NCBI GenBank assembly: GCA_027082875.1
Contig: JALWTK010000046.1
Coordinates: 4,677 to 68,676 of the forward strand
From: Sulfurimonas sp.
Lineage (GTDB): Bacteria; Campylobacterota; Campylobacteria; Campylobacterales; Sulfurimonadaceae
Direction: 5' to 3'
DNA length: 64,000 bases
Under the pieces are notes generated by a model. That model was given only the letters and a program-made list of their open reading frames with translations, was not told the origin of the DNA and made no database searches. Of the stretch, positions 1 through 64,000 are shown piece after piece; position 1 is the stretch's first letter, and the number at the start of each line of letters is the position of its first letter. Made by a program: the position numbers and the translations under genes.

Positions 1-1341
1 GGAAGAACAGCAAATGTTGAGTTTATTACAAAGGTTACTACAACAGTATTTGGTAATTCGGATGTGAAGTTCTCTGAAATTGATGCTACTTCATCAAGTA
101 GTTATATAGGTGGAAGTGATTATAATCTAAACATAAAAAATATGAAGTATACTCGTGCAGATGGACTTATGCAACTCAATGGTAATGGGTATCTAGGAAG
201 TGCTTCCAAATTGACTTTAAATAATTATAAGGTACTTGCAACTTTTCAAGAAAACCCAGATATAAAACTTCTTAAGTTTAGTGTTGAGGCTAATGGAGAT
301 ATCTCTACACCGAGTGGTCGAGTTTTTAATGGTACTTTAGTTTTTGATGGAGACAATACAAATAACTCACAGATGAATGGTACTCTAGTAGGTATAAATG
401 ATGAACCAACTATAACAGGTGCAATCCAAACTTCACTTAGTTCTGAAGATATTACCGCATGGGTTGCAAGTCATGATAGCGTTAGTGCTTCAGATGCAGG
501 TGACTTAAATAATATGGGTGATCAAAGTTATTCTATGAATGTATCTATCGCTAAACCTGGTAAAACAGTAAGTGCTGATATGCTTGTCAAACGTGATAAT
601 ACAGCAAAAACATGGACCTATATTATGAAAGATTTAGCCGTAAGTGATGCTAATGTTAACTTAACTACACAGAGTGTTTACCTTGTACAAAATGGTGATA
701 ATACTTTAGTCGAAACATTTGAAAAATTAGCTATCAATGGTCTTGGGCTAGATTCTGATATAAATGCTTTAGTTAACTTTGGTTGGGATGTAGCAAGTGA
801 CTTTAGTAAAATAGGAATTAAAGGTCTTAATGTTACCATGAAACCAGCATCAGGTGATGTGGATATAAAAGCAACTATAAATGTGCTCAATAATGGTGCA
901 ACTATGAGTGCTGATATGAGTAGTAGTTATAACTATGCAACGACACATTTAACAAGTGTTGGTAAATTCTCAACACTTGTTGATGCAAGTAGTGGGAAAA
1001 ATGTATATAACAATAACTTTACTACAGCTGGTCTTATAAAAGTAGATAATAAGTACGATTATAACTATAAAATAGCATACACAGACACACAACAAGATAT
1101 GCTTTTTACAAGTAATGATAGTAACTATCAAATGGGCTTTAGAATGACTGATAGCTTGATTACTGGTGGAGATTCTTATGGTGTACTAGCTACATTTAAA
1201 ATGAATGCTACTTATGATGTTATGGAGCAGATGGAGCTTAGAAATAGAGATAATAACCCTCTTGGAATATATATTCGCTCTGAAGATCCATTAAAAATTA
1301 AATTTGTAGATAAGGTAGAGGAGTATATGTACCTCTATTAG
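1..1341 (+). CDS. Large Asn/Ser/Thr/Asp-rich putative secreted/surface protein, 3' part (5'-truncated by window edge)
   Basis: Frame 1 is open from base 1 (GRTANVEFITK...) through the GTG at 64 to TAG at 1339-1341. Composition is beta-rich and polar; no recognisable family. Confidence 0.6.
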   Translation, partial: GRTANVEFITKVTTTVFGNSDVKFSEIDATSSSSYIGGSDYNLNIKNMKYTRADGLMQLNGNGYLGSASKLTLNNYKVLATFQENPDIKLLKFSVEANGDISTPSGRVFNGTLVFDGDNTNNSQMNGTLVGINDEPTITGAIQTSLSSEDITAWVASHDSVSASDAGDLNNMGDQSYSMNVSIAKPGKTVSADMLVKRDNTAKTWTYIMKDLAVSDANVNLTTQSVYLVQNGDNTLVETFEKLAINGLGLDSDINALVNFGWDVASDFSKIGIKGLNVTMKPASGDVDIKATINVLNNGATMSADMSSSYNYATTHLTSVGKFSTLVDASSGKNVYNNNFTTAGLIKVDNKYDYNYKIAYTDTQQDMLFTSNDSNYQMGFRMTDSLITGGDSYGVLATFKMNATYDVMEQMELRNRDNNPLGIYIRSEDPLKIKFVDKVEEYMYLY

Positions 1342-1347
1342 CCTTTA

Positions 1348-1402
1348 TAAAGTTAGTTTAATATAGAAGTAATATAATACTTCTATATATAACTAGACTT
1401 TA
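1348..1402. repeat. Imperfect AT-rich palindrome/hairpin in intergenic region
   Basis: ATATAGAAGTA (1361-1371) / TACTTCTATAT (1378-1388) perfect 11-bp IR, extended by TAGTT/AACTA and TAAAGT/ACTTTA. Confidence 0.55.
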
Positions 1403-1415
1403 ATAAGGACACCAA

Positions 1416-2219
1416 TTGACAACTACACTCGCGAAAAATATTAAACAAATTCCTCCTCTTCCTGATACGATTCAAGAAATAAATAGAATTCATAAAGATG
1501 AAAACTCATCACTTGAAGATATGCAGTATGCTATTGAAAAAGATCCACTTCTTACAGCTGAAATTTTAAGAATTGTTAACTCTCCTATGTATGGTATGAA
1601 GAGTACTGTTACAAGTGTTAAGCAAGCTGTTTCTCTCTTAGGAAAGGATACTATTAAAACATTTGCTATGAGTAGTGTTGTTAACTCTTTTACTATTGAT
1701 CTTTCTCCTTATGGCATGACTTCTCAAGAGTTCTCAGCAGCTTGTGATATGCAACTTGCACTTAGCGTAAACTGGCTAGCTCGTCGTAAGCCAACACTCC
1801 TTCCAATAATAGGACCAGCATCTTTCCTTGTAGATTTAGGAAGAGTTCTGATTTCTCAAACACTTATTGAAGATGAGAAGGTAAGCATAATTGAACAAGC
1901 ACTCTTATCCGGAGAAGATATATCAAGTGCTGAGAAAACTGCTTGTGGTGTACAGGCAACAGATGTAACAGCTACACTCTTTTATAACTGGAACTTTGAT
2001 CCAGAACTTATTCATATTATTCGTTACAGTGATGATCCTGAAGGAACACATGGTGAAGAGAGAGAAATGGCTGCAATACTTAAAGTAATTAGAGAAACTG
2101 TTATGCCAAATGGTGAGATTACCGATGATTCTATTGCTGTTGCAAAAGATACTATTGAAGAGTTTAACTTAGATTTAGAAGGCTATGAAAGAGCCTTAGA
2201 GAGAATCTTAGGGAACTAA
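1416..2219 (+). CDS. HDOD domain-containing protein
   Basis: IPPLPDT...IEKDPLLTAEILRIVNSPMYG...V+SVKQAVSLLG HDOD signature; TTG start after AAGGA. Confidence 0.9.
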   Translation: MTTTLAKNIKQIPPLPDTIQEINRIHKDENSSLEDMQYAIEKDPLLTAEILRIVNSPMYGMKSTVTSVKQAVSLLGKDTIKTFAMSSVVNSFTIDLSPYGMTSQEFSAACDMQLALSVNWLARRKPTLLPIIGPASFLVDLGRVLISQTLIEDEKVSIIEQALLSGEDISSAEKTACGVQATDVTATLFYNWNFDPELIHIIRYSDDPEGTHGEEREMAAILKVIRETVMPNGEITDDSIAVAKDTIEEFNLDLEGYERALERILGN

Positions 2220-2224
2220 GAGTT

Positions 2225-2566
2225 TTAAAAAGTGATGACCTCTATGGTCTCACTTTTAAGTGCATGAGTAAGCATTTCTCCTGTATGAATAAGATCTACC
2301 CCTAAACTTTTCAAATCCTTGCTCACACCATAGTCATCGCTACAAACTACACAGGCATTAAAACTAACACCAGATTTTTGTACTTGCTTCATCTGTGTTT
2401 GGAGTTCACTATCTTTTGCTAAAAGTTTCGCAGAAGGTCCCCATATCATGATTGTGGCTCTTTTCCAGTAGTCTCGTTCTAACATAACTGATCCATATAA
2501 AAAGACCAATTTTTTTGCTACCTCTTTTTCACCACTTGACCAGACTATGAGAAGTTCTTCTTTCAT
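2225..2566 (-). CDS. DsrE-family protein
   Basis: ~113 aa, IMIWGPSAKL...ACVVCSD motif; ATG at 2566 lies 2 nt past the glmU stop (ORF-track start at 2590 overlaps glmU). Confidence 0.7.
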   Translation of the reverse strand: MKEELLIVWSSGEKEVAKKLVFLYGSVMLERDYWKRATIMIWGPSAKLLAKDSELQTQMKQVQKSGVSFNACVVCSDDYGVSKDLKSLGVDLIHTGEMLTHALKSETIEVITF

Positions 2567-2567
2567 T

Positions 2568-3872
2568 CTACTTTCCAAAATGTTTAGCAAAATATCCTGC
2601 TATAGTACGAATCTTTGTGCGACTTATAGCAAGAACACCACTATTTACAACACCACTAGGTACAGTAGTCCCCGCAGCTATCATCACATCATCTTCTATA
2701 GTTACAGGAGCTACAAGCTGAGAGTCACTACCTATGAAAACATTTTTTCCGATGATAGTTTTGTATTTTTTGACACCGTCATAGTTACAAGTAATGGTCC
2801 CAGCACCGATATTTGTACCCGTGTCTACTTGTGCATCACCAATGTAACTAAGATGTCCAGCTTTTACACCTTTTAGTGATGATTTCTTAACCTCTACAAA
2901 GTTTCCTATATGTGTACCTTCTATATATGAAGCAGGACGAAGGTGTGCAAGAGGTCCTACATCTGAGTTTTTGACTATGCTATCTTCTATAACACTGCCT
3001 GATTTTATATGGGACTCTTTTATAAGAGTTTCTCCACAAAGGCGACAGCCATTTTCTACTATACACTCACCCTCAAACGCCACTGTGGACTCTATGTAGA
3101 TAGTAGAAGGAAGTTGCATGATAACTCCTGCATTCATCCACTTAGTTTTTATACGCTCTTGCATAATCTCTTCAGAGTCACTGAGGTCTTTTTTAGAGTT
3201 TACACCCTTAAAATGCTCTTCATCAACAAGAAGAGGGGCAATACTGAGATGATCAGCCTTTGCCATAGCAACTACATCAGTTAAGTAGTATTCTTCTTGA
3301 GCATTATCATTTGAGAGGAGGGGAATGTATTTTTCTATAACTGCCTTACTAAATGCATAGATACCAGCATTGACAGTTGTAGTAAGAAGTTCGTTTTCAT
3401 TGGCATCTTTTTGCTCAACTATGTACTGGACTTGGTTGTTCTCATCGATGATAACGCGACCATAGCCACTAGGATCATCAAGATCAAAAATAGACATGAT
3501 AACATCAGCATCTGTATCTATAAAACCTTGAAGAGCATCTGCTGTGATAAGTGGCATATCTCCGTTAAGGACTAAAACCTTCTCATTTTTTGGGGCTACA
3601 TTTTTCATAGCTCCACCAGTTCCTGGGAAGTTTTCAGCATCTTGAACTACGAAGTTAATATCATCAAAGTAGCTCTGCATTTGAGCTTGTACTTCCTCTT
3701 TTTGGTGAGCTATGACTACTGTGATGTCATTTGAAATCTCTTGTGAAGCTTTGATGATATGGTAAAGCATAGGTTTTCCACTGATAGAGTGAAGTACTTT
3801 TGCTTTTGGTGACTTCATACGGCTTCCCTTGCCGGCTGCTAGGATGACTATACTTATATTATCTTTATTCAT
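2568..3872 (-). CDS. glmU: Bifunctional UDP-N-acetylglucosamine pyrophosphorylase/glucosamine-1-phosphate N-acetyltransferase
   Basis: ILAAGKGSRMKS, GNFVEVKK, NIGAGTITCNYDG motifs; hexapeptide repeats. Confidence 0.97.
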   Translation of the reverse strand: MNKDNISIVILAAGKGSRMKSPKAKVLHSISGKPMLYHIIKASQEISNDITVVIAHQKEEVQAQMQSYFDDINFVVQDAENFPGTGGAMKNVAPKNEKVLVLNGDMPLITADALQGFIDTDADVIMSIFDLDDPSGYGRVIIDENNQVQYIVEQKDANENELLTTTVNAGIYAFSKAVIEKYIPLLSNDNAQEEYYLTDVVAMAKADHLSIAPLLVDEEHFKGVNSKKDLSDSEEIMQERIKTKWMNAGVIMQLPSTIYIESTVAFEGECIVENGCRLCGETLIKESHIKSGSVIEDSIVKNSDVGPLAHLRPASYIEGTHIGNFVEVKKSSLKGVKAGHLSYIGDAQVDTGTNIGAGTITCNYDGVKKYKTIIGKNVFIGSDSQLVAPVTIEDDVMIAAGTTVPSGVVNSGVLAISRTKIRTIAGYFAKHFGK

Positions 3873-3881
3873 ATTTTTCCT

Positions 3882-4556
3882 TTATTTTGTGGTTTGAAGT
3901 TTGTGTTTCATTTTTTTGTAGATATAGAGTGTTGTAATTATACCAAGTGTAGCCCCTGCAACAACATCACTGAGATAATGTACAGTAGCCATAACTCTAC
4001 CAGCAGCTACAAGTGTAGCTACCGTAAGCCAAAGATAGATATACTTTGGAAAGAGAAGAGATAGATAGGTAAATATAGTAAATGTCGTTGTTGCATGCCC
4101 TGATGGAAAAGATGTATAACTTGAAAAAGAGTGAGCAAGATGAGTAAGGTGAAGTTGTATCTGCTCAAAAGAGTTTGAACTGAAGTCTTTAAAAAGAGAA
4201 AAGCCATAGTGCATACTCTCTTGGTCAAGCATTCTCGGGCGTAGTCGTCCAAAGAGAGATTTTAAGATGAGGCTAGTAAGCCCAGAAAAAATATTTGCAT
4301 AGAGTAAAAAAAGAAATCTATTTGTATAAAGAGTATTTTTTTTGATAAAATGAAAATAGAGTGCTCCTGCTATACCAATGCTAAAGTACCACTGTGATTC
4401 ACCTGCTCTGCTTAGCTCTTTGCCGAGAGTTCTATATATATCTGCATGGTCAAGAAAATAGTGTGCGATACTTAAATCTAAAAAATTATAGGAGAGGATT
4501 ATAAACATAAGTATAGAACTACCAAAAATTATAAACTGTTTTTTAGAAAAAATCAT
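3882..4556 (-). CDS. PAP2-family membrane phosphatase (possible lipid A or undecaprenyl-PP phosphatase)
   Basis: KSLFGRLRP, SFPSGH, GRVMATVHYLSDV = PAP2 C1/C2/C3 motifs; several TM helices. Confidence 0.88.
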   Translation of the reverse strand: MIFSKKQFIIFGSSILMFIILSYNFLDLSIAHYFLDHADIYRTLGKELSRAGESQWYFSIGIAGALYFHFIKKNTLYTNRFLFLLYANIFSGLTSLILKSLFGRLRPRMLDQESMHYGFSLFKDFSSNSFEQIQLHLTHLAHSFSSYTSFPSGHATTTFTIFTYLSLLFPKYIYLWLTVATLVAAGRVMATVHYLSDVVAGATLGIITTLYIYKKMKHKLQTTK

Positions 4557-5983
4557 TTCATTCCTTGAAAGTTGCTACAGAGAACAAATTCGATACTATT
4601 TTCTATGCTACCATTGATCTTTAAGTCAAAAGAGGAGAGCTTCCTTACAGAATTACACTGCATCGTTTTTGCAATATCTTTGTGAAAGAAGTGAGTATTT
4701 ATAAAGATCACATCTTTCCCTATAGGCATACTCTTTTCCCATAGATCAAATTGGTCATAGCGTTTATCTATAAGATAAACTTTAGAAGGGTAGTTTCTAT
4801 CGTAGTAGATAGCACGTGATGCAAATGTCCAGTTAGTTACTCCTAAAACCTCTTTTTTTGGATCTTTTATTTCGGCATTTGCTTTTTTCATAATGGTGTC
4901 AAATCCATAAATATCTCTGTGAATAGACTTATACTTTGGAAATGTTATGATTTTAAAGCCTAGTTCAATATAGGCAAAAGCTCCAATGAGCAGTCCAATC
5001 CCTACAGCAAAAACAATAAACTTTTTAGAGACTTGTAGAAAATAGACAGCTCCAATAGGGATAAAAAGCAGATAAAAGAGTGCAGACCAGTGAGGGAGTG
5101 CAGTCTTATAGAGTGAGGCATAAGTAAAAAAGAGAATAAGCACTAAACCAAAGAATGCACTTAAAAGAAGTAAATCATTTTTACTTCTAAAACTTTTGTA
5201 GAGACCATAAAATGCGATAGGCATAAGAAAAGGGTTATAGGCAAAAAACTGTGAAGTGATGGACTTAAAAAAGCTTTTCCATACAATATGTTTAGCACCT
5301 ACTACATGCTGACTCTGATAGGTGAAACTTAACCAGTCGTTTTGCATATTCCAAATAATTACAGGAGAAACAACAATCAGAGCCAAACCAATAGCTAAAA
5401 GAAGTTTAGGAGAGCAGAACAAATCATAACGTTTTTTAAAGAGAAGATAGAGAATGATAGGTGGTACAAAAAGAACAGCAGTATATTTTGAAAGACCTGC
5501 TAAACCTAGAAGTAAACCTAAAAGTAACCAAGACTTTATAGAGCCACTCTTTTCTACTCCAAGAACACTAAAAATGATAGGAATAATAAATAAAAAGAGG
5601 AGGGTATCAGGCATAAGCATCACAAAAAGAGCATTAAACATAAAAGCTCCATGAAGTGCAAGCACTGCAAAAAAAGCCTCTTTTGCTTTGTGATTTATCT
5701 CATAAGTGAGTTTGTATAGAAAGATAGAGACTATAAAACCGATGAGGATAGCTGCTACTCTCGCACCAAACTCTCCAGTTCCAAAAACAGAAGTGAAAAG
5801 AAATTGTACCCAACCTACTAAAGGTGGATGATCAAAGTAGCTTAGGTCAAGATGCAAAGCATAAAGTACATAGTGTGCTTCATCTACACCAAGACCCACA
5901 TGAGGTGCTAAGAGAAGTCTTATAGCTGCGACTAGAGTTATAAAAACTAAAAAAGGATAGTGTTCTTTTCTAGCTAAGTGCAT
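4553..5983 (-). CDS. GT39/ArnT-like (GT-C fold) membrane glycosyltransferase
   Basis: GVDEAHY, YFDHPPLVGW, PDT, LSKYT motifs; multi-TM; ATG at 5983. Confidence 0.85.
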   Translation of the reverse strand: MHLARKEHYPFLVFITLVAAIRLLLAPHVGLGVDEAHYVLYALHLDLSYFDHPPLVGWVQFLFTSVFGTGEFGARVAAILIGFIVSIFLYKLTYEINHKAKEAFFAVLALHGAFMFNALFVMLMPDTLLFLFIIPIIFSVLGVEKSGSIKSWLLLGLLLGLAGLSKYTAVLFVPPIILYLLFKKRYDLFCSPKLLLAIGLALIVVSPVIIWNMQNDWLSFTYQSQHVVGAKHIVWKSFFKSITSQFFAYNPFLMPIAFYGLYKSFRSKNDLLLLSAFFGLVLILFFTYASLYKTALPHWSALFYLLFIPIGAVYFLQVSKKFIVFAVGIGLLIGAFAYIELGFKIITFPKYKSIHRDIYGFDTIMKKANAEIKDPKKEVLGVTNWTFASRAIYYDRNYPSKVYLIDKRYDQFDLWEKSMPIGKDVIFINTHFFHKDIAKTMQCNSVRKLSSFDLKINGSIENSIEFVLCSNFQGMK

Positions 5984-7190
5984 CAAGCTTGAACTTTAGT
6001 GTGTTAAATACCCACTCAGGTGTAATGATTTTGATACATTGGTTATCTGTACATGGCGTTTTTCTATGGTTAGAAGCACTCACACAAGGAGAACAGCTCA
6101 TAGCAGAGTAGATAGGAGTAGTAGGTCCAAGTGAACCATATAGAGCTGGTGTCTCAGGACCAAAGATAACAAAGGTATGCATATCTGTGATAGATGCAAA
6201 GTGCGCAGGTCCAGAGTCATTTGTAAGCATAAATGCAGAGAGTGAGTAGAGTGCTGGAAGTTCTAAAAACTTTACACCACCAGCAAAATTTATACAGCGT
6301 TTATCATTTACATAGTTTGCTAGAAGTTGTGCTCCATCTTTTTCAGATGGTGCACCTGTGAGAAGTACTATTACATTTTCATTTGCCGAGAGCATTTTTT
6401 TGATAACTTCACCATAGTTTTCTCTATCCCATCTGCGTTGTGGAAGTAGATCTGAGGCATTTGAGTTTACTAAAACTATATGATTTTTATTTTTATCAAA
6501 TCCTTCATAATATATGGAGACAGTAGCGATGATAGATGCTTGCTCTTCTTCACAAATAGTCGCTTTTGCAATCTTTATTTCATCATCATGAATGATGCGT
6601 TTAAGATATGGAAGCTCTTGCTTTTCAGAAAGTAGAGCATCAACAAGCGCTATAAAGTTTTTTGCTATATGTTGATGAGCATTATAGGCTACCTTATGAG
6701 TAAGAAGATCACCTCTATAGAGTCCTTCGTTGTGAAATGCATGAAAACCAACACGATTAATAGCACCACTACCTACAGTCAAAAGTGCAGTGAAACGCGA
6801 GAAGAGTTCAAGATCTATAACAGAGTCTATTTCTTTATCTTTGCACCACTGAAAAAACTTGAGTGTAGTTGTTGCTATATTCGTAAGCCCATCTTCATCG
6901 ATAGTGTAGATGTTCTCTTCTTTTACTGTTCCAAGAAGTTGTAAAGATGCCTTGTTCTTGGAAAAAATAACAAAGTACAATTCTCCCTCAATGTTGGCTT
7001 TGAGTTTTCGCATAGCAGGATCAACAAGGATAGCACTTCCCATCTCAGAGAGTTCAATAAGGAGCACATTTTTCGCTTTTTTCTTTACTGGTGGCACGAA
7101 AAAATCTAGAGTTTTTTTTACAAGGGTAGCAGTCAATGCAAGAGGTACTCCGGCAAAATAGTCTATATTTCTCATTGTGTCTACATTCAT
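5970..7190 (-). CDS. Glycosyltransferase family 9 (heptosyltransferase-like)
   Basis: LSEMGSAIL, TNDSGPAHFA, FGPETP, CSPC...C motifs. Confidence 0.85.
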   Translation of the reverse strand: MNVDTMRNIDYFAGVPLALTATLVKKTLDFFVPPVKKKAKNVLLIELSEMGSAILVDPAMRKLKANIEGELYFVIFSKNKASLQLLGTVKEENIYTIDEDGLTNIATTTLKFFQWCKDKEIDSVIDLELFSRFTALLTVGSGAINRVGFHAFHNEGLYRGDLLTHKVAYNAHQHIAKNFIALVDALLSEKQELPYLKRIIHDDEIKIAKATICEEEQASIIATVSIYYEGFDKNKNHIVLVNSNASDLLPQRRWDRENYGEVIKKMLSANENVIVLLTGAPSEKDGAQLLANYVNDKRCINFAGGVKFLELPALYSLSAFMLTNDSGPAHFASITDMHTFVIFGPETPALYGSLGPTTPIYSAMSCSPCVSASNHRKTPCTDNQCIKIITPEWVFNTLKFKLDALS

Positions 7191-7199
7191 TCTTATCCT

Positions 7200-8105
7200 T
7201 TAAGTTACTTGTTTACTTTTTATCCAGAAGTAAGATCCTGGAAGGGCACTCACTATGAGTAGCAATCCATATATAATGCTCATAGCAAGAACCTTAGTCT
7301 GATCTGCTCCAACGAGCATAAATATCCCAACCATAGCACCCTCTCTAATCCCCCAACCAGCTAAAGATATAGGAACGATAGTGAGTAGGAAAACAGGTGG
7401 CACTGCTATGAGAAGTGTTTGAAAGCTGAGTTCTAAACCTAGTGCCAAAGTGATGCTATACATTGTAAGCACTGAAAAGAGATGCACAACAACAGAGATG
7501 AAAATATGCTGGAGCAAGAGTTCTCTTGATGCATATAGCCTGTTTAGTCTATTTGCTAAACGTACGAAAAGATTTAAAAAACTATACTTTTTGAGAAATC
7601 TTAGACGGTGAAGATGAAAGAGAGAGATAAAGCCTAAAATACTTAGTGAAGATATACCTATAATGAGTAATGAAAAATCTTCATCAAAGGTACCAAAGAA
7701 GACTATAGAAGCAATAAGATTAAGTGTTAAAAGACCCACTAGACCAACAATACGGTCAACAAAAACACCATAAAAAGCCTCTTTTTTATCATAATTTTTT
7801 TGTGTTAAGTCTAAGATACGCACAGCGTCTCCACCAATACTAGAAGGAAGAACTTGGTTGAAAAATGAGCCTTTAAAGTAGCTCTGTATGTAAAAGAAAA
7901 GATTTTCTTTAAAAACAAGAAGTCGAGAGATCTCAAACCATCTAAAGGCCGCTAGAACAGTTGAAGCTAGTTGCATAAGAAGTGCAAAAATAATCCATCC
8001 TGGATGGCTAGTGAGAAGAAGTTGAAAGAGTGTATTAAAATCTACTTGTTGAAATAGATAGTAAAATATAGCAATAGTAATAAGTAATTTTAAAATGTTT
8101 TTCAT
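7200..8105 (-). CDS. Lysylphosphatidylglycerol-synthase-TM / flippase-like membrane protein
   Basis: FFNQVLPSSIGGDAVR, DRIVG, PISLAGWGIREGAM motifs. Confidence 0.85.
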   Translation of the reverse strand: MKNILKLLITIAIFYYLFQQVDFNTLFQLLLTSHPGWIIFALLMQLASTVLAAFRWFEISRLLVFKENLFFYIQSYFKGSFFNQVLPSSIGGDAVRILDLTQKNYDKKEAFYGVFVDRIVGLVGLLTLNLIASIVFFGTFDEDFSLLIIGISSLSILGFISLFHLHRLRFLKKYSFLNLFVRLANRLNRLYASRELLLQHIFISVVVHLFSVLTMYSITLALGLELSFQTLLIAVPPVFLLTIVPISLAGWGIREGAMVGIFMLVGADQTKVLAMSIIYGLLLIVSALPGSYFWIKSKQVT

Positions 8106-8224
8106 AGAGTACTATTTTAGCAAAAGTATATTAACAAAAATTGAAAAATTATAGAAAGATTACTCAATACTAATTCTTTTTGTGCTATTATAAGAAATAA
8201 ATTATTTTTGCATAAGGCTTTTAA

Positions 8225-8989
8225 ATGGATTTAGGTACGGTCATTGGTATTGTTTTGATTATGGTTCTTCTACTCGGATCCATGACTATGGGTGTTGGTG
8301 TTGGTGCCTATATTGATATTCCTTCTGTTCTCATTGTTGTTGGTGGTAGTATTGGAGCACTCATGATCTCCTTTAAACCAAGGCAAATGAAAGCATTTAC
8401 TAAGATTTTTATGAAAGCGATTAAACCCGGGGAAGAAGATCCTGCAGAACTTATAAAAAAACTTGTTGAGTTTGCAGGTAAAGCTAGAAAAGATGGAATA
8501 CTAGCACTTGAGGGTGATGTAAACGATGAAGAGAATGCTTTTTTGAAAAAAGGTCTCTCTATGGCCATTGATGGAAGTGAGCCTGATACTATTCGTGATC
8601 TTTTAGAAATAGAGATGGAACAGACAAGTGCGAGACATACAATTCACGGTTCTATCTTCAACCAGTGGGCTGGACTTGCTGGGGCTATGGGTATGGTTGG
8701 TACACTTATCGGTCTTGTTGCAATGCTTCTAAATATGGCTGATCCTTCAGCGATTGGACCATCAATGGCGGTTGCCCTTCTTACTACTATGTATGGTGCT
8801 ATTATTGGTAATGTCTTTGGTACACCGATTTACAATATTTTGTCAGTAAGAAACAATGATGAAAATATGCTCAAAGAGATGATTATTACTGGTATTATGT
8901 CCATACAGTCTGGTGATGCACCACGTGTACTTGAAGCGAAACTTCTAGCTTACTTAATGCCTACTGATCGTGTTAGTCAGTTTGACTAA
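8225..8989 (+). CDS. motA: Flagellar stator A subunit (PomA/MotA family)
   Basis: ARKDGILALE, GMVGTLIGLVAML, AIGPSMAVALLTTMYG; closer to PomA type. Confidence 0.93.
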   Translation: MDLGTVIGIVLIMVLLLGSMTMGVGVGAYIDIPSVLIVVGGSIGALMISFKPRQMKAFTKIFMKAIKPGEEDPAELIKKLVEFAGKARKDGILALEGDVNDEENAFLKKGLSMAIDGSEPDTIRDLLEIEMEQTSARHTIHGSIFNQWAGLAGAMGMVGTLIGLVAMLLNMADPSAIGPSMAVALLTTMYGAIIGNVFGTPIYNILSVRNNDENMLKEMIITGIMSIQSGDAPRVLEAKLLAYLMPTDRVSQFD

Positions 8990-8999
8990 GGAGTAGGTA

Positions 9000-9776
9000 A
9001 TGGCTAAGAATAAATGTCCTGAATGTGAAGAGTGTCTTCCCGCTTGGCTAGCAGCATTTGGAGACCTTATGTCTCTACTCTTGTGTTTCTTCGTTCTACT
9101 TCTCTCTATGAGTTCTATGGATGCAAAAAAAGTTTCAGAAGCTATTGGATCTCTCTCTGGTGCGATGAGTGTACTTGAGGGTGGAACAAAAACAGAAATC
9201 TCTTCTCAGCGTATTCAAGAATCAACTCCTATTGAGTCTCAGGATGAGACAAGTGATACAGTAAATCGTGTAAAACAAGCGGCAGGTGATGCTAATGAGA
9301 TGATGGAAAAGAGTGAAGGACCTACTATTACAGTAGAAGAAGCTCAGGATGGTTTTGTTATTAAACTTCCTGCAGCACTTCTTTTTAAGCCAGATAGTGC
9401 GACTATTGAGAACCAAGATGCTCTGCTTTTTCTTAAACGAATGGCTCTTATTGTAGAGGAGTTACCTAAAGATATGCAAGTAAGTGTACAGGGCTATACG
9501 GACAATACAAACCCTAGTGCAAATAGTATTTTTAAAGATAACTGGGAACTTTCAACTGCACGTGCTATCTCTGTTCTTCATGAGCTAGTTCTTGATGGTG
9601 TTGATCCTTCTCGAATGAGTGCCGCTGGCTTTGCTCAGTATAATCCTGTTGCTACAAATGTTACAAAAACAGGACGTGCAAAAAACCGTAGAGTTGAACT
9701 TCATTTTTATGGTAAGAAGAACGAGAAAGATGCAAAAGCAAACTTGTCTGTTTTAGATAAGGCTGCAGCAAAATAA
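9000..9776 (+). CDS. motB: Flagellar stator B subunit (PomB/MotB family, OmpA-like domain)
   Basis: W..FGDLMSLLLCFFVLL TM motif; GYTD...NWELSTARA...NRRVE peptidoglycan-binding domain. Confidence 0.93.
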   Translation: MAKNKCPECEECLPAWLAAFGDLMSLLLCFFVLLLSMSSMDAKKVSEAIGSLSGAMSVLEGGTKTEISSQRIQESTPIESQDETSDTVNRVKQAAGDANEMMEKSEGPTITVEEAQDGFVIKLPAALLFKPDSATIENQDALLFLKRMALIVEELPKDMQVSVQGYTDNTNPSANSIFKDNWELSTARAISVLHELVLDGVDPSRMSAAGFAQYNPVATNVTKTGRAKNRRVELHFYGKKNEKDAKANLSVLDKAAAK

Positions 9777-10513
9777 TGTTAAAGTATCTATTCCTCTTCC
9801 TTACTTTAGGTTCTGCACTTTTTGCGGCAGAGAGTGTGACTATCCCGACTATGAGCTTTAATCTAGCTGCACCTCAAACTCCTCAGCAGTTAGTTTCTTC
9901 ACTTAATGTTTTAGTTGTATTAACACTGCTTTTTTTAGCACCATCTATGGTCTTAGTGATGACGACATTTACTCGTTTTATTATAGTATTTGGATTTTTA
10001 CGTCAGGCTATGGGAACACAGCAAGTTCCCCCTACACAACTCTTAGTGATGCTTGCTATGATATTGACATTTTTTGTTATGGAACCAGTGGGTACAAAGG
10101 CCTATGATAATGGCATCAAACCCTATATAGCAGAAAAAATAGGTTATGAAGAAGCTTTTACAAGAACGGCTTTGCCATTCAAAAACTTTATGATTAGAAA
10201 TACAAGAGAGAAAGATTTAGCACTTTTTTTTCGTATACGCAAGATGCAAAATCCCCAATCGGTAGCAGATGTACCACTCTCAATCGTGATACCTGCATTT
10301 GTCATCAGTGAGATGAAAACAGCTTTTGAGATAGGTTTTTTAATATTTTTACCATTCTTGGTTATAGATATGGTTGTAGCATCTATACTGATGTCTATGG
10401 GTATGATGATGCTTCCACCTGTTATGATTTCCCTACCTTTTAAGGTACTTGTATTTGTACTTATAGATGGATGGAATTTACTTATAGGTAATCTTATTGC
10501 CTCGATAAAATAG
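9776..10513 (+). CDS. fliP: Flagellar export apparatus protein FliP
   Basis: TTFTRFIIVFGFLRQAMGTQQVPP, PAFVISEMKTAFEIGF, MMMLPPVMISLPFK. Confidence 0.97.
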   Translation: MLKYLFLFLTLGSALFAAESVTIPTMSFNLAAPQTPQQLVSSLNVLVVLTLLFLAPSMVLVMTTFTRFIIVFGFLRQAMGTQQVPPTQLLVMLAMILTFFVMEPVGTKAYDNGIKPYIAEKIGYEEAFTRTALPFKNFMIRNTREKDLALFFRIRKMQNPQSVADVPLSIVIPAFVISEMKTAFEIGFLIFLPFLVIDMVVASILMSMGMMMLPPVMISLPFKVLVFVLIDGWNLLIGNLIASIK

Positions 10514-10521
10514 GAGATAGT

Positions 10522-11634
10522 TTGGATTGTAAACATTTTGGAGAGTGTGGTGCTTGTGTAGTTTTTGATAAGGGTTATGAAGGCCAATTAGAGGATAAAA
10601 TAGCTCTTAATAAAGAGCGATTCTCAAAGTTTTTTGATGGTGATATCTCTATTTCTCGTTCCCCTGATGCTCACTACCGTTCTCGTAGTGAGTTTAAACT
10701 CTGGCATGATGGTGATGATATTCACTATGCGATGAACAATGCTACAAAAGATGGTGTTATCTTTGTAGGAGAGTGTCCACAAGTAAATGAGTACATAGCC
10801 TCTTTGATGCCAAAGCTTTTAGTCGAGATAAAAAGACACGCTATAGGTTTTAAACTTTTTGGAGTGGATTTTTTAAGCTCTAGTAGTGGTGAGATAGTTA
10901 TCTCCATGCTTTACCATAGAAGACTTGATTCTGAGTGGGAAGAGAAAGCGAAGCTTATCTCTGAGGCTCTTGATATTTACATCATAGGAAGAAGTCGTAA
11001 ACAAAAAGTAATTATTGGACAGGATTATATTACTGAGACACTTACTATTAAAGGGAGTGAGTATAAATTCCACCATATAGAAAATAGTTTCACCCAGCCA
11101 AACGCAAGAGTAAACGAGCAGATGGTAACATGGGCTATAGAACAGTTCTCAGATGCGAGTGGTGATCTTCTCGAACTCTATTGTGGTGCGGGAAACTTTA
11201 CTATACCTTTTGCTAAAATTTTTAACAAGGTATTAGCTACAGAGATATCTAAGTCCTCCATAAATGCAGCAAGAGCAAACATGCAACTTAATGATGTAGA
11301 AAATATTGAGTTTTTACGTATGGATGTTGAAGACTTTGTAGGTGCACTTGATGGCATTCGCGAATATAGACGCATGAAAGATGTAGATATAGAGAGTTAT
11401 GAGATTAAGAGTATCTTTGTTGATCCTCCTCGAAGTGGCATGGATGAGAGATCTTGTCTTTTTGCTTCGCGTTATGAGCATATAGTCTATATCTCATGTA
11501 ATCCTGAGACATTAGTGAGAGACCTCGAGATACTCTCTAAAACACACGATATAATCCAAATGGCAATCTTTGATCAGTTTCCATATACACACCATGTAGA
11601 GATGGGTGTCAAATTACTAAAAAAAGGCTTATAA
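10522..11634 (+). CDS. trmA: tRNA (uracil-5-)-methyltransferase
   Basis: HYRSRSEF, SFTQPN, LLELYCGAGNF, VDPPRSG, YISCNPETL, FDQFPYTHHVE. Confidence 0.93.
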   Translation: MDCKHFGECGACVVFDKGYEGQLEDKIALNKERFSKFFDGDISISRSPDAHYRSRSEFKLWHDGDDIHYAMNNATKDGVIFVGECPQVNEYIASLMPKLLVEIKRHAIGFKLFGVDFLSSSSGEIVISMLYHRRLDSEWEEKAKLISEALDIYIIGRSRKQKVIIGQDYITETLTIKGSEYKFHHIENSFTQPNARVNEQMVTWAIEQFSDASGDLLELYCGAGNFTIPFAKIFNKVLATEISKSSINAARANMQLNDVENIEFLRMDVEDFVGALDGIREYRRMKDVDIESYEIKSIFVDPPRSGMDERSCLFASRYEHIVYISCNPETLVRDLEILSKTHDIIQMAIFDQFPYTHHVEMGVKLLKKGL

Positions 11635-12215
11635 TGAAACAGATATTTACACTTTTTTTTCTTCTTACCCTAGTAGTACATGCAGGTGAGATACAGAGAT
11701 TAGAGTCTATGGTAAGTGATATAGATAAAATAAAAAATGATTTACAGCAAGAAAAAGATAAAAATAGAGTTTTAAATAAAAAGTTAGAATTCTACTCAAA
11801 TAAAATAAAAAATTTGAATAATCAAATAAGTATATTAAAAAGTAAAATTAAATCAAATAAAATGGTTAAAAAAATAGTAAAAGTAGAAAAAAAGTGTTCT
11901 TTGAATAATCAAATAAAAGAAGAAAATAATCCATTTCCTTCTTTAGTGATGAAAAAGAAGTATAAAAATGATTATGATGTTCGTTATGTTAAAGCAAGCT
12001 CTTTTCGTACAAATGGTCAAGTTAAAATATATGATAGTATCGATGGATCAGCCATAGCTGTTTGGAATGATAAAACTTCTTTTACCTCAAATCAAAGGGC
12101 TGGAAAGTGGATAAAAATTACTGGTCTTTTTGTAAATAAAATTTGGCAACCTGCAGGGCAAGAGCTTTGGGTAAAAAGCTGTGATGTTCTGAATCGTACA
12201 CAGGTAAGTGAGTAA
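11634..12215 (+). CDS. Hypothetical exported coiled-coil protein
   Basis: Signal-peptide-like N-terminus, Lys-rich coiled coil; overlaps both neighbours by 1 nt. Confidence 0.7.
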   Translation: MKQIFTLFFLLTLVVHAGEIQRLESMVSDIDKIKNDLQQEKDKNRVLNKKLEFYSNKIKNLNNQISILKSKIKSNKMVKKIVKVEKKCSLNNQIKEENNPFPSLVMKKKYKNDYDVRYVKASSFRTNGQVKIYDSIDGSAIAVWNDKTSFTSNQRAGKWIKITGLFVNKIWQPAGQELWVKSCDVLNRTQVSE

Positions 12216-13621
12216 TGAAAAAAGTACTTATAATAAGTGGTGGAGATGTTGGCACACATTTTATTCGACGTGTCAATGAAACATATACGAGTGAAAATAT
12301 TTATTATGTAGTACAAACAAAAGCGGTGGAATTTTTAGATATAAACCCTGCACGTTTTAAGTTCTATGAGTTTGATCCTACAAGTCTTTATAAGTTGGCA
12401 AATCTTTTGAAAATGGAGTTTATCCAAGTTATTATCGCTATGGAGTCTCAGATTGAGATAGAAAACACTATTAAAAATATCCGTACTATAAAAAAACAGC
12501 TTCGGATAATAGTCCTCAACAATGCGACTCTTAAAAATGAAGATGCCAATGTTGTGCTTGTCAATACAAAGGAGTTAATTGCCTCACGTTTACTTGACTA
12601 TCTCCCTAATGTTCCAGTTATTGCACAAAATGTTGGAATAGGTGAGGGTGAGATAATGGAGGTTCTTGTTCCCTTTGGAAGCTCTTTTATCTACCGCCAT
12701 ATTGGAGCTATTGCACAAAAAAATTGGCGTATAGTTGCTATATATAGAAATCGTAAACTGATTATGCCTTCACGAAGAAAGATGATTCAGCCTAATGACC
12801 TCTTGGTTTTAGTGGGTGATCCGACTGTACTAAAGTCGGTATATCGCTCAATTAAACGCGAACTAGGGCAGTTTCCTGAGCCTTTTGGAACAAATTTACT
12901 ACTCTATATAGATATGGATATTGTCAATCATAAAACAATAAAAGAGGCTGTTCGTAGAGCAGTGTATGTACATAAAAAGTTTAAGCATAACCTCATAATA
13001 AAAGTAACAAATCCTTCAAATATAGAAGTATTGCAGTATATTAAAAGTTTTAGAGAGCTTAATGTCACAGTTGACATTGACTATAGTAGTGTGGATTTAA
13101 AAGAAAATTTTCTTAAGGATATAAAGAGATATCATATTGGTCTTGTTATCATAACAAAGGAGATGTTTAGTGACTGTTATGTCAGAAAAGCGATGTATGA
13201 AGCACATGTGCCTGTGCTTAAACTTTCTGATAAACGTTTTTCTACACTCAAAGATGCTGGAATGATACTCTCTAACAATAGAGATTTGGAAAAGATCTCA
13301 GCTACTATTTTTGATATCTCCGAGCAGATGGGTTTTCATATAGAAATCTATAACTATATGCAGGAACATCAAGATGAAAAAGAGCAGGTAATGGAACATT
13401 ACTATAACCTTTCGACAATCTTTTCAAAAAATATTAAAGAGTATAAAGAACAAGAAAATCCTATCTCAAAACTCAAGAAAAAAGAGAACTTTATACAACT
13501 TTTACCATTTACGAAAAAACTTACTGCACGACGATTCTATTCGCTTTTCTCGACTGATAGTGAGAAGCTTTACTACAAGCTAGATGAATATCATCAAATT
13601 TTTATACCTGTGCAGCTCTGA
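12215..13621 (+). CDS. COG3400-family TrkA-C domain protein
   Basis: FDPTS, GEIMEV.VPFGSSF.YRHI, QKNWRIVAIYR; typical position upstream of aroB in Campylobacterota. Confidence 0.8.
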   Translation: MKKVLIISGGDVGTHFIRRVNETYTSENIYYVVQTKAVEFLDINPARFKFYEFDPTSLYKLANLLKMEFIQVIIAMESQIEIENTIKNIRTIKKQLRIIVLNNATLKNEDANVVLVNTKELIASRLLDYLPNVPVIAQNVGIGEGEIMEVLVPFGSSFIYRHIGAIAQKNWRIVAIYRNRKLIMPSRRKMIQPNDLLVLVGDPTVLKSVYRSIKRELGQFPEPFGTNLLLYIDMDIVNHKTIKEAVRRAVYVHKKFKHNLIIKVTNPSNIEVLQYIKSFRELNVTVDIDYSSVDLKENFLKDIKRYHIGLVIITKEMFSDCYVRKAMYEAHVPVLKLSDKRFSTLKDAGMILSNNRDLEKISATIFDISEQMGFHIEIYNYMQEHQDEKEQVMEHYYNLSTIFSKNIKEYKEQENPISKLKKKENFIQLLPFTKKLTARRFYSLFSTDSEKLYYKLDEYHQIFIPVQL

Positions 13622-13681
13622 TTTAGTATAATCTTAGCAAAAATTTAGTATTATCTATCATATTATAAATTTGGATAGATA

Positions 13682-14731
13682 ATGCAAGTAAACATCCCTC
13701 TCAAGCAAGTTATTGACAACTCATACAACATCACTATTGACACTATTACACCTGTACACTTTGATAGCAAAGTGGCTATTATTACTAACCCAAAGGTAGC
13801 TGGATTACATCTTGGGTATCTGCTCTCTAAACTTACAGCAAAAGAGCTTTATATTATCACCATCCCTGATGGTGAAGAGTATAAAAACAAAGAGTCAGTT
13901 GATCTAATATTAGAGTCTCTTTTTAATCATAAGTTCAACCGTAAGTCTATGCTTATTGCATTTGGTGGTGGTGTTATTGGTGATATGACAGGGTATGTGG
14001 CGAGTATTTACCAACGTGGTATTAGCTTCACACAAATTCCTACTACACTTCTCTCTCAAGTAGATGCAAGTGTTGGTGGTAAAACAGGGATGAATAATAG
14101 CTATGGAAAAAATCTTATAGGTGCTTTTCATCAGCCAAAAGCAGTGCTTATTGACCCTTACTTTTTAACTACACTCCCTGCTCGTGAGTTTGGTGCTGGT
14201 GTAGCAGAGATAGTGAAAATGGCTATAACTTTTAACAAAGAGTTCTTTGAGTTTTTAGAGAGTGCTGATCTTAAAGATCCAGAAATACTTCAAGAAGCGA
14301 TAAAACAAGCAGTACAGACAAAAGCAGATGTTGTAGCACAGGATGAAAAAGAGCAGGGGATACGAGCGGCTCTTAACTATGGACATACTTTTGGGCATGT
14401 CATTGAAAATGAGACTAAGTATAAACACTATCTTCATGGTGAAGCTGTTGCTATAGGGATGGTAATGGCGAATGAAACTGCTGTCGCTATGGGCCTGATG
14501 AGTGGAGAAGAAGCTAAACGTATTAAACTATTTTTAGAAAAATATAATCTCCCAACAACTTATGCAATATCTGATACGAACTCTTTTTATGAAACATTTT
14601 TCTTAGACAAAAAGAGTTCTGATGCGACTATTACTTTTATCATTCCTGTTGGTATCGGTGGGGTAGAAATTACAGATAGCTGTGATAAAGAGCTAGTTCT
14701 TTCTGTCCTTAATAGCTTCAAGGCTCTATAG
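13682..14731 (+). CDS. aroB: 3-dehydroquinate synthase
   Basis: GGGVIGDMTG, PTTLLSQVDASVGGKTG, LNYGHTFGH. Confidence 0.97.
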   Translation: MQVNIPLKQVIDNSYNITIDTITPVHFDSKVAIITNPKVAGLHLGYLLSKLTAKELYIITIPDGEEYKNKESVDLILESLFNHKFNRKSMLIAFGGGVIGDMTGYVASIYQRGISFTQIPTTLLSQVDASVGGKTGMNNSYGKNLIGAFHQPKAVLIDPYFLTTLPAREFGAGVAEIVKMAITFNKEFFEFLESADLKDPEILQEAIKQAVQTKADVVAQDEKEQGIRAALNYGHTFGHVIENETKYKHYLHGEAVAIGMVMANETAVAMGLMSGEEAKRIKLFLEKYNLPTTYAISDTNSFYETFFLDKKSSDATITFIIPVGIGGVEITDSCDKELVLSVLNSFKAL

Positions 14732-14732
14732 T

Positions 14733-16439
14733 ATGCAGTCCCAACTGGTAAGATTTTTTCTGCTATTTCTTTTTACTGTTAGTGTCGTAAATGCTACACA
14801 AACTCTTACTACTCCCTCCATAGAGTTAAATACAACACTAAGTAGTGAAGAACTTGCTGAGATACAGAGAGTCAAAGAAGAACAAGCGGTAGAGCAGAAG
14901 AAAAAAGAAGCTGAGTTGGCGAGAAAAAAACAGATAGCACTTTATGAGTCACAGCTTGAGAGTTTAGAGAAAGAACTTTCTCAAGAAAATACATGGCTAA
15001 AAAGTTATGCTTCTTACCTGACATCTTTAGAAGTACGAACAAGTCTGAAGAAAATAGAAAAACGTATAAAATATCTTACAAGACATGCAAAAAGCATTAG
15101 TCAAAAAGATGAGTTAAATGCACTAACTTCTAAGGCTACTATCTTATCTTCTCAAGTGAATAAGCTCAAAGGAAAAAATGCTGCACCTTTTGCAAAGTTA
15201 ATTACACCACCAAATATAGGTGATGTAGATAAAATTACAAACCCTTTTGATATTTTTACAGGTTATTCCGCAATTAAAACACTCAATGCAAATTTTGAAG
15301 ACTATAAGCTTAAACGCGAAGACTTAATGAACTTGATCGTCTTACTTCGTAAAGAAAACGAAATTTATAAAGAGTTAGAGAGCTTAGATACCTCAAATAA
15401 ATTTACAGAGATAGCAAAACAGAAACAAGTTCAGTTAGAACGTTTTGAAACGGCACTAGATACTATAAATGTTACCTTAGAAGTGTATCAACGGCGTTTA
15501 GAAATTGCAGAGATAAATATAAATAAGGGAATTGAAAAGCAGGTATATAGACTTATTCGTATAGGAACAGCAATTTTAGTGGTCTTTTTTATCTTCTTTT
15601 TATTTAAACTTGTTGTCAAAAAATACATCACAGATAATGAACGTTTTTATATGGCAAATAAGTTTATTACCTTTGCTAACTTTACTATTATTATCCTTAT
15701 TCTCTTTTTTAACTATATTGAGAATGCCGCTTACTTAGTCACTATTCTCGGGTTTGCTTCTGCCGGTATCGCTATTGCCATGAAAGATTGGTTTATGTCT
15801 ATTCTTGGATGGCTTGTCATCGTTTTTGGTGGAAGTATTCATGTTGGTGATAGAATCCGTGTAGATATGGATGGAATGAAGTATGTTGGAGATGTTATGG
15901 ATATTTCACTACTTCGTATTACTATTTTAGAAGATATTACACTTACTTCTATCCGCAGTAATCGTCGTGCGGGTCGTATTATGTTTATACCAAATAACTA
16001 TGTTTTTACTCGTATGATTGCTAACTACACACATAACTCACTCAAGACTGTGTGGGATGGTGTGAAGATTACTATTACCTTTGACTCTAACCATAAAAAG
16101 GCGATGCATATTGCTAAAGAGGTGACAAAAAAATTCTCTAAAGGGTATACGGACATTACTCGTAAACAGCTTAATAAACTTCGCCAGCATTATAGTCTGA
16201 AAAATACAAATGTTGAGCCAAGAATATTCTCTTTTATCGAGTCTAACGGTATGGATATAGAAGCTTGGTATCTTACAAATGCTTATGCAACTTTGACACT
16301 AAGAAGTGTAATTTCCACCGAGATAGTAGATGCCTTTAATGCTGAGGATGACATAACTATAGCATACCCAACACAAAAGCTTTATGTAGAAAAACAAGAG
16401 GCGATGAAACCACCTTTTGATGAGAAGGAGTTAGTCTAA
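14733..16439 (+). CDS. MscS-family mechanosensitive channel with large periplasmic coiled coil
   Basis: LGFASAGIAIAMKD, GDRIRV, IFIPNN-like motif. Confidence 0.88.
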   Translation: MQSQLVRFFLLFLFTVSVVNATQTLTTPSIELNTTLSSEELAEIQRVKEEQAVEQKKKEAELARKKQIALYESQLESLEKELSQENTWLKSYASYLTSLEVRTSLKKIEKRIKYLTRHAKSISQKDELNALTSKATILSSQVNKLKGKNAAPFAKLITPPNIGDVDKITNPFDIFTGYSAIKTLNANFEDYKLKREDLMNLIVLLRKENEIYKELESLDTSNKFTEIAKQKQVQLERFETALDTINVTLEVYQRRLEIAEININKGIEKQVYRLIRIGTAILVVFFIFFLFKLVVKKYITDNERFYMANKFITFANFTIIILILFFNYIENAAYLVTILGFASAGIAIAMKDWFMSILGWLVIVFGGSIHVGDRIRVDMDGMKYVGDVMDISLLRITILEDITLTSIRSNRRAGRIMFIPNNYVFTRMIANYTHNSLKTVWDGVKITITFDSNHKKAMHIAKEVTKKFSKGYTDITRKQLNKLRQHYSLKNTNVEPRIFSFIESNGMDIEAWYLTNAYATLTLRSVISTEIVDAFNAEDDITIAYPTQKLYVEKQEAMKPPFDEKELV

Positions 16440-17695
16440 TGCAAGTAAAGAAAAAAGTCTTTTTTAAAACCTTTGGCTGTAGAACAAATATCTATGACTC
16501 ACAGGTAATGATGTCAAGCATGGCAGACTACGAAGTAACAGAGAATGAAGGTGAGGCAGATGCTATAGTCATAAACTCATGTACTGTGACAAATGGGGCC
16601 GATACTCATGTGCGTTCATATATCTCTGGTGTGGAGAAGTCTCAAAGCGGGGCAAAGCTCTTTTTAACTGGATGTGGAGCACACACTAAAGGAGAATCCC
16701 TTCTTAAAGAGGGTCGTATCCATGGTGTTTTTGGTCAGAGTGAAAAAGAGAAGATAGATACACTACTTAAAAAAGAACAGCCTTTTTATGACCCGGGTGA
16801 TCTTAATCATATAGATGATGTGATAGTGGATGATTTTGTTGGAAAGAGTCGTGCCTTTATTAAGATACAGGAGGGATGTAACTTCCGTTGTTCTTACTGC
16901 ATCATTCCCTTTGTTCGTGGTGATGCAAGAAGTATGAGCGAAGAGAAGATACTTGAACAGATACAGCGTTTAGCACTCAATGGTTTTGGTGAGTTTATCC
17001 TAACGGGAACAAATGTTGGCTCTTATGGGCAGGACACCAAAACATCTTTAGCAAAACTTATGAAAAAAATGAGTCAGATTCGTGGTGTTCGCCGTATTCG
17101 TCTTGGAAGTGTAGAACCTATCCAAATAACAGATGAGTTCAAAGAGATACTTGGTGAACTATGGATGGAGAAGCATATGCACATAGCACTCCAGCACACT
17201 TCTCCAACAATGCTCAAACTTATGAATAGACGCAATGTGTATAAGCAAGATAGAGAACTTTTTGAGTTACTAGCAGATAAAGGCTATGCAATAGGAACAG
17301 ACTTTATAACAGGGCATCCTGGTGAGAGTGAAGAGTTATGGCTAGAGGGGATGAGAAATGCTAGAGATTTACCACTTACTCACCTGCATGCTTTTACCTA
17401 CTCTAAACGCGATGGTACCCCCTCCTCAACTATGAAACCAGAAGTTAATGGTAAGATAGCAAAACAGAGACTACATGAGATTCAAGATCTTATTGATATT
17501 AAAAACTATGAATTTAGAAAGGCGGTAACAGGAGAACTTGAAGTCTTAGTAGAATCACAGAATAATGGGCTTTATCATGGATTTGACCAGTATTTTAACA
17601 AAATAATTATTGACTCAAAAGAAGATTTAATTGGGAACTGGGTTACGGTAAGTGACTACAGTGTTAAAGAGGAGTGTAATTATGCTCAACTCTAA
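16439..17695 (+). CDS. mtaB: tRNA t6A37 methylthiotransferase MtaB
   Basis: TFGCRTN, INSCTVT, radical-SAM CNFRCSYC. Confidence 0.92.
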   Translation: MQVKKKVFFKTFGCRTNIYDSQVMMSSMADYEVTENEGEADAIVINSCTVTNGADTHVRSYISGVEKSQSGAKLFLTGCGAHTKGESLLKEGRIHGVFGQSEKEKIDTLLKKEQPFYDPGDLNHIDDVIVDDFVGKSRAFIKIQEGCNFRCSYCIIPFVRGDARSMSEEKILEQIQRLALNGFGEFILTGTNVGSYGQDTKTSLAKLMKKMSQIRGVRRIRLGSVEPIQITDEFKEILGELWMEKHMHIALQHTSPTMLKLMNRRNVYKQDRELFELLADKGYAIGTDFITGHPGESEELWLEGMRNARDLPLTHLHAFTYSKRDGTPSSTMKPEVNGKIAKQRLHEIQDLIDIKNYEFRKAVTGELEVLVESQNNGLYHGFDQYFNKIIIDSKEDLIGNWVTVSDYSVKEECNYAQL

Positions 17696-19334
17696 AACAA
17701 ATCGAGTAGCACTTTATATCTCAGCTACGATTATCATAATGCTGATACTTTTTGCACTGCTTCGTGATAATGCGCACTCCGTTACTTTAAGGGAAGCCAA
17801 TACTATGCTTCAAGAAAAGAGTGTAAAAAAAGTTATTGCAACCAAAGAGTATGTCTATCTTAAAACTGCACATGGTGTCTTTAAGATAGCCTCTTCACAA
17901 GTAAGTCCTAAAATGTTTATTAACCAGAAGGTAGAAGTTGGTGGAGACTCAAATGCTCTTATCTATATACTTTTTGCTATTCTACTTTTAGGTTTACTCT
18001 CCTTAGCACTAAGATGGTGGCAAAAAAAAGAGGGACTTACTTTTTCTACACAAGGTATCTCAAAAGAGAATAGTACAGGTTCAGTTGCTAGTGATACAAG
18101 TCTCATAGAAGCCACAAAAAGTGATGTCTGTTTTGATGATATCGGTGGGATAAGTGATGTCAAAATTGAGCTTGAAGAGATCATCGACTTTATGAAAAAT
18201 CCTAAACGCTACAAAAGTTTTGGTGCTCATATGCCTCGTGGTGTTTTACTTGTAGGTCCTCCTGGTGTAGGTAAAACTATGATAGCCAAAGCTGTGGCAA
18301 ATGCAGCAGAGGTTCCTTTTTACTATCAAAGTGGTGCTTCATTTGTACAGATATATGTAGGAATGGGTGCAAAGAGAGTCCATGAGCTTTTTGCTGCAGC
18401 GAAGAAAAATGCTCCAAGTATCATCTTTATAGATGAGATAGATGCCGTTGGAAAAAAACGCGGTGGTGAAAGAAATGATGAACGAGAGGGCACACTTAAC
18501 CAACTTCTTACTGAAATGGATGGCTTTGAAGGCTCAAGTGGCGTTATCGTTGTGGCAGCTACAAACAAGATAGATGTTCTCGATGAAGCACTTTTGCGTG
18601 CTGGGCGTTTTGATAGACGTATCTTTGTAGAGTTACCTACTAAACGCGAAAGAGAGTCTATTTTAAGTAAGTACCTTACGAAAATTCCTCATGAGTTAGA
18701 TGTTAAAATAGTGGCAAATATGACAGTCGGATTCAATGGCGCTGCACTTGCTGCTCTTGTAAACGAAGCTGCACTTCTCTCTTTGCGTCAAAAAGCTTTT
18801 CATGTTACTATAGAGCATTTTTATGATGTAAAAGATAAGGTTATGTTTGGTAAGAAAAAGCTGCAGATGTTAAATGACAAGCAAAAAGAGTTTCGCATTA
18901 CTTATCAAGCTTCTAAAGTAGTAGTCGCTTCTTACTTTGACATACAGTTTGAAAAGTTAATGCTTTCCAATGAAAAACTGACACCAGCAAGTGATGAACC
19001 CTTTATCAAGCAGGAGTTAGAGGCACAGGTGATGATGCTTTTAGCGGGAACAGTTGGCTGTGACATCAAGTTCAAAGAGCATGCTAGTAGTGTGAAAGCT
19101 GACTTAGATGAGGCAAAAGAGGTAGTGGCGAAGATGTGTGAGAGTTACGGTATGGGCTCCTCTTTACTCCCTGATACAAGTGAGCAGAAGCATATCCTTG
19201 AAAAACTCTATAAAGAGTGTGACGCATTACTTATATCTCTCTCTAAAGTTACCAAGAGTGTAGAAGAGGTACTTCAAGAGAGAGAAAGTATTACAAAATC
19301 TGCTGTACAGAAGTTACTAGATGAAGTTCTTTAG
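17682..19334 (+). CDS. FtsH-like AAA+ ATPase, paralogue lacking the HExxH zinc motif
   Basis: GPPGVGKT Walker A, IFIDEIDA Walker B, ALLRAGRFDR; ATG at 17682 after GGAG (ORF track starts at 17652). Confidence 0.88.
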   Translation: MLNSKTNRVALYISATIIIMLILFALLRDNAHSVTLREANTMLQEKSVKKVIATKEYVYLKTAHGVFKIASSQVSPKMFINQKVEVGGDSNALIYILFAILLLGLLSLALRWWQKKEGLTFSTQGISKENSTGSVASDTSLIEATKSDVCFDDIGGISDVKIELEEIIDFMKNPKRYKSFGAHMPRGVLLVGPPGVGKTMIAKAVANAAEVPFYYQSGASFVQIYVGMGAKRVHELFAAAKKNAPSIIFIDEIDAVGKKRGGERNDEREGTLNQLLTEMDGFEGSSGVIVVAATNKIDVLDEALLRAGRFDRRIFVELPTKRERESILSKYLTKIPHELDVKIVANMTVGFNGAALAALVNEAALLSLRQKAFHVTIEHFYDVKDKVMFGKKKLQMLNDKQKEFRITYQASKVVVASYFDIQFEKLMLSNEKLTPASDEPFIKQELEAQVMMLLAGTVGCDIKFKEHASSVKADLDEAKEVVAKMCESYGMGSSLLPDTSEQKHILEKLYKECDALLISLSKVTKSVEEVLQERESITKSAVQKLLDEVL

Positions 19335-19842
19335 TGGTTTTTCTCTTACAAATGAGCAGGCTTTTTTTAGTGACTACATAAAAGAAGACGCTTATACAGT
19401 TGTAGGTTTTAGCTATGGGGCTATAAAAGCTTTAGAAGAAGTGCTACGACTAGTAGAAGAAGGTGAACGTGTAGATACTTTGCAACTTCTATCACCAGCC
19501 TTTTTTCAGACAAAAGAGGAGAAATTTCGACGTCTGCAGCTTCTGAGTTACAAGAAGAATGCAGCTCTTTATATGAAGCAGTTTCTAAGAGGGTGTTTTG
19601 CTCCTTTTGGTATGCAAAGTGTTGAAAATATTGAGACTAAGAGTGAAGAGCTAGAAGAGTTACTCTACTATGTTTGGAATGAAAAAGATTTTACTTTATT
19701 TGAGGAGAGTGGTGTTAAAGTAGAGATTTATCTCGGTGGTGAAGATAAAATTATAGACATTCAAAAAGCAAGAGAGTTCTTTAAAAATGTAGGAACACTC
19801 ACATATATAAAAAAAGCAAATCACTTTTTGCAGGTGTCTTGA
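19321..19842 (+). CDS. bioV: Pimeloyl-ACP methyl ester esterase, BioV type
   Basis: MKFFSGFSL, GFSYGA nucleophile elbow, D..I and terminal H; syntenic with the ftsH paralogue. Confidence 0.8.
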   Translation: MKFFSGFSLTNEQAFFSDYIKEDAYTVVGFSYGAIKALEEVLRLVEEGERVDTLQLLSPAFFQTKEEKFRRLQLLSYKKNAALYMKQFLRGCFAPFGMQSVENIETKSEELEELLYYVWNEKDFTLFEESGVKVEIYLGGEDKIIDIQKAREFFKNVGTLTYIKKANHFLQVS

Positions 19843-19847
19843 CACTA

Positions 19848-19939
19848 GGTCGTCTTTCACAGGGTAAGATTCCGAGGACAAATCCTCCCTTCTCTCACGA
19901 GCCTCTACATCTTACCCTGAGAAAGACTAGTTGCAGACC
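19848..19939 (+). promoter_or_regulatory. Long structured hairpin in the 5' region of mog (candidate cis-regulatory RNA or small RNA)
   Basis: GTCTTTC-A-CAGGGTAAGAT (19852-19870) pairs with ATCTTACCCTG-A-GAAAGAC (19909-19927); inner GAGGA/TCCTC hairpin; outer GGTC/GACC. Confidence 0.45.
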
Positions 19940-19986
19940 ACAACAAATTAAACTAAATTAATATAGGAACTAAGGAGTACAAAAAC

Positions 19987-20520
19987 ATGAGTGAAATAAA
20001 AATAGGTGTAATAACAGCAAGCGATAGAGCAAGTAAAGGTATCTATGAAGATATCAGCGGTGTAGCCATTCAAGATACTATGAAAGACTATTTAAAGAGT
20101 GAATTTGAGATAGTGTATAGATGTATTCCTGATGAGCAGGATATTCTCGAGGCTACTATGAAAGAGTTGTGTGATGAGGCAGGATGTTGTTTAGTTGTGA
20201 CAACAGGTGGAACAGGTCCAGCACTTCGTGATGTAACGCCTGAGGCTACTGAGAATGTATGTCAAAAAATGATGCCAGGTTTTGGTGAGTTGATGCGTCA
20301 GGTGAGTCTACAGTATGTACCAACAGCGATACTTTCCAGACAAACAGCAGGAATAAGAGGCAAATCTCTTATCATAAATCTACCAGGAAAACCGAAGTCT
20401 ATCCGTGAGTGTTTAGATGCAGTTTTCCCTGCTGTTCCTTACTGTATAGATCTTATAGAAGGGCCATTTATAGAGACAAATGAAGATGTACTTAAGGCTT
20501 TTAGACCTAAGTCTAAATAG
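19987..20520 (+). CDS. mog: Molybdopterin adenylyltransferase
   Basis: SDRAS.GIYED.SG, TTGGTGPA.RDVTPEAT, NLPGKPKSIRECL. Confidence 0.96.
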   Translation: MSEIKIGVITASDRASKGIYEDISGVAIQDTMKDYLKSEFEIVYRCIPDEQDILEATMKELCDEAGCCLVVTTGGTGPALRDVTPEATENVCQKMMPGFGELMRQVSLQYVPTAILSRQTAGIRGKSLIINLPGKPKSIRECLDAVFPAVPYCIDLIEGPFIETNEDVLKAFRPKSK

Positions 20521-21267
20521 TTAGGACTTAAGTTTATTCCATAATATACCTAGATATTCATGAATAGCTATTTTAGAATTTTTTAAAGAGCCAATAGTTG
20601 GGGCATACAAGTAACCTTCAACATCTTTTTTTAAAAAATGGGTTGGTGCTGGTATAGGATGCATTCTAAGAGATTTAAAAAGTCTCATAGCTCGAGGCAT
20701 ATGTGTTGCAGATGTCACTAAGATAAAATCTTTATCTCCTATGATAGTTTTTGAGAAAAGAGCTTCTTCTTGGGTATCTTTAGGTTGAGGATTTACTATC
20801 ATATCTTCTTGTTTCACCCCAAGTGCCAGTGCTAGATTCGCATGCATTTGTGCTGTAGCAATAGTAGTTTTACCTGCATACCCTGTAAAAATAAGTTTTG
20901 AATTAGGGATTTTTTTATGTATTAAAATTCCTTCTATCGTTCGTTTGATACTACATTCCGCCAGTTGTGAAGAGAGACTTTGATCTGGGTCATCAGTGTG
21001 TCCACAACCTAAAACATGAATATATTTGACTTGATGCGTATAGTCGTATTTAGGATAAGTGTTTTCTAGGTTTGAAACAAGATAGTTTGAAAACGGTAGA
21101 TAAGAGAAGAGAAGTAAGAGAGCAAAACTAAAAGATAAAAATAGTTTTACATAAGTCTCTTTTTTTGTATAGACAAAGTAAATTCCAAGAGCAAGAAGAG
21201 TTAGAACCATACCTAAAGGCTCTACGAAAAAAGTTATAAACTGCTTAAGTATAAATCCTATGTCCAT
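20521..21267 (-). CDS. YdcF/ElyC (DUF218) family protein
   Basis: LENTYP, IHVLG.G, DTQEEA, LVTSATHMPRAM, HEYLG. Confidence 0.88.
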   Translation of the reverse strand: MDIGFILKQFITFFVEPLGMVLTLLALGIYFVYTKKETYVKLFLSFSFALLLLFSYLPFSNYLVSNLENTYPKYDYTHQVKYIHVLGCGHTDDPDQSLSSQLAECSIKRTIEGILIHKKIPNSKLIFTGYAGKTTIATAQMHANLALALGVKQEDMIVNPQPKDTQEEALFSKTIIGDKDFILVTSATHMPRAMRLFKSLRMHPIPAPTHFLKKDVEGYLYAPTIGSLKNSKIAIHEYLGILWNKLKS

Positions 21268-21408
21268 TCTAAAAGTGCCTTTATATTTTTAACTTTCATT
21301 TGTATTATCGTACTGATAAACAACACCAGCTTCATATGAGCATCATACTCCAAAAGGAACGATACAGGAGTATATCTATTTTGTACTTGAAAGGGTGTAG
21401 TAATATTA

Positions 21409-22185
21409 CTACAAACTTAGTCGTATACCGACTGGGCAGTGATCGCTGCCTGTGATGTAGTCAAGTATAAAAGCATCTTCAAGGTTTTCAGCCAAATCTT
21501 CACTTATAAAAAAGTAATCAATTCTCCAGCCGACATTGTTAAGCCTTGCGTTGGAGCGGTAAGACCACCAGCTATATCTATCTGGCTCATCACCATTGAC
21601 ATAGCGAAAGGTGTCTATATAGCCATGCTCTAAGAGTTTATCTATCCACTCTCTCTCAATAGGTAAAAATCCAGACTTTTTAGAGTTAGCCTTTGGATTT
21701 TTAAGATCCATCTCTTTATGTGCAGTATTGACATCACCACAGATAACTATACTTTTCCCCTCTTTTCGTAACTTTTCACAGTGAGTAAGAAGATCATCGT
21801 AAAACTTCATCTTATACTCAAGACGCTCATCATTTTTTTGACCATTTGGAAAGTAGATATTAAAGAGGACAATGTCATCGTAGTGTGTCTCAACTATACG
21901 ACCCTCGTGCATAGTGTCTATATGATTATCTGTAGAAGTGTAGTCACTTTTAAGCATAGAGAAGGTAGCTGTTCCGCTATAGCCCTTTTTCTCTGCTGAG
22001 TTGACATCTAACTCCGTATATTTTTTTTCAAAAAGTTCCTCTGGTATCTGCTGGGGAAGTGCTTTTATCTCTTGAAGACAGAGTATGTCCGTATCACGTT
22101 CATCTATCCATTTCAGTGCTTCTTTTGTGGCTACTGCTCGTATACCATTAACATTCCACGAGATTATTTCTATTGAGTCTGACAT
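21409..22185 (-). CDS. xth: Exodeoxyribonuclease III / AP endonuclease
   Basis: SWNVNGIRA, LCLQEIK, YFPNG, GDVNTAH, GWRIDYF, GSDHCP. Confidence 0.95.
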   Translation of the reverse strand: MSDSIEIISWNVNGIRAVATKEALKWIDERDTDILCLQEIKALPQQIPEELFEKKYTELDVNSAEKKGYSGTATFSMLKSDYTSTDNHIDTMHEGRIVETHYDDIVLFNIYFPNGQKNDERLEYKMKFYDDLLTHCEKLRKEGKSIVICGDVNTAHKEMDLKNPKANSKKSGFLPIEREWIDKLLEHGYIDTFRYVNGDEPDRYSWWSYRSNARLNNVGWRIDYFFISEDLAENLEDAFILDYITGSDHCPVGIRLSL

Positions 22186-22664
22186 TAGTTATTCTCACCT
22201 AAAATATCCATTTTTGCTTTGAGTTCGGACATTTTATTGATGTTTTCTAAGGAAAGAGCTATAGCATCACTAAATCTAGAAGCATAGATCTCTTTATATT
22301 CTTTATCATATGATTGAATAATACTTGCATATGTCTGTATGAAGTTCTGTATTTCATCTACTGTTTGAAAAGTGATTTTTTTACTTTTTGCTATTAGAAG
22401 TACTAGGTCAAATGCCTTTTTCTTTTTACTATCCATATCACTCTCTTGTATATAGAGTGCTTGGGTATTCGCATTTGGTGTTACTAGCCTTTGCATCACT
22501 CCAAGAAGTCCATCTTCATTAAGTGGAAGGTTTTCTATTCTATTATTAACATAAGATTTCATTTCAGTGAGGTTCATAGTAGAGATTTTATCTAGCAGTT
22601 GTGCTTTTTCTTGATCTTCTTGAGATGTAGTCTCTTGTTTTTTCCCTAAAATTTTACTAAACAT
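22185..22664 (-). CDS. Hypothetical protein
   Basis: 159-aa ORF, 1-nt overlap with xth start, genome-like codon use. Confidence 0.7.
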   Translation of the reverse strand: MFSKILGKKQETTSQEDQEKAQLLDKISTMNLTEMKSYVNNRIENLPLNEDGLLGVMQRLVTPNANTQALYIQESDMDSKKKKAFDLVLLIAKSKKITFQTVDEIQNFIQTYASIIQSYDKEYKEIYASRFSDAIALSLENINKMSELKAKMDILGENN

Positions 22665-22810
22665 ATTTATACCTACTATAATTATTTTTATCTATTATAC
22701 TTAGTTCTATTTTAAGGTTTTCTTGATGAGTAGGTATATTTTGATATATAGAAGATTTTAAATAAGCTAAAGAAAAAAAAGTTATAATCGATTTGGAGAA
22801 ATTTTAATAT

Positions 22811-25800
22811 ATGAAAAGTGAAAAACAACGTAATTATAACCAACTTGTAGCTGATGAATCAATAGAAGACTACTCTTTAAGATATGCACCTAAATCTTTT
22901 AGGAAATGGTCAGAATTTACTATCGCAAATACTGCTATTGGAAGTATCTCGTTTTTGGCTTTAGAAGCTATTGGTGCATCTATCGCCTTTCATTATGGTT
23001 TTAGCACAGCTTTTTGGGCTATCTTAACAGCTTCACTTATCATTTTTATAACAGCTATCCCTATTAGCTATCATGCTGCAAGATATAATATTGATATAGA
23101 TTTGATTACTAGAAGTGCTGGATTTGGTTATGTTGGTTCAACTTTCACATCTCTTATCTATGCCTCTTTTAGTTTTATCTTTTTTGCCCTTGAAGCTGCC
23201 ATTATGTCTCAAGCTCTTGAGATATATTTCTCTATTCCTCTAAGTATAGGGTATCTACTGAGTTCCTTTATTATTTTACCCATAGTCTTTTATGGGTTTA
23301 CTCTTATTCATAAGTTGCAGATGTTCACACAGCCTATTTGGCTCATCATGATGGTAGCCCCATATATAGCGATTTTATATAAAGAGCCTCAAGCGATAGA
23401 AGTTTTCACTTCCTTTAGCGGAGATATATCAGGTGATAGTAGTTTTAACTTGTACTATTTTGGAACCGCTCTCGGCATATCTCTTTCACTTATTGCTCAG
23501 ATAGGAGAGCAGGTCGATTATCTAAGATTTATGCCTCCACTGACAAAGCAAAATAGAATTAAATGGTGGGTAAGTTTGCTGAGTGCTGGTCCAGGATGGA
23601 TTATCATAGGTTTTTTAAAGCAGATTGGAGGTATTTTTTTAGCCTCTATCGCACTTTTAGGAGGCTACTCTATTGCTGAAGCTAAAACACCTATTGAGAT
23701 GTATCATATTGGCTATACTTATATTTTAGATAATCCTGCTTTAGCATTAACTGCAGCGACTCTTTTTGTACTAATTTCTCAGATAAAGATTAATGTCACT
23801 AATGCCTATGCTGGTAGTCTTGCTTGGTCAAATTTCTTCTCTCGTGTAACACATTCTCATCCTGGTCGTGTTGTTTGGATGCTTTTTAATATTGGCATCG
23901 CTTTAGCACTTATGGAGCTTGGAGTATTTGATGTACTAGATAAAGTTTTAGGGCTTTACTCTAATGTCGCCATCGCTTGGATAGGGACGATATTTGCTGA
24001 CTTGGTTATAAACAAACCCTTAGGACTTGCACCAAAGGTAGTAGAGTTTAAAAGAGCTTATCTTTATAATGTAAATCCAGTTGGTGTAGGAAGTATGGGC
24101 ATAGCTTCTGGTGTGGCGATTATTGCTTTTATGGGCTATTTAGGTGATTGGGCTCAAAGTTATTCAGCAATAATAGCTATGCTTTTAGCCATTATACTCT
24201 CTCCTCTTATAGCTTATATCACAAAGGGTAAATATTACATAGCCAGAGAGAATGAAAATATAAATTCTGGGAATGCACATCAAAACTGTAAAATTTGTAA
24301 TCATGATTATGAGATAGAGGATATGGCATATTGTCCTTTTCATGATTGTCATATCTGCTCACTCTGCTGTTCCTTAGACGCACTTTGCCATGATAGTTGT
24401 AAAAAAAAGACTGAAAAAACCTTAATAGAGAAGGGTGCTCTATTTCTGAATGAAAAAGTACAAGGGATGCTTTCCTTTCAAACAAATGTAAAGATAATCA
24501 ATTTTTTTCTTATTGCATTAGGTCTGTTTTTCTTAATATGGGTTACGGGATGGATGACATACTCTATTGAACTAGAGAATATTCCTGCACAGAGTCGAGA
24601 TATTTTTCGTCAATCTATTGAAAATTACTCAATTATTTTAGGGCTTATTACAACTGCCATTACATTTTGGATTATTCTTATTCTTGATAGTAAACAGAGA
24701 GCTGAAGAGGAACTAGAACATAGAAATGAAACATTTGAAGCGATCTATACAAATAGTAAAGAGGCTATAGCAATACTTGATATGGACTCAAACTTCTTAG
24801 ACACAAATCCTGCATATACAGAACTTACAGGAATGAGTAGAGAAGAACTTTTGTCAACTTCTTGTCTAAAGTTAACAGCTCCTAAAGATAAAGAACAGTC
24901 CAGAAGAGCAATCCAAGAAGTTGTAAGAGTTGGCTATATTAAAAACCTAGAGAAAGGGTGCCTCATAAAAGATAATAAAGTCGTTACTGTTAATATGTCT
25001 ATGGCACTTTTGAGTAATCCCGAGCGAATTCTTATTAGCTTAAGAGATGTCACAGAGTATAAAAAGATACAGAAAAGACTTCAAGATGAGAAAAATCATT
25101 TAAATATGTTTTACAATAATAGTGCTATTGGTATTTTACTTGTTGACAAAAATAGAACAACGATTGAAGTAAATGATAAACTATTATCCTTGTGGGGCTA
25201 CTCTAAAGAGGAAGTTATAGGTAAAAATGCAGAAATCTTTCACAAATCACATGAACACTATATAGAGTTTGGGCAAAAAGCATTTCGAGAAGCTTTATCT
25301 GACAATAAAATAGATATAGAATATCAATTTAAGAGAAAAGATGGGTCTCTTTTTTGGAGTAGATTTTTTGGTGAAATATTTGGTGATAGCAATGTGTTAT
25401 GGCTTATTACAGATATTGATGAACTCAAACAGAAAGAAAAAGCCTTAAAAAAAGCAAAACTAAAAGCCGAAGAGAGTACAAAACTTAAGTCAGAATTTCT
25501 AGCTAATATGTCTCATGAAATCAGAACACCAATGAATGGAATAGTAGGTATGACCTATCTGGCACTTCAAGATAACAGTATCAATGATAAACAGAAAAAG
25601 TATTTAAGCAATATAGACAATAGTGCTCATAATCTTCTTACTATTATAAATGATATACTAGACTTTTCTAAAATAGAAGCTGGAAAACTAAGTATGGAAA
25701 AGCTTGATTTTGATATTTGCGAAGTGAAAGAAAATATTAAAAACCTTGTAGAGTTCAAAGCTCAGGAGAAAGGTTTACAATTTAATATTTCATGTACATA

Positions 25801-27187
25801 TACAAATGACAACTCCATACTCTTTGGTGATCCAACGAGAATTTTTCAAGTACTTATAAACCTTGTAAATAATGCTATAAAATTTACACACGAAGGAAGT
25901 GTTGTTTTAAAAATAGAAACACAAGAGAATGGTATTGCAAGATTTGAAGTCAAAGATACAGGAATAGGTTTATCTCAAGAAGAACAAAATCAACTCTTTG
26001 TAGCCTTTATGCAAGCAGATGGAAGTATTACACGTAAATATGGAGGTACAGGACTTGGTCTCTCTATCTCTAAACAACTTGTAGAGCTATTAGGTGGGCA
26101 TATTTGGGTAGAGAGTGAAGTAGATGTTGGAAGTAGCTTTATATTTGAGATACCGCTTCTAGCAGGTGATCCTTCTAAGGTTATAAAAGAGAGTGCATCG
26201 AGTGAGGCACAAGACATAGCAACACTACAGGGAAGTAGCATTCTTCTCGTAGAAGATAACACTCTCAATCAAGAGATAATAGTAGGACTACTAGAGCAGG
26301 CTAAGATAGATATAGAGATAGCTAACAATGGAGAAGAAGCTGTAAATATGTTTAAAGAACGTGCTCACAAATATGAACTTATACTTATGGATTTACAGAT
26401 GCCAATAATGGATGGTTATGAGGCGACAAAAATCATAAGAAAAATAGACAAAAATATACCAATCATAGCACTCACAGCAAATGCCATGAGTGAAGATATT
26501 GAGCAGACAAAAGCTATTGGTATGCAAGAACATCTCAGTAAGCCGATAGAAGTAGAAAAACTCTTTGCGACTCTTTTAAAATATATCTCTAAAAAAGTCG
26601 ATACCACTGCACTAAAGCTAGAAGAGAATATAACTGAAAGTTTAGCAATACCAAAATTTAAACATATAGATACTCAACGAGGCTTATCTCTGATGGCAGG
26701 AAACAGTAAACTCTACCTTAAAATACTCAATGATTTTTACCATAATTACAAAGATATACGACTTGAAGAACTGGATGATCAAGAGTTGGAGAGAGTCGCA
26801 CATACTATTAAAGGCTTGAGTGCAAATATAGGAGCACTTTCTTTAAGTGAAATAGCTAAAGAGATAGAGATAAGTAAGGATAGAAGATTATTCAACAAAT
26901 TATATAAAGAATTAAATGTTATAATAAGTGACTTAGATATTTTAGAAGAGGATAAAAAGAGTAGTAGCAAAAAGCTGGTATTATTAGAAAATGATAAAAG
27001 AGATGAACTTTTTAATGCTCTACGAGAGGTCGTAGCTTCGCAGAGGATGAAAAGGATCCAACTTGTTATAGCTGAGATAAAAAATTATTCTCTCTCTCAA
27101 GAGGATGAAGAGTCTTTAGAGAGTCTTGAAGAGTTGATATACCAGAGAAAATATAGAGATGCATTGGAGTTCTTAAGTGAAAAATAA
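22811..27187 (+). CDS. Unorthodox hybrid sensor kinase: NCS1/cytosine-permease-like TM domain, Cys cluster, 2 PAS, HisKA, HATPase, REC, HPt
   Basis: ~480-aa multi-TM N-terminus (NAYAGSLAWSN); ANMSHEIRTPMNG (H902); GTGLGLSISK; LILMDLQMP; AHTIKGLSANIG (H1331). Confidence 0.88.
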   Translation: MKSEKQRNYNQLVADESIEDYSLRYAPKSFRKWSEFTIANTAIGSISFLALEAIGASIAFHYGFSTAFWAILTASLIIFITAIPISYHAARYNIDIDLITRSAGFGYVGSTFTSLIYASFSFIFFALEAAIMSQALEIYFSIPLSIGYLLSSFIILPIVFYGFTLIHKLQMFTQPIWLIMMVAPYIAILYKEPQAIEVFTSFSGDISGDSSFNLYYFGTALGISLSLIAQIGEQVDYLRFMPPLTKQNRIKWWVSLLSAGPGWIIIGFLKQIGGIFLASIALLGGYSIAEAKTPIEMYHIGYTYILDNPALALTAATLFVLISQIKINVTNAYAGSLAWSNFFSRVTHSHPGRVVWMLFNIGIALALMELGVFDVLDKVLGLYSNVAIAWIGTIFADLVINKPLGLAPKVVEFKRAYLYNVNPVGVGSMGIASGVAIIAFMGYLGDWAQSYSAIIAMLLAIILSPLIAYITKGKYYIARENENINSGNAHQNCKICNHDYEIEDMAYCPFHDCHICSLCCSLDALCHDSCKKKTEKTLIEKGALFLNEKVQGMLSFQTNVKIINFFLIALGLFFLIWVTGWMTYSIELENIPAQSRDIFRQSIENYSIILGLITTAITFWIILILDSKQRAEEELEHRNETFEAIYTNSKEAIAILDMDSNFLDTNPAYTELTGMSREELLSTSCLKLTAPKDKEQSRRAIQEVVRVGYIKNLEKGCLIKDNKVVTVNMSMALLSNPERILISLRDVTEYKKIQKRLQDEKNHLNMFYNNSAIGILLVDKNRTTIEVNDKLLSLWGYSKEEVIGKNAEIFHKSHEHYIEFGQKAFREALSDNKIDIEYQFKRKDGSLFWSRFFGEIFGDSNVLWLITDIDELKQKEKALKKAKLKAEESTKLKSEFLANMSHEIRTPMNGIVGMTYLALQDNSINDKQKKYLSNIDNSAHNLLTIINDILDFSKIEAGKLSMEKLDFDICEVKENIKNLVEFKAQEKGLQFNISCTYTNDNSILFGDPTRIFQVLINLVNNAIKFTHEGSVVLKIETQENGIARFEVKDTGIGLSQEEQNQLFVAFMQADGSITRKYGGTGLGLSISKQLVELLGGHIWVESEVDVGSSFIFEIPLLAGDPSKVIKESASSEAQDIATLQGSSILLVEDNTLNQEIIVGLLEQAKIDIEIANNGEEAVNMFKERAHKYELILMDLQMPIMDGYEATKIIRKIDKNIPIIALTANAMSEDIEQTKAIGMQEHLSKPIEVEKLFATLLKYISKKVDTTALKLEENITESLAIPKFKHIDTQRGLSLMAGNSKLYLKILNDFYHNYKDIRLEELDDQELERVAHTIKGLSANIGALSLSEIAKEIEISKDRRLFNKLYKELNVIISDLDILEEDKKSSSKKLVLLENDKRDELFNALREVVASQRMKRIQLVIAEIKNYSLSQEDEESLESLEELIYQRKYRDALEFLSEK

Positions 27188-28364
27188 AAATATATTAGCT
27201 GTAGATGATGTAGCATCAAACCTTGATATCATCGTTGATTTTTTAGAGGGTTATGATGTTATAGACACAACTGATGGTTACAATGCACTTGAAATTGCTC
27301 AAACAGAGCAACTCGATCTCATCCTTTTAGATATAGTAATGCCTCAAATAGATGGCTTTGAAGTTTGTAAAAGGCTTAAGGAAAATTCTCAAACAAAAGA
27401 TATTCCTATTATATTTATCACCAGTAAGTCCGATGCAGAGAGTATTGAGAAAGCTTATGCTCTTGGTGGTGTTGATTATGTCAGTAAACCTTTTAGAAAG
27501 CAAGAGCTATTAGCAAGAGTTACCACACATATTTCCCATAAAGAGTTGTTAGATAAGCAGATAAAGAATGCTCACGAGTTAGAGAGAATGGTTAAAGAAG
27601 AAGTTTTAAAGAATAAAGTGCAACAGAGACAAATTTTTGTACAGTCTCGCCTTGCTCAAATGGGAGAGATGATAAGTATGATAGCACACCAATGGAGGCA
27701 ACCACTTGGTGCGATTTCTGCTACATCTGCAAATCTGAAATTAAAACTAGAGTTAGATATCTTTCACTTTCAGAGCGATATAGAGGGTGCAGGGGCAAAA
27801 AAGTATTTTATCGATAAACTAGAAGATATAGAAAAATTTGTTCAGAGTTTAACAGAAACTATAGATGATTTTAGAAATTTTTATAAACCAAATAAAGAGT
27901 CTCAAAAAGTTACTATAGGAGTCCCTTTTGAAAAAGCTCTTGCAATCGTTCATGCCTCTTTTGAAGTAATAGGCATAAAGGTAATAAAAGAGCACAAAAG
28001 TGAAAAAATTATTGAACTTTATGAAAATGAGATGATGCAAGTAATCTTAAATATTTTAAAAAATGCACAAGATAATTTTATAGAGAAAAAGATAAAAAAT
28101 CCAGAAATTCATTTACGATGTGAAGATAAGGATGAAGGATTAATCATTTATATATCTGATAATGGCGGGGGCATTCCTAGCGATGATATAGAAAATATAT
28201 TTGATCCCTACTTCTCAACAAAGAGTAATAAAAATGGAAGTGGCTTAGGACTATACATGTCTAAAATGATTATTGAAGAGCATCATAATGGTACACTCTC
28301 TGTAACTAATACAGATAATGGGGCATGTTTTAAAATTGAATTGGGGGGGGTAAATCATGCTTAA
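27177..28364 (+). CDS. REC-histidine kinase hybrid protein
   Basis: LILLDIVMPQIDG receiver; MIAHQWRQPL H-box; GSGLGLYMSK; GTG start overlapping upstream gene. Confidence 0.88.
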   Translation: MKNKNILAVDDVASNLDIIVDFLEGYDVIDTTDGYNALEIAQTEQLDLILLDIVMPQIDGFEVCKRLKENSQTKDIPIIFITSKSDAESIEKAYALGGVDYVSKPFRKQELLARVTTHISHKELLDKQIKNAHELERMVKEEVLKNKVQQRQIFVQSRLAQMGEMISMIAHQWRQPLGAISATSANLKLKLELDIFHFQSDIEGAGAKKYFIDKLEDIEKFVQSLTETIDDFRNFYKPNKESQKVTIGVPFEKALAIVHASFEVIGIKVIKEHKSEKIIELYENEMMQVILNILKNAQDNFIEKKIKNPEIHLRCEDKDEGLIIYISDNGGGIPSDDIENIFDPYFSTKSNKNGSGLGLYMSKMIIEEHHNGTLSVTNTDNGACFKIELGGVNHA

Positions 28365-29463
28365 TGCAAAGCTAATTTTAGAGCATACACGAGAATTAAA
28401 TGTTTTATATGTGGAGGATAGTGTAGTACTCTTAAAAACGACAAAAGAACTTTTAAGTAATTATTTTCACCATATAGATACAGCAGTAGATGGAGAAGAG
28501 GGCTTAGAAAAATATCTTGAATATGAAAAGAGTAAGGGCAATTATTACGACTTAGTCATTACAGATATTAACATGCCAAAGCTCAATGGTGTAGAGATGA
28601 GTAGAGAAATTATGAAACATAACCCTCTTCAAGCGATACTCATCACAACTGCACATAATGAACCAGAATATTTACTCGATGCACTGAATCTCAATGTGAA
28701 TGGTTTTCTCACTAAACCGATCAATAGTGAACAGCTTATGCAGATCCTCTATAAGATTTCTCAGTCTATCAGTGACCATAACTTTTTCCTAAACCATATA
28801 GATATGATAGAAGATTTGAATTTACAACTAGAAGAAAAAAACAAAATTTTAGAAGTAAAGAACAGTGAACTTCTCGCTAAAAATAGTGAACTAGAAAAAT
28901 CTTTTAGAATGCTTGATACGATGGTCGAAAAAGTACAACTCACTCATGAAACAGAGACAGAAAATAGACTTCCAATCAGTGATGAAGAGCAAATATATAT
29001 GCAAGAACAGATAGAACATCTCATAGATGATGATCTGTATGAACTAGCCGAATTGCATGATGAGATAGATGTAAATATTATTCATATCTTAAGTGGGAAA
29101 GAAGAACAGGAGATTTCAAAGACTCTTATAAAATTATCTGAACTCTTTAAACGCTATGGTGCAGTGTTGCAATTTTACAGTTTTTTCAATAACCTAAGTG
29201 CTGCTATGTCAAACTTTTCAATGACTTTAGAGACAAAGCCTCTTCCCAGTGATAAGGGTATGGTCGAAAATATATTTATGCTTGTTGAAAGTTTTACCTA
29301 TGTGCTGGGAAAATGGCAAGATCATCTCTCTACTAGTGATATGAGTAAAATAAATTCACTAGATGCATCACTAATAAGTGATATGAATACTATAATTAAT
29401 ATGTGGGAGTTTCAAGAAGAAGAGGTTTCTGAGGATGATATGGATGATATTTTTGATTTTTAA
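28357..29463 (+). CDS. Response regulator (REC + coiled coil + unknown helical C-terminal domain)
   Basis: VLYVEDS, LVITDINMPKLNG, FLTKP; no DNA-binding domain recognised. Confidence 0.85.
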   Translation: MLNAKLILEHTRELNVLYVEDSVVLLKTTKELLSNYFHHIDTAVDGEEGLEKYLEYEKSKGNYYDLVITDINMPKLNGVEMSREIMKHNPLQAILITTAHNEPEYLLDALNLNVNGFLTKPINSEQLMQILYKISQSISDHNFFLNHIDMIEDLNLQLEEKNKILEVKNSELLAKNSELEKSFRMLDTMVEKVQLTHETETENRLPISDEEQIYMQEQIEHLIDDDLYELAELHDEIDVNIIHILSGKEEQEISKTLIKLSELFKRYGAVLQFYSFFNNLSAAMSNFSMTLETKPLPSDKGMVENIFMLVESFTYVLGKWQDHLSTSDMSKINSLDASLISDMNTIINMWEFQEEEVSEDDMDDIFDF

Positions 29464-29480
29464 AGATATGTAGAGAGAGT

Positions 29481-29498
29481 TTCCCGCAAAGGCGGGAA
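29481..29498. terminator. GC-rich hairpin between convergent genes (possible terminator)
   Basis: TTCCCGC-AAAG-GCGGGAA, 7-bp stem; no clear U-tract on either strand. Confidence 0.45.
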
Positions 29499-29505
29499 GG
29501 ATAGA

Positions 29506-30387
29506 CTAAACGAAGTCTACTTTTGTAAGGTGATGTTTCATCCCTAGAGTTGATTGATCACAACCAAGAGCAAGACCTAACATCTGTTGCATATGAAGAA
29601 CTGGAAGAGCGACCTCACGTCCTATAGCTTCAGAGGCATGGTGTGTCTGTGTGTCAAGTTTAAGGTGACAGAGTGGACAAGGGGTTACCATCCAGTCAGC
29701 ATTACCATCCATCGCTCCAGCAATAGCATTACCTGTTAAAGTAGCAGCAGTTTTTGGTGCTTGAAGCTCCGCATGGAAGCCACAACACTTGTTCTTCTCA
29801 TCGTAGTCTACATTTTTACCACCACAAGCGATGATCAAATCATCAAGGGAAGTAGGGTTGTATGGATTTTCTGCCTTATCATGAGACTCATTTTGAAGTT
29901 CTGAAGGGCGGATATTGTGACAACCATAAAAAGGTGCGATATTGAACTGGCTAAGAGGAGTGACAACCATCTCTTTAATCTTATCAAGACCGATATCATC
30001 AATAATAGCATATAAAAAGTGTGTAACTTTAGATGTACCTTTATATTCTAAACCAACCTCTGCAAGCTTTTCATTTACTTTCGCTTTAAGATCTGCATTA
30101 TTATCTAAACGATGTTTAGTCATTGCAGTATTGAGTTGGCAAGTATTACAGATAGTTACCATAGTAAGGTCATGTTTTTCTGCATAAGCGATATTTCTAG
30201 CGTTTAAAACGAGAGATAAAAAGTCATCATAATCTTGTAAGTGAGAAGCACCACAGCACGAAGCTTCAGTAAGCTCTATAAGCTCTATACCAAGTTTTTC
30301 AGCCACTGCCATAGTAGACATCATTTGCTCAGGAGTACTCTGTTTAGCTGTACATCCTGTAAAAAGTGCGTATTTTAATTTTTCCAT
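29506..30387 (-). CDS. HdrB-like CCG-domain anchor subunit of type E succinate:quinone oxidoreductase (SdhE/MfrE-like)
   Basis: FTGC, SCCGA...CNTC, FYGCH.IRP, KCCG...CPLCH; no TM cytochrome b. Confidence 0.88.
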   Translation of the reverse strand: MEKLKYALFTGCTAKQSTPEQMMSTMAVAEKLGIELIELTEASCCGASHLQDYDDFLSLVLNARNIAYAEKHDLTMVTICNTCQLNTAMTKHRLDNNADLKAKVNEKLAEVGLEYKGTSKVTHFLYAIIDDIGLDKIKEMVVTPLSQFNIAPFYGCHNIRPSELQNESHDKAENPYNPTSLDDLIIACGGKNVDYDEKNKCCGFHAELQAPKTAATLTGNAIAGAMDGNADWMVTPCPLCHLKLDTQTHHASEAIGREVALPVLHMQQMLGLALGCDQSTLGMKHHLTKVDFV

Positions 30388-30399
30388 TCTATTCTACTC

Positions 30400-31377
30400 C
30401 TAAAACTTTGCAGTTGTTGATGATTTTACAAGTTTTTGAATCTCATCAAGATTTTGCGATTTTGTGATGCCCCATGGTGGAACTATTTTACCCTTAGAAA
30501 ACATTTTAAGTGCTACTGGCACATGTTTAACGATACCAGCCATTTCAGAGTACAGAACTAGTCCACCCTCATCTAGCACACCATTTTTCTTAATAGACTT
30601 CTCAAAACCTACTGCATGGCGTGTTGCTACATTTGATTCTGCTTTACCTGACTGGAATAGCATGTTGTGAAGCTGACCAATCTTCTCAATAGGATTTACA
30701 TCTTTTGGACAAACTTCAGCACATTCGAAACATTTTACACAGTCCCAAACACCTGAACCCATCTGGTTTACATCTGTAAGTCTTGACTCATCACCATCAC
30801 GAACATCTGCTTCAAATCTATAAGCAGCAGCAAAAGCAGCAGGCCCCATAAAGTCTTCATTGATTTCTACAACTGGACAAGCATAGTGACAAGCACCACA
30901 TTGAATACATAAATCAGCATCATTAAGTGCATCTGCTTCAGCAGGTGAGAGAAGATTTTCTAACTCAGGTGTTTCATCTATCTCATCGACTACATAAGGA
31001 GTCGCGGCTTCGTGTTTCTTCCAGAAATCACCCTTATCTATAATCATATCTTTAATAGCACGTTTAGTGCTCAGTGGCTCAATAGTCATTTCGTTTCCGA
31101 AATACTCTATCATAGTAGTCATAGACTCTTTGCAGGCAAGAGTTGAACGACCATTTACCTTAATGGCACAAGCTCCACAGATACCGTGACGACAAGATCT
31201 TCTGTATGAAAAACTTCCATCGTGATCCCATTTGATTCTGTTAAGGATGTCTAGGACAACCTCTTCAGAAGTAACATCCATTGAATAATCTTCATAGTAT
31301 GGAAGATAATCTTCATCAGCATTGAAACGAAATACTTTGAAGTTTACTTTTTGTGTAGTTATTTTGTGTGTACTCAT
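30400..31377 (-). CDS. sdhB: Succinate dehydrogenase/fumarate reductase iron-sulfur subunit
   Basis: SCRHGICGAC, CIQCGACHYACP, CVKCFECAEVCP; ATG at 31377 (MSTHKITT). Confidence 0.93.
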   Translation of the reverse strand: MSTHKITTQKVNFKVFRFNADEDYLPYYEDYSMDVTSEEVVLDILNRIKWDHDGSFSYRRSCRHGICGACAIKVNGRSTLACKESMTTMIEYFGNEMTIEPLSTKRAIKDMIIDKGDFWKKHEAATPYVVDEIDETPELENLLSPAEADALNDADLCIQCGACHYACPVVEINEDFMGPAAFAAAYRFEADVRDGDESRLTDVNQMGSGVWDCVKCFECAEVCPKDVNPIEKIGQLHNMLFQSGKAESNVATRHAVGFEKSIKKNGVLDEGGLVLYSEMAGIVKHVPVALKMFSKGKIVPPWGITKSQNLDEIQKLVKSSTTAKF

Positions 31378-31393
31378 AAGTTCTTTCTTCCTT

Positions 31394-33106
31394 TTAGTAA
31401 GTTCTAGCTTTAAGTTCATGTTTGCCTAAAACAACATCCATGTAGTCAAGTCTGAGGTGACCCTCTTCATCCATATAAGCCATAGTATGCTTTAAAAACT
31501 CTTCATCATTACGAGTGTCAAAGTCCTCTCTAAAGTGAGCACCACGACTCTCATTTCTAGCTATAGCAGACTCAACAATAAACATAGAATAGTCAAGCAT
31601 ATGTCCGAACTCTATTGCTTCTTGAAGTTCTGTATTAAAGACTTTTGACTTGTCTTTAATGCGGATATTTTTATAGCGTTTGCGAAGTTCTTGTACTTTA
31701 GCAACAACGATTTCTAAAGTCTCTTTTGTTCTAAATGCACCAGCATTTGCTGTCATACTCTGTTGTAGCTCTTCTCTAAGCTCTGTGATACTTTCATTAC
31801 CATTGTTAGAAAGAATCCACTCAACTTCAGCAACTGCTGTTGCTGCATCTTCTTGTATTGCGGGGCGAAGTTCTATAGTGTCTATTTCCTCAACCATCGT
31901 TTTACCAACAAAACGACCAAAAAGAAGTGCTTCAAGAACAGAGTTCGCACCTAAACGGTTTGCACCGTGAACTGATACACATGAACACTCACCAGCTGCA
32001 TAAAAACCTTCGATAAACTCATCATTGTTCTTACGAACATTACCAGCAATATTTACTGGAATACCACCCATAGAGTAGTGTGCAGTAGCGGAAATAAGGA
32101 TAGGTTCTTTGATCATATCAAGACCTAAGAAAGTGATAGCAAGTTCACGAAGTTCTGGAAGTCTCTCCATGATGAGATCTTTTCCTAGGTGTGTCACATC
32201 AATGTAAACAGCATCTTTTCTTGGACCTACACCACGACCCTCTCGGATTTCATTGATAATAGCACGAGATACTACATCGCGAGATGCAAGTTCCATCGCA
32301 TTTGGAGCATATTTTTCCATGAATCTTTCACCCTTCGAGTTGAAAAGACGTCCACCCTCACCACGAGCAGCTTCAGAGATAAGTACACCATTTCCTGAAA
32401 GACCTGATGGGTGAAACTGTACAAACTCCATATCTTCAAGAGGAAGACCGTGACGAGCAACAATAGAGAGACCATCCCCTGTATTTGCATGAGCATTTGA
32501 ATTGATTTTAAATGAACGAGCATAGCCACCCGTTGCAAACATTACAGATTTTGCATTGAAGATTGCCATCTGCATATCACGGATATTAAAAGCGATAACA
32601 CCAGAAACTTTTCCATCTTTGTATATAATGTCAGCAGCATACCACTCATCCCAAAACTTCACACCACAGCGATCAGCTTGCTCATAAATAGTTTGAAGAA
32701 GTGTAAGACCAGTTCTATCTTTTGCATAACATGCACGAGGAGAAGATTGTCCACCAAAAGGACGTTGTGCGATTTTACCGTCTGGAGTTCTACTAAACGC
32801 AGCACCCATTCTTTCAGCCCAGCGAATAGTCTCTGGAGCTTTTTGGCACATAAACTCTACAGCATCTTGATCTGCAAGATAGTCAGAACCTTTTACTGTA
32901 TCAAACTCGTGAAGCTCAACACTATCTTCATCACTAAACGCTGCATTAATCCCACCTTGTGCCGCACCAGAATGACTTCTTAGTGGGTGTAGTTTCGTAA
33001 TAACAGCAACTTTTTTACCTGCATTTTGTAACTCTCTTGCTGCTGCACAACCTGCAAGGCCGGCACCAACAACGATAGCATCGTAAGTATAAATAGGAAT
33101 ACTCAT
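31394..33106 (-). CDS. sdhA: Succinate dehydrogenase/fumarate reductase flavoprotein subunit
   Basis: GAGLAG, RSHSGAAQGG covalent-FAD His, QFHP, HYSMGG, HGANRLG, ESRGAHFR. Confidence 0.95.
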   Translation of the reverse strand: MSIPIYTYDAIVVGAGLAGCAAARELQNAGKKVAVITKLHPLRSHSGAAQGGINAAFSDEDSVELHEFDTVKGSDYLADQDAVEFMCQKAPETIRWAERMGAAFSRTPDGKIAQRPFGGQSSPRACYAKDRTGLTLLQTIYEQADRCGVKFWDEWYAADIIYKDGKVSGVIAFNIRDMQMAIFNAKSVMFATGGYARSFKINSNAHANTGDGLSIVARHGLPLEDMEFVQFHPSGLSGNGVLISEAARGEGGRLFNSKGERFMEKYAPNAMELASRDVVSRAIINEIREGRGVGPRKDAVYIDVTHLGKDLIMERLPELRELAITFLGLDMIKEPILISATAHYSMGGIPVNIAGNVRKNNDEFIEGFYAAGECSCVSVHGANRLGANSVLEALLFGRFVGKTMVEEIDTIELRPAIQEDAATAVAEVEWILSNNGNESITELREELQQSMTANAGAFRTKETLEIVVAKVQELRKRYKNIRIKDKSKVFNTELQEAIEFGHMLDYSMFIVESAIARNESRGAHFREDFDTRNDEEFLKHTMAYMDEEGHLRLDYMDVVLGKHELKARTY

Positions 33107-33239
33107 TAAATTTCCTTATAATAGAACTAATATAATATTTCTGATTATATCGTGAAAAGACTTATGGAAGGTTAAATGTAGAGTTAAAAAGTGTGAAGTG
33201 TTAAGATGTTACAATTATGGACATAAAGAGTTTTCCTCT

Positions 33240-34451
33240 TTATATCTCTTTTTCTGCAAGATCTCGTGTTTGAAGAATATGATTTATCCCCGTAGTCTTT
33301 GCATAGTGAAGTATCTCTTTTGCTTGGCGCATAGCTTCTTCAAGGTTAGAGTTATTTGGCTTGATAACAAAACCACCACTTACTGTGATAACTACAGGGC
33401 CCTTATTTGGTTCGTTAAACTTTAACTCTTCTATACTTTGACGAATAAGCTCAGTATCTTTAAATGCCTGCTCCTTACTTGCACGAGAAAGTATAAGAGT
33501 AAACTGATTGTAGTCAGTTCTTGCAATGACATCTACTGCTTGTTCATGAAGTGATATAGTATAAGCGAGTTTTTTAAGTATAGCCTGTGTCATCTCTTGT
33601 GAGAATGCACGTTTACTCTTTGAAAAGTTGTCTATTTCTAATATGGTGACAGCTGTGAAGTTACTATCTTTGAGATTTTTCTTATTTGAATAAGAGTTCA
33701 CCATTCCCTTATGGTTATTTATACCTGTGACCGGATCTATCATTGTCGGGTTATCATTTGTAACATTTTTTCTATTCATGCGCATTGCTATTGCATCCGC
33801 TTCAACCGTGTAGATAGTATGATCTTTTTTTGCTTTGTCGATTTGGTAAAGGTACTCAATGTCTTTGTAAATAGAGAAGAGTCTTTTTCTGTAAAGAAGT
33901 GTTGCAAAAAGAACAATAATAAAAATCGCAATAGTAACTATCTTTATGATATGAAACTTTTCTTGGTTGTACTCAATATTACGGATTAAAATATCATTGA
34001 TCTTCTTTATAATGGTAGCAAAAGCTTTATTAAGGTTTTTTTGTGCTTCTTCTTTGACTTTTGCATTAGCATTGTCTACATAAAACTCATGTGCTGCTTT
34101 GTTAAAAGCAGTAGTAAGTTGGGAGAGACTGTTTAAGTCACTTAGATACTCTTCTTCGTGAGAAAAAAGATATTTTCCTGAGTAGTCATATCTATTAAGA
34201 CTTTTCAGTTTATCTATCTCTTGATGAAGTTGTGTACTTTTGCCATTAAACTGGATAAGTGCTAATTCTATATCATTCTTATCTAAAGTAGTAAGAGATT
34301 TTATAATCTCTTTTTGCTGATTAAGGTTATTGACTTTTTCAAAAGAGAGCTGTTGCTCTAATGTAAGCATCATGGAGATAAATGCTATGAGTAAAACAAA
34401 AAAGAGATATGTATTTAAATTCATAAATATTTTTTTAATAGAGTGTTTCAT
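33240..34451 (-). CDS. Membrane-anchored protein with degenerate GGDEF domain
   Basis: Two TM helices; DPVTGINN; RTDYNQF in place of RxGGDEF; VITVSGG. Confidence 0.8.
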   Translation of the reverse strand: MKHSIKKIFMNLNTYLFFVLLIAFISMMLTLEQQLSFEKVNNLNQQKEIIKSLTTLDKNDIELALIQFNGKSTQLHQEIDKLKSLNRYDYSGKYLFSHEEEYLSDLNSLSQLTTAFNKAAHEFYVDNANAKVKEEAQKNLNKAFATIIKKINDILIRNIEYNQEKFHIIKIVTIAIFIIVLFATLLYRKRLFSIYKDIEYLYQIDKAKKDHTIYTVEADAIAMRMNRKNVTNDNPTMIDPVTGINNHKGMVNSYSNKKNLKDSNFTAVTILEIDNFSKSKRAFSQEMTQAILKKLAYTISLHEQAVDVIARTDYNQFTLILSRASKEQAFKDTELIRQSIEELKFNEPNKGPVVITVSGGFVIKPNNSNLEEAMRQAKEILHYAKTTGINHILQTRDLAEKEI

Positions 34452-34530
34452 GTTTATTTTTCCTAATAATGTTATAATAACTTGTTATTCTATATCGACA
34501 GTAATTAATATATGCTTAAAGAAGTTTTAT

Positions 34531-35349
34531 TTGAATTTAGAAAATTATTTTATATCGCATTTTAACAATAAACATATCGGTGATGATGGTGCTCTCATCG
34601 GTGAATATGTCTACTCTAAAGATGCTTTTTTTGAAAATATACACTATAAAAAAGAGTGGTTGAGCTACTACCAAATAGCTAAACGTGCTATGCTTGTGAA
34701 TATCTCTGATGCCATAGCTATGAATGCAATACCGAAGTATGCACTCCTAAGTGTTGCCATGCCAAAGAGTATGAGTAAAAAAGATATGAGTGAGCTTGCA
34801 GAAGGTTTTAAAGAGATAGCAAAGCAGTACAGTATTGAAATTATTGGTGGGGATACTATTAGTAATACAAAGTTAGATATAACTATTACGATCATCTCAA
34901 AAACTTCACGACCGCTTCTGCGTTCAATGATACGTAGTGGGTATGTGTTAGGTTTTACAGGTGAACTAGGAAGATCAGCTCATGCTCTAAAAAAGCTTTT
35001 TAATCTAGGTAAAATCCATAAAAATTCGAAGTTTATAGATATACAACTTAGACAAGATTTTGTACAAAAGAGTGAACGGGTATTAAAGGCTGGCATGGAT
35101 ATTTCAGATGGTCTTTTTAGTGATCTAGAAAAACTCACTTCACTCAACAAGATAGGACTAAAGTTTTTTAAGCCAATATCAAAAAGTATAGCTTGTAGCG
35201 GAGAAGAGTATGAGATGCTAGTGGCATTTGATAAACGCGATATGAAAGCGGTGAAACGCAAGGCTGCACAGAGTCGAACAAAGATAACATTTTTTGCTCA
35301 AGCTGCAAGAAACAGATACACAAACAGATGTAAAGCACATCATTTTTAA
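34531..35349 (+). CDS. thiL: Thiamine-monophosphate kinase
   Basis: IGDDGA, NISDAIAMNA.P, IIGGDT, MDISDGL, GEEYEML; probable TTG start at 34531. Confidence 0.9.
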   Translation: MNLENYFISHFNNKHIGDDGALIGEYVYSKDAFFENIHYKKEWLSYYQIAKRAMLVNISDAIAMNAIPKYALLSVAMPKSMSKKDMSELAEGFKEIAKQYSIEIIGGDTISNTKLDITITIISKTSRPLLRSMIRSGYVLGFTGELGRSAHALKKLFNLGKIHKNSKFIDIQLRQDFVQKSERVLKAGMDISDGLFSDLEKLTSLNKIGLKFFKPISKSIACSGEEYEMLVAFDKRDMKAVKRKAAQSRTKITFFAQAARNRYTNRCKAHHF

Positions 35350-35357
35350 GGAAAATT

Positions 35358-36437
35358 ATGGACAGATTTTATTCTCTTGCTCATGCAAGTATAGACTTTC
35401 ACTTTAAACAGACACCACGCGACTTCGTTGTTGAAGAGATACCTCTTTATGAGTTCTCAGGAGAAGGTGAACACCTTATACTCTTAGTAAGAAAAAAGAA
35501 CCTCACGACAAATGAGATGATAGGGCAGATAGCAAGATATCTTAACATCAAAAACAGAGACATAGGCTATGCCGGTCTTAAAGATAAGCATGCCATGACA
35601 AAACAGTATATTTCTATTCATAAACAGCATGAAAAAGCATTAGAGAACTTCAACTTTGAAGGGATCAAAATTATCTCAAAAACTTACCATAATAATAAGA
35701 TAAGAATAGGGCACCTTAAAGGGAATCGCTTTTACATAAAAGTGAAAAAGGTTAACCCTACGGATGCTGCTAAAATAGACGAGGCTCTTAAAAGTATTGG
35801 GCAAAATGGTATGCCAAACTACTTCGGTTACCAGCGTTTTGGTAATGATGGAGATAATCACATCATCGGAGAGAAGATAGCTAAGGGTGAGAAAAAAGAG
35901 CGAAACCCAAGAGTAAAAAAACTCCTTATAAATGCTTATCAGTCACATCTTTTTAACCTCTGGCTCTCTCGTAGACTGGAGATAAACTCTCTTGTGAGTA
36001 GTTTTGAGCCTAAAGAACTTGAGGGTCTGCTCAACATGCCAAATGATGCAGTCAAAAAGATGAAAGAACAAAAACATGTTTTTAAACTTATGAGTGGTGA
36101 TCTTATGGAACACTATCCAAAAGGAAAACTTTTTGAGTATGAAGAGACTGAGCATGATATAGAGCGTTTTAACTCTCATGATATTACTGTTACTGGGCTT
36201 CTCTGTGGGAAAAAAGTTCGAGTTGCAGAAGGTCTAGCTGGAGAGATAGAAAAAGGCTTTGATGATGAGATAAATGCTGATGGTGCTCGCCGTTTTGCAT
36301 GGGTATACCCAACAGATATAGAGGGGCGTTTCAACCAAGTAGAAGCACAGTATGAAATGAACTTCACTCTTCCAAAGGGCTCATATGCTACAGTTCTCAT
36401 AGAAGAGATAGCAAAGCGAAAAATAAACGATAAATAA
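35358..36437 (+). CDS. truD: tRNA pseudouridine(13) synthase
   Basis: DFVVEE, YAGLKDKHAMT.Q, GN.F, PNYFGYQRFG, FTLPKGSYAT. Confidence 0.95.
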   Translation: MDRFYSLAHASIDFHFKQTPRDFVVEEIPLYEFSGEGEHLILLVRKKNLTTNEMIGQIARYLNIKNRDIGYAGLKDKHAMTKQYISIHKQHEKALENFNFEGIKIISKTYHNNKIRIGHLKGNRFYIKVKKVNPTDAAKIDEALKSIGQNGMPNYFGYQRFGNDGDNHIIGEKIAKGEKKERNPRVKKLLINAYQSHLFNLWLSRRLEINSLVSSFEPKELEGLLNMPNDAVKKMKEQKHVFKLMSGDLMEHYPKGKLFEYEETEHDIERFNSHDITVTGLLCGKKVRVAEGLAGEIEKGFDDEINADGARRFAWVYPTDIEGRFNQVEAQYEMNFTLPKGSYATVLIEEIAKRKINDK

Positions 36438-36461
36438 AATCAAAAAAGGAAAAATAACTAC

Positions 36462-37283
36462 ATGAATAAAAGACATATCACATCACTTATCTCTCAAAAC
36501 TTTGGAAAGTTTGCAAGTAAAGAGTTTCCATCGTGGTTCCAAAAAATAGTCAACCAATCTTATGTAACTCTTATGGGCTTAAATATGAGTGACTTTCATG
36601 CCCCAAGTACATATAAAAGCCTCAATGCTCTTTTTACAAGACACCTAAGAGAGGAGCGTAAGTTCTCTCTTGATGCAGAAGATTTTATCTCTCCTTGTGA
36701 CTCTCTTATCTCAGAGACTGGAACTATCACAGATGACTATGCTCTTCAGATTAAGGGTATGCGTTATAAGTGTGCTGACTTTATAGGGAGTGAGTTTAGT
36801 GATGAGGAGAAGGCTATCGTTGCTGATGGAACATTTATCAACTGCTACCTTTCTCCTAAGGATTACCACCGTTACCATATCCCTACAAATCTCAAAGTCC
36901 TTAAAGCCGTTCATGTTCCAGGGAAATTTTACCCAGTCAATATGCCCTCACTTAAAAAACGTCTTAACCTTTTTATAGAGAATGAGCGTGTAGTTATCCT
37001 CTGTGAAGCGACAAATGGAAAAAGATTTTATATGATCTTAGTGAGTGCTTTAAATGTTGGTGTAATGCAGGTGAGTTTTGAACCACTTATACAGACAAAT
37101 GCCATTGCTACAACGCCACAAACATATAAGTTTGAAAATATGCACTTAAATAAAGGTGATGACTTTGGATGTTTTGAAATGGGCTCTACTATCATTATCC
37201 TCACAGAAAAAGATATGCTTGATATGAAAGTTCATGCTGGTGATGATGTGAAGTTTGCACAGACCATAGCAAAGATAAAGTAA
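36462..37283 (+). CDS. psd: Phosphatidylserine decarboxylase proenzyme
   Basis: SPCDS, YLSPKDYHRYH, NERV, FEMGSTI autocleavage motif. Confidence 0.93.
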   Translation: MNKRHITSLISQNFGKFASKEFPSWFQKIVNQSYVTLMGLNMSDFHAPSTYKSLNALFTRHLREERKFSLDAEDFISPCDSLISETGTITDDYALQIKGMRYKCADFIGSEFSDEEKAIVADGTFINCYLSPKDYHRYHIPTNLKVLKAVHVPGKFYPVNMPSLKKRLNLFIENERVVILCEATNGKRFYMILVSALNVGVMQVSFEPLIQTNAIATTPQTYKFENMHLNKGDDFGCFEMGSTIIILTEKDMLDMKVHAGDDVKFAQTIAKIK

Positions 37284-37290
37284 GCTCTAA

Positions 37291-38031
37291 ATGACAAGTG
37301 TGCAAAGAGATGACTTTATCGAGAAAACATTCTCTGATAGAGCATTTTTTGAAGCAAATATACTAGAGATAGTCACCAATGATGACCGTATAGAAGTAGC
37401 AAATATTTTAGCACAAAGAATGATTCGTCTTCTTTTAAAAGAAGAATTGAACTTTCTTTATATGAAAGATATGAAGAGCTTTAAGTTCTCACTCATTATG
37501 AACCTTATGTTTAGAGAAATAGCAAATGAGTGGGTCTCTTTTGCTGAAGATAAGCTAGCAGTTAGTCGTGATGAGGCTATCGAAGTTATTCACGAAAAAA
37601 GAAGAGCAGTTTTTGTACTAGGACTTGTAAAAGAGTACTATAGACACTATAAAATTTACTTCATTCAAGAGATAGCAGATAGTTTTATTGAGCTTATAAA
37701 AACTATGCCAAGTTCAACAAATAGTACACCTCTTATAGATGAAATTCTTAGTAGTGAGTTTGTAAAGAGTGAAAATATTGCTATTGTTTATAGTTATAGC
37801 CAACTATGGGGTAAGGTGAGAAATGCCCACAATAGTAAAAGTAAAGAACTCACAAAATTACAAGTTAAGCTGAGTGAGGTAAAAGATATAAGTGAAAAGA
37901 GAAAGTTGGAGTATGCTCAAGAGCTCTTAGAAGAGAGACCTTTAGCATTTTTTGATGATGCACTCCTACGTTTACGAAATGCGATGGTGCAGTACATGAT
38001 GGGTATAGAGAGTTATATCCCTACACATTAA
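37291..38031 (+). CDS. Hypothetical protein
   Basis: 246-aa helical ORF 7 nt after psd, same strand. Confidence 0.72.
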   Translation: MTSVQRDDFIEKTFSDRAFFEANILEIVTNDDRIEVANILAQRMIRLLLKEELNFLYMKDMKSFKFSLIMNLMFREIANEWVSFAEDKLAVSRDEAIEVIHEKRRAVFVLGLVKEYYRHYKIYFIQEIADSFIELIKTMPSSTNSTPLIDEILSSEFVKSENIAIVYSYSQLWGKVRNAHNSKSKELTKLQVKLSEVKDISEKRKLEYAQELLEERPLAFFDDALLRLRNAMVQYMMGIESYIPTH

Positions 38032-39121
38032 AACGGAAATGCATAACATCTCCATCTTGAACTATATACTCTTTCCCCTCTAGACGCATTTTTCCTGCAT
38101 CTTTTGCTCCTGTTTCACCACCACAAGCTATAAAGTCATCATAAGCGATAACTTCAGCACGGATAAAACCTTTTTCAAAGTCGTTGTGAATAGCCGCTGC
38201 GGCACGAGGAGCAGTTGAATTTTGGTGGATAGTCCAAGAACGAACCTCTTTGACACCAGCAGTAAAGTAGCTCATTAAACCAAGTTTCTCAAAACCTTTG
38301 TGGATAATTTGTTCAAGGCCTGATTCTTCTACACCCATATCTGTTAAGAACTCTTGAGCCTCTTCTTCATCAAGACCAATGAGTTCTTCTTCTACTTTTG
38401 CACAGAGTTTTATAAGCTCACAGTTGTTAGCTTCAGCATGTGCTTTTAGTGCTTTGACATAGTCATTATCTTCAAGGAGGCCATCTTCGTCAGTATTTGC
38501 ACCATACATGATCTCTTTGTCTGTTAAGAAACGCACTTCATTTACAAGCTGTGAATACTCTTCAGTATCTGTTTTGTCGAAGTTACGAGCGAGGTTACCA
38601 TCACCTAAAAACTCTAAAAGCTCTTCTGCAAACTCTAAAACAGCCTTAGCAGATTTATCAGCCTTGGCTTGTTTTTTAAGTCTGTCCATACGGTTTGAAA
38701 GTACTTCGATGTCAGCTAAAATAAGCTCACCTTCGATAATCTCAACATCACGAAGTGGATCAATACTCCCTTCATTATGTACAATATTATCATCATCAAA
38801 ACATCTTACTATTTGTAAGATAACTTCTGTCTCACGGATATTTGAGAGGAACTTGTTCCCAAGACCTTCCCCCGAAGATGCTCCCTTTACAAGACCAGCG
38901 ATATCAACAAAGTCTAAAGTAGAGTATTGTACTCGCTCAGGATTTACTATCTTAGAAAGTTCTACTAAACGTTTATCAGGAACAGGCACAACAGCCTTAT
39001 TCGGCTCAATAGTACAAAAGGGATAGTTTGCTGCTTCTGCATTTTGTGCCTTTGTTAAAGCATTAAAAGTTGTTGATTTACCTACGTTTGGAAGTCCTAC
39101 AAGACCGATTGCTACACCCAT
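38021..39121 (-). CDS. ychF: Redox-regulated ribosome-binding ATPase YchF
   Basis: GLPNVGKST, NYPFCTIEPN, DIAGLV.GAS.GEGLGNKFL, YFTAG, IH.DFEKGFIRAE. Confidence 0.97.
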   Translation of the reverse strand: MGVAIGLVGLPNVGKSTTFNALTKAQNAEAANYPFCTIEPNKAVVPVPDKRLVELSKIVNPERVQYSTLDFVDIAGLVKGASSGEGLGNKFLSNIRETEVILQIVRCFDDDNIVHNEGSIDPLRDVEIIEGELILADIEVLSNRMDRLKKQAKADKSAKAVLEFAEELLEFLGDGNLARNFDKTDTEEYSQLVNEVRFLTDKEIMYGANTDEDGLLEDNDYVKALKAHAEANNCELIKLCAKVEEELIGLDEEEAQEFLTDMGVEESGLEQIIHKGFEKLGLMSYFTAGVKEVRSWTIHQNSTAPRAAAAIHNDFEKGFIRAEVIAYDDFIACGGETGAKDAGKMRLEGKEYIVQDGDVMHFRFNV

Positions 39122-39176
39122 AATTTCTCCGATATATTGTTATATTTTTGCCATTATACTCAAAAAAGCTTATAAT

Positions 39177-39494
39177 TTAATAGTGCACCGCTATCCAGAC
39201 TGTTTTTTCCTCTTCACTCGTCCACGAGACGCGATGGCGTTTATGTGCTTGGATATTGAGATACTCACCAACTTTAAGTGGTATATCTTCTTCATTTTCA
39301 AAAGAGATTATGGCAGCACCTTGAAGAAGGATAACCCATTCATTATCTTCTTGGTCATACCATTGACCCTCTGGTGTAGTGTGTGCTTCTGAGACTATTC
39401 TTTGGATTTTTATTCCATCTTTTGTGAGTAGATTTTCAAAAAGTTCTTCATCTAAGTGCTGGGGGATATTGTCAAATATATTATCTGTTTTCAT
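39177..39494 (-). CDS. Cupin domain-containing protein
   Basis: IQRIVS..H.TP..WYDQ..NEWV.LLQG...H.RHRV.WT. Confidence 0.85.
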   Translation of the reverse strand: MKTDNIFDNIPQHLDEELFENLLTKDGIKIQRIVSEAHTTPEGQWYDQEDNEWVILLQGAAIISFENEEDIPLKVGEYLNIQAHKRHRVSWTSEEEKTVWIAVHY

Positions 39495-39546
39495 ACTGTA
39501 AGAGTATCTTAGATATACTTTTGTATTCGTTATAAGGAAGAAAAAA

Positions 39547-39912
39547 ATGGCAGAAATATTAGAGTTAAGTGATAAAAACTACAGTGCATTTATGGAAAAA
39601 ACCGAGTCTCTTGTCTTTATAGACTTTTACAGTGAGACCTGCGGACCTTGTCAAACACTACTTACTTATCTTCCGCGTTTAGCTGAGCACTACACAGATG
39701 AGTCTGTAGTCATAGCCAAAGTAAACGCAGCATCAAGTCCAAAACTCTCTGCAAAGTTTATGGTGCAGAGTGTCCCTCTAAGTTTAGTTATAGGCAAAGA
39801 TAAGATGGTCAAAAAAGCGGAAGTGGGACTACTCGGTATCGATGGATACTTTAAGATGATAGATAAGGAACTAGGTAAGTCACAAGGGTTTTTCTCCAGA
39901 CTTTTTGGGTAG
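39547..39912 (+). CDS. Thioredoxin-family protein
   Basis: DFYSETCGPCQ, cis-Pro SVP. Confidence 0.88.
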   Translation: MAEILELSDKNYSAFMEKTESLVFIDFYSETCGPCQTLLTYLPRLAEHYTDESVVIAKVNAASSPKLSAKFMVQSVPLSLVIGKDKMVKKAEVGLLGIDGYFKMIDKELGKSQGFFSRLFG

Positions 39913-39920
39913 TAAGTATT

Positions 39921-40439
39921 TTAGTGTTGCATTTTATTCAAAATCTCTAAGGTCTTCGTAACATCATAGATAGCACTATGATACTGCTCATCATCAAAAT
40001 CTATGTTGTAGTGAAGACAGGTTTCTATGAGTTTAGGGTTTTTGAGATTGCCTTTTGCATTGGTGGCTTGGACGATTTTTTTGTTCTCTTTCATTGTGCA
40101 GAAGTGATGCTCAAAAGCGAGAATATCTCCGATGTGTCTTAACTCAAAAGAGATATTGTGTGCTACAAGTGTGTTTGCATCCTTACAAAACTCTATAAAG
40201 TCAGTATCATTTTCAAAGTACTCTTCGTAGTCAACATCTTTTCTCAGTCTAGTTAATCGTTCCTCTGATAGTTTATGCACCGCTAAGGCATAAGGGTTTT
40301 CTTCGTACTCTGAGAAGTAGTAACGGTGAAAAGTATCTTGTATTTTGTAAACACCATTTATGAGTGCAACACGAAACGCAGCAACCTCTATGACATCATG
40401 AACATTTGTAGAGTTGGTTTCAAAGTCTAGTATTATCAT
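39921..40439 (-). CDS. DEDDh 3'-5' exonuclease (DnaQ-like)
   Basis: LDFETN (ExoI), VAHNISFE (ExoII), HSAIYDV (ExoIII). Confidence 0.85.
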   Translation of the reverse strand: MIILDFETNSTNVHDVIEVAAFRVALINGVYKIQDTFHRYYFSEYEENPYALAVHKLSEERLTRLRKDVDYEEYFENDTDFIEFCKDANTLVAHNISFELRHIGDILAFEHHFCTMKENKKIVQATNAKGNLKNPKLIETCLHYNIDFDDEQYHSAIYDVTKTLEILNKMQH

Positions 40440-40696
40440 TTTGTTTCCTCTTGGATCACAAACCAGTTTTTATTAGTAGTTTGTTTTTTTGTTTCTTTTT
40501 TATTCGCAACCTTGATTATGTTTTGTATGAGGCTAATATTTTTCATTATCTTTCTCATAGGTTCACTTTGAGATAAATTCAGATCTGTTTTTGTCTTGTG
40601 CTCTTTTGTATCAGTAATTGGCTCAATTTTAATCCATTTATCATTGGCATGCAAATTTACTATTGTAAGGATTATTAAAACAGAGATGATTTTCAT
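40436..40696 (-). CDS. Small exported hypothetical protein
   Basis: 86 aa with signal-peptide-like N-terminus; ATGA overlap with the exonuclease gene. Confidence 0.6.
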   Translation of the reverse strand: MKIISVLIILTIVNLHANDKWIKIEPITDTKEHKTKTDLNLSQSEPMRKIMKNISLIQNIIKVANKKETKKQTTNKNWFVIQEETK

Positions 40697-40702
40697 AGTG
40701 AG

Positions 40703-40711
40703 ATTATAGCA
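40703..40711 (-). promoter_or_regulatory. Extended -10 promoter (TGCTATAAT)
   Basis: Perfect TGnTATAAT just upstream of the 40696 start. Confidence 0.55.
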
Positions 40712-40742
40712 TTTATCATGGTGTTATTGATTTGAGTTTTGA

Positions 40743-40748
40743 TATAAT
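40743..40748 (+). promoter_or_regulatory. -10 box (TATAAT) for the 45-aa ORF / exonuclease / HEAT / helicase genes
   Basis: TATAAT followed by AAGGA RBS and ATG at 40773. Confidence 0.55.
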
Positions 40749-40772
40749 CCGATGAAAGCAAGGAATAAGAAT

Positions 40773-40910
40773 ATGAATAGACAAAATAAGATTCAAAAAC
40801 TGTATGATAAACGTCTCAAACGGGCTCGTGCAAAGTTGAAAACTTCTTCTAAAGAACGTTATATCTCAAAGGCAGATAGAGCAAAAGAAGATGAAGAAAA
40901 AGGGGAATAG
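40773..40910 (+). CDS. Small basic protein, DUF2986-like (45 aa; below ORF-track cutoff)
   Basis: MNRQNKIQKLYDKRLKRARAKLKTSSKERYISKADRAKEDEEKGE; RBS and -10 present; YISKA.RA motif. Confidence 0.75.
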   Translation: MNRQNKIQKLYDKRLKRARAKLKTSSKERYISKADRAKEDEEKGE

Positions 40911-41703
40911 TATCAAAATAATTGAAACTATAGCAGATAAGCATCGACTCAACTTGATTCGTTGTGTCGCTGGAGAAGAAGCACTCAAAGAGTTAGATGA
41001 AGCACTAGTTATAGCTTTACAAAAAAGCTCGAAATCACTTCAAACTATAACTGAGTTTTTTACCCTGCTTGACTCTCCTAAACAAGATACAACTGGTACA
41101 TATCCTCCTTATACGACTGAAAATAGAAAAGTGAATATTGTTCAAAATACTCAGGAGTTAGAAAGAGCGGTAAAGTCAATCAGAAAATCAAAATTAATTG
41201 GCTTTGATAGTGAGCAAAGACCAACATTTACAAAAGGTGAAACACCACATGGTGTTGCTGTTATTCAACTAGCAAACCTTACAGAATGTTATGTTATTCA
41301 AGTGAAAAAGGTTAGAAATTTAAGCTCACTTTTTGAGTTAATTGAAGATGATAATATTGTTAAAGTTGGAGTAAATCTTACTGGTGATAGACAAGCTTTA
41401 TATACTGAGTTTGGGGTTAAAATGAGGGCTACTATTGACATCGATGGAGTACTTTCTAAGCTTACATCGAGAGATAGTATTGGAGCAAAAAAAGCAGCGA
41501 CAATCTTTCTCAAAAGAAATTTACAAAAATCAAAAAAGATATCTACATCAAACTGGGAAGCCAAAGTTCTTTCCCAAAAACAAGTTAAATATGCTGCCGA
41601 AGATGCTTGTGTGGCATATGATGTTACAATACACTTATTAAATACTTATCCCTTTATAAAAGAAGCAATGCCTTCATGGTTTGCAAGTAAAAATATACTA
41701 TAA
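40891..41703 (+). CDS. DEDDy 3'-5' exonuclease (RNase D/WRN/EXD2-like) with N-terminal extension
   Basis: IGFDSEQRP, VIQLA, KVGV...DR, SNWE...LS.KQ.KYAAEDA. Confidence 0.88.
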   Translation: MKKKGNSIKIIETIADKHRLNLIRCVAGEEALKELDEALVIALQKSSKSLQTITEFFTLLDSPKQDTTGTYPPYTTENRKVNIVQNTQELERAVKSIRKSKLIGFDSEQRPTFTKGETPHGVAVIQLANLTECYVIQVKKVRNLSSLFELIEDDNIVKVGVNLTGDRQALYTEFGVKMRATIDIDGVLSKLTSRDSIGAKKAATIFLKRNLQKSKKISTSNWEAKVLSQKQVKYAAEDACVAYDVTIHLLNTYPFIKEAMPSWFASKNIL

Positions 41704-41744
41704 AAATTAAGATAATATCGAAGAAAATACAAGGAAAAAATACA

Positions 41745-42197
41745 ATGGAACTACTAAAAGAGACACCTAAAAATATAGAGGAACTGGTAAAACAGGCTAC
41801 TTTACTATCTGACTACAAAGCACGACTTACTGCACTCAATGAACTGAGTAAATATGACTGCACCGAGTCACGAGATGTGATTCTTCGCTTAGCTTTACAT
41901 GATAAAGTATTTAAAGTGAAAGAGGTGGCGTTTAAAGCTGCTAAAGCTTTGGGTATAAAGAAAAATGGAAAAGATCTCAAGCTTGGAAAGAAGAATATTG
42001 GCTATAAATTAGAAGACTTTACAAAGGCATTTTTGAAAATAAGAGAAGGAAAAGAGATAAATAAATTTAATGTTGTCATCTTTAAAAAAGCATTTGCTAA
42101 AAGTAATCCTGAGATGTATGATGTAATGCAGTTTGAGAAGGGTGCTAAGTTTGACTCATGGGTGAAGACAACTTATAGCTGTTTACCGAAAAAATAG
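41745..42197 (+). CDS. HEAT-repeat domain protein
   Basis: DYKARLTALNEL...VILRLALHDKVFKVKEVAFKA. Confidence 0.7.
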   Translation: MELLKETPKNIEELVKQATLLSDYKARLTALNELSKYDCTESRDVILRLALHDKVFKVKEVAFKAAKALGIKKNGKDLKLGKKNIGYKLEDFTKAFLKIREGKEINKFNVVIFKKAFAKSNPEMYDVMQFEKGAKFDSWVKTTYSCLPKK

Positions 42198-42206
42198 ATA
42201 GTTACA

Positions 42207-43922
42207 TTGTCTCTTCAAAATACAACACTTGATATACTCAAAACTGGGAATAATGTCTTTATAACAGGTTCTGCTGGAACTGGAAAAACATATCTTCTTC
42301 ATCAGTATATGTTCTATCTCAAAGCAAGAAAAGTCATGCCAACTGTGGTCGCTCCTACTGGTATAGCAGCTTCACATCTGCAAGGGCAAACTATTCACTC
42401 CTTTTTTAGTTTGGGAATTCGCTCTGAGATTGATGAGGATTATATCGACTCGCTTGTAGAGAAGAAGTATCTTCAAACTCGTTTTTCAAAACTTAAGGTA
42501 CTTATAGTCGATGAGATTTCTATGGTTTCACCTGAGATGTTCTCGGCTATGGATAGAATACTTCGTGCATTTAAGAAGAACAATACTCCTTTTGGTGGCG
42601 TTCAAACTATACTCTCTGGGGATTTTTTTCAACTCCCTCCAATCTCGAAGATGCCAACAGAGAAACGCTTTGCATGGCAGTCTCCTTCGTGGAAAGAGTT
42701 AGGGCTAAAAACTTGTTACTTACAAGAGAAGTTTCGGCAAGATGATAATGTACTTATCTCTATCTTGGATGAGATTAGAAGTGGGAGTGTTTCTAGTCAC
42801 TCTATTGATCTCTTAAATGCGAGATATCACAAAGAGCTTGACAATGGATTTACTCCAACGAAACTCTATACTCATAATATGGATGTAGATAGAATAAACA
42901 GTGAAGAGTTGGCAAAGATTGCTAATCCATCCTTCGCGTTTACATATAAGTCCGAGGGTTCGGCTAAAAATATTGAGAAGATATTTAAATCCTCTTTGGT
43001 TTTAGAAGAGATTAATCTCAAAAAAGATGCTGTTGTGATGTTTATAAAAAACAACAGTGAGTTGGGTTATGTCAATGGAACTACAGGAGTAGTAGTCAGT
43101 TTTGATGAAGAAAATGGCTTACCTCTCGTAAAAACATCTGATGGAAGTCTCATAAGAGTAGCATTAGAAGACTGGAGTATGGAGAACGATAGTGGCAATG
43201 TTGTCGCGAAAGTCTCACAAATTCCACTGAAGTTAGCATGGGCTATTACTATACATAAGTCTCAGGGAATGACACTCGACTCAGCAGAGATAGACCTCTC
43301 TAAAACCTTTGAAGTAGGGCAGGGTTATGTAGCACTCTCTCGTATAAAAAATATCGAGGGTCTGCGTTTGATGGGGCTCAATGATAAAGCACTCACAGTA
43401 GACCCTCTCATTCTCCACATAGATGATAGGATAAAAGGAGCATCAGCTAAAGCAAGTGAAGAGATAGCTGCACTCGCTCCTGAGCATCTTCAAGAGCTTT
43501 TTGACTCCTACATTTTGAGTATAGATGGTCTACTTGACACTACTAAAATAGAGGCAGAAGAGAAAGCTCTTCGTTCAGAGAAAAAGATAGTAAAAAATAG
43601 TGCTACACCTACTCATATCCAAACGCAGGAGTTACTTGAGTCTTGTAGTTCTATAGATGAGTTGGCTACGAAGAGAGCTATGAGTAAGGGAACTATTATC
43701 AAGCATCTCAGTGTTTTAAAAGAGCAAAATCCTGAGATTGACTTGGAAAAGTTCTTACCCGATGCAAAAACTTGTGAGCTTGTGAAAAGTGCTGTAGAGG
43801 AAGTGAAAAAAAGAGATAATAAAGATGACTTTAGTGAAGATGGAAACATAAGACTCAAACCTATCTTTGAGCTCCTAGACTCTAGTATTCCTTATGATGA
43901 TATCAAAATGGTACTACTTTAG
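42207..43922 (+). CDS. Pif1/RecD-like SF1B helicase with C-terminal helix-turn-helix domain
   Basis: TGSAGTGKT, APTGIAA, VDEISM, GDFFQLPP, VNGTTG, WAITIHKSQGMTL, YVALSR; TTG start. Confidence 0.9.
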   Translation: MSLQNTTLDILKTGNNVFITGSAGTGKTYLLHQYMFYLKARKVMPTVVAPTGIAASHLQGQTIHSFFSLGIRSEIDEDYIDSLVEKKYLQTRFSKLKVLIVDEISMVSPEMFSAMDRILRAFKKNNTPFGGVQTILSGDFFQLPPISKMPTEKRFAWQSPSWKELGLKTCYLQEKFRQDDNVLISILDEIRSGSVSSHSIDLLNARYHKELDNGFTPTKLYTHNMDVDRINSEELAKIANPSFAFTYKSEGSAKNIEKIFKSSLVLEEINLKKDAVVMFIKNNSELGYVNGTTGVVVSFDEENGLPLVKTSDGSLIRVALEDWSMENDSGNVVAKVSQIPLKLAWAITIHKSQGMTLDSAEIDLSKTFEVGQGYVALSRIKNIEGLRLMGLNDKALTVDPLILHIDDRIKGASAKASEEIAALAPEHLQELFDSYILSIDGLLDTTKIEAEEKALRSEKKIVKNSATPTHIQTQELLESCSSIDELATKRAMSKGTIIKHLSVLKEQNPEIDLEKFLPDAKTCELVKSAVEEVKKRDNKDDFSEDGNIRLKPIFELLDSSIPYDDIKMVLL

Positions 43923-43926
43923 TCTT

Positions 43927-45816
43927 TTATTTTTCTATTAAAAGATCGTCTTGTGGCCGTGCAAGATAAAATCCTTGGATAGTTGTAATACCTAAAGATT
44001 TTACGATCTCATAGACCTCTTTGGAGTGCACAAACTCTGCAACTGTATCAATACCCAGCTCTTGAGTAAGTACAATGATAGACTGAACTATGATTTTAGA
44101 TTTTTTAGATGTGTCTATATTTTTAATAAGTGAACCATCAATCTTGACTATATCTATTGGGATAATTTGAAAAACATTATAGTTTGCAAATCCAGCACCA
44201 AAATCATCAATGGCAATTTTTACACCATAAGATCTGATTTTTTTAATATTCTCTGCAAAGATTTCATTTGCCTCAAGCACCTCATACTCTAAAAGTTCCA
44301 CAATTAACCAAGGTGCAAAGTCAGCATTCTGTTCCAACTTGGCAATAATAATTTTAAAGATATCTGTATTTATTATGTCAGAAAAGTTTAGGTTTACACT
44401 AATAGCGACTCTGTTTTGACGAATTTTAGAAAAAACAGTGTGTAAAATCTCTTTGGTCATTTGGTTATAGATATTTGTATGTAAAACTGTAGTGATAAAT
44501 CTGTTTGGGTAAACTGTAGTATTTTCACTATCTTTGAGTCGCACTAAAGCTTCATACTTAGTTATTTTTCCTGTTTTTGCACTAAAGAGTGCTTGATATT
44601 GACAGAAAAGTCTGCTGTTTTCAATGGCATCTTTTATCTCATTAATACCTAAGTTTTGTGTAGTTGGGTCAATGACATAATCTTCATCTATTTGAGTTAT
44701 AACTTTATTTCGTCCATCTCTTTTTGCGATGTAGAGCATCTTGTCGGCATTTTTGATGGCATCGCTAATACTTTTAAAATGATTTGGCTTGCATGTAATT
44801 CCCATAGAAACTGTTATCTGAAGCATACTCTCTTTGTAGTCAAAACTATGCTGTTGTATTGTATGACGTATGTTTTCAGCAATAGAGTTCGCCTGATCAA
44901 GTCCTTTTTTCTCTTTATGTATGAAAAGTAAAAACTCTTCTCCCCCATAGCGTATAAACATGTCATCGCTAGTTATTTCATTCTGAATAAGTGAGGCGAT
45001 ATCTCTAAGAACATAATCCCCAATATTGTGTCCATAGAGGTCATTAACATTTTTAAAGTGGTCAATATCAAGCATGATAATTTGATATTTTTCTATATTT
45101 ATATGCTCTAAAATTTCTTTGAGATAGTTTCTATTGTATGTCTTAGTAAGAGGATCTGTTATGGACTCTTTTTTTGTTTTGAGATTTAAAATAGTTTGGT
45201 AAAGTAAAATGAGAAGCATTATAAATACAGCGATAAAGATATAGTAAAAGATATTATTTAGAGGTGTTAGTACTTCTGAAATATTTTTTGGTATCTTTGT
45301 TGAAAAATCTATGGCAATAATTGCCTCAGTTTTTCCATCTATAACTATTGGTTTGAGGTAAGTCATCCAGAGTGTTGCAAACTTCTTATGTCTGAAAATA
45401 TCAGTTTTCTGGTTTTTATAAACACTATTCCACTGCTTTTTTTCAACATTTAACTTCTCTGAAAACTCTCCTTTATCCTCTTTACTCCCATCTAAAAGGT
45501 ATCGATAGGAACCATCCTTGTCTTTATAAAGTACAAAAATGTATTGAAAAGATTGATTTATCATTGGTGACAAAGTTTGTTCTAAAAAGTGGCGGAGTTT
45601 TATATCTTTTTCTAGTATTTTATAGAGATGATTAGGTACATAATGAACTATTTCACCTTGAATGTTATTAGACATCTCTTGTGCTTGAGAAATAAACAGA
45701 TTATTAATATTATCTGTAAGTATACCCTGCGTTTTATCTAGTGACACATAGAGATAAATGATAGAAGTAATAATAAAAACAAAGATAAGTACATAGATTT
45801 TAAAAAGAGTTTTCAT
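43927..45816 (-). CDS. Membrane-bound diguanylate cyclase/phosphodiesterase (GGDEF-EAL)
   Basis: Two TM helices; RYGGEEF; YEALVRL; AIDDFGAG; VKIDGS. Confidence 0.92.
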   Translation of the reverse strand: MKTLFKIYVLIFVFIITSIIYLYVSLDKTQGILTDNINNLFISQAQEMSNNIQGEIVHYVPNHLYKILEKDIKLRHFLEQTLSPMINQSFQYIFVLYKDKDGSYRYLLDGSKEDKGEFSEKLNVEKKQWNSVYKNQKTDIFRHKKFATLWMTYLKPIVIDGKTEAIIAIDFSTKIPKNISEVLTPLNNIFYYIFIAVFIMLLILLYQTILNLKTKKESITDPLTKTYNRNYLKEILEHINIEKYQIIMLDIDHFKNVNDLYGHNIGDYVLRDIASLIQNEITSDDMFIRYGGEEFLLFIHKEKKGLDQANSIAENIRHTIQQHSFDYKESMLQITVSMGITCKPNHFKSISDAIKNADKMLYIAKRDGRNKVITQIDEDYVIDPTTQNLGINEIKDAIENSRLFCQYQALFSAKTGKITKYEALVRLKDSENTTVYPNRFITTVLHTNIYNQMTKEILHTVFSKIRQNRVAISVNLNFSDIINTDIFKIIIAKLEQNADFAPWLIVELLEYEVLEANEIFAENIKKIRSYGVKIAIDDFGAGFANYNVFQIIPIDIVKIDGSLIKNIDTSKKSKIIVQSIIVLTQELGIDTVAEFVHSKEVYEIVKSLGITTIQGFYLARPQDDLLIEK

Positions 45817-46238
45817 TAGTCATTCTCTATATATTTTTGCATATGTGAAGGTATGGATATATGGTTTTTCATAAGATTGTTTTTTAGTAAAACAATATTT
45901 GGACGACCTTTCTTCCAATAAAATCCACCGATAGCACTCTGTTTATAAGACTTGAGAAGTTTATAGTTTGTGACAAATATGGGAGTTTGTTTTTTAATGT
46001 CCCTATCTTTACTAAGAAGTAATATATCAGCTTTATTGATATCTGATGTCTTTGTAAATAAGGAAACATTGTCAATGAGTCTACTGTTTTTTGGAGTATC
46101 ACTCCAGACATAAAGAGTCTCTTTTTGTGGAAAAAGAGATGAGAAAATAGTCTGATATATCTTCTGTTCATACTCTGCACTTGAAGCAGATAGTAGTAAT
46201 GGGAGCAGAAGTAAACTAATAACTATTTTTTTAAGCAT
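45816..46238 (-). CDS. Periplasmic YfiR/DUF4154-like protein
   Basis: Signal peptide; ADILLL...IFVT.Y...AIGGFYWKKGRPNI. Confidence 0.65.
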   Translation of the reverse strand: MLKKIVISLLLLPLLLSASSAEYEQKIYQTIFSSLFPQKETLYVWSDTPKNSRLIDNVSLFTKTSDINKADILLLSKDRDIKKQTPIFVTNYKLLKSYKQSAIGGFYWKKGRPNIVLLKNNLMKNHISIPSHMQKYIEND

Positions 46239-46239
46239 A

Positions 46240-48162
46240 TTAGAATGTGTACTCCATATTGAGCCAGATCTTTCTATCTGAAATCTGTATTTGTTTAGGA
46301 TGGAGGCGACCTTTGTATGCTTGTTCCATGGACTTGTTGAGTATGTTCTCAGCTCTTAAACCAAAAGAGAGATCCTGCGAATAGTGATACTTTAGTGCAG
46401 AAATAAGTTCATAACTTGGAAGTATATTTAAATTTCCAGAACGACTTGTGTACTTGTAGCCATTTTTATAAATCAAAGTATTATAAAAATCAAAGTCTTT
46501 ATAGCTGTTAAAAGCACTTAATAGAGCCTCAAAATTTGGTGAGTAGTTTATATCATCACTATTTTTACCGTAAGCAAGATTAAGAACAATTTTATTGTCA
46601 AGGTCAAATTTATATGTAGAATCAAGTTGAATATAGTCTTGCACTTGATCGTTTGAGGAGTTTATCCATCCATTTGCGGAGAGGTAAGCATACTCTACTA
46701 GACCCATACTTTTCATATAAACATATGTGAGAGTACTCTCTAGTTTATCACTTGTATAATTAAGTGATGCAGTGGCTATATCTGTTTTTATAGTATCTAA
46801 ATTAGGATTTGCCTTATATGGAGTGTTTCCAGGATTATAGATTTGATAAAAGGAGAGAGGGACATAACCTTTTTCGTAAAATAATTTTGCTTTAAATGAG
46901 TCAACTTTTTTTATAAAACCAATCTTTGCTAAGAGCTCATTTTGATCTTTAACCTCTTTGTCGTAACGAAAAAAATCTCCTTTTATAGAGGTGACAACTC
47001 TAAAACTACTATCAATGTCATAATTATCCTCAGCATAGAGGGAGTACATATTTAAAGAGTTTGCAATATTACTGGTATAAGTAGTTGGTGTTAGAGAGTC
47101 TATATAGTCTCCATTTGAGCTAAAACCTTTATATTTATAAAATCCATCAAGAAGAAGGGAGTTGTTAGATGTTGTAAACTTTTTTTCTATGATAGCGGAG
47201 AAAATATTATCTTCAAAGGTAATATCGTAATCTTGTATAGTTTTTGAACTTGGAGTAGCAATAGTAAGACCATTTTGGTCAATATAGTGTCTCTCATAAG
47301 TGAGGTTGTCATAAGAGAGTTGCACTTTAATATCTTGAGAAAAAGTTTGTGAAAGGTGTATATAACTATGTCTTGCCTTTAAATCTCCATTTTCTGGAGT
47401 GTTGTATTTTCCTTTTCCTAAAAAGTTGTCGTTTCGCTTTTGATAACTTGCTATATCAGCATAAAAATTGTTATAGTTTAGGGTTGCAAAGAGATTATAT
47501 CCCTGTTTATTACTATCTATATTGTACTCTTTACCATTGTACGAAGTCTTGTACTGTTCTCTTTTTATAGAGTCACTATTGGCATAGGCAAAATAAGAAA
47601 TACCATTTTCAAGAATATCTGCTGTATACATATTTGCATCATAACTACCAAGGTTATCTGCTAATAAACGCACCTTTGATCCACTATCTCTATTTGCATT
47701 TTTTGTATAGAGCTTTATAATAAGTGCTGCATTTTCATTTCCAAACTCCATAGACGAAGTTGCCTTATATATTTCGATATGGTCAATATACTCAGTTGGC
47801 ATCTCTCCCCAGATTTGAAAAGCACTACCAAAAGAGCTAGAACTTACATCGTGATCATTAATATAGAGTCGTGTATAAGAGAGTGGAAAGTTTTTATTTG
47901 AGGGGATAGCTATACTGAGAATATTACTCGAACTACGTGCAGCATAGATACCAGGGACGATTTTTAAAAAATCATCAAGAGTATGTATCTGCATCTTTTC
48001 TAAATCATCTCGTGTATATACTTCTGCAAAACTTGAAGAGTCTTTCATCGTCATTTTTGAAAGGTCTGAAGTTTGCTGATAACTAGAGAGTAAATCATCT
48101 AAGTTATCTTCAGCACAAGCAAGAAGAGATAAAGATGATAATAAAAAAACATATTTTAACAT
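46240..48162 (-). CDS. TonB-dependent outer-membrane receptor
   Basis: Signal peptide; plug YTRDDLEKM...TL.DFLKIVPG; IDHIEIYK; C-terminal ENILNK...WLNMEYTF. Confidence 0.85.
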   Translation of the reverse strand: MLKYVFLLSSLSLLACAEDNLDDLLSSYQQTSDLSKMTMKDSSSFAEVYTRDDLEKMQIHTLDDFLKIVPGIYAARSSSNILSIAIPSNKNFPLSYTRLYINDHDVSSSSFGSAFQIWGEMPTEYIDHIEIYKATSSMEFGNENAALIIKLYTKNANRDSGSKVRLLADNLGSYDANMYTADILENGISYFAYANSDSIKREQYKTSYNGKEYNIDSNKQGYNLFATLNYNNFYADIASYQKRNDNFLGKGKYNTPENGDLKARHSYIHLSQTFSQDIKVQLSYDNLTYERHYIDQNGLTIATPSSKTIQDYDITFEDNIFSAIIEKKFTTSNNSLLLDGFYKYKGFSSNGDYIDSLTPTTYTSNIANSLNMYSLYAEDNYDIDSSFRVVTSIKGDFFRYDKEVKDQNELLAKIGFIKKVDSFKAKLFYEKGYVPLSFYQIYNPGNTPYKANPNLDTIKTDIATASLNYTSDKLESTLTYVYMKSMGLVEYAYLSANGWINSSNDQVQDYIQLDSTYKFDLDNKIVLNLAYGKNSDDINYSPNFEALLSAFNSYKDFDFYNTLIYKNGYKYTSRSGNLNILPSYELISALKYHYSQDLSFGLRAENILNKSMEQAYKGRLHPKQIQISDRKIWLNMEYTF

Positions 48163-48302
48163 AATAACTCCAAGATATTTGTTCTTAAAGTATATACTTT
48201 CTCTAATGAATAGTAGCTGAAAATCAGGAGGACTACTTATAAAAATGAAAAAAAGAGAGGAAATCTGCTATACTAAAATGAAGAGAAAACAAAGGGAAGA
48301 AA

Positions 48303-48833
48303 ATGGCAGCAAAAGCAACAATTTCAAAAGTAAACTTAAACATCGCAAATATGGACACTCACTACTACGGGGAGCACTCTCTCACCTTAGCACAGCACCC
48401 TTCAGAAAATGATATGCGACTTATGGTAAGAGTTCTCGCATTTATACTCAATGCAAACGAAGACCTAGTTTTTTGTAGGGGAATATCGCAAGATGATGAG
48501 CCAGATCTTTGGCAAAAGAACTTAAGTGGAGACATAGACCTCTGGATAGACCTTGGTCAGCCTGATGAGAAACGGATAAAAAAAGCCTGTGGTCGTTCTG
48601 CAAAGGTCATCATCTACACCTATCAAGAAGGAATGGCGACTTCATGGTTTACTCAAAACAAAAAACTGCTCAATAGATTTAAAAACCTCAGTATCATTTA
48701 TCTTAAAATGGATGCTGACATAGAAGAGTTATGCTCGCGTTCTATGACTCTTCAAGCCAACATTACAGATGGAGAACTCTCCCTTATGAATGATGAGAAG
48801 AGTGTTGCTATTTTAGAAGATACTTGGAAATAA
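48303..48833 (+). CDS. yaeQ: YaeQ-family protein
   Basis: MAAKATI.K, LAQHPSEND.RLMVRVLAF, DEPDLW, LWIDLGQPDEKRI.KAC. Confidence 0.92.
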   Translation: MAAKATISKVNLNIANMDTHYYGEHSLTLAQHPSENDMRLMVRVLAFILNANEDLVFCRGISQDDEPDLWQKNLSGDIDLWIDLGQPDEKRIKKACGRSAKVIIYTYQEGMATSWFTQNKKLLNRFKNLSIIYLKMDADIEELCSRSMTLQANITDGELSLMNDEKSVAILEDTWK

Positions 48834-48854
48834 ACAACACTCTTTAGTAAAAAA

Positions 48855-51131
48855 TTAGGCTATCTTAGCTCTTACAATTTTTACTGCCTCGACCATATTT
48901 ATAAGACTTGGTTTTACCTCCTCCCACTTACGAGTTTTAAGACCACAGTCGGGATTTATCCAGAGTTGCTCTTTTGGGAGTACTTCTAGGAGTGACTCTA
49001 TCTGTGTTACCATCTCTTCTACTGTTGGCACACGAGGAGAGTGGATGTCATAAACTCCTGGTCCTACTTCTTGTTTGTAGCCAACTTCTGCAAAGATTTT
49101 TAGAAGTTCGTTACCACTTCTTGCAGTTTCAATGCTTATGACATCTGCATCCATCGCTTCGATAGTTCTGATGATGTCGTTAAACTCACTGTAGCACATG
49201 TGTGTATGTATCTGAGTCTCTACTCTTGCCGAGCTCACTGCTATCTTAAAATCACGAACTGCCCATGCTTCATAAGTGGGAATCTTTGTCTCTCTGAGTG
49301 GATACCCCTCTTTAAACGCCGCCTCATCAACTTGAATCATCTTGATACCTGCGTTTTGTAAGTCATCTACTTCATCACAGATCGCTAAGGCTATCTGCTT
49401 GGAGACATCGCCACGAGCCATATCATCACGAACAAATGACCAGTTTAAAATAGTCACAGGACCAGTGAGCATTCCTTTCATAATCTTGTCAGTTTTACTC
49501 TGAGCATAACTACTCCACTCCACAGTCATAGGCTTAGGACGGCTAATATCTCCATAGATAAAAGGAGGTTTCACACAGCGACTTCCATAACTCTGCACCC
49601 AGCCATTTTGACTAAAACCGTAGCCTTTTAGTTGCTCTCCAAAGTACTCGACCATGTCGTTACGTTCTGGCTCACCATGTACAAGCACTTCTAAGCCACA
49701 CTCCTCTTGAAACGCGACACACTCATCTATGTAGTTTTTCATCTCTTGGATGTAGTCTGCTTTTTCTAGTTCACCGTTTTTGAAGCTACGACGTGCTGCT
49801 CTTACCTCTGGTGTTTGAGGAAAAGAACCTATAGTTGTTGTGGCTAAATCCTCGTAGCCGAGTTGCTCTTTTTGTATCTTGATACGCTCTTCATAAACGC
49901 CATCACGAGAGAGTTTATTTATCTCTTGTACTCTAGTTTGTACTGCCTTATCATGGATAAGTGTAGAAGTTTTACGAGACTCATTTGCTTCTTTATTTTC
50001 CTGGAGTAACTCTTCTTGTTCCTTTGAAAGATTTTCTTCAAAAGTAAGAGCAGTAAGAAGTGAGAGTTCCTCTAGTTTTTCTACTGCATAGGAGAGCCAG
50101 TTTTTAATCTCTGTATCCATCTTCTCTTCATACTTCAATGTAAATGGAGTATGCAAAAGTGAACAGGATGTTGAGAGGAGAATTTGCTCTTTATTTACTA
50201 TGTCTGTAATGCTTTTTATAAGAGTAGAAGTCGCCTTTAAATCACACTTCCAGATATTTCTTCCATCAACTACACCTGCAAGAAGTACTTTATCACTTTT
50301 TGCAATAATTTCTAAACTCTCTGTGTTCTCACTCCCGTGTAGAAAATCAAGTCCAAGTGCCCATATAGGAGTATTTACAAGGATTTTAGTTGCTTCGTTC
50401 GAATGCTCAAAGTAAGTGACTAGAGCTATTTTAATATTAGATGATATTAGTGCTAGTTTATCGTATGTTGGCTTGAGTAGAGAGAGAACTTTTATATCTA
50501 AGTCTTTAACTAAAATAGGCTCATCTATCTGCACAATAATCTCTTCATCAAGTAGGGAAATCTGCTTTAAAAGCTCTTCATAAACTGGTAAAATTTTACT
50601 ATAAAGTTCATAAACATCACCACCATCTTGGCGTTTAGAAAGACCTAAAAATGTAAGTGGTCCTATGATATTTATCTTCGCGTTTATACCAAACTCTTTT
50701 GCCTCTTTGTACTCATTTATAATCTTTGTGGCATTGAGTTTGTAGCTATCTTCAAGAGAAAGTTCTGGAACGATATAGTGGTAGTTTGTATTAAACCACT
50801 TTGTCATCTCCATCGCTACTGCATTTTTGTTTCCTCTAGCCATAGAAAAGTATAATTCTTCATTCTTGAGTGAAGCAAATCTAGAAGGAGTAGCACCAAG
50901 AGTGACTATCATATCGAGCATATTGTCGTATAAAGAGAAGTCATTTGTACTAATGAGGTCTATACCTGCATCTCTTTGATAAGCCCAGTGTCTCTGTTTT
51001 AACTCTAAGGCAACACTCTGTACTTTAGTAAACTCACATTTTTTAGACCAAAAAAGCTCTAAGACTTTTTTTAACTCACGCTGCTCTCCAATTCTTGGAA
51101 ATCCTACTACATAGCTTTTATTTTCTGACAT
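48855..51131 (-). CDS. metE: Cobalamin-independent methionine synthase
   Basis: GFPRIG..RELK, EMTKWFNTNYHY, HGEPERNDMVEYF, HTHMCYSEF, WINPDCGLKTR Zn ligands. Confidence 0.97.
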   Translation of the reverse strand: MSENKSYVVGFPRIGEQRELKKVLELFWSKKCEFTKVQSVALELKQRHWAYQRDAGIDLISTNDFSLYDNMLDMIVTLGATPSRFASLKNEELYFSMARGNKNAVAMEMTKWFNTNYHYIVPELSLEDSYKLNATKIINEYKEAKEFGINAKINIIGPLTFLGLSKRQDGGDVYELYSKILPVYEELLKQISLLDEEIIVQIDEPILVKDLDIKVLSLLKPTYDKLALISSNIKIALVTYFEHSNEATKILVNTPIWALGLDFLHGSENTESLEIIAKSDKVLLAGVVDGRNIWKCDLKATSTLIKSITDIVNKEQILLSTSCSLLHTPFTLKYEEKMDTEIKNWLSYAVEKLEELSLLTALTFEENLSKEQEELLQENKEANESRKTSTLIHDKAVQTRVQEINKLSRDGVYEERIKIQKEQLGYEDLATTTIGSFPQTPEVRAARRSFKNGELEKADYIQEMKNYIDECVAFQEECGLEVLVHGEPERNDMVEYFGEQLKGYGFSQNGWVQSYGSRCVKPPFIYGDISRPKPMTVEWSSYAQSKTDKIMKGMLTGPVTILNWSFVRDDMARGDVSKQIALAICDEVDDLQNAGIKMIQVDEAAFKEGYPLRETKIPTYEAWAVRDFKIAVSSARVETQIHTHMCYSEFNDIIRTIEAMDADVISIETARSGNELLKIFAEVGYKQEVGPGVYDIHSPRVPTVEEMVTQIESLLEVLPKEQLWINPDCGLKTRKWEEVKPSLINMVEAVKIVRAKIA

Positions 51132-51132
51132 T

Positions 51133-51217
51133 ACAATATCCTTTGTTTTTCGTCATTTCTGACTAATATTTTGTTTTTGTTGTTTGTATGGTTTTTATAT
51201 AGTTATAGGGATATTGT
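51133..51217 (-). promoter_or_regulatory. Anti-SD/SD stem sequestering the metE ribosome-binding site
   Basis: mRNA ACAAUAUCC (51217-51209, last codons of the leader ORF) pairs with GGAUAUUGU (51141-51133, metE SD and spacer); the intervening spacer is A/C-rich and G-poor with a GUCA-GAAA-UGAC mini-hairpin. Confidence 0.6.
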
Positions 51218-51397
51218 TAGAGGAGGGTGGATGCCTGAACGGCGAAATGCAAAACAGACAGTATAGTAAGAACATCTTGGTATAAAATGATTTAACAGTA
51301 CCATTAGTTTTGATTTTCTTGTTAGGAGAGTATGACAGTGGCAAGGTTTATTGCTGTTGATGATTTGTGTAAACTTAAGTAAATCTTGTAATGCCAT
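51203..51397 (-). CDS. Putative metE leader peptide (64-aa uORF)
   Basis: AAGGAG RBS 5 nt before ATG; extended -10 about 24 nt upstream; CHCH and GIHPP motifs; stops 71 nt before metE. Confidence 0.65.
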   Translation of the reverse strand: MALQDLLKFTQIINSNKPCHCHTLLTRKSKLMVLLNHFIPRCSYYTVCFAFRRSGIHPPLTISL

Positions 51398-51420
51398 GCT
51401 CTCTCCTTTATATTTTTTGT

Positions 51421-51429
51421 ATTATAGCA
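51421..51429 (-). promoter_or_regulatory. Extended -10 promoter (TGCTATAAT) for leader-metE
   Basis: Perfect TGnTATAAT; predicted TSS near 51414. Confidence 0.65.
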
Positions 51430-51434
51430 CAAAT

Positions 51435-51457
51435 ACTGTTTTTATGAAAAAAACAGT
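51435..51457. promoter_or_regulatory. Palindromic candidate operator in the divergent promoter
   Basis: ACTGTTTTT-ATGAA-AAAAACAGT between two opposing TATAAT boxes (51421-51426 minus, 51469-51474 plus). Confidence 0.35.
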
Positions 51458-51500
51458 CATAGATTCGCTATAATAATGTGAAATAAGCGAAGGACAGTTA

Positions 51501-51950
51501 ATGCAAGAATCTCTCAAATTTATACATGATAAACAGACTGATTACCAAAAAATTATTCTCAAAAATATTGAAAATTTTATTTATAGGGAAGAGCGTTACA
51601 GTACACCTTTTGCTATTATGCTTATCTATGTAGATACGCATGAGTGTAAATCAGAAAATTTAGTAGAAATGTTACGAAAAACAGATCTTCTTATTGATTT
51701 AGATAGTCATGTAAAGGCCATTGTGTTTGATTCCGTCTCCAATGAATTTTATATTAAGGCCGCTGAAAATATTGAGTATAAACTAGAAACTAAAAAAATA
51801 AATCTTTTATATAGTAGTGTAGTTGATTCAGAAAACTATAGTAAAAACTATACAAAGATGGTACATGATTTAGTAGAGATTTTAGAATATGCTATAGAAA
51901 ACAATTTTTCTAATGTTGTTTTGGATAATGATGAAGGTGATTTCCTATAG
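51501..51950 (+). CDS. Hypothetical protein, degenerate GGDEF-like fold
   Basis: RYSTPFAIMLIYVD...LRKTD resembles the GGDEF N-terminal strands; no GG(D/E)EF. Confidence 0.6.
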   Translation: MQESLKFIHDKQTDYQKIILKNIENFIYREERYSTPFAIMLIYVDTHECKSENLVEMLRKTDLLIDLDSHVKAIVFDSVSNEFYIKAAENIEYKLETKKINLLYSSVVDSENYSKNYTKMVHDLVEILEYAIENNFSNVVLDNDEGDFL

Positions 51951-51953
51951 AGT

Positions 51954-53540
51954 TTACTCCTTTACTATAAGACAGTTTCTTCCACTATCTTTTGCTTCAT
52001 AGAGTGCATCATCAACACGTTTGAGCAAGCTCTCTTTTGTATCAGCTGCTTTAAATGCTGTCATACCAATACTTATAGTAATATTTGAAGTTTTTTCAAA
52101 AGAATACTCTGCGATAAGTAAACGCAGTTTTTGAGCTACAGTTGATGCTTCAACTACAGAGATATGTGGAAGGAGTAACAGAAACTCTTCACCACCCCAT
52201 CGTGCAAACTCATCACCTTCTCTAATTTCTGCACTAATAAGTCTAGTTATCTCTTTTAAAACATAGTCACCAACATCATGTCCAAAGCTGTCATTAACCT
52301 TTTTAAAGAAGTCTATATCTAGCATTAGAAGAAAAAACTCCTCTTTGTAACGGTTAAACTCGACTATTTTAGTATCTAAGACTTCGTTCATATAGTAACG
52401 ATTTGCGATTCCTGTGAGGTTGTCTGTTTTAACTAAGAGTTCTAATTTCTTTTTTGTCTCTTGAATATCAGTGATATCCATTACAGTTCCCAGACCAGCA
52501 TGAGCACCTTCATAAAAGATAGTTTGTGTCATAACTCGCATCACTCGTGCTTTACCATCAGCATGCATAAATATAAGGTCATCATACTCTTTTGGAAACT
52601 CTTCTCCCCTAAGACGACGATTTACTATATCTTTTATGGACTCTTGAGAAGAGCTTGTTATAAGTTCCCAAGGGCGCTTTGTAAGCATCTCTTCACGTGT
52701 ATAGCCACACATCTTAGAAAACGCATCATTTACATAAACATAATAGTCTTGATAGATAAAAATCCCCATAAGTGAAGTCTCTGTGATTTTACGAAACTTC
52801 TCTTCACTATACTGAAGTTTTGCAAGAGAGTCTCGTGTTTGTGAGATATCATAAACACTCCCCATCAGAGTGATTGGCTTTCCTTTTTCATTAAATTCGA
52901 TACTTCCCGAACCTCGAACAAAGGCTACAGTTCCATCTTTGCGATGGACTTCATGCTCAATGCTATAAGGCTCTTTACTAGTCATAGCTTTGCGTACTAG
53001 TTCTTGAAGGATGTTTTGATCTTTTTGTTTAAGATAAGAGAGAAATTGTGCAAAGCTAGGTTTAAAGGATTGTGGTTCTTCTCCAAATATACGGTAAACT
53101 TCATCAGACCAAGTGATAATATCCTGTACTATATCCCATTTCCAATGCCCTATATGAGCAATTTGCTGCATCATCTCAAGCTCATTCTTAATACTTTTAT
53201 AGTGACTAGTATCGCAGAAATATGTAATAATATCACCATTATTCAGTTTTTGGATTTTATTACAGTGCCAGTACTCTTGAGTACTACGGGCTTGAAGTTC
53301 TATATCTACTCTTAAACTGCTATTGTCATTTTCTACTTTTTGCAGGGCATCTTCAAGATCTCTTTCCAAAGGGGAGAGAAAAATGTCGCTAAGTGGAGTA
53401 CCAACTAGCTCCTCTTTCGAACTCTTTAACTCTTGAGTGGCAAGGTTATTAGCCCCTACACAAGAAAAACTATTTTTGATACATCGAAAGAGTAGTAAGT
53501 TGATAGGGATATCATCAAGAGGAAGTTGCACTATGGACAT
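51954..53540 (-). CDS. Cytoplasmic PAS-PAS diguanylate cyclase
   Basis: HIGHWKWD...WSDEVYRIFG PAS, second PAS, DNLTGIANR, RWGGEEF. Confidence 0.92.
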   Translation of the reverse strand: MSIVQLPLDDIPINLLLFRCIKNSFSCVGANNLATQELKSSKEELVGTPLSDIFLSPLERDLEDALQKVENDNSSLRVDIELQARSTQEYWHCNKIQKLNNGDIITYFCDTSHYKSIKNELEMMQQIAHIGHWKWDIVQDIITWSDEVYRIFGEEPQSFKPSFAQFLSYLKQKDQNILQELVRKAMTSKEPYSIEHEVHRKDGTVAFVRGSGSIEFNEKGKPITLMGSVYDISQTRDSLAKLQYSEEKFRKITETSLMGIFIYQDYYVYVNDAFSKMCGYTREEMLTKRPWELITSSSQESIKDIVNRRLRGEEFPKEYDDLIFMHADGKARVMRVMTQTIFYEGAHAGLGTVMDITDIQETKKKLELLVKTDNLTGIANRYYMNEVLDTKIVEFNRYKEEFFLLMLDIDFFKKVNDSFGHDVGDYVLKEITRLISAEIREGDEFARWGGEEFLLLLPHISVVEASTVAQKLRLLIAEYSFEKTSNITISIGMTAFKAADTKESLLKRVDDALYEAKDSGRNCLIVKE

Positions 53541-53608
53541 TTAAGTTTCCTGAAATTTAGATAATAAAACATTATGACACACTAATCTTTAAAGTGCATT
53601 AAAGCCTC

Positions 53609-55021
53609 CTAAAGAGACTTTAAAAACTCACTCATAAAACGCACTCCAGCACCTGTTCCACCGTAGACATTTACATCCCATGGAGATTCAGTATAAGCTG
53701 ATCCTGCGATATCAAAGTGAAGCCATTTATCTTTGTTCTCTTCTTTGATGAAAGCATCCAAAAAGAGTCCAGCTGTGATAGCACCACCGTATGGTTTGTT
53801 AGAGATGTTACAGATGTCTGCTATCTCGCTTTTTATCTGTTTTTTGAGGTGTTTGTTAAATGGAAGTGTCGCTGTGAGCTCTCCTGCATTTGCAGAGGCT
53901 TTACCTACTGAGTGCTTCAGTCTGCTTGAGTGTCCCATTACACCAGTTGTGTACTGTCCTACTGCTACCATACAAGCACCTGTAAGTGTTGCAAAGTCAA
54001 AGATATAGTCTGCTTTTACCTTGTCTTGTGCATAATCAAGAACATCAGCAAGGACTAAACGCCCCTCTGCATCAGTGTTTCTTACTTCTATAGTTTTACC
54101 GTTACGCGATACTAAGACATCATCAGGTTTGTAGGCATTACCCCCTATCATGTTCTCAACTGCACCGATGAAAGCATTTATCTCTACATCAAGTTTCATC
54201 TCTGAAGCTGCTTTAATGATACCTAAGACTGCACAAGCACCAGCCTTATCCATCTTCATAGTTACCATAGAAGTACCCGGCTTAAGTGAAAGTCCACCAC
54301 TATCGTAAGTGAGACCTTTTCCTATGAGGTTGACTTTTTTCTTTGCGTTTTTAGGCTTATATGAGAGGTGGATAAGCTGAGACTCATGGCGAGAAGCACG
54401 ACCAACTGCGAGCATAGAGGTACAGTTCTCTTTAAGAAGTGCTTTTTCATCAAGTATTTTACAGCCTAGTCCATTTTCTTTTGCAAGCTTTTTAGCAAGC
54501 TTAGCAAATGTAACTGGATTTAGGTCTTCTGGTGTAGTGTTTACGATGTCACGAGTAAAACAAGTTGCATCAGCTACGATAACCGCATCACTAAAAACTT
54601 TTATAGCAGACTTATAGTCATCTTTTGTGTAGATAAGTGAGATGTCTTTGAGTTTTGGTTTACTTTTTGTAGTCTTATAAACCTCGTAGCTATAGCCACC
54701 GAGAACAAAGCCCTCTACTAATGCAGGTATAAGAGTTTTGTCTTCTATTGCAATGTTAGCACTTTTGTATTCAGTGTTTTTAAGAGCTTTTATAGCTACT
54801 GCACTTACACTTCTTACATCATCAGAAGTATGTGAGTCCACACCACAAACAAGAGTGTTTTTGTTATGTAAAAAGCAGATAGAGTCTTGGCTTGCTTTGA
54901 ATCCAGCAAGCTTAAGAGCTTTTTTGTTTTTACTTTTTTTGAGTTGATCAGCTGTGAGATACTCAAGAGAGATATCTGAAACAGCATCTGCAATATTTTG
55001 ATTAAGGAGTTGAATGTTCAT
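53609..55021 (-). CDS. pepA: Leucyl aminopeptidase (M17)
   Basis: GKGLTYDSGG, MKMDKAGA, NTDAEGRLVLAD, DFATLTGA, HFDIAG; start 55021 (alternative 55033). Confidence 0.95.
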   Translation of the reverse strand: MNIQLLNQNIADAVSDISLEYLTADQLKKSKNKKALKLAGFKASQDSICFLHNKNTLVCGVDSHTSDDVRSVSAVAIKALKNTEYKSANIAIEDKTLIPALVEGFVLGGYSYEVYKTTKSKPKLKDISLIYTKDDYKSAIKVFSDAVIVADATCFTRDIVNTTPEDLNPVTFAKLAKKLAKENGLGCKILDEKALLKENCTSMLAVGRASRHESQLIHLSYKPKNAKKKVNLIGKGLTYDSGGLSLKPGTSMVTMKMDKAGACAVLGIIKAASEMKLDVEINAFIGAVENMIGGNAYKPDDVLVSRNGKTIEVRNTDAEGRLVLADVLDYAQDKVKADYIFDFATLTGACMVAVGQYTTGVMGHSSRLKHSVGKASANAGELTATLPFNKHLKKQIKSEIADICNISNKPYGGAITAGLFLDAFIKEENKDKWLHFDIAGSAYTESPWDVNVYGGTGAGVRFMSEFLKSL

Positions 55022-55135
55022 AATAGTTTCCATATATAGATTTTATGAAATTATAATAGCTAAAGATGGATAAGAGTTAGATAATAGGGTAAGGGTCAAT
55101 ATGTTACAATGTTAAAAAAAGAGTGAAGGTGGAGT

Positions 55136-56254
55136 ATGTTGTCATTAGGTTTTTTAGGATTGTCGGAGTATGCTTCTTGGCATATCACTGTATTTTGTAT
55201 TAATCTTGTTTTATTTGTTTTTTCCCGTAAAATTGTTAATTTCCTTAATTCGGGGCAAGAAAATAGTAGTCAGCTTTCACTATTTCGCACCTTAAATGTA
55301 ACATTTTTTCTTTTTCATGGACTTGATTGGGCAATGCTCTATTTTGACAAGAACTATGAAAACTATTTTTTGAAAATGGGTCTGAGTATCGTGCTTATTT
55401 ACAGTGGGATTATCGCATACTCTCTTGCTACTCTCTATACAAAAGCAAAATTTGGGGTAAAAAAAGAGGTTGATGGAAAAATAATTTACTATGATTCTTA
55501 TAGTTCAAGAATGGTAAACATACTCTTTTTAATTGTTGTTAGTATTATGGTTTTGATGTATGTTATTAAGATATGGGGTTTTACATCCTTACTTGAGACT
55601 ACAGGACTTTTTGGTCTTAGTGTTGCTTTTTTAGCATTGACAAACTCTATTTGGGCACCAGATCTTTACTATGGTATGGTCATTCTTAACTCTAATATGC
55701 TTGAAGATGGTGATGTTATCTCTTTTTCAGGAGAGGAGGGTGAGCACCCCTATATTATCTCTAAAGTAACATTTATATATACCATACTTCTTGATGTGAC
55801 AAATAATCATCGTATCATGATAAGAAATGCCAAAATGGTTGATATGACAATAAATAACCTTAGTAAAAAAGCATCCCTAGAAGGTCTTAGACATCACCAT
55901 ACATTTAAAATAGGCTATCCAAAACAGCAAGAAAATGGAGAAGAACAGTATCTTAAGTTTAAAGAAAGAGTGGAAAAAATGTTTACTTATGTGGGAGAAG
56001 AAGCGATAAAAGCTAAAGATGTTTTAGTAAATGACAATGTACCTTTTACTTGGTATATTACAGAAACTGGTGATTATGCAGTTGAATATACCTTAACTTA
56101 CCACATGGAGTCTCTTCCTGAGACTCGTTCAACGAAGAGAATACGAGAGTATCTTTTAGCCACACCAAGATATATAAATGAAATCGTATTAAGAGCTTCG
56201 TATAAGTACAATATAGATCTCTCAACACCAATCATATATAATACTAAGAGTTAG
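55136..56254 (+). CDS. MscS-family small-conductance mechanosensitive channel
   Basis: Multi-TM N-terminus; LLETTGLFG..., EDGDVI, IMIRN. Confidence 0.75.
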   Translation: MLSLGFLGLSEYASWHITVFCINLVLFVFSRKIVNFLNSGQENSSQLSLFRTLNVTFFLFHGLDWAMLYFDKNYENYFLKMGLSIVLIYSGIIAYSLATLYTKAKFGVKKEVDGKIIYYDSYSSRMVNILFLIVVSIMVLMYVIKIWGFTSLLETTGLFGLSVAFLALTNSIWAPDLYYGMVILNSNMLEDGDVISFSGEEGEHPYIISKVTFIYTILLDVTNNHRIMIRNAKMVDMTINNLSKKASLEGLRHHHTFKIGYPKQQENGEEQYLKFKERVEKMFTYVGEEAIKAKDVLVNDNVPFTWYITETGDYAVEYTLTYHMESLPETRSTKRIREYLLATPRYINEIVLRASYKYNIDLSTPIIYNTKS

Positions 56255-56265
56255 TACTTAACTCT
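56247..56265. terminator. Hairpin at convergent stop codons
   Basis: AGAGTTA-GTACT-TAACTCT 7-bp IR spanning the mscS stop and the SNF2-remnant stop. Confidence 0.35.
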
Positions 56266-56398
56266 CTAGTAATTCTAGCAACTCATTTCCACTAAATTTT
56301 AAGTCCTCTTGCTGTTTGTTATCATCATAGATACCATCTTGAAGAGATTTCTTTTTCTCTTGGAGCTCTAAAATCTTCTGCTCTATACTATTTTCTAC
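56258..56398 (-). pseudogene. 3' remnant of a SNF2-family helicase gene
   Basis: Start-less frame reads VENSIEQKILELQEKKKSLQDGIYDDNKQQEDLKFSGNELLELLES*, like the post-HELICc tail of bacterial SNF2 proteins. Confidence 0.65.
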
Positions 56399-56418
56399 TT
56401 TGTGCTTATTGTCATAAG

Positions 56419-57126
56419 CTATTTTATCTGAAAGGATTTATCCTCAATAACTTCAACTATCTCAGCATCCTTATCATCTTCATGAGTGGCACTATTGGAT
56501 TCTAGTTGTTGCTGATAGCTCTGGCTTGATTGTCCGCTAAAAGCACCAATGAGTTGGTTTTCTTGCTCTTTATCAAGTTTTCCAGAACTGATGGCATCAA
56601 GCATCTTCTCAGCTATTTTCACACGTGCTTCACTCTCTTTATGGTGGAAGTACTTCTCTAAGTTGTCATTATAGGCACGAAGCTTATCTTCTCTACGTTT
56701 TTTAAAGTAGTAAAAGAGAAAATAACTAGCAAGTATAACAAACATAGCAAATATAAGCATAAGGTAACGCTTGAGTTCCATATTGTTTACTTGATCTCTC
56801 TGCTGCATTTTCTGTGAAAAAATGGCTTCTTCTTTCTCTTTTTGTGCTTGAATTTTTTGCTTTTGGAGTTCTGCTTGAAACTGGATTTTTGCAAGTTCTT
56901 TCTCTTTTTCAATAGTAGCTAACTCTTTTTTAGACTCTAGTAGAGCGAGTTCTCTTTGAGTCTGCTCAGAGATTTTTTTGAGTTGTATCTCTTTCTCATC
57001 AGCTACTTTTTTTTGAAAAAGTTCTTTTTCATGTGCAATTTTTTGCTCTTTTTGGGCTTGTGAGTCAAAAAGATCACAGCCTGTAAAAAGCAGAGTAGTG
57101 AGTGTAATCAGTAGAAGTAAACGCAT
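56419..57126 (-). CDS. Hypothetical coiled-coil lipoprotein with internal TM helix
   Basis: MRLLLLITLTTLLFTGC lipobox; Glu/Lys/Gln coiled coil; start 57126. Confidence 0.75.
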   Translation of the reverse strand: MRLLLLITLTTLLFTGCDLFDSQAQKEQKIAHEKELFQKKVADEKEIQLKKISEQTQRELALLESKKELATIEKEKELAKIQFQAELQKQKIQAQKEKEEAIFSQKMQQRDQVNNMELKRYLMLIFAMFVILASYFLFYYFKKRREDKLRAYNDNLEKYFHHKESEARVKIAEKMLDAISSGKLDKEQENQLIGAFSGQSSQSYQQQLESNSATHEDDKDAEIVEVIEDKSFQIK

Positions 57127-57137
57127 TAACGAAGCTC

Positions 57138-57515
57138 TTACTTTATCCACTGTTTTGCTTCATCGAGATCATAAAAAAACTTCACTTCTCCATGCATAAA
57201 CCAGTCACCCATTTTTGCTACATACTCTTGCCAAGTTTTTGTACCAACAATGGCGATTTTAAGAAAAATATCCTTATATTCCATACCAAATTTGAAGTCA
57301 TCCCAAGCTGCCTCTGCTTCCCAACCCTCAAATTCAGTAGCATCAAGGAGCATATTTACTTTGGCATTTGGCATAGCTGTGATAGCTTGTGTAAGCATAG
57401 GTACCAAGACTTCATAGTCCCCATGAGTGAGCTTACCTACTGCTTTTAGTGTGACATTTAAAACATCACCATTTGGTACTATATCTATTGCTATATTTTG
57501 TGTGAGTTGCATCAT
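57138..57515 (-). CDS. SpoIIAA-like (STAS/SEC14) protein
   Basis: GKLTHGDYE..VP.L, F.GWE.EAAWDD.KFG, KIAIVG...W, VKFF...EAKQWI. Confidence 0.88.
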   Translation of the reverse strand: MMQLTQNIAIDIVPNGDVLNVTLKAVGKLTHGDYEVLVPMLTQAITAMPNAKVNMLLDATEFEGWEAEAAWDDFKFGMEYKDIFLKIAIVGTKTWQEYVAKMGDWFMHGEVKFFYDLDEAKQWIK

Positions 57516-57560
57516 AAATCCTTTTTATTTATGCTTATAATAGCAAAATAAAAACAACTC

Positions 57561-57962
57561 TTATTTAACATGATAATAATCTTTTTGAGCGATTATCTTG
57601 CCATTCTTGAATGATGTCGTACTAATACCCTTGATTTCAAACTTTTTACCATCAGCAGTTCCACCATAAACCCACTCATAGATGATAGTGTTATTACTTA
57701 CAAAAATATCTCCTGACTTTACCCAGTACATATCTGGAATACTCTCTAAAAAGGCTTCTGTAATGGCTTTTGAAACTGTAGATTTTCCTCTAAGAGTAGT
57801 GTCATAAGTGAGATCATACCATATAACATCATCTGCATAATATGTTTCAATTTTCTGCTTATCATGTGCATTCCATGCAGCCATATAGCTCTCAAGAGTC
57901 GTATTGATATTTTGTGCATAGAGACTTATAGCCATAGTGGCTAAACTGATTAACTTTTTCAT
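57561..57962 (-). CDS. Exported SnoaL-like / NTF2-family protein
   Basis: Signal peptide; YMAAWNAHD...YYADDV.W.D; GKIIAQKDYY. Confidence 0.8.
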   Translation of the reverse strand: MKKLISLATMAISLYAQNINTTLESYMAAWNAHDKQKIETYYADDVIWYDLTYDTTLRGKSTVSKAITEAFLESIPDMYWVKSGDIFVSNNTIIYEWVYGGTADGKKFEIKGISTTSFKNGKIIAQKDYYHVK

Positions 57963-58043
57963 AAAAACTCCTTGTAGTTAGGAGTGTATTGTAGGATGTA
58001 TAGAAAAGAAATTCTACTTATAAAAAGTCATAAAGAGTGATTT

Positions 58044-58907
58044 TTATCCAGAAGTACGAAGCTGATGCTGCTTTGGTGTAAGTTTATGAACACTTTTGTA
58101 AGCCTTTATAAAGTTAGAGAGGTTAGCATAGTTAAACTCTTGAGCAATCTCTGAGATACTGTGACCCTCTTGAAGCATCGCAAAGGCAAGCTGCATATTT
58201 CTTTGGAGTATCCACTGTTTTGGAGATTCATGGTACTTTTGCTTAAAGTGTCTGTTGAAAGTTGAGAGGCTTTTTCCCATGAGTGATGCCCACTCTGTCA
58301 CTGTTAAGTTTTTATCATAATGCTTTGTCATATAGGATTTTATATCAGTATCTCTATTTATTAGTTCACTACTTTTTAAAATATCTATAAAGAGAGGATT
58401 CTCTTCGTGGATTAAGGCAAGAAACTCTAGTAGTTTTAACTCGAGTAGAGCAGTATCTGCAATGTTTTTATAGTGAACTCTCTTTAATGTACTCAAGTAA
58501 GTAAAGATGTTATTTGTCACTTGTAGTTGCAGAGGTTCGACATTTTTTGGATTATGAGAAGTTTCATAACAATGAAAGAACTTCTCAGCAATAGTGTGAT
58601 CAAAAAAGAAGAGGTAGACCTCCATAGCTTGATCCTCTTGCACAAAATCAGAGATCATATAGCTATTTCGTGGCATAAAAAGCATCTCCCCCTCTGAGAT
58701 AATAAACTCTTTATACTCTGGTGTGACTATTTTTACAGTTCCTGAAATGACATATACTATAGAGTGAGATACGATGATCTTGTGCATATCTAACATACTA
58801 GAGGGGAGTTTTTTGTAGAGAATGGAGTTATTATTGTGTTGTAAAATGGGAGTGATTCCCTCAAGATCATAGATGGCTTGAGGGAGCGAGTAGAAGTTTT
58901 TAGTCAA
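58044..58907 (-). CDS. AraC-family transcriptional regulator
   Basis: C-terminal double HTH ([18 protein letters not shown]...[20 protein letters not shown]); TTG start overlaps trpB stop. Confidence 0.9.
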
Positions 58908-60099
58908 AGTGAAGCATATCTTTTGCTTGTATCATATCTTTGTCTCCACGACCTGAGAGGTTTACGATGATAAGTTTATCTTTTATATCTGGCAGTTTTT
59001 TGAGATACGCTACAGCATGAGAGGACTCAAACGCAGGGATAATTCCCTCTTTTTGAGAGAGCCAAACAAAGGCATCAAGTGCTTCTTTGTCTGTGATGTT
59101 TCCATAGCTTACACTCTTGTTCTCTTTATGAAAAGCATGCTCAGGTCCAATACCTGGGTAGTCTAGTCCTGCAGAGATAGAGTGCGCTTCTAGTATCTGT
59201 CCATCTTCATCTTGAAGGAGGTAGGACATCTGACCATGAAGAACTCCTGGACGACCTTTCTCTAGTGAGCAGCCATGTTTGTCTGTCTCAACACCAAGTC
59301 CACCAGCCTCAACACCGATACACTCAACTTCCTCATCTTCTAAGAAGTGCTGAAACATACCGATGGCGTTAGAGCCTCCACCTATGCAGGCGATCACATG
59401 ATTAGGTAAGCGGTTTTCTTTCTCTAAGATCTGAGCACGAGCCTCATACCCTATGATAGCTTGAAAATCACGAACCATCATAGGGTAGGGGTGAGGACCT
59501 GCTACTGTACCGATGATGTAGAAAGTATCTCTTGCATTTGTTACCCAGTGGCGGATGGCGTCATTCATAGCATCTTTGAGTGTGCGGCTTCCAGACTCTA
59601 CGGCATTTACTTTTGCCCCAAGAAGTTTCATACGAAAGACATTGAGCTCTTGGCGTTCTACATCTTTTGCACCCATAAAGATCTCACACTCTAAACCTAG
59701 AAGTGCACAGATAGTAGCAGTAGCTACACCGTGTTGTCCAGCACCAGTCTCAGCGATAATCTTTTTATAACCTAAACGCTGAGCCATAAGACCTTGAGCG
59801 ATTACATTGTTCACTTTATGTGCACCTGTATGGTTTAAGTCTTCGCGTTTGAAGTAAACTTTTGCACCGATTTCTTTAGATATATTATCAGCATAGTAGA
59901 GAGGAGAAGGGCGACCTACATAATCTTTAAGATAGTAGTGTACCTCTTTCCAAAACTCTTCATCAAAACGAATAGATTCGTACTCTTCTTTGAGCTTTAG
60001 GAGTGCTGGCATAAGTGTCTCAGGGACATAACGCCCACCAAAGATTCCGAAGTGTCCATTTTCATCTGGATCAAATTTACTTGCAGTTGGGATATACAT
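58900..60099 (-). CDS. trpB: Tryptophan synthase beta chain
   Basis: [18 protein letters not shown] lysine, [36 protein letters not shown]. Confidence 0.97.
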
Positions 60100-60647
60100 T
60101 AGTCAACCTCTATAAGTGAATATACTTTTGTTTTTTCTTCTAACTTTTTAATACCATCTAAGAATGTGAGTCCTATGATGAAACAGCACTCTACACATTC
60201 TGCTCCTGTTTGCTTGACAAGAGTTGCAGCTGCATTTGCTGTTCCTCCAGTTGCTATGAGGTCATCGATGATGAGAACTCTTGCCCCTTTTTCTTCACCA
60301 AAGGCATCAATGTGAACTTCTATCTCATCTACACCATACTCTAAGGCATACTTTTCACTGATAGTTGTGTAAGGAAGCTTTCCTTTCTTACGGATAGGTA
60401 CGAAGCCTATTTGAAGCATCTGTGCAAGTGCAGCACCAAAGATAAAGCCACGAGCATCAATCCCAGCGATATACTCTAGGTCGTACTCTTTATAACGAGT
60501 GTAGAGGTGGTTCATAAGAACACTATAGGCTTCTTTATTATTAAGTAGTGTAGTGATGTCTTTAAAGACTATTCCCTCTTTTGGAAAGTCCTTTATATCT
60601 CTGATGGAGTCTTCGATTATTTTTTGTTCTGTCTTACTGAGTGTCAT
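60099..60647 (-). CDS. apt: Adenine phosphoribosyltransferase
   Basis: [40 protein letters not shown]. Confidence 0.97.
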
Positions 60648-60658
60648 CTTTTTGCCTT

Positions 60659-60991
60659 TTATAGGAGTGCATCTATTCTTCCCTCAAGGGCTTTTATTTT
60701 GCCGTTGAGTCTATCTGTCTCTTGTCTGTGTTTTGAGTTTCTGCCCTTAAGTACTTTGAGCTCATTACGTAGTTTTGTGAGCTCTTCACTAAGGATATCT
60801 ACATTTCCAAGGGCACGTTGGAGTTGTATCTGGTACTTTCTTATGAGTATCTCTGCTTCATTTAGAGTGAGTTTCATAAGGTCATTGCTTCTCTGCTCTT
60901 TGTTTGTGATGCTTTTAAAGTAAAACATCTTTACAAAGAGATAGATAGAGAGTATAGAGAGTATTGTTAAAAGTGACCATTCCCAAAACAT
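60659..60991 (-). CDS. Conserved Campylobacterota membrane-anchored coiled-coil protein
   Basis: N-terminal TM helix; [10 protein letters not shown]; position between rpiB and apt. Confidence 0.75.
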
Positions 60992-61003
60992 AGTAAAAGT
61001 TCC

Positions 61004-61432
61004 TTAGAGTTCTATTTTTTCAACACGACCGCAGTGGCGACCACCATCAAAATTTCCAGCAATCCATGCATCGAGAATAGATTCAGCTACTCCTTTACCA
61101 ACTATGCGCTCACCAAAACATAAGATATTTGCATCATTATGTCCACGTGCTACTGTAGCAGTGTAAGCATCATGACAAAGAGCAGCACGTATTCCCTCAT
61201 GGCGATTTGCTGCCATACTCATACCTATCCCACTTCCACAGATTAAGATACCTTGAGTACCATTGTTTTCTAAAACAGCAGTAGCCACCTTGTGTGCATA
61301 GTCTGGATAGTCAACACGATCTTTAGAATAAGGACCCATATCTTCAACCTCATGACCTTTAGCACGTAGTAACTCTACTGTATAATCTTTTAACTCTATC
61401 CCTGCATGATCTGTTGCAACAAAAAACTTCAT
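61004..61432 (-). CDS. rpiB: Ribose-5-phosphate isomerase B
   Basis: DHAG, DYPDYA, ICGSGIGMSMAAN, HNDANIL, FDGGRH..RV. Confidence 0.96.
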   Translation of the reverse strand: MKFFVATDHAGIELKDYTVELLRAKGHEVEDMGPYSKDRVDYPDYAHKVATAVLENNGTQGILICGSGIGMSMAANRHEGIRAALCHDAYTATVARGHNDANILCFGERIVGKGVAESILDAWIAGNFDGGRHCGRVEKIEL

Positions 61433-61440
61433 CTTTTCTC

Positions 61441-62118
61441 CTAAGAAAGTAGTAAACCAAGAATGGTCTGAACTGGTAAAAATAGTACATAATCTTTAAT
61501 CGGTGTCATAATTATGATTAAGACGATTATCATTCCGTAGCGTTCATTTTTGTAAAAAAACTCTGCTACAGCATTTACTTTGTATTTTAGCGCAAGATGC
61601 ATTAAAAAATGGGCACCATCAAACTGAGGTACTGGTAAAAGGTTAAATACTCCAAGTACGACATTGATTATAAGTAGTTGATAGACAAATATATATGCAA
61701 AAACATAGACTAATGAATCAGCAGTAGTTGGTTGGCTCATAGCTGTAATAGCAATAGAAGCAAATGCTGCCATTGTAAAGTTATAAACTATACCGGCCAA
61801 ATCTACTTGCATAGCTGCATTGTAGCCACCATTTCGTATGACTGTAGCTGTATTTATAGGTACAGGCTTCGCCCAACCAAATAAAAATCCACTATCTGCT
61901 CCAAAAAGCATAGGCAAAAAGTACATAGTAGCAGGAACGATGATAGTTCCTACTAAATCAATATGGCTAATAGGATTGATAGTTAAACGACCTGCATTTT
62001 TAGCTGTGGTGTCCTTATACATATAAGCCACCCAACCGTGCATTATTTCATGCCCGATAATAGCGATAGCCAGTGCTGCAACGGCAGCGACTACCTTGAG
62101 TATATCAAGTGAGTCCAT
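61441..62118 (-). CDS. Site-2 protease family (M50) metalloprotease
   Basis: HEIMH (HExxH), GRLTINP..HID, FNLLPVPQFDG. Confidence 0.92.
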   Translation of the reverse strand: MDSLDILKVVAAVAALAIAIIGHEIMHGWVAYMYKDTTAKNAGRLTINPISHIDLVGTIIVPATMYFLPMLFGADSGFLFGWAKPVPINTATVIRNGGYNAAMQVDLAGIVYNFTMAAFASIAITAMSQPTTADSLVYVFAYIFVYQLLIINVVLGVFNLLPVPQFDGAHFLMHLALKYKVNAVAEFFYKNERYGMIIVLIIIMTPIKDYVLFLPVQTILGLLLS

Positions 62119-62914
62119 GAGGCTTCTTATCTTCTTCTATTCTCTCTTCTCTTGCTTTGTCAATGTATGGAGACTGCTCTAGATCAGTTGGAGTTTTTCC
62201 CATTCTATCCCATCTTATTTCCCAGTTCTCATCTATGGAGAAGTAGATAAACCAAGGAGTTCCTTCTATGTTGTCATAAGGAACTGGTCCCCAAAAACGG
62301 CTATCGTTAGAGTGGTCACGATTATCACCCATCATAAAGTACATATCTTTTTCTACTTTTACAGGGTTCATGTAGAAGATAGGCATAGGGTTTCTACCAT
62401 CATTCATAACGTGCTCATCATGATGAATACCTGGATGTGCTTTCATATAAGGATTTTTCACCCAGAGTTTGTCTTGATAACTTGCTATCTCAAATTTTGA
62501 ATAGTTTTTCTTAATCCAATCATCACCTTCGTTAAAGTGTACAAAAAGATTTTTATCGGCTACAAAAAGTTCATCACCAGGAAGAGCAACACAGCGTTTT
62601 ACAAAGTGCTGTTTTACATTTCCAGGGTAGCGAAAGATTACGATATCTCCACGCTTAGGAGTATCACCATCAAACAGACGTAACTTATCACTCCACGGCA
62701 TGATAGAAACTTCTAAGAAAGGAATATGTGGCATAGAGATACCATAAGCAAATTTCTTCGCAAAAAGATGATCACCAACAAGAAGAGAGTCTTTCATACT
62801 TCCACTAGGGATTCTAAATGCTTGAGCGATAAAGAAGATAACAAAGAGAACTATTATGATAGTTCCTGTCCAAGAGTTTGACCACTTGTAGGCTTTTTTA
62901 ATCGTGCTTTTCAT
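62105..62914 (-). CDS. lepB: Signal peptidase I
   Basis: IPSGSM, RGDIVIF, FVKRCVALPGD, GDNRDHSNDSRFWG. Confidence 0.96.
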   Translation of the reverse strand: MKSTIKKAYKWSNSWTGTIIIVLFVIFFIAQAFRIPSGSMKDSLLVGDHLFAKKFAYGISMPHIPFLEVSIMPWSDKLRLFDGDTPKRGDIVIFRYPGNVKQHFVKRCVALPGDELFVADKNLFVHFNEGDDWIKKNYSKFEIASYQDKLWVKNPYMKAHPGIHHDEHVMNDGRNPMPIFYMNPVKVEKDMYFMMGDNRDHSNDSRFWGPVPYDNIEGTPWFIYFSIDENWEIRWDRMGKTPTDLEQSPYIDKAREERIEEDKKPHGLT

Positions 62915-63778
62915 TTAACTGTTCTTCTTTTTTGCTGCATTTATTTTAGCAGCTTTAAGTGTGTTACTCAGTAGCATTGCTATTGTCATTGGTCCTACAC
63001 CACCTGGGCTTGGTGTTATATATGAAGACTTTTTACTTACACCGTCAAAGTCAACATCTCCTACTAGTTTGCCTTCTGAAGTTCTACTCACACCAATGTC
63101 GATGATAATAACATCCTCTTTGACCATATCTTCAGTGATAAGGTTGATAACACCAACACCTACTAAAATAACATCAGCATTTTGTGTATGTTTTTTAAGG
63201 TCGTCTGTAAAGATATGACAGACCTCAACAGTTGCATCAGCATTGAGAAGGAGGGCTGCCATAGGTTTTCCTACGATGTTTGAAGCACCAACTACTACAC
63301 AGTTTTTACCCTTTACATCGATGTCATACTCTTCAAGGAGTTTCATAACACCAAGAGGAGTACATGGTACAAATCCATCAAGGTTAGTCACTAAACGCCC
63401 AACATTATAAGGGTGAAAGCCATCTACATCTTTTGCTGGATCTACAAGTTCTAGAAGTTTTGTAGTATCTATCTGCTCAGGAAGAGGAAGTTGGATGAGG
63501 ATACCATCTATACTGTCGTTTTCATTCATACTTATGATAGTACGCTCTATTGCTTCTTGTGAGATTGTCTCAGGCATGTCATGTGTGATAGAGTAAAAAC
63601 CTACACGGTCACAAGCCTTTTTCTTCATATTTACATATGTTGCACTTGCTGGATCTTGCCCAACTAAAACAACTGCCAACCCTGGAGTGCATCCACAACT
63701 CTCTTTGAGTTCTTTGACTTCTTGAGTAATCTCTTCTTCTATCTTTTTTGAAAGCTTTCTACCATCTAGTAACTGCAT
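62915..63778 (-). CDS. folD: Methylenetetrahydrofolate dehydrogenase/cyclohydrolase
   Basis: YVNMKKKAC, GILIQLPLP, KDVDGFHP, PCTPLG, PGGVGPMTIAML. Confidence 0.97.
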   Translation of the reverse strand: MQLLDGRKLSKKIEEEITQEVKELKESCGCTPGLAVVLVGQDPASATYVNMKKKACDRVGFYSITHDMPETISQEAIERTIISMNENDSIDGILIQLPLPEQIDTTKLLELVDPAKDVDGFHPYNVGRLVTNLDGFVPCTPLGVMKLLEEYDIDVKGKNCVVVGASNIVGKPMAALLLNADATVEVCHIFTDDLKKHTQNADVILVGVGVINLITEDMVKEDVIIIDIGVSRTSEGKLVGDVDFDGVSKKSSYITPSPGGVGPMTIAMLLSNTLKAAKINAAKKKNS

Positions 63779-63839
63779 TTAAACCCCATTGGATAATATT
63801 TTTGTTATTATACCTTTTTAAAATAATATTAGGCTAACA

Positions 63840-64000
63840 ATGAAAACACTATTCCTTTTACTCTCTCCCTTATATCTTTTTGCAACAGCTAGCTTCATCA
63901 CACCTATGGAGTATGCCTCACAGCTCTATAAAAATCCTCGTGGAATAGGGTGTAATAAATGTCATGGAGAAAATGGTAAGGGAAAACTTATCGCTAAGTA
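63840..64000 (+). CDS. c-type cytochrome (3'-truncated by window edge)
   Basis: MKTLFLLL...YKNPRGIGCNKCHG: signal peptide plus CxxCH. Confidence 0.8.
   Translation, partial: MKTLFLLLSPLYLFATASFITPMEYASQLYKNPRGIGCNKCHGENGKGKLIAK

Follow-up and report, generated by a model that had tools for sequence, protein, structure and literature searches.

A previously undescribed Pro-Pro leader peptide family upstream of metE and BtuB-like receptor genes in Campylobacterales, a probable nascent-peptide arrest switch

The Bordetella pertussis protein CruR (Bp2923, DUF2946) is encoded by a copper-responsive upstream open reading frame (uORF) heading an operon for a TonB-dependent transporter; a constant distance separates its Cys motif from a C-terminal xxPP sequence, and its ligand relieves arrest (PMC9426467). 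In Rhodobacter capsulatus, stalling at a proline motif of CutF, also a DUF2946 protein, melts a stem-loop that shields a ribosome-binding site (RBS) (bioRxiv 10.1101/2025.02.05.636593). Arrest peptides of the RAPP/RGPP type comprise SecM, ApdA, ApcA, ApdP and uORFs located 5' of TonB receptors (PMC12992588, PMC10987492); the RAPP peptides need their Arg, as AAPP variants are read through and arrest is lost (PMC12992588). The Mycobacterium tuberculosis metE leader combines a B12 riboswitch with a translated uORF (PMC11260477).

Here, we analyzed a 64,000-nucleotide stretch of Sulfurimonas sp. DNA (hereafter the window), in which metE is preceded on the minus strand by a 64-codon ORF. An initial annotation had proposed that a ribosome paused on the Pro-Pro codons of this leader unmasks the Shine-Dalgarno (SD) sequence of metE, a switch that our comparative data support while the arrest itself remains inferred. 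Every element that it had placed was found on the minus strand at the coordinates given for it. In window positions, the locus is organized as follows:

51421..51429, minus strand: extended -10 element TGCTATAAT, read from the sequence; transcription start site predicted near 51414 (inferred)
51403..51408, minus strand: SD of the leader ORF, AAGGAG, read from the sequence, 5 nt before the ATG at 51397
51203..51397, minus strand: leader ORF, 64 codons plus TAA, MALQDLLKFTQIINSNKPCHCHTLLTRKSKLMVLLNHFIPRCSYYTVCFAFRRSGIHPPLTISL, from the ORF list
51335..51343, minus strand: codons C19-H20-C21, from alignments A1 and A3; C21 is the family-invariant Cys
51221..51244, minus strand: codons R52-P59 (RRSGIHPP), proposed arrest motif (arrest inferred)
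51209..51217, minus strand: anti-SD ACAAUAUCC (codons 61-63), read from the sequence as the complement of the SD region
51132..51202, minus strand: spacer of 71 nt, A41 T13 C10 G7; possible Rho loading region
51163-51152, minus strand: small spacer hairpin GTCAGAAATGAC, preserved in locus L018 through a compensatory change (CTCA...TGAG)
51133..51143, minus strand: metE SD (AAGGA) and flank; GGAUAUUGU at 51141-51133 pairs with the anti-SD
48855..51131, minus strand: metE, cobalamin-independent methionine synthase, 758 aa, from the ORF list; ATG at 51131

The extended -10, the AAGGAG 5 nt from the ATG and the 64-codon ORF at 51397-51203 were thus confirmed in the sequence, as was the exact complementarity between ACAATATCC at 51217-51209 and GGATATTGT at 51141-51133, over the metE SD. 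The 71-nt spacer had been described as G-poor and A/C-rich; it is indeed G-poor and A-rich, but its C content is only moderate. The leader peptide ends in ...FAFRRSGIHPPLTISL followed by a TAA stop, with P58 (51226-51224) and P59 (51223-51221) both encoded by CCT; C21 lies 37 residues before P58, and the anti-SD spans +9 to +17 nt counted from the first nucleotide of the P58 codon. A minus-strand scan of 50900-51800 returned a single promoter-like match, ending at 51421, with none in the spacer (51202-51132), and detected no terminator-like site. Equivalents of the extended -10 (TGnTATAAT) are found 5' of the leaders in loci L002-L004, L007 and L018. Control of metE by the leader is an inference, and neither experiments nor sequencing reads support the transcription start site, co-transcription, leader translation or pausing, which are likewise inferred. 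Classical attenuation of the trpL/hisL type was rejected, as the leader has no run of codons for the regulated amino acid and the minus strand no terminator-like site. The window leader contains two Met codons, M1 and the unconserved M32.

Homologues of the leader peptide occur in 208 of 401 Campylobacterales genomes, and, among 1.84 billion representatives, in 96 clusters. The window peptide has no match in Pfam or NCBIfam; family members are labeled hypothetical protein at NCBI. The ORF evolves under purifying selection, as had been anticipated from its proposed role (dN/dS 0.16 over 55 pairs, dS about 0.9), and its variability at the three codon positions (0.14/0.07/0.24) is highest at the third. 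The open frame is maintained in about 130 loci of widely differing sequence and GC content, and no frameshifted leader copies were found among relatives. We conclude that the ORF is most likely a translated regulatory leader, its translation being inferred, and that it belongs to an unannotated, previously undescribed family.

The family invariants are one Cys and a G-x-x-P-P signature (alignments A1 and A3). Only the second Cys of the CxC motif (CHC in the window) never varies, and relatives carry Y, Q, L or N in place of His20. Of the 99 loci that keep CxC, 98 have a Cys-to-Pro spacing of 34, 35 or 37 residues and the remaining one has 32; by class, the spacing is 34 in 13 of the 14 top TonB-class loci (L159-L172) and 37 in 57 metE-class loci. 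This spacing holds despite divergent sequence in between. The C-terminal motif reads [IVLCT][HAS]PP, mostly [IVL][HSA]-Pro-Pro: the residue preceding the first Pro (-1) is H in 68 loci, A in 18 and S in 14, and position -2 is V in 43 and I in 37. The RRxG[IV]HPP ending expected to be conserved is represented by G55, P58 and P59, which are invariant across the family, and the mismatch of GIHPP to RAPP/RAGP acknowledged at the outset is general, since none of 101 loci contains R-[AG]-P-P or R-A-G-P. For the first Pro, 71 of 101 loci use CCT, compared to 30% of Pro codons in the downstream genes, and the tail following Pro-Pro is unconserved and 0-65 residues long. We regard [IVL][HSA]PP as a candidate arrest motif that has not been validated. 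Surveys based on RAPP/RGPP motifs would have missed this family.

Leaders exist in a long form of about 110 aa and in short forms of 49-72 aa, the latter in three lineages. The long forms start with a signal-peptide-like K/R-GFGKNYFTLSAIQA motif, the same that forms the N-terminal signal region in full-length BtuB-like receptors of four other families; it is missing from the 64-aa window peptide. This homology, along with purifying selection on the peptide and the hypothetical-protein annotations, could point to a stable small protein, such as a secreted or membrane chaperone for cobalamin or a metal, that is merely co-transcribed with its neighbor and next to which the anti-SD is incidental. 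We deem this improbable: the AlphaFold2 model has low confidence (pLDDT 59.7, pTM 0.30), the N-terminal half is dispensable as judged from the short forms, conservation peaks at the extreme C-terminal x-P-P, and both the anti-SD covariation described below and the strict position immediately 5' of two gene classes suggest a role in cis.

Overall, we consider it probable that the leader is a nascent-peptide arrest switch on metE, with cobalamin status as what it most likely reports, a signal that the initial annotation had left open. A ribosome translating the leader would pause or arrest at the invariant Pro58-Pro59, its mRNA channel would hold the anti-SD (+9 to +17 nt), and the metE SD would be left single-stranded, allowing metE to be translated; the stalled ribosome might also exclude Rho from the G-poor spacer. 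Upon relief of arrest, the ribosome would complete the peptide and depart, the 9-bp anti-SD:SD helix would form and metE would be turned off. By analogy with CruR, the signal, cobalamin sufficiency, would act via the invariant Cys to lift the arrest. Stalling at Pro-Pro, its activating effect on metE, B12 as the signal and direct sensing by the nascent chain are each inferred.

The anti-SD:SD duplex of the window is AU-rich and spans 9 bp (-11.8 kcal/mol). Shuffling the 41-nt tail produces a 9-nt complement in 0.65% of cases, and shuffling the entire 263-nt leader does so in 4.6%, so that this pairing is only suggestive on its own and gains significance from the comparative data. RNAfold of 51414-51110 yields a z-score of -3.5, with the anti-SD:SD stem present in the minimum free energy structure. 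Across 91 loci, leaders pair more stably with their own SD than with foreign SDs (-10.05 versus -7.3 kcal/mol, Wilcoxon p = 3e-9), fulfilling the expectation of a covarying anti-SD and SD; the baselines are -6.65 kcal/mol for shuffled sequences and -7.4 kcal/mol for a control window inside the ORF. Restricting the comparison to 29 divergent representatives gave -9.86 versus -7.55 kcal/mol (permutation P < 5e-5).

Measured from the first Pro codon, the bases that pair with the SD GG fall at +0 to +17 nt with a standard deviation of 5.9 nt, versus 31 nt when positions are counted from the stop codon, and they remain beside Pro-Pro even where the ORF extends 14-65 codons further. The anti-SD is therefore anchored to Pro-Pro rather than to the stop, which favors a pause over the stop-codon coupling that the initial annotation had raised as its own caveat. 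Such coupling, in which translation melts the anti-SD helix without any programmed arrest and regulation, if any, acts on leader initiation via a 5' helix or a trans-acting factor, is nevertheless conceivable. In the window, the stop lies five codons past Pro-Pro, so that terminating ribosomes would cover the anti-SD too; stop and start codons overlap in several loci (gap of -4 nt); a 5' helix is predicted to sequester the leader SD and AUG by pairing them with the Cys-His codons, and shows a few compensatory pairs; and ordinary Pro-Pro pauses are relieved by EF-P. We nonetheless judge this explanation unlikely since, beyond the anchoring, it does not account for the roughly 45 conserved residues, the invariant Cys and the fixed Cys-to-Pro spacing.

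Pairing is weak (above -8 kcal/mol) in about 40% of loci, and the whole TonB-receptor class pairs at just -3 to -6 kcal/mol, which indicates that SD unmasking is not a universal output. The same leader and arrest might instead act mainly through Rho-dependent transcription attenuation in the manner of CruR and TnaC: a stalled ribosome would block Rho loading on the G-poor leader end and spacer, where C exceeds G, its release would lead to termination before metE, and the anti-SD helix would be secondary. This reading is compatible with the SD-unmasking switch and does not exclude it. In CruR, mapping placed a rut site in a C>G bubble, and the response is bicyclomycin-sensitive (PMC9426467). 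The family spacers contain 18% C and 8% G, with C exceeding G in 85% of loci (37% for upstream flanks), and C exceeds G in the leader ORF of 87% of loci; in the TonB-receptor class, where anti-SD pairing is almost nil, the spacer is A/C-rich and the distance from Pro-Pro to the start codon is conserved at about 51-62 nt. However, A rather than C dominates the spacers (10 C in 71 nt in the window), many of which span only 50-75 nt; sequence alone does not reveal Rho dependence, and the anti-SD covariation of the metE class would need a separate explanation. We hence keep Rho as main output as a possibility and no more.

The genes downstream of the leaders bear on the signal. metE follows the leader in every one of about 120 metE-type loci examined, the homologues located directly 3' sharing 57-90% identity, and a TonB-dependent receptor follows it in 14 of 14 top paralogue loci and in all weaker ones examined. 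The targets are only metE or operons of BtuB-like TonB receptors and BtuF. The best family matches in the paralogue operons are TonB-B12/BtuB (318 bits), BtuF (107 bits) and a CobT-like protein; the receptor scores do not reach the curated BtuB cut-off, and for one binding protein the heme-type IsdE gives the higher score. Genes for copper, zinc or other steps of the methionine pathway were not found among about 130 loci.

Few riboswitch classes are as widespread as that for cobalamin, whose classic targets are metE and btuB. RF00174 was detected in 2 of 401 genomes of the order, compared to 7 of 14 control genomes. metH is present in genome G000 and, among genomes with metE, it occurs in 81 of 91 with the leader and in 0 of 63 without (Fisher p = 5e-33, not corrected for phylogeny); in family f12 (Campylobacter-like), the leader is kept and metH is absent in 8 of 8 genomes. 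The family-wide targets, the near-absence of the cobalamin riboswitch from the order and the co-occurrence of leader and MetH are new observations. We interpret cobalamin sufficiency as the most likely signal because of the metE and BtuB-like targets, the MetH co-occurrence and the order being nearly devoid of cobalamin riboswitches.

A conserved RNA, namely a divergent cobalamin or SAM riboswitch crossed by an incidental open frame, can hardly account for these data. The leader does fold better than its shuffles (the z-score of -3.5 above), and GCCACUG in the window resembles the B12 box of the riboswitch consensus, but these nucleotides are the Cys-His-Cys codons (GCCACTG) and undergo synonymous changes in relatives, for example TGTCATTGT. 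There is no Rfam match, RF00174 included, even at E <= 10 in 50900-51700, none at the gathering score in the window and none in 12 related loci. The RNAalifold consensus is weak (-8.4 kcal/mol, covariation term -1.1), the ORF combines a dS of about 0.9 with a dN/dS of 0.16, and conservation between families shows only at the protein level.

A switch of the proposed type responding to something other than cobalamin, such as Cu, Zn, Co or the status of methionine, SAM or homocysteine, is a less likely alternative that we cannot dismiss. The closest precedents, CruR and CutF, sense copper through Cys motifs, and the leader has two Cys in addition to CHCH. MetE is a zinc enzyme and TonB receptors import metals too; the IsdE-like binding protein and the retention of the leader in family f12 without metH point the same way. 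The targets nonetheless match the pair typical of cobalamin riboswitches, metE and btuB/btuF, with a CobT-like gene in addition, and neither the absence of copper, zinc and other methionine-pathway genes nor the tracking of MetH alongside MetE is expected from this alternative, which also has to contend with the scarcity of cobalamin riboswitches in the order. A metal signal is further at odds with a single invariant Cys and with the substitutions of His20.

More tentatively, the nascent leader peptide could itself be the cobalamin sensor that replaces the cobalamin riboswitch across most Campylobacterales. During a Pro-Pro stall, the invariant Cys would sit 32-37 residues from the peptidyl-transferase center, near the tunnel exit, where it might ligate or bind a corrinoid; folding or pulling would then free the ribosome, turning metE and B12 uptake off. 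The leader peptide contains no known cobalamin-binding motif.

In an order that includes Sulfurimonas, Sulfurovum, Arcobacter, Hydrogenimonas and Campylobacter-like bacteria, a conserved Pro-Pro leader peptide occupies both riboswitch positions. Should it report B12, it would be the first sensor of an organic cofactor made of a nascent chain, as far as our literature search goes; the CruR/CutF principle would then reach beyond metals, and RNA- and peptide-based sensors would prove able to replace one another in evolution. With [IV][HSA]PP and a distant Cys, the family contributes a motif outside the RAPP type to the candidate arrest sequences, and concerns genes that annotation currently calls hypothetical proteins or overlooks. 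B12 cross-feeding is ecologically important in the sulfidic and hydrothermal habitats that such bacteria dominate.

SecM, MifM and VemP had been put forward as the nearest parallels; we find CruR and CutF, both DUF2946 uORFs, to be closer, and as far as sequence comparison can tell the leader family is built similarly to them without being detectably related. As in CruR, a small uORF protein precedes, in the receptor class, a gene for a TonB-dependent transporter, a conserved Cys motif stands at a fixed distance from an xxPP located a few residues before the stop, and a C>G region (the rut site in CruR) is present. CruR also has an N-terminal export signal that its regulation does not require; the signal-peptide-like N-terminus of the long leader forms is a putative counterpart, which the short forms do without. 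Furthermore, the CruR ligand frees the arrest and turns the downstream genes off, the direction that B12 repression of metE and btuB would need. The two differ in that 27 members (the window peptide and 26 of alignment A3) do not match Pfam DUF2946 at E <= 10, that DUF2946 has CXXC whereas the leaders have CxC with one invariant Cys, and that the Cys-Pro spacing, conserved in both, is 45 in DUF2946 compared to 34, 35 or 37 (32 once) here. CruR carries RAPP, whereas the leaders carry [IVL][HSA]PP and contain neither RAPP nor PPP. The leaders precede metE and B12-uptake genes instead of copper genes, the metE class has an anti-SD:SD helix and the window member lacks an export signal. CutF shares with the proposed metE switch a stall that opens a stem-loop over the downstream RBS. 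It differs in that its ligand, periplasmic Cu, induces the stall and turns the downstream gene on, in its PPP motif and the involvement of EF-P, in its requirement for co-translational secretion, and in belonging to another sequence family with the multicopper oxidase CutO as target.

The RAPP/RGPP peptides resemble the leaders in being small and in bearing, close to the C-terminus, an arrest motif (a proposed one in the leaders) that ends in Pro-Pro. They often carry a signal sequence and are encoded just 5' of the gene that they control. In the leader family, none of 101 loci has Arg at -3 (counted from the first Pro of Pro-Pro); I, V, L, C or T occupies the position of this Arg and Arg residues lie at -6/-5, and the targets are a cytoplasmic enzyme and B12 uptake, not Sec or YidC. 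In the B12-responsive metE leader of M. tuberculosis, a translated uORF 5' of metE also modulates MetE, but there the sensor is a B12 riboswitch, uORF translation suppresses MetE and no conserved arrest-type peptide is present. The cobalamin riboswitch (RF00174) often works by SD sequestration. It holds the same genomic position and the same targets, metE and btuB/btuF, as the leader, and in both cases repression of metE is sensible only with MetH present; the riboswitch is an RNA aptamer, whereas the conserved object here is a peptide.

The minus-strand arrangement proposed in the initial annotation, with a promoter, a leader Shine–Dalgarno (SD) sequence, a 64-codon ORF, a 71-nt spacer and metE, was recovered in full and in that order, as was the 9-nt exact complementarity between leader codons 61-63 and the metE SD region. 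We refer to the complementary leader bases as the anti-SD.

51429-51421, minus strand: promoter-like TGCTATAAT, read from the sequence
51408-51403, minus strand: leader SD AAGGAG, 5 nt before the ATG at 51397, read from the sequence
51397-51203, minus strand: leader ORF, 64 codons, MALQDLLKFTQIINSNKPCHCHTLLTRKSKLMVLLNHFIPRCSYYTVCFAFRRSGIHPPLTISL, from the ORF list
51217-51209, minus strand: anti-SD ACAATATCC, codons 61-63, exact complement of GGATATTGT
Between leader and metE, minus strand: spacer, 71 nt, A41 T13 C10 G7 by composition count
51152-51163, minus strand: small hairpin GTCAGAAATGAC, 10 nt upstream of the metE SD, read from the sequence
51141-51133, minus strand: GGATATTGT, spanning the metE SD, read from the sequence
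51131, minus strand: metE start ATG, read from the sequence

The promoter-like site ending at 51421 is the only one on the minus strand between 50900 and 51800, and no terminator-like site was found on that strand of the same interval. The leader folds more stably than its shuffles (z = -3.5), with the anti-SD:SD stem present in the minimum free energy structure. When 41-nt tails were shuffled, 0.65% contained a perfect 9-nt complement; for shuffled whole leaders the figure was 4.6%, and the pairing is only suggestive when judged from the window alone. The anti-SD:SD helix closes a loop that encloses the hairpin at 51152-51163, which is kept in most Sulfurimonas copies, with a compensatory variant in one relative (L018, CTCAAAAATGAG). 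A further minus-strand helix is predicted between the leader SD and AUG (AAGGAGAG...AUGGCA, 51408-51392) and the Cys-His codons plus CUCUCCU (51343-51324). It is retained in a 13-sequence RNAalifold consensus, with four pairs changed on both sides, and could modulate translation initiation on the leader.

Judged on sequence evidence, the leader is a conserved protein-coding element and not an RNA element. The same ORF was found again before metE in relatives, and 11 Sulfurimonas copies gave a median dN/dS of 0.16 (dS about 0.9), below 1 as predicted, with variabilities of 0.14, 0.07 and 0.24 at codon positions 1, 2 and 3. Rfam returned no match in the leader region (E <= 10), in the whole window or in 12 related loci. 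The GCCACTG at 51342-51336 was considered as a B12 box and rejected, since it encodes Cys-His-Cys and varies synonymously in relatives. A classical attenuator was ruled out, as the leader has neither a run of Met codons nor an intrinsic terminator. RNAalifold applied to 13 Sulfurimonas leaders yielded a weak consensus that missed the anti-SD helix, owing to unequal spacer lengths and the shortening of some sequences; pairing was therefore assessed by cross-locus duplex energies instead.

Of the 401 Campylobacterales genomes sampled, 208 are matched by a profile of the leader peptide. Within a set of 1.84 billion representative proteins, the family makes up 96 clusters, none outside 59-147 aa. 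Its named members come from Sulfurimonas, Sulfurovum, Arcobacter, Hydrogenimonas, Helicobacteraceae and Campylobacteraceae and carry the annotation "hypothetical protein"; no Pfam or NCBIfam model matches the peptide. Its members precede either metE (metE type) or a BtuB-like TonB receptor gene (receptor type). An ancestral-looking long form of about 110 aa carries an N-terminal [KR]xP[KR]GFGKNYFTLSAIQA, an acidic PPxDE stretch and then KPCHCN, and ends in sequences such as IPRCPYYTVCFAFRRSGVHPP (metE type) or NYFKTLNNAISPP (receptor type). The window leader is a short form devoid of the N-terminal part, and short forms are known in three lineages. One Cys (C21 in the window leader) and the final Pro-Pro (P58-P59) are invariant in both types, and the expected conserved C-terminal motif was borne out as an invariant G-x-x-P-P in the metE type. 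Of the 99 loci that retain CxC, 98 place the Cys 34, 35 or 37 residues ahead of the first Pro and the remaining one 32 (two Campylobacter-like loci that have lost CxC are left out of this count); in 13 of the 14 top receptor-type loci (L159-L172) the distance is exactly 34. This spacing is kept although the intervening sequence diverges freely, and the tail past Pro-Pro, of 0-65 residues, is unconserved. AlphaFold2 gave a helical, low-confidence model of the 64-aa peptide (pLDDT 59.7). One metE-linked leader (L179, genome G173) ends in a receptor-like ...RYFHTDTSPP with the stop right after Pro-Pro, so the two C-terminal flavours are not strictly bound to the downstream gene. In two loci of genus g29 (L070, L071), the leader frame runs 65 codons beyond Pro-Pro and stops 67 nt inside metE, so that non-arrested ribosomes would pass across the start of metE in a different frame.

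For 91 metE-type loci, we computed the energy of the duplex that the mRNA around Pro-Pro and beyond it forms with various SD windows.

Mean duplex energies
Own SD window: -10.05 kcal/mol
SD windows of other loci: -7.3 kcal/mol
Shuffled tails: -6.65 kcal/mol
Equal-sized window higher up the ORF: -7.4 kcal/mol

The covarying anti-SD/SD pairing anticipated from the window was thus detected: loci favour their own SD (Wilcoxon p = 3e-9), and the paired sequences vary by lineage. The preference persists among 29 mutually divergent representatives (-9.86 for own versus -7.55 for foreign SD), for which none of 20,000 permutations reassigning tails to SDs attained the observed mean.

Anti-SD/SD pairs
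Window: ACAAUAUCC / GGAUAUUGU
Another lineage: CUCCUUCUUUU / AAAAGAAGGAG
Another lineage: AUUCACUCCUUU / AAAGGGGUGAAU
Another lineage: UCCUCCCUA / UAGGGAGGA
Another lineage: UCUCCUUGUU / AACAAGGAGA

Measured from the first Pro codon, the bases pairing with the GG of the SD fall at +0 to +17 nt with a standard deviation of 5.9 nt, as compared with 31 nt when measured from the stop codon, and the anti-SD remains beside Pro-Pro even where the frame runs 14-65 codons further. When a ribosome has Pro-Pro in its P and A sites, its mRNA channel spans this interval, according to established footprint geometry. Melting of the helix by translational coupling at the stop codon would be an alternative to a pause at Pro-Pro; the strongest argument for the pause is that the anti-SD tracks Pro-Pro and not the stop. 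CCU serves as the first Pro codon at 70% of loci, compared with a background of 30%. These comparisons across loci show that the anti-SD is real, covarying and tied to Pro-Pro. About 40% of loci, and the entire receptor class, show only weak pairing; in the receptor class, a conserved A/C-rich, G-poor stretch of 51-62 nt runs from Pro-Pro to the start codon. Spacers of the family contain 18% C and 8% G, with C exceeding G in 85% of loci versus 37% of upstream flanks. Given the weak pairing in many loci and these G-poor, C>G spacers, an additional Rho-dependent output is plausible.

The genes putatively controlled by the leader point to vitamin B12. metE directly follows the leader in every metE-type locus examined (about 120), and a TonB-dependent receptor with Plug and barrel domains directly follows the paralogues; no other downstream gene class was found among these metE-type and paralogue loci. 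The best curated matches of the paralogue-linked receptor are B12 receptor models (318 bits in L060), and the next gene usually encodes a BtuF-like binding protein (107 bits), an ABC ATPase or a CobT-like protein. In many other bacteria, metE and B12-uptake genes are governed by the cobalamin riboswitch RF00174, which matched 2 of 401 genomes of the order versus 7 of 14 control genomes. The two matching genomes are G338 and G403 (L072-L076), the latter also bearing a leader upstream of metE, and may reflect horizontal acquisition or contamination.

The metE-type leader is present in 200 of 270 metE-bearing genomes. Among those tested for metH, the gene was found in 81 of 91 with the leader and in 0 of 63 without it (Fisher p = 5e-33, uncorrected for phylogeny, over more than 15 families), and the seven apparent leaderless metH carriers all have a divergent leader (7/7). 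A regulator confined to genomes where the B12-dependent enzyme can stand in for MetE fits the rationale of B12 repression. In the window's genome metH is present, divided between two contigs. The exception is the Campylobacter-like family f12 (L062-L066, L013), in which the leader is kept and metH is absent in 8 of 8 genomes. Its leaders, of 49-64 aa upstream of metE, have spacers of 137-191 nt, pair at about -4.5 kcal/mol and have lost the Cys motif in L013 and L066; they may be decaying or repurposed.

Other genes near the metE unit in the window are as follows.

46240-48162, minus strand: 640-aa protein with a TonB Plug domain, downstream of metE
48303-48833, plus strand: yaeQ, between metE and the TonB-type receptor
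51501-51950, plus strand: 149-aa ORF without Pfam match
51954-53540, minus strand: 528-aa protein with a GGDEF-like motif at its end

We rejected the TonB-type receptor as part of the unit: it shows no relationship to the leader-linked BtuB-like receptors (BLASTP E = 0.016), and the opposite-strand yaeQ cuts it off from metE. In close relatives (L002-L004, L007, L018), a leucyl-aminopeptidase-like gene immediately precedes the leader promoter; in the window this gene ends at 53609 and two additional ORFs intervene.

The N-terminal motif of long leaders (KGF[GK]xxYFSLAAI...) is also the signal-peptide region of full-length BtuB-like TonB receptors (about 640 aa) in four other families of the order (L189-L195, in genomes G027, G040, G034, G151, G267, G093 and G122). 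This shared motif suggests that the leader probably originated from the 5' end of a BtuB-like receptor gene. In family f4, a full-length BtuB-like receptor gene lies directly upstream of the leader-metE pair.

We propose that the ribosome would arrest at Pro58-Pro59 and hold the anti-SD unpaired, allowing metE expression, and might also exclude Rho, whereas cobalamin sufficiency would relieve the arrest and let the anti-SD:SD helix close. The arrest, the switching of metE and the cobalamin signal are all inferred, with nothing experimental behind them, and [IV][HSA]PP is unvalidated as an arrest motif. The direction of regulation is deduced from what B12 control of metE and btuB requires and from the analogy with CruR, a copper-responsive DUF2946 uORF. 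Direct sensing of cobalamin by the nascent chain is a hypothesis that we hold with low confidence, and the ligand could be a metal instead. CruR senses copper through a Cys motif kept at a constant 45 residues from its C-terminal RAPP; this relieves arrest and leads to Rho termination before a TonB transporter gene, and the export signal is dispensable (PMC9426467). In CutF, likewise a copper-responsive DUF2946 uORF, stalling at a proline motif opens a stem-loop covering the RBS of the next gene (bioRxiv 10.1101/2025.02.05.636593).

A full-text literature search turned up no account of leader peptides for metE or btuB in Campylobacterota. Surveys keyed to RAPP/RGPP would have overlooked the family, and one such survey mentions neither a cobalamin nor a methionine synthase context (PMC12992588). 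Tested by sequence, the leader family qualifies neither as DUF2946 nor as a RAPP peptide; it resembles both groups in its proposed way of working without being a member of either.
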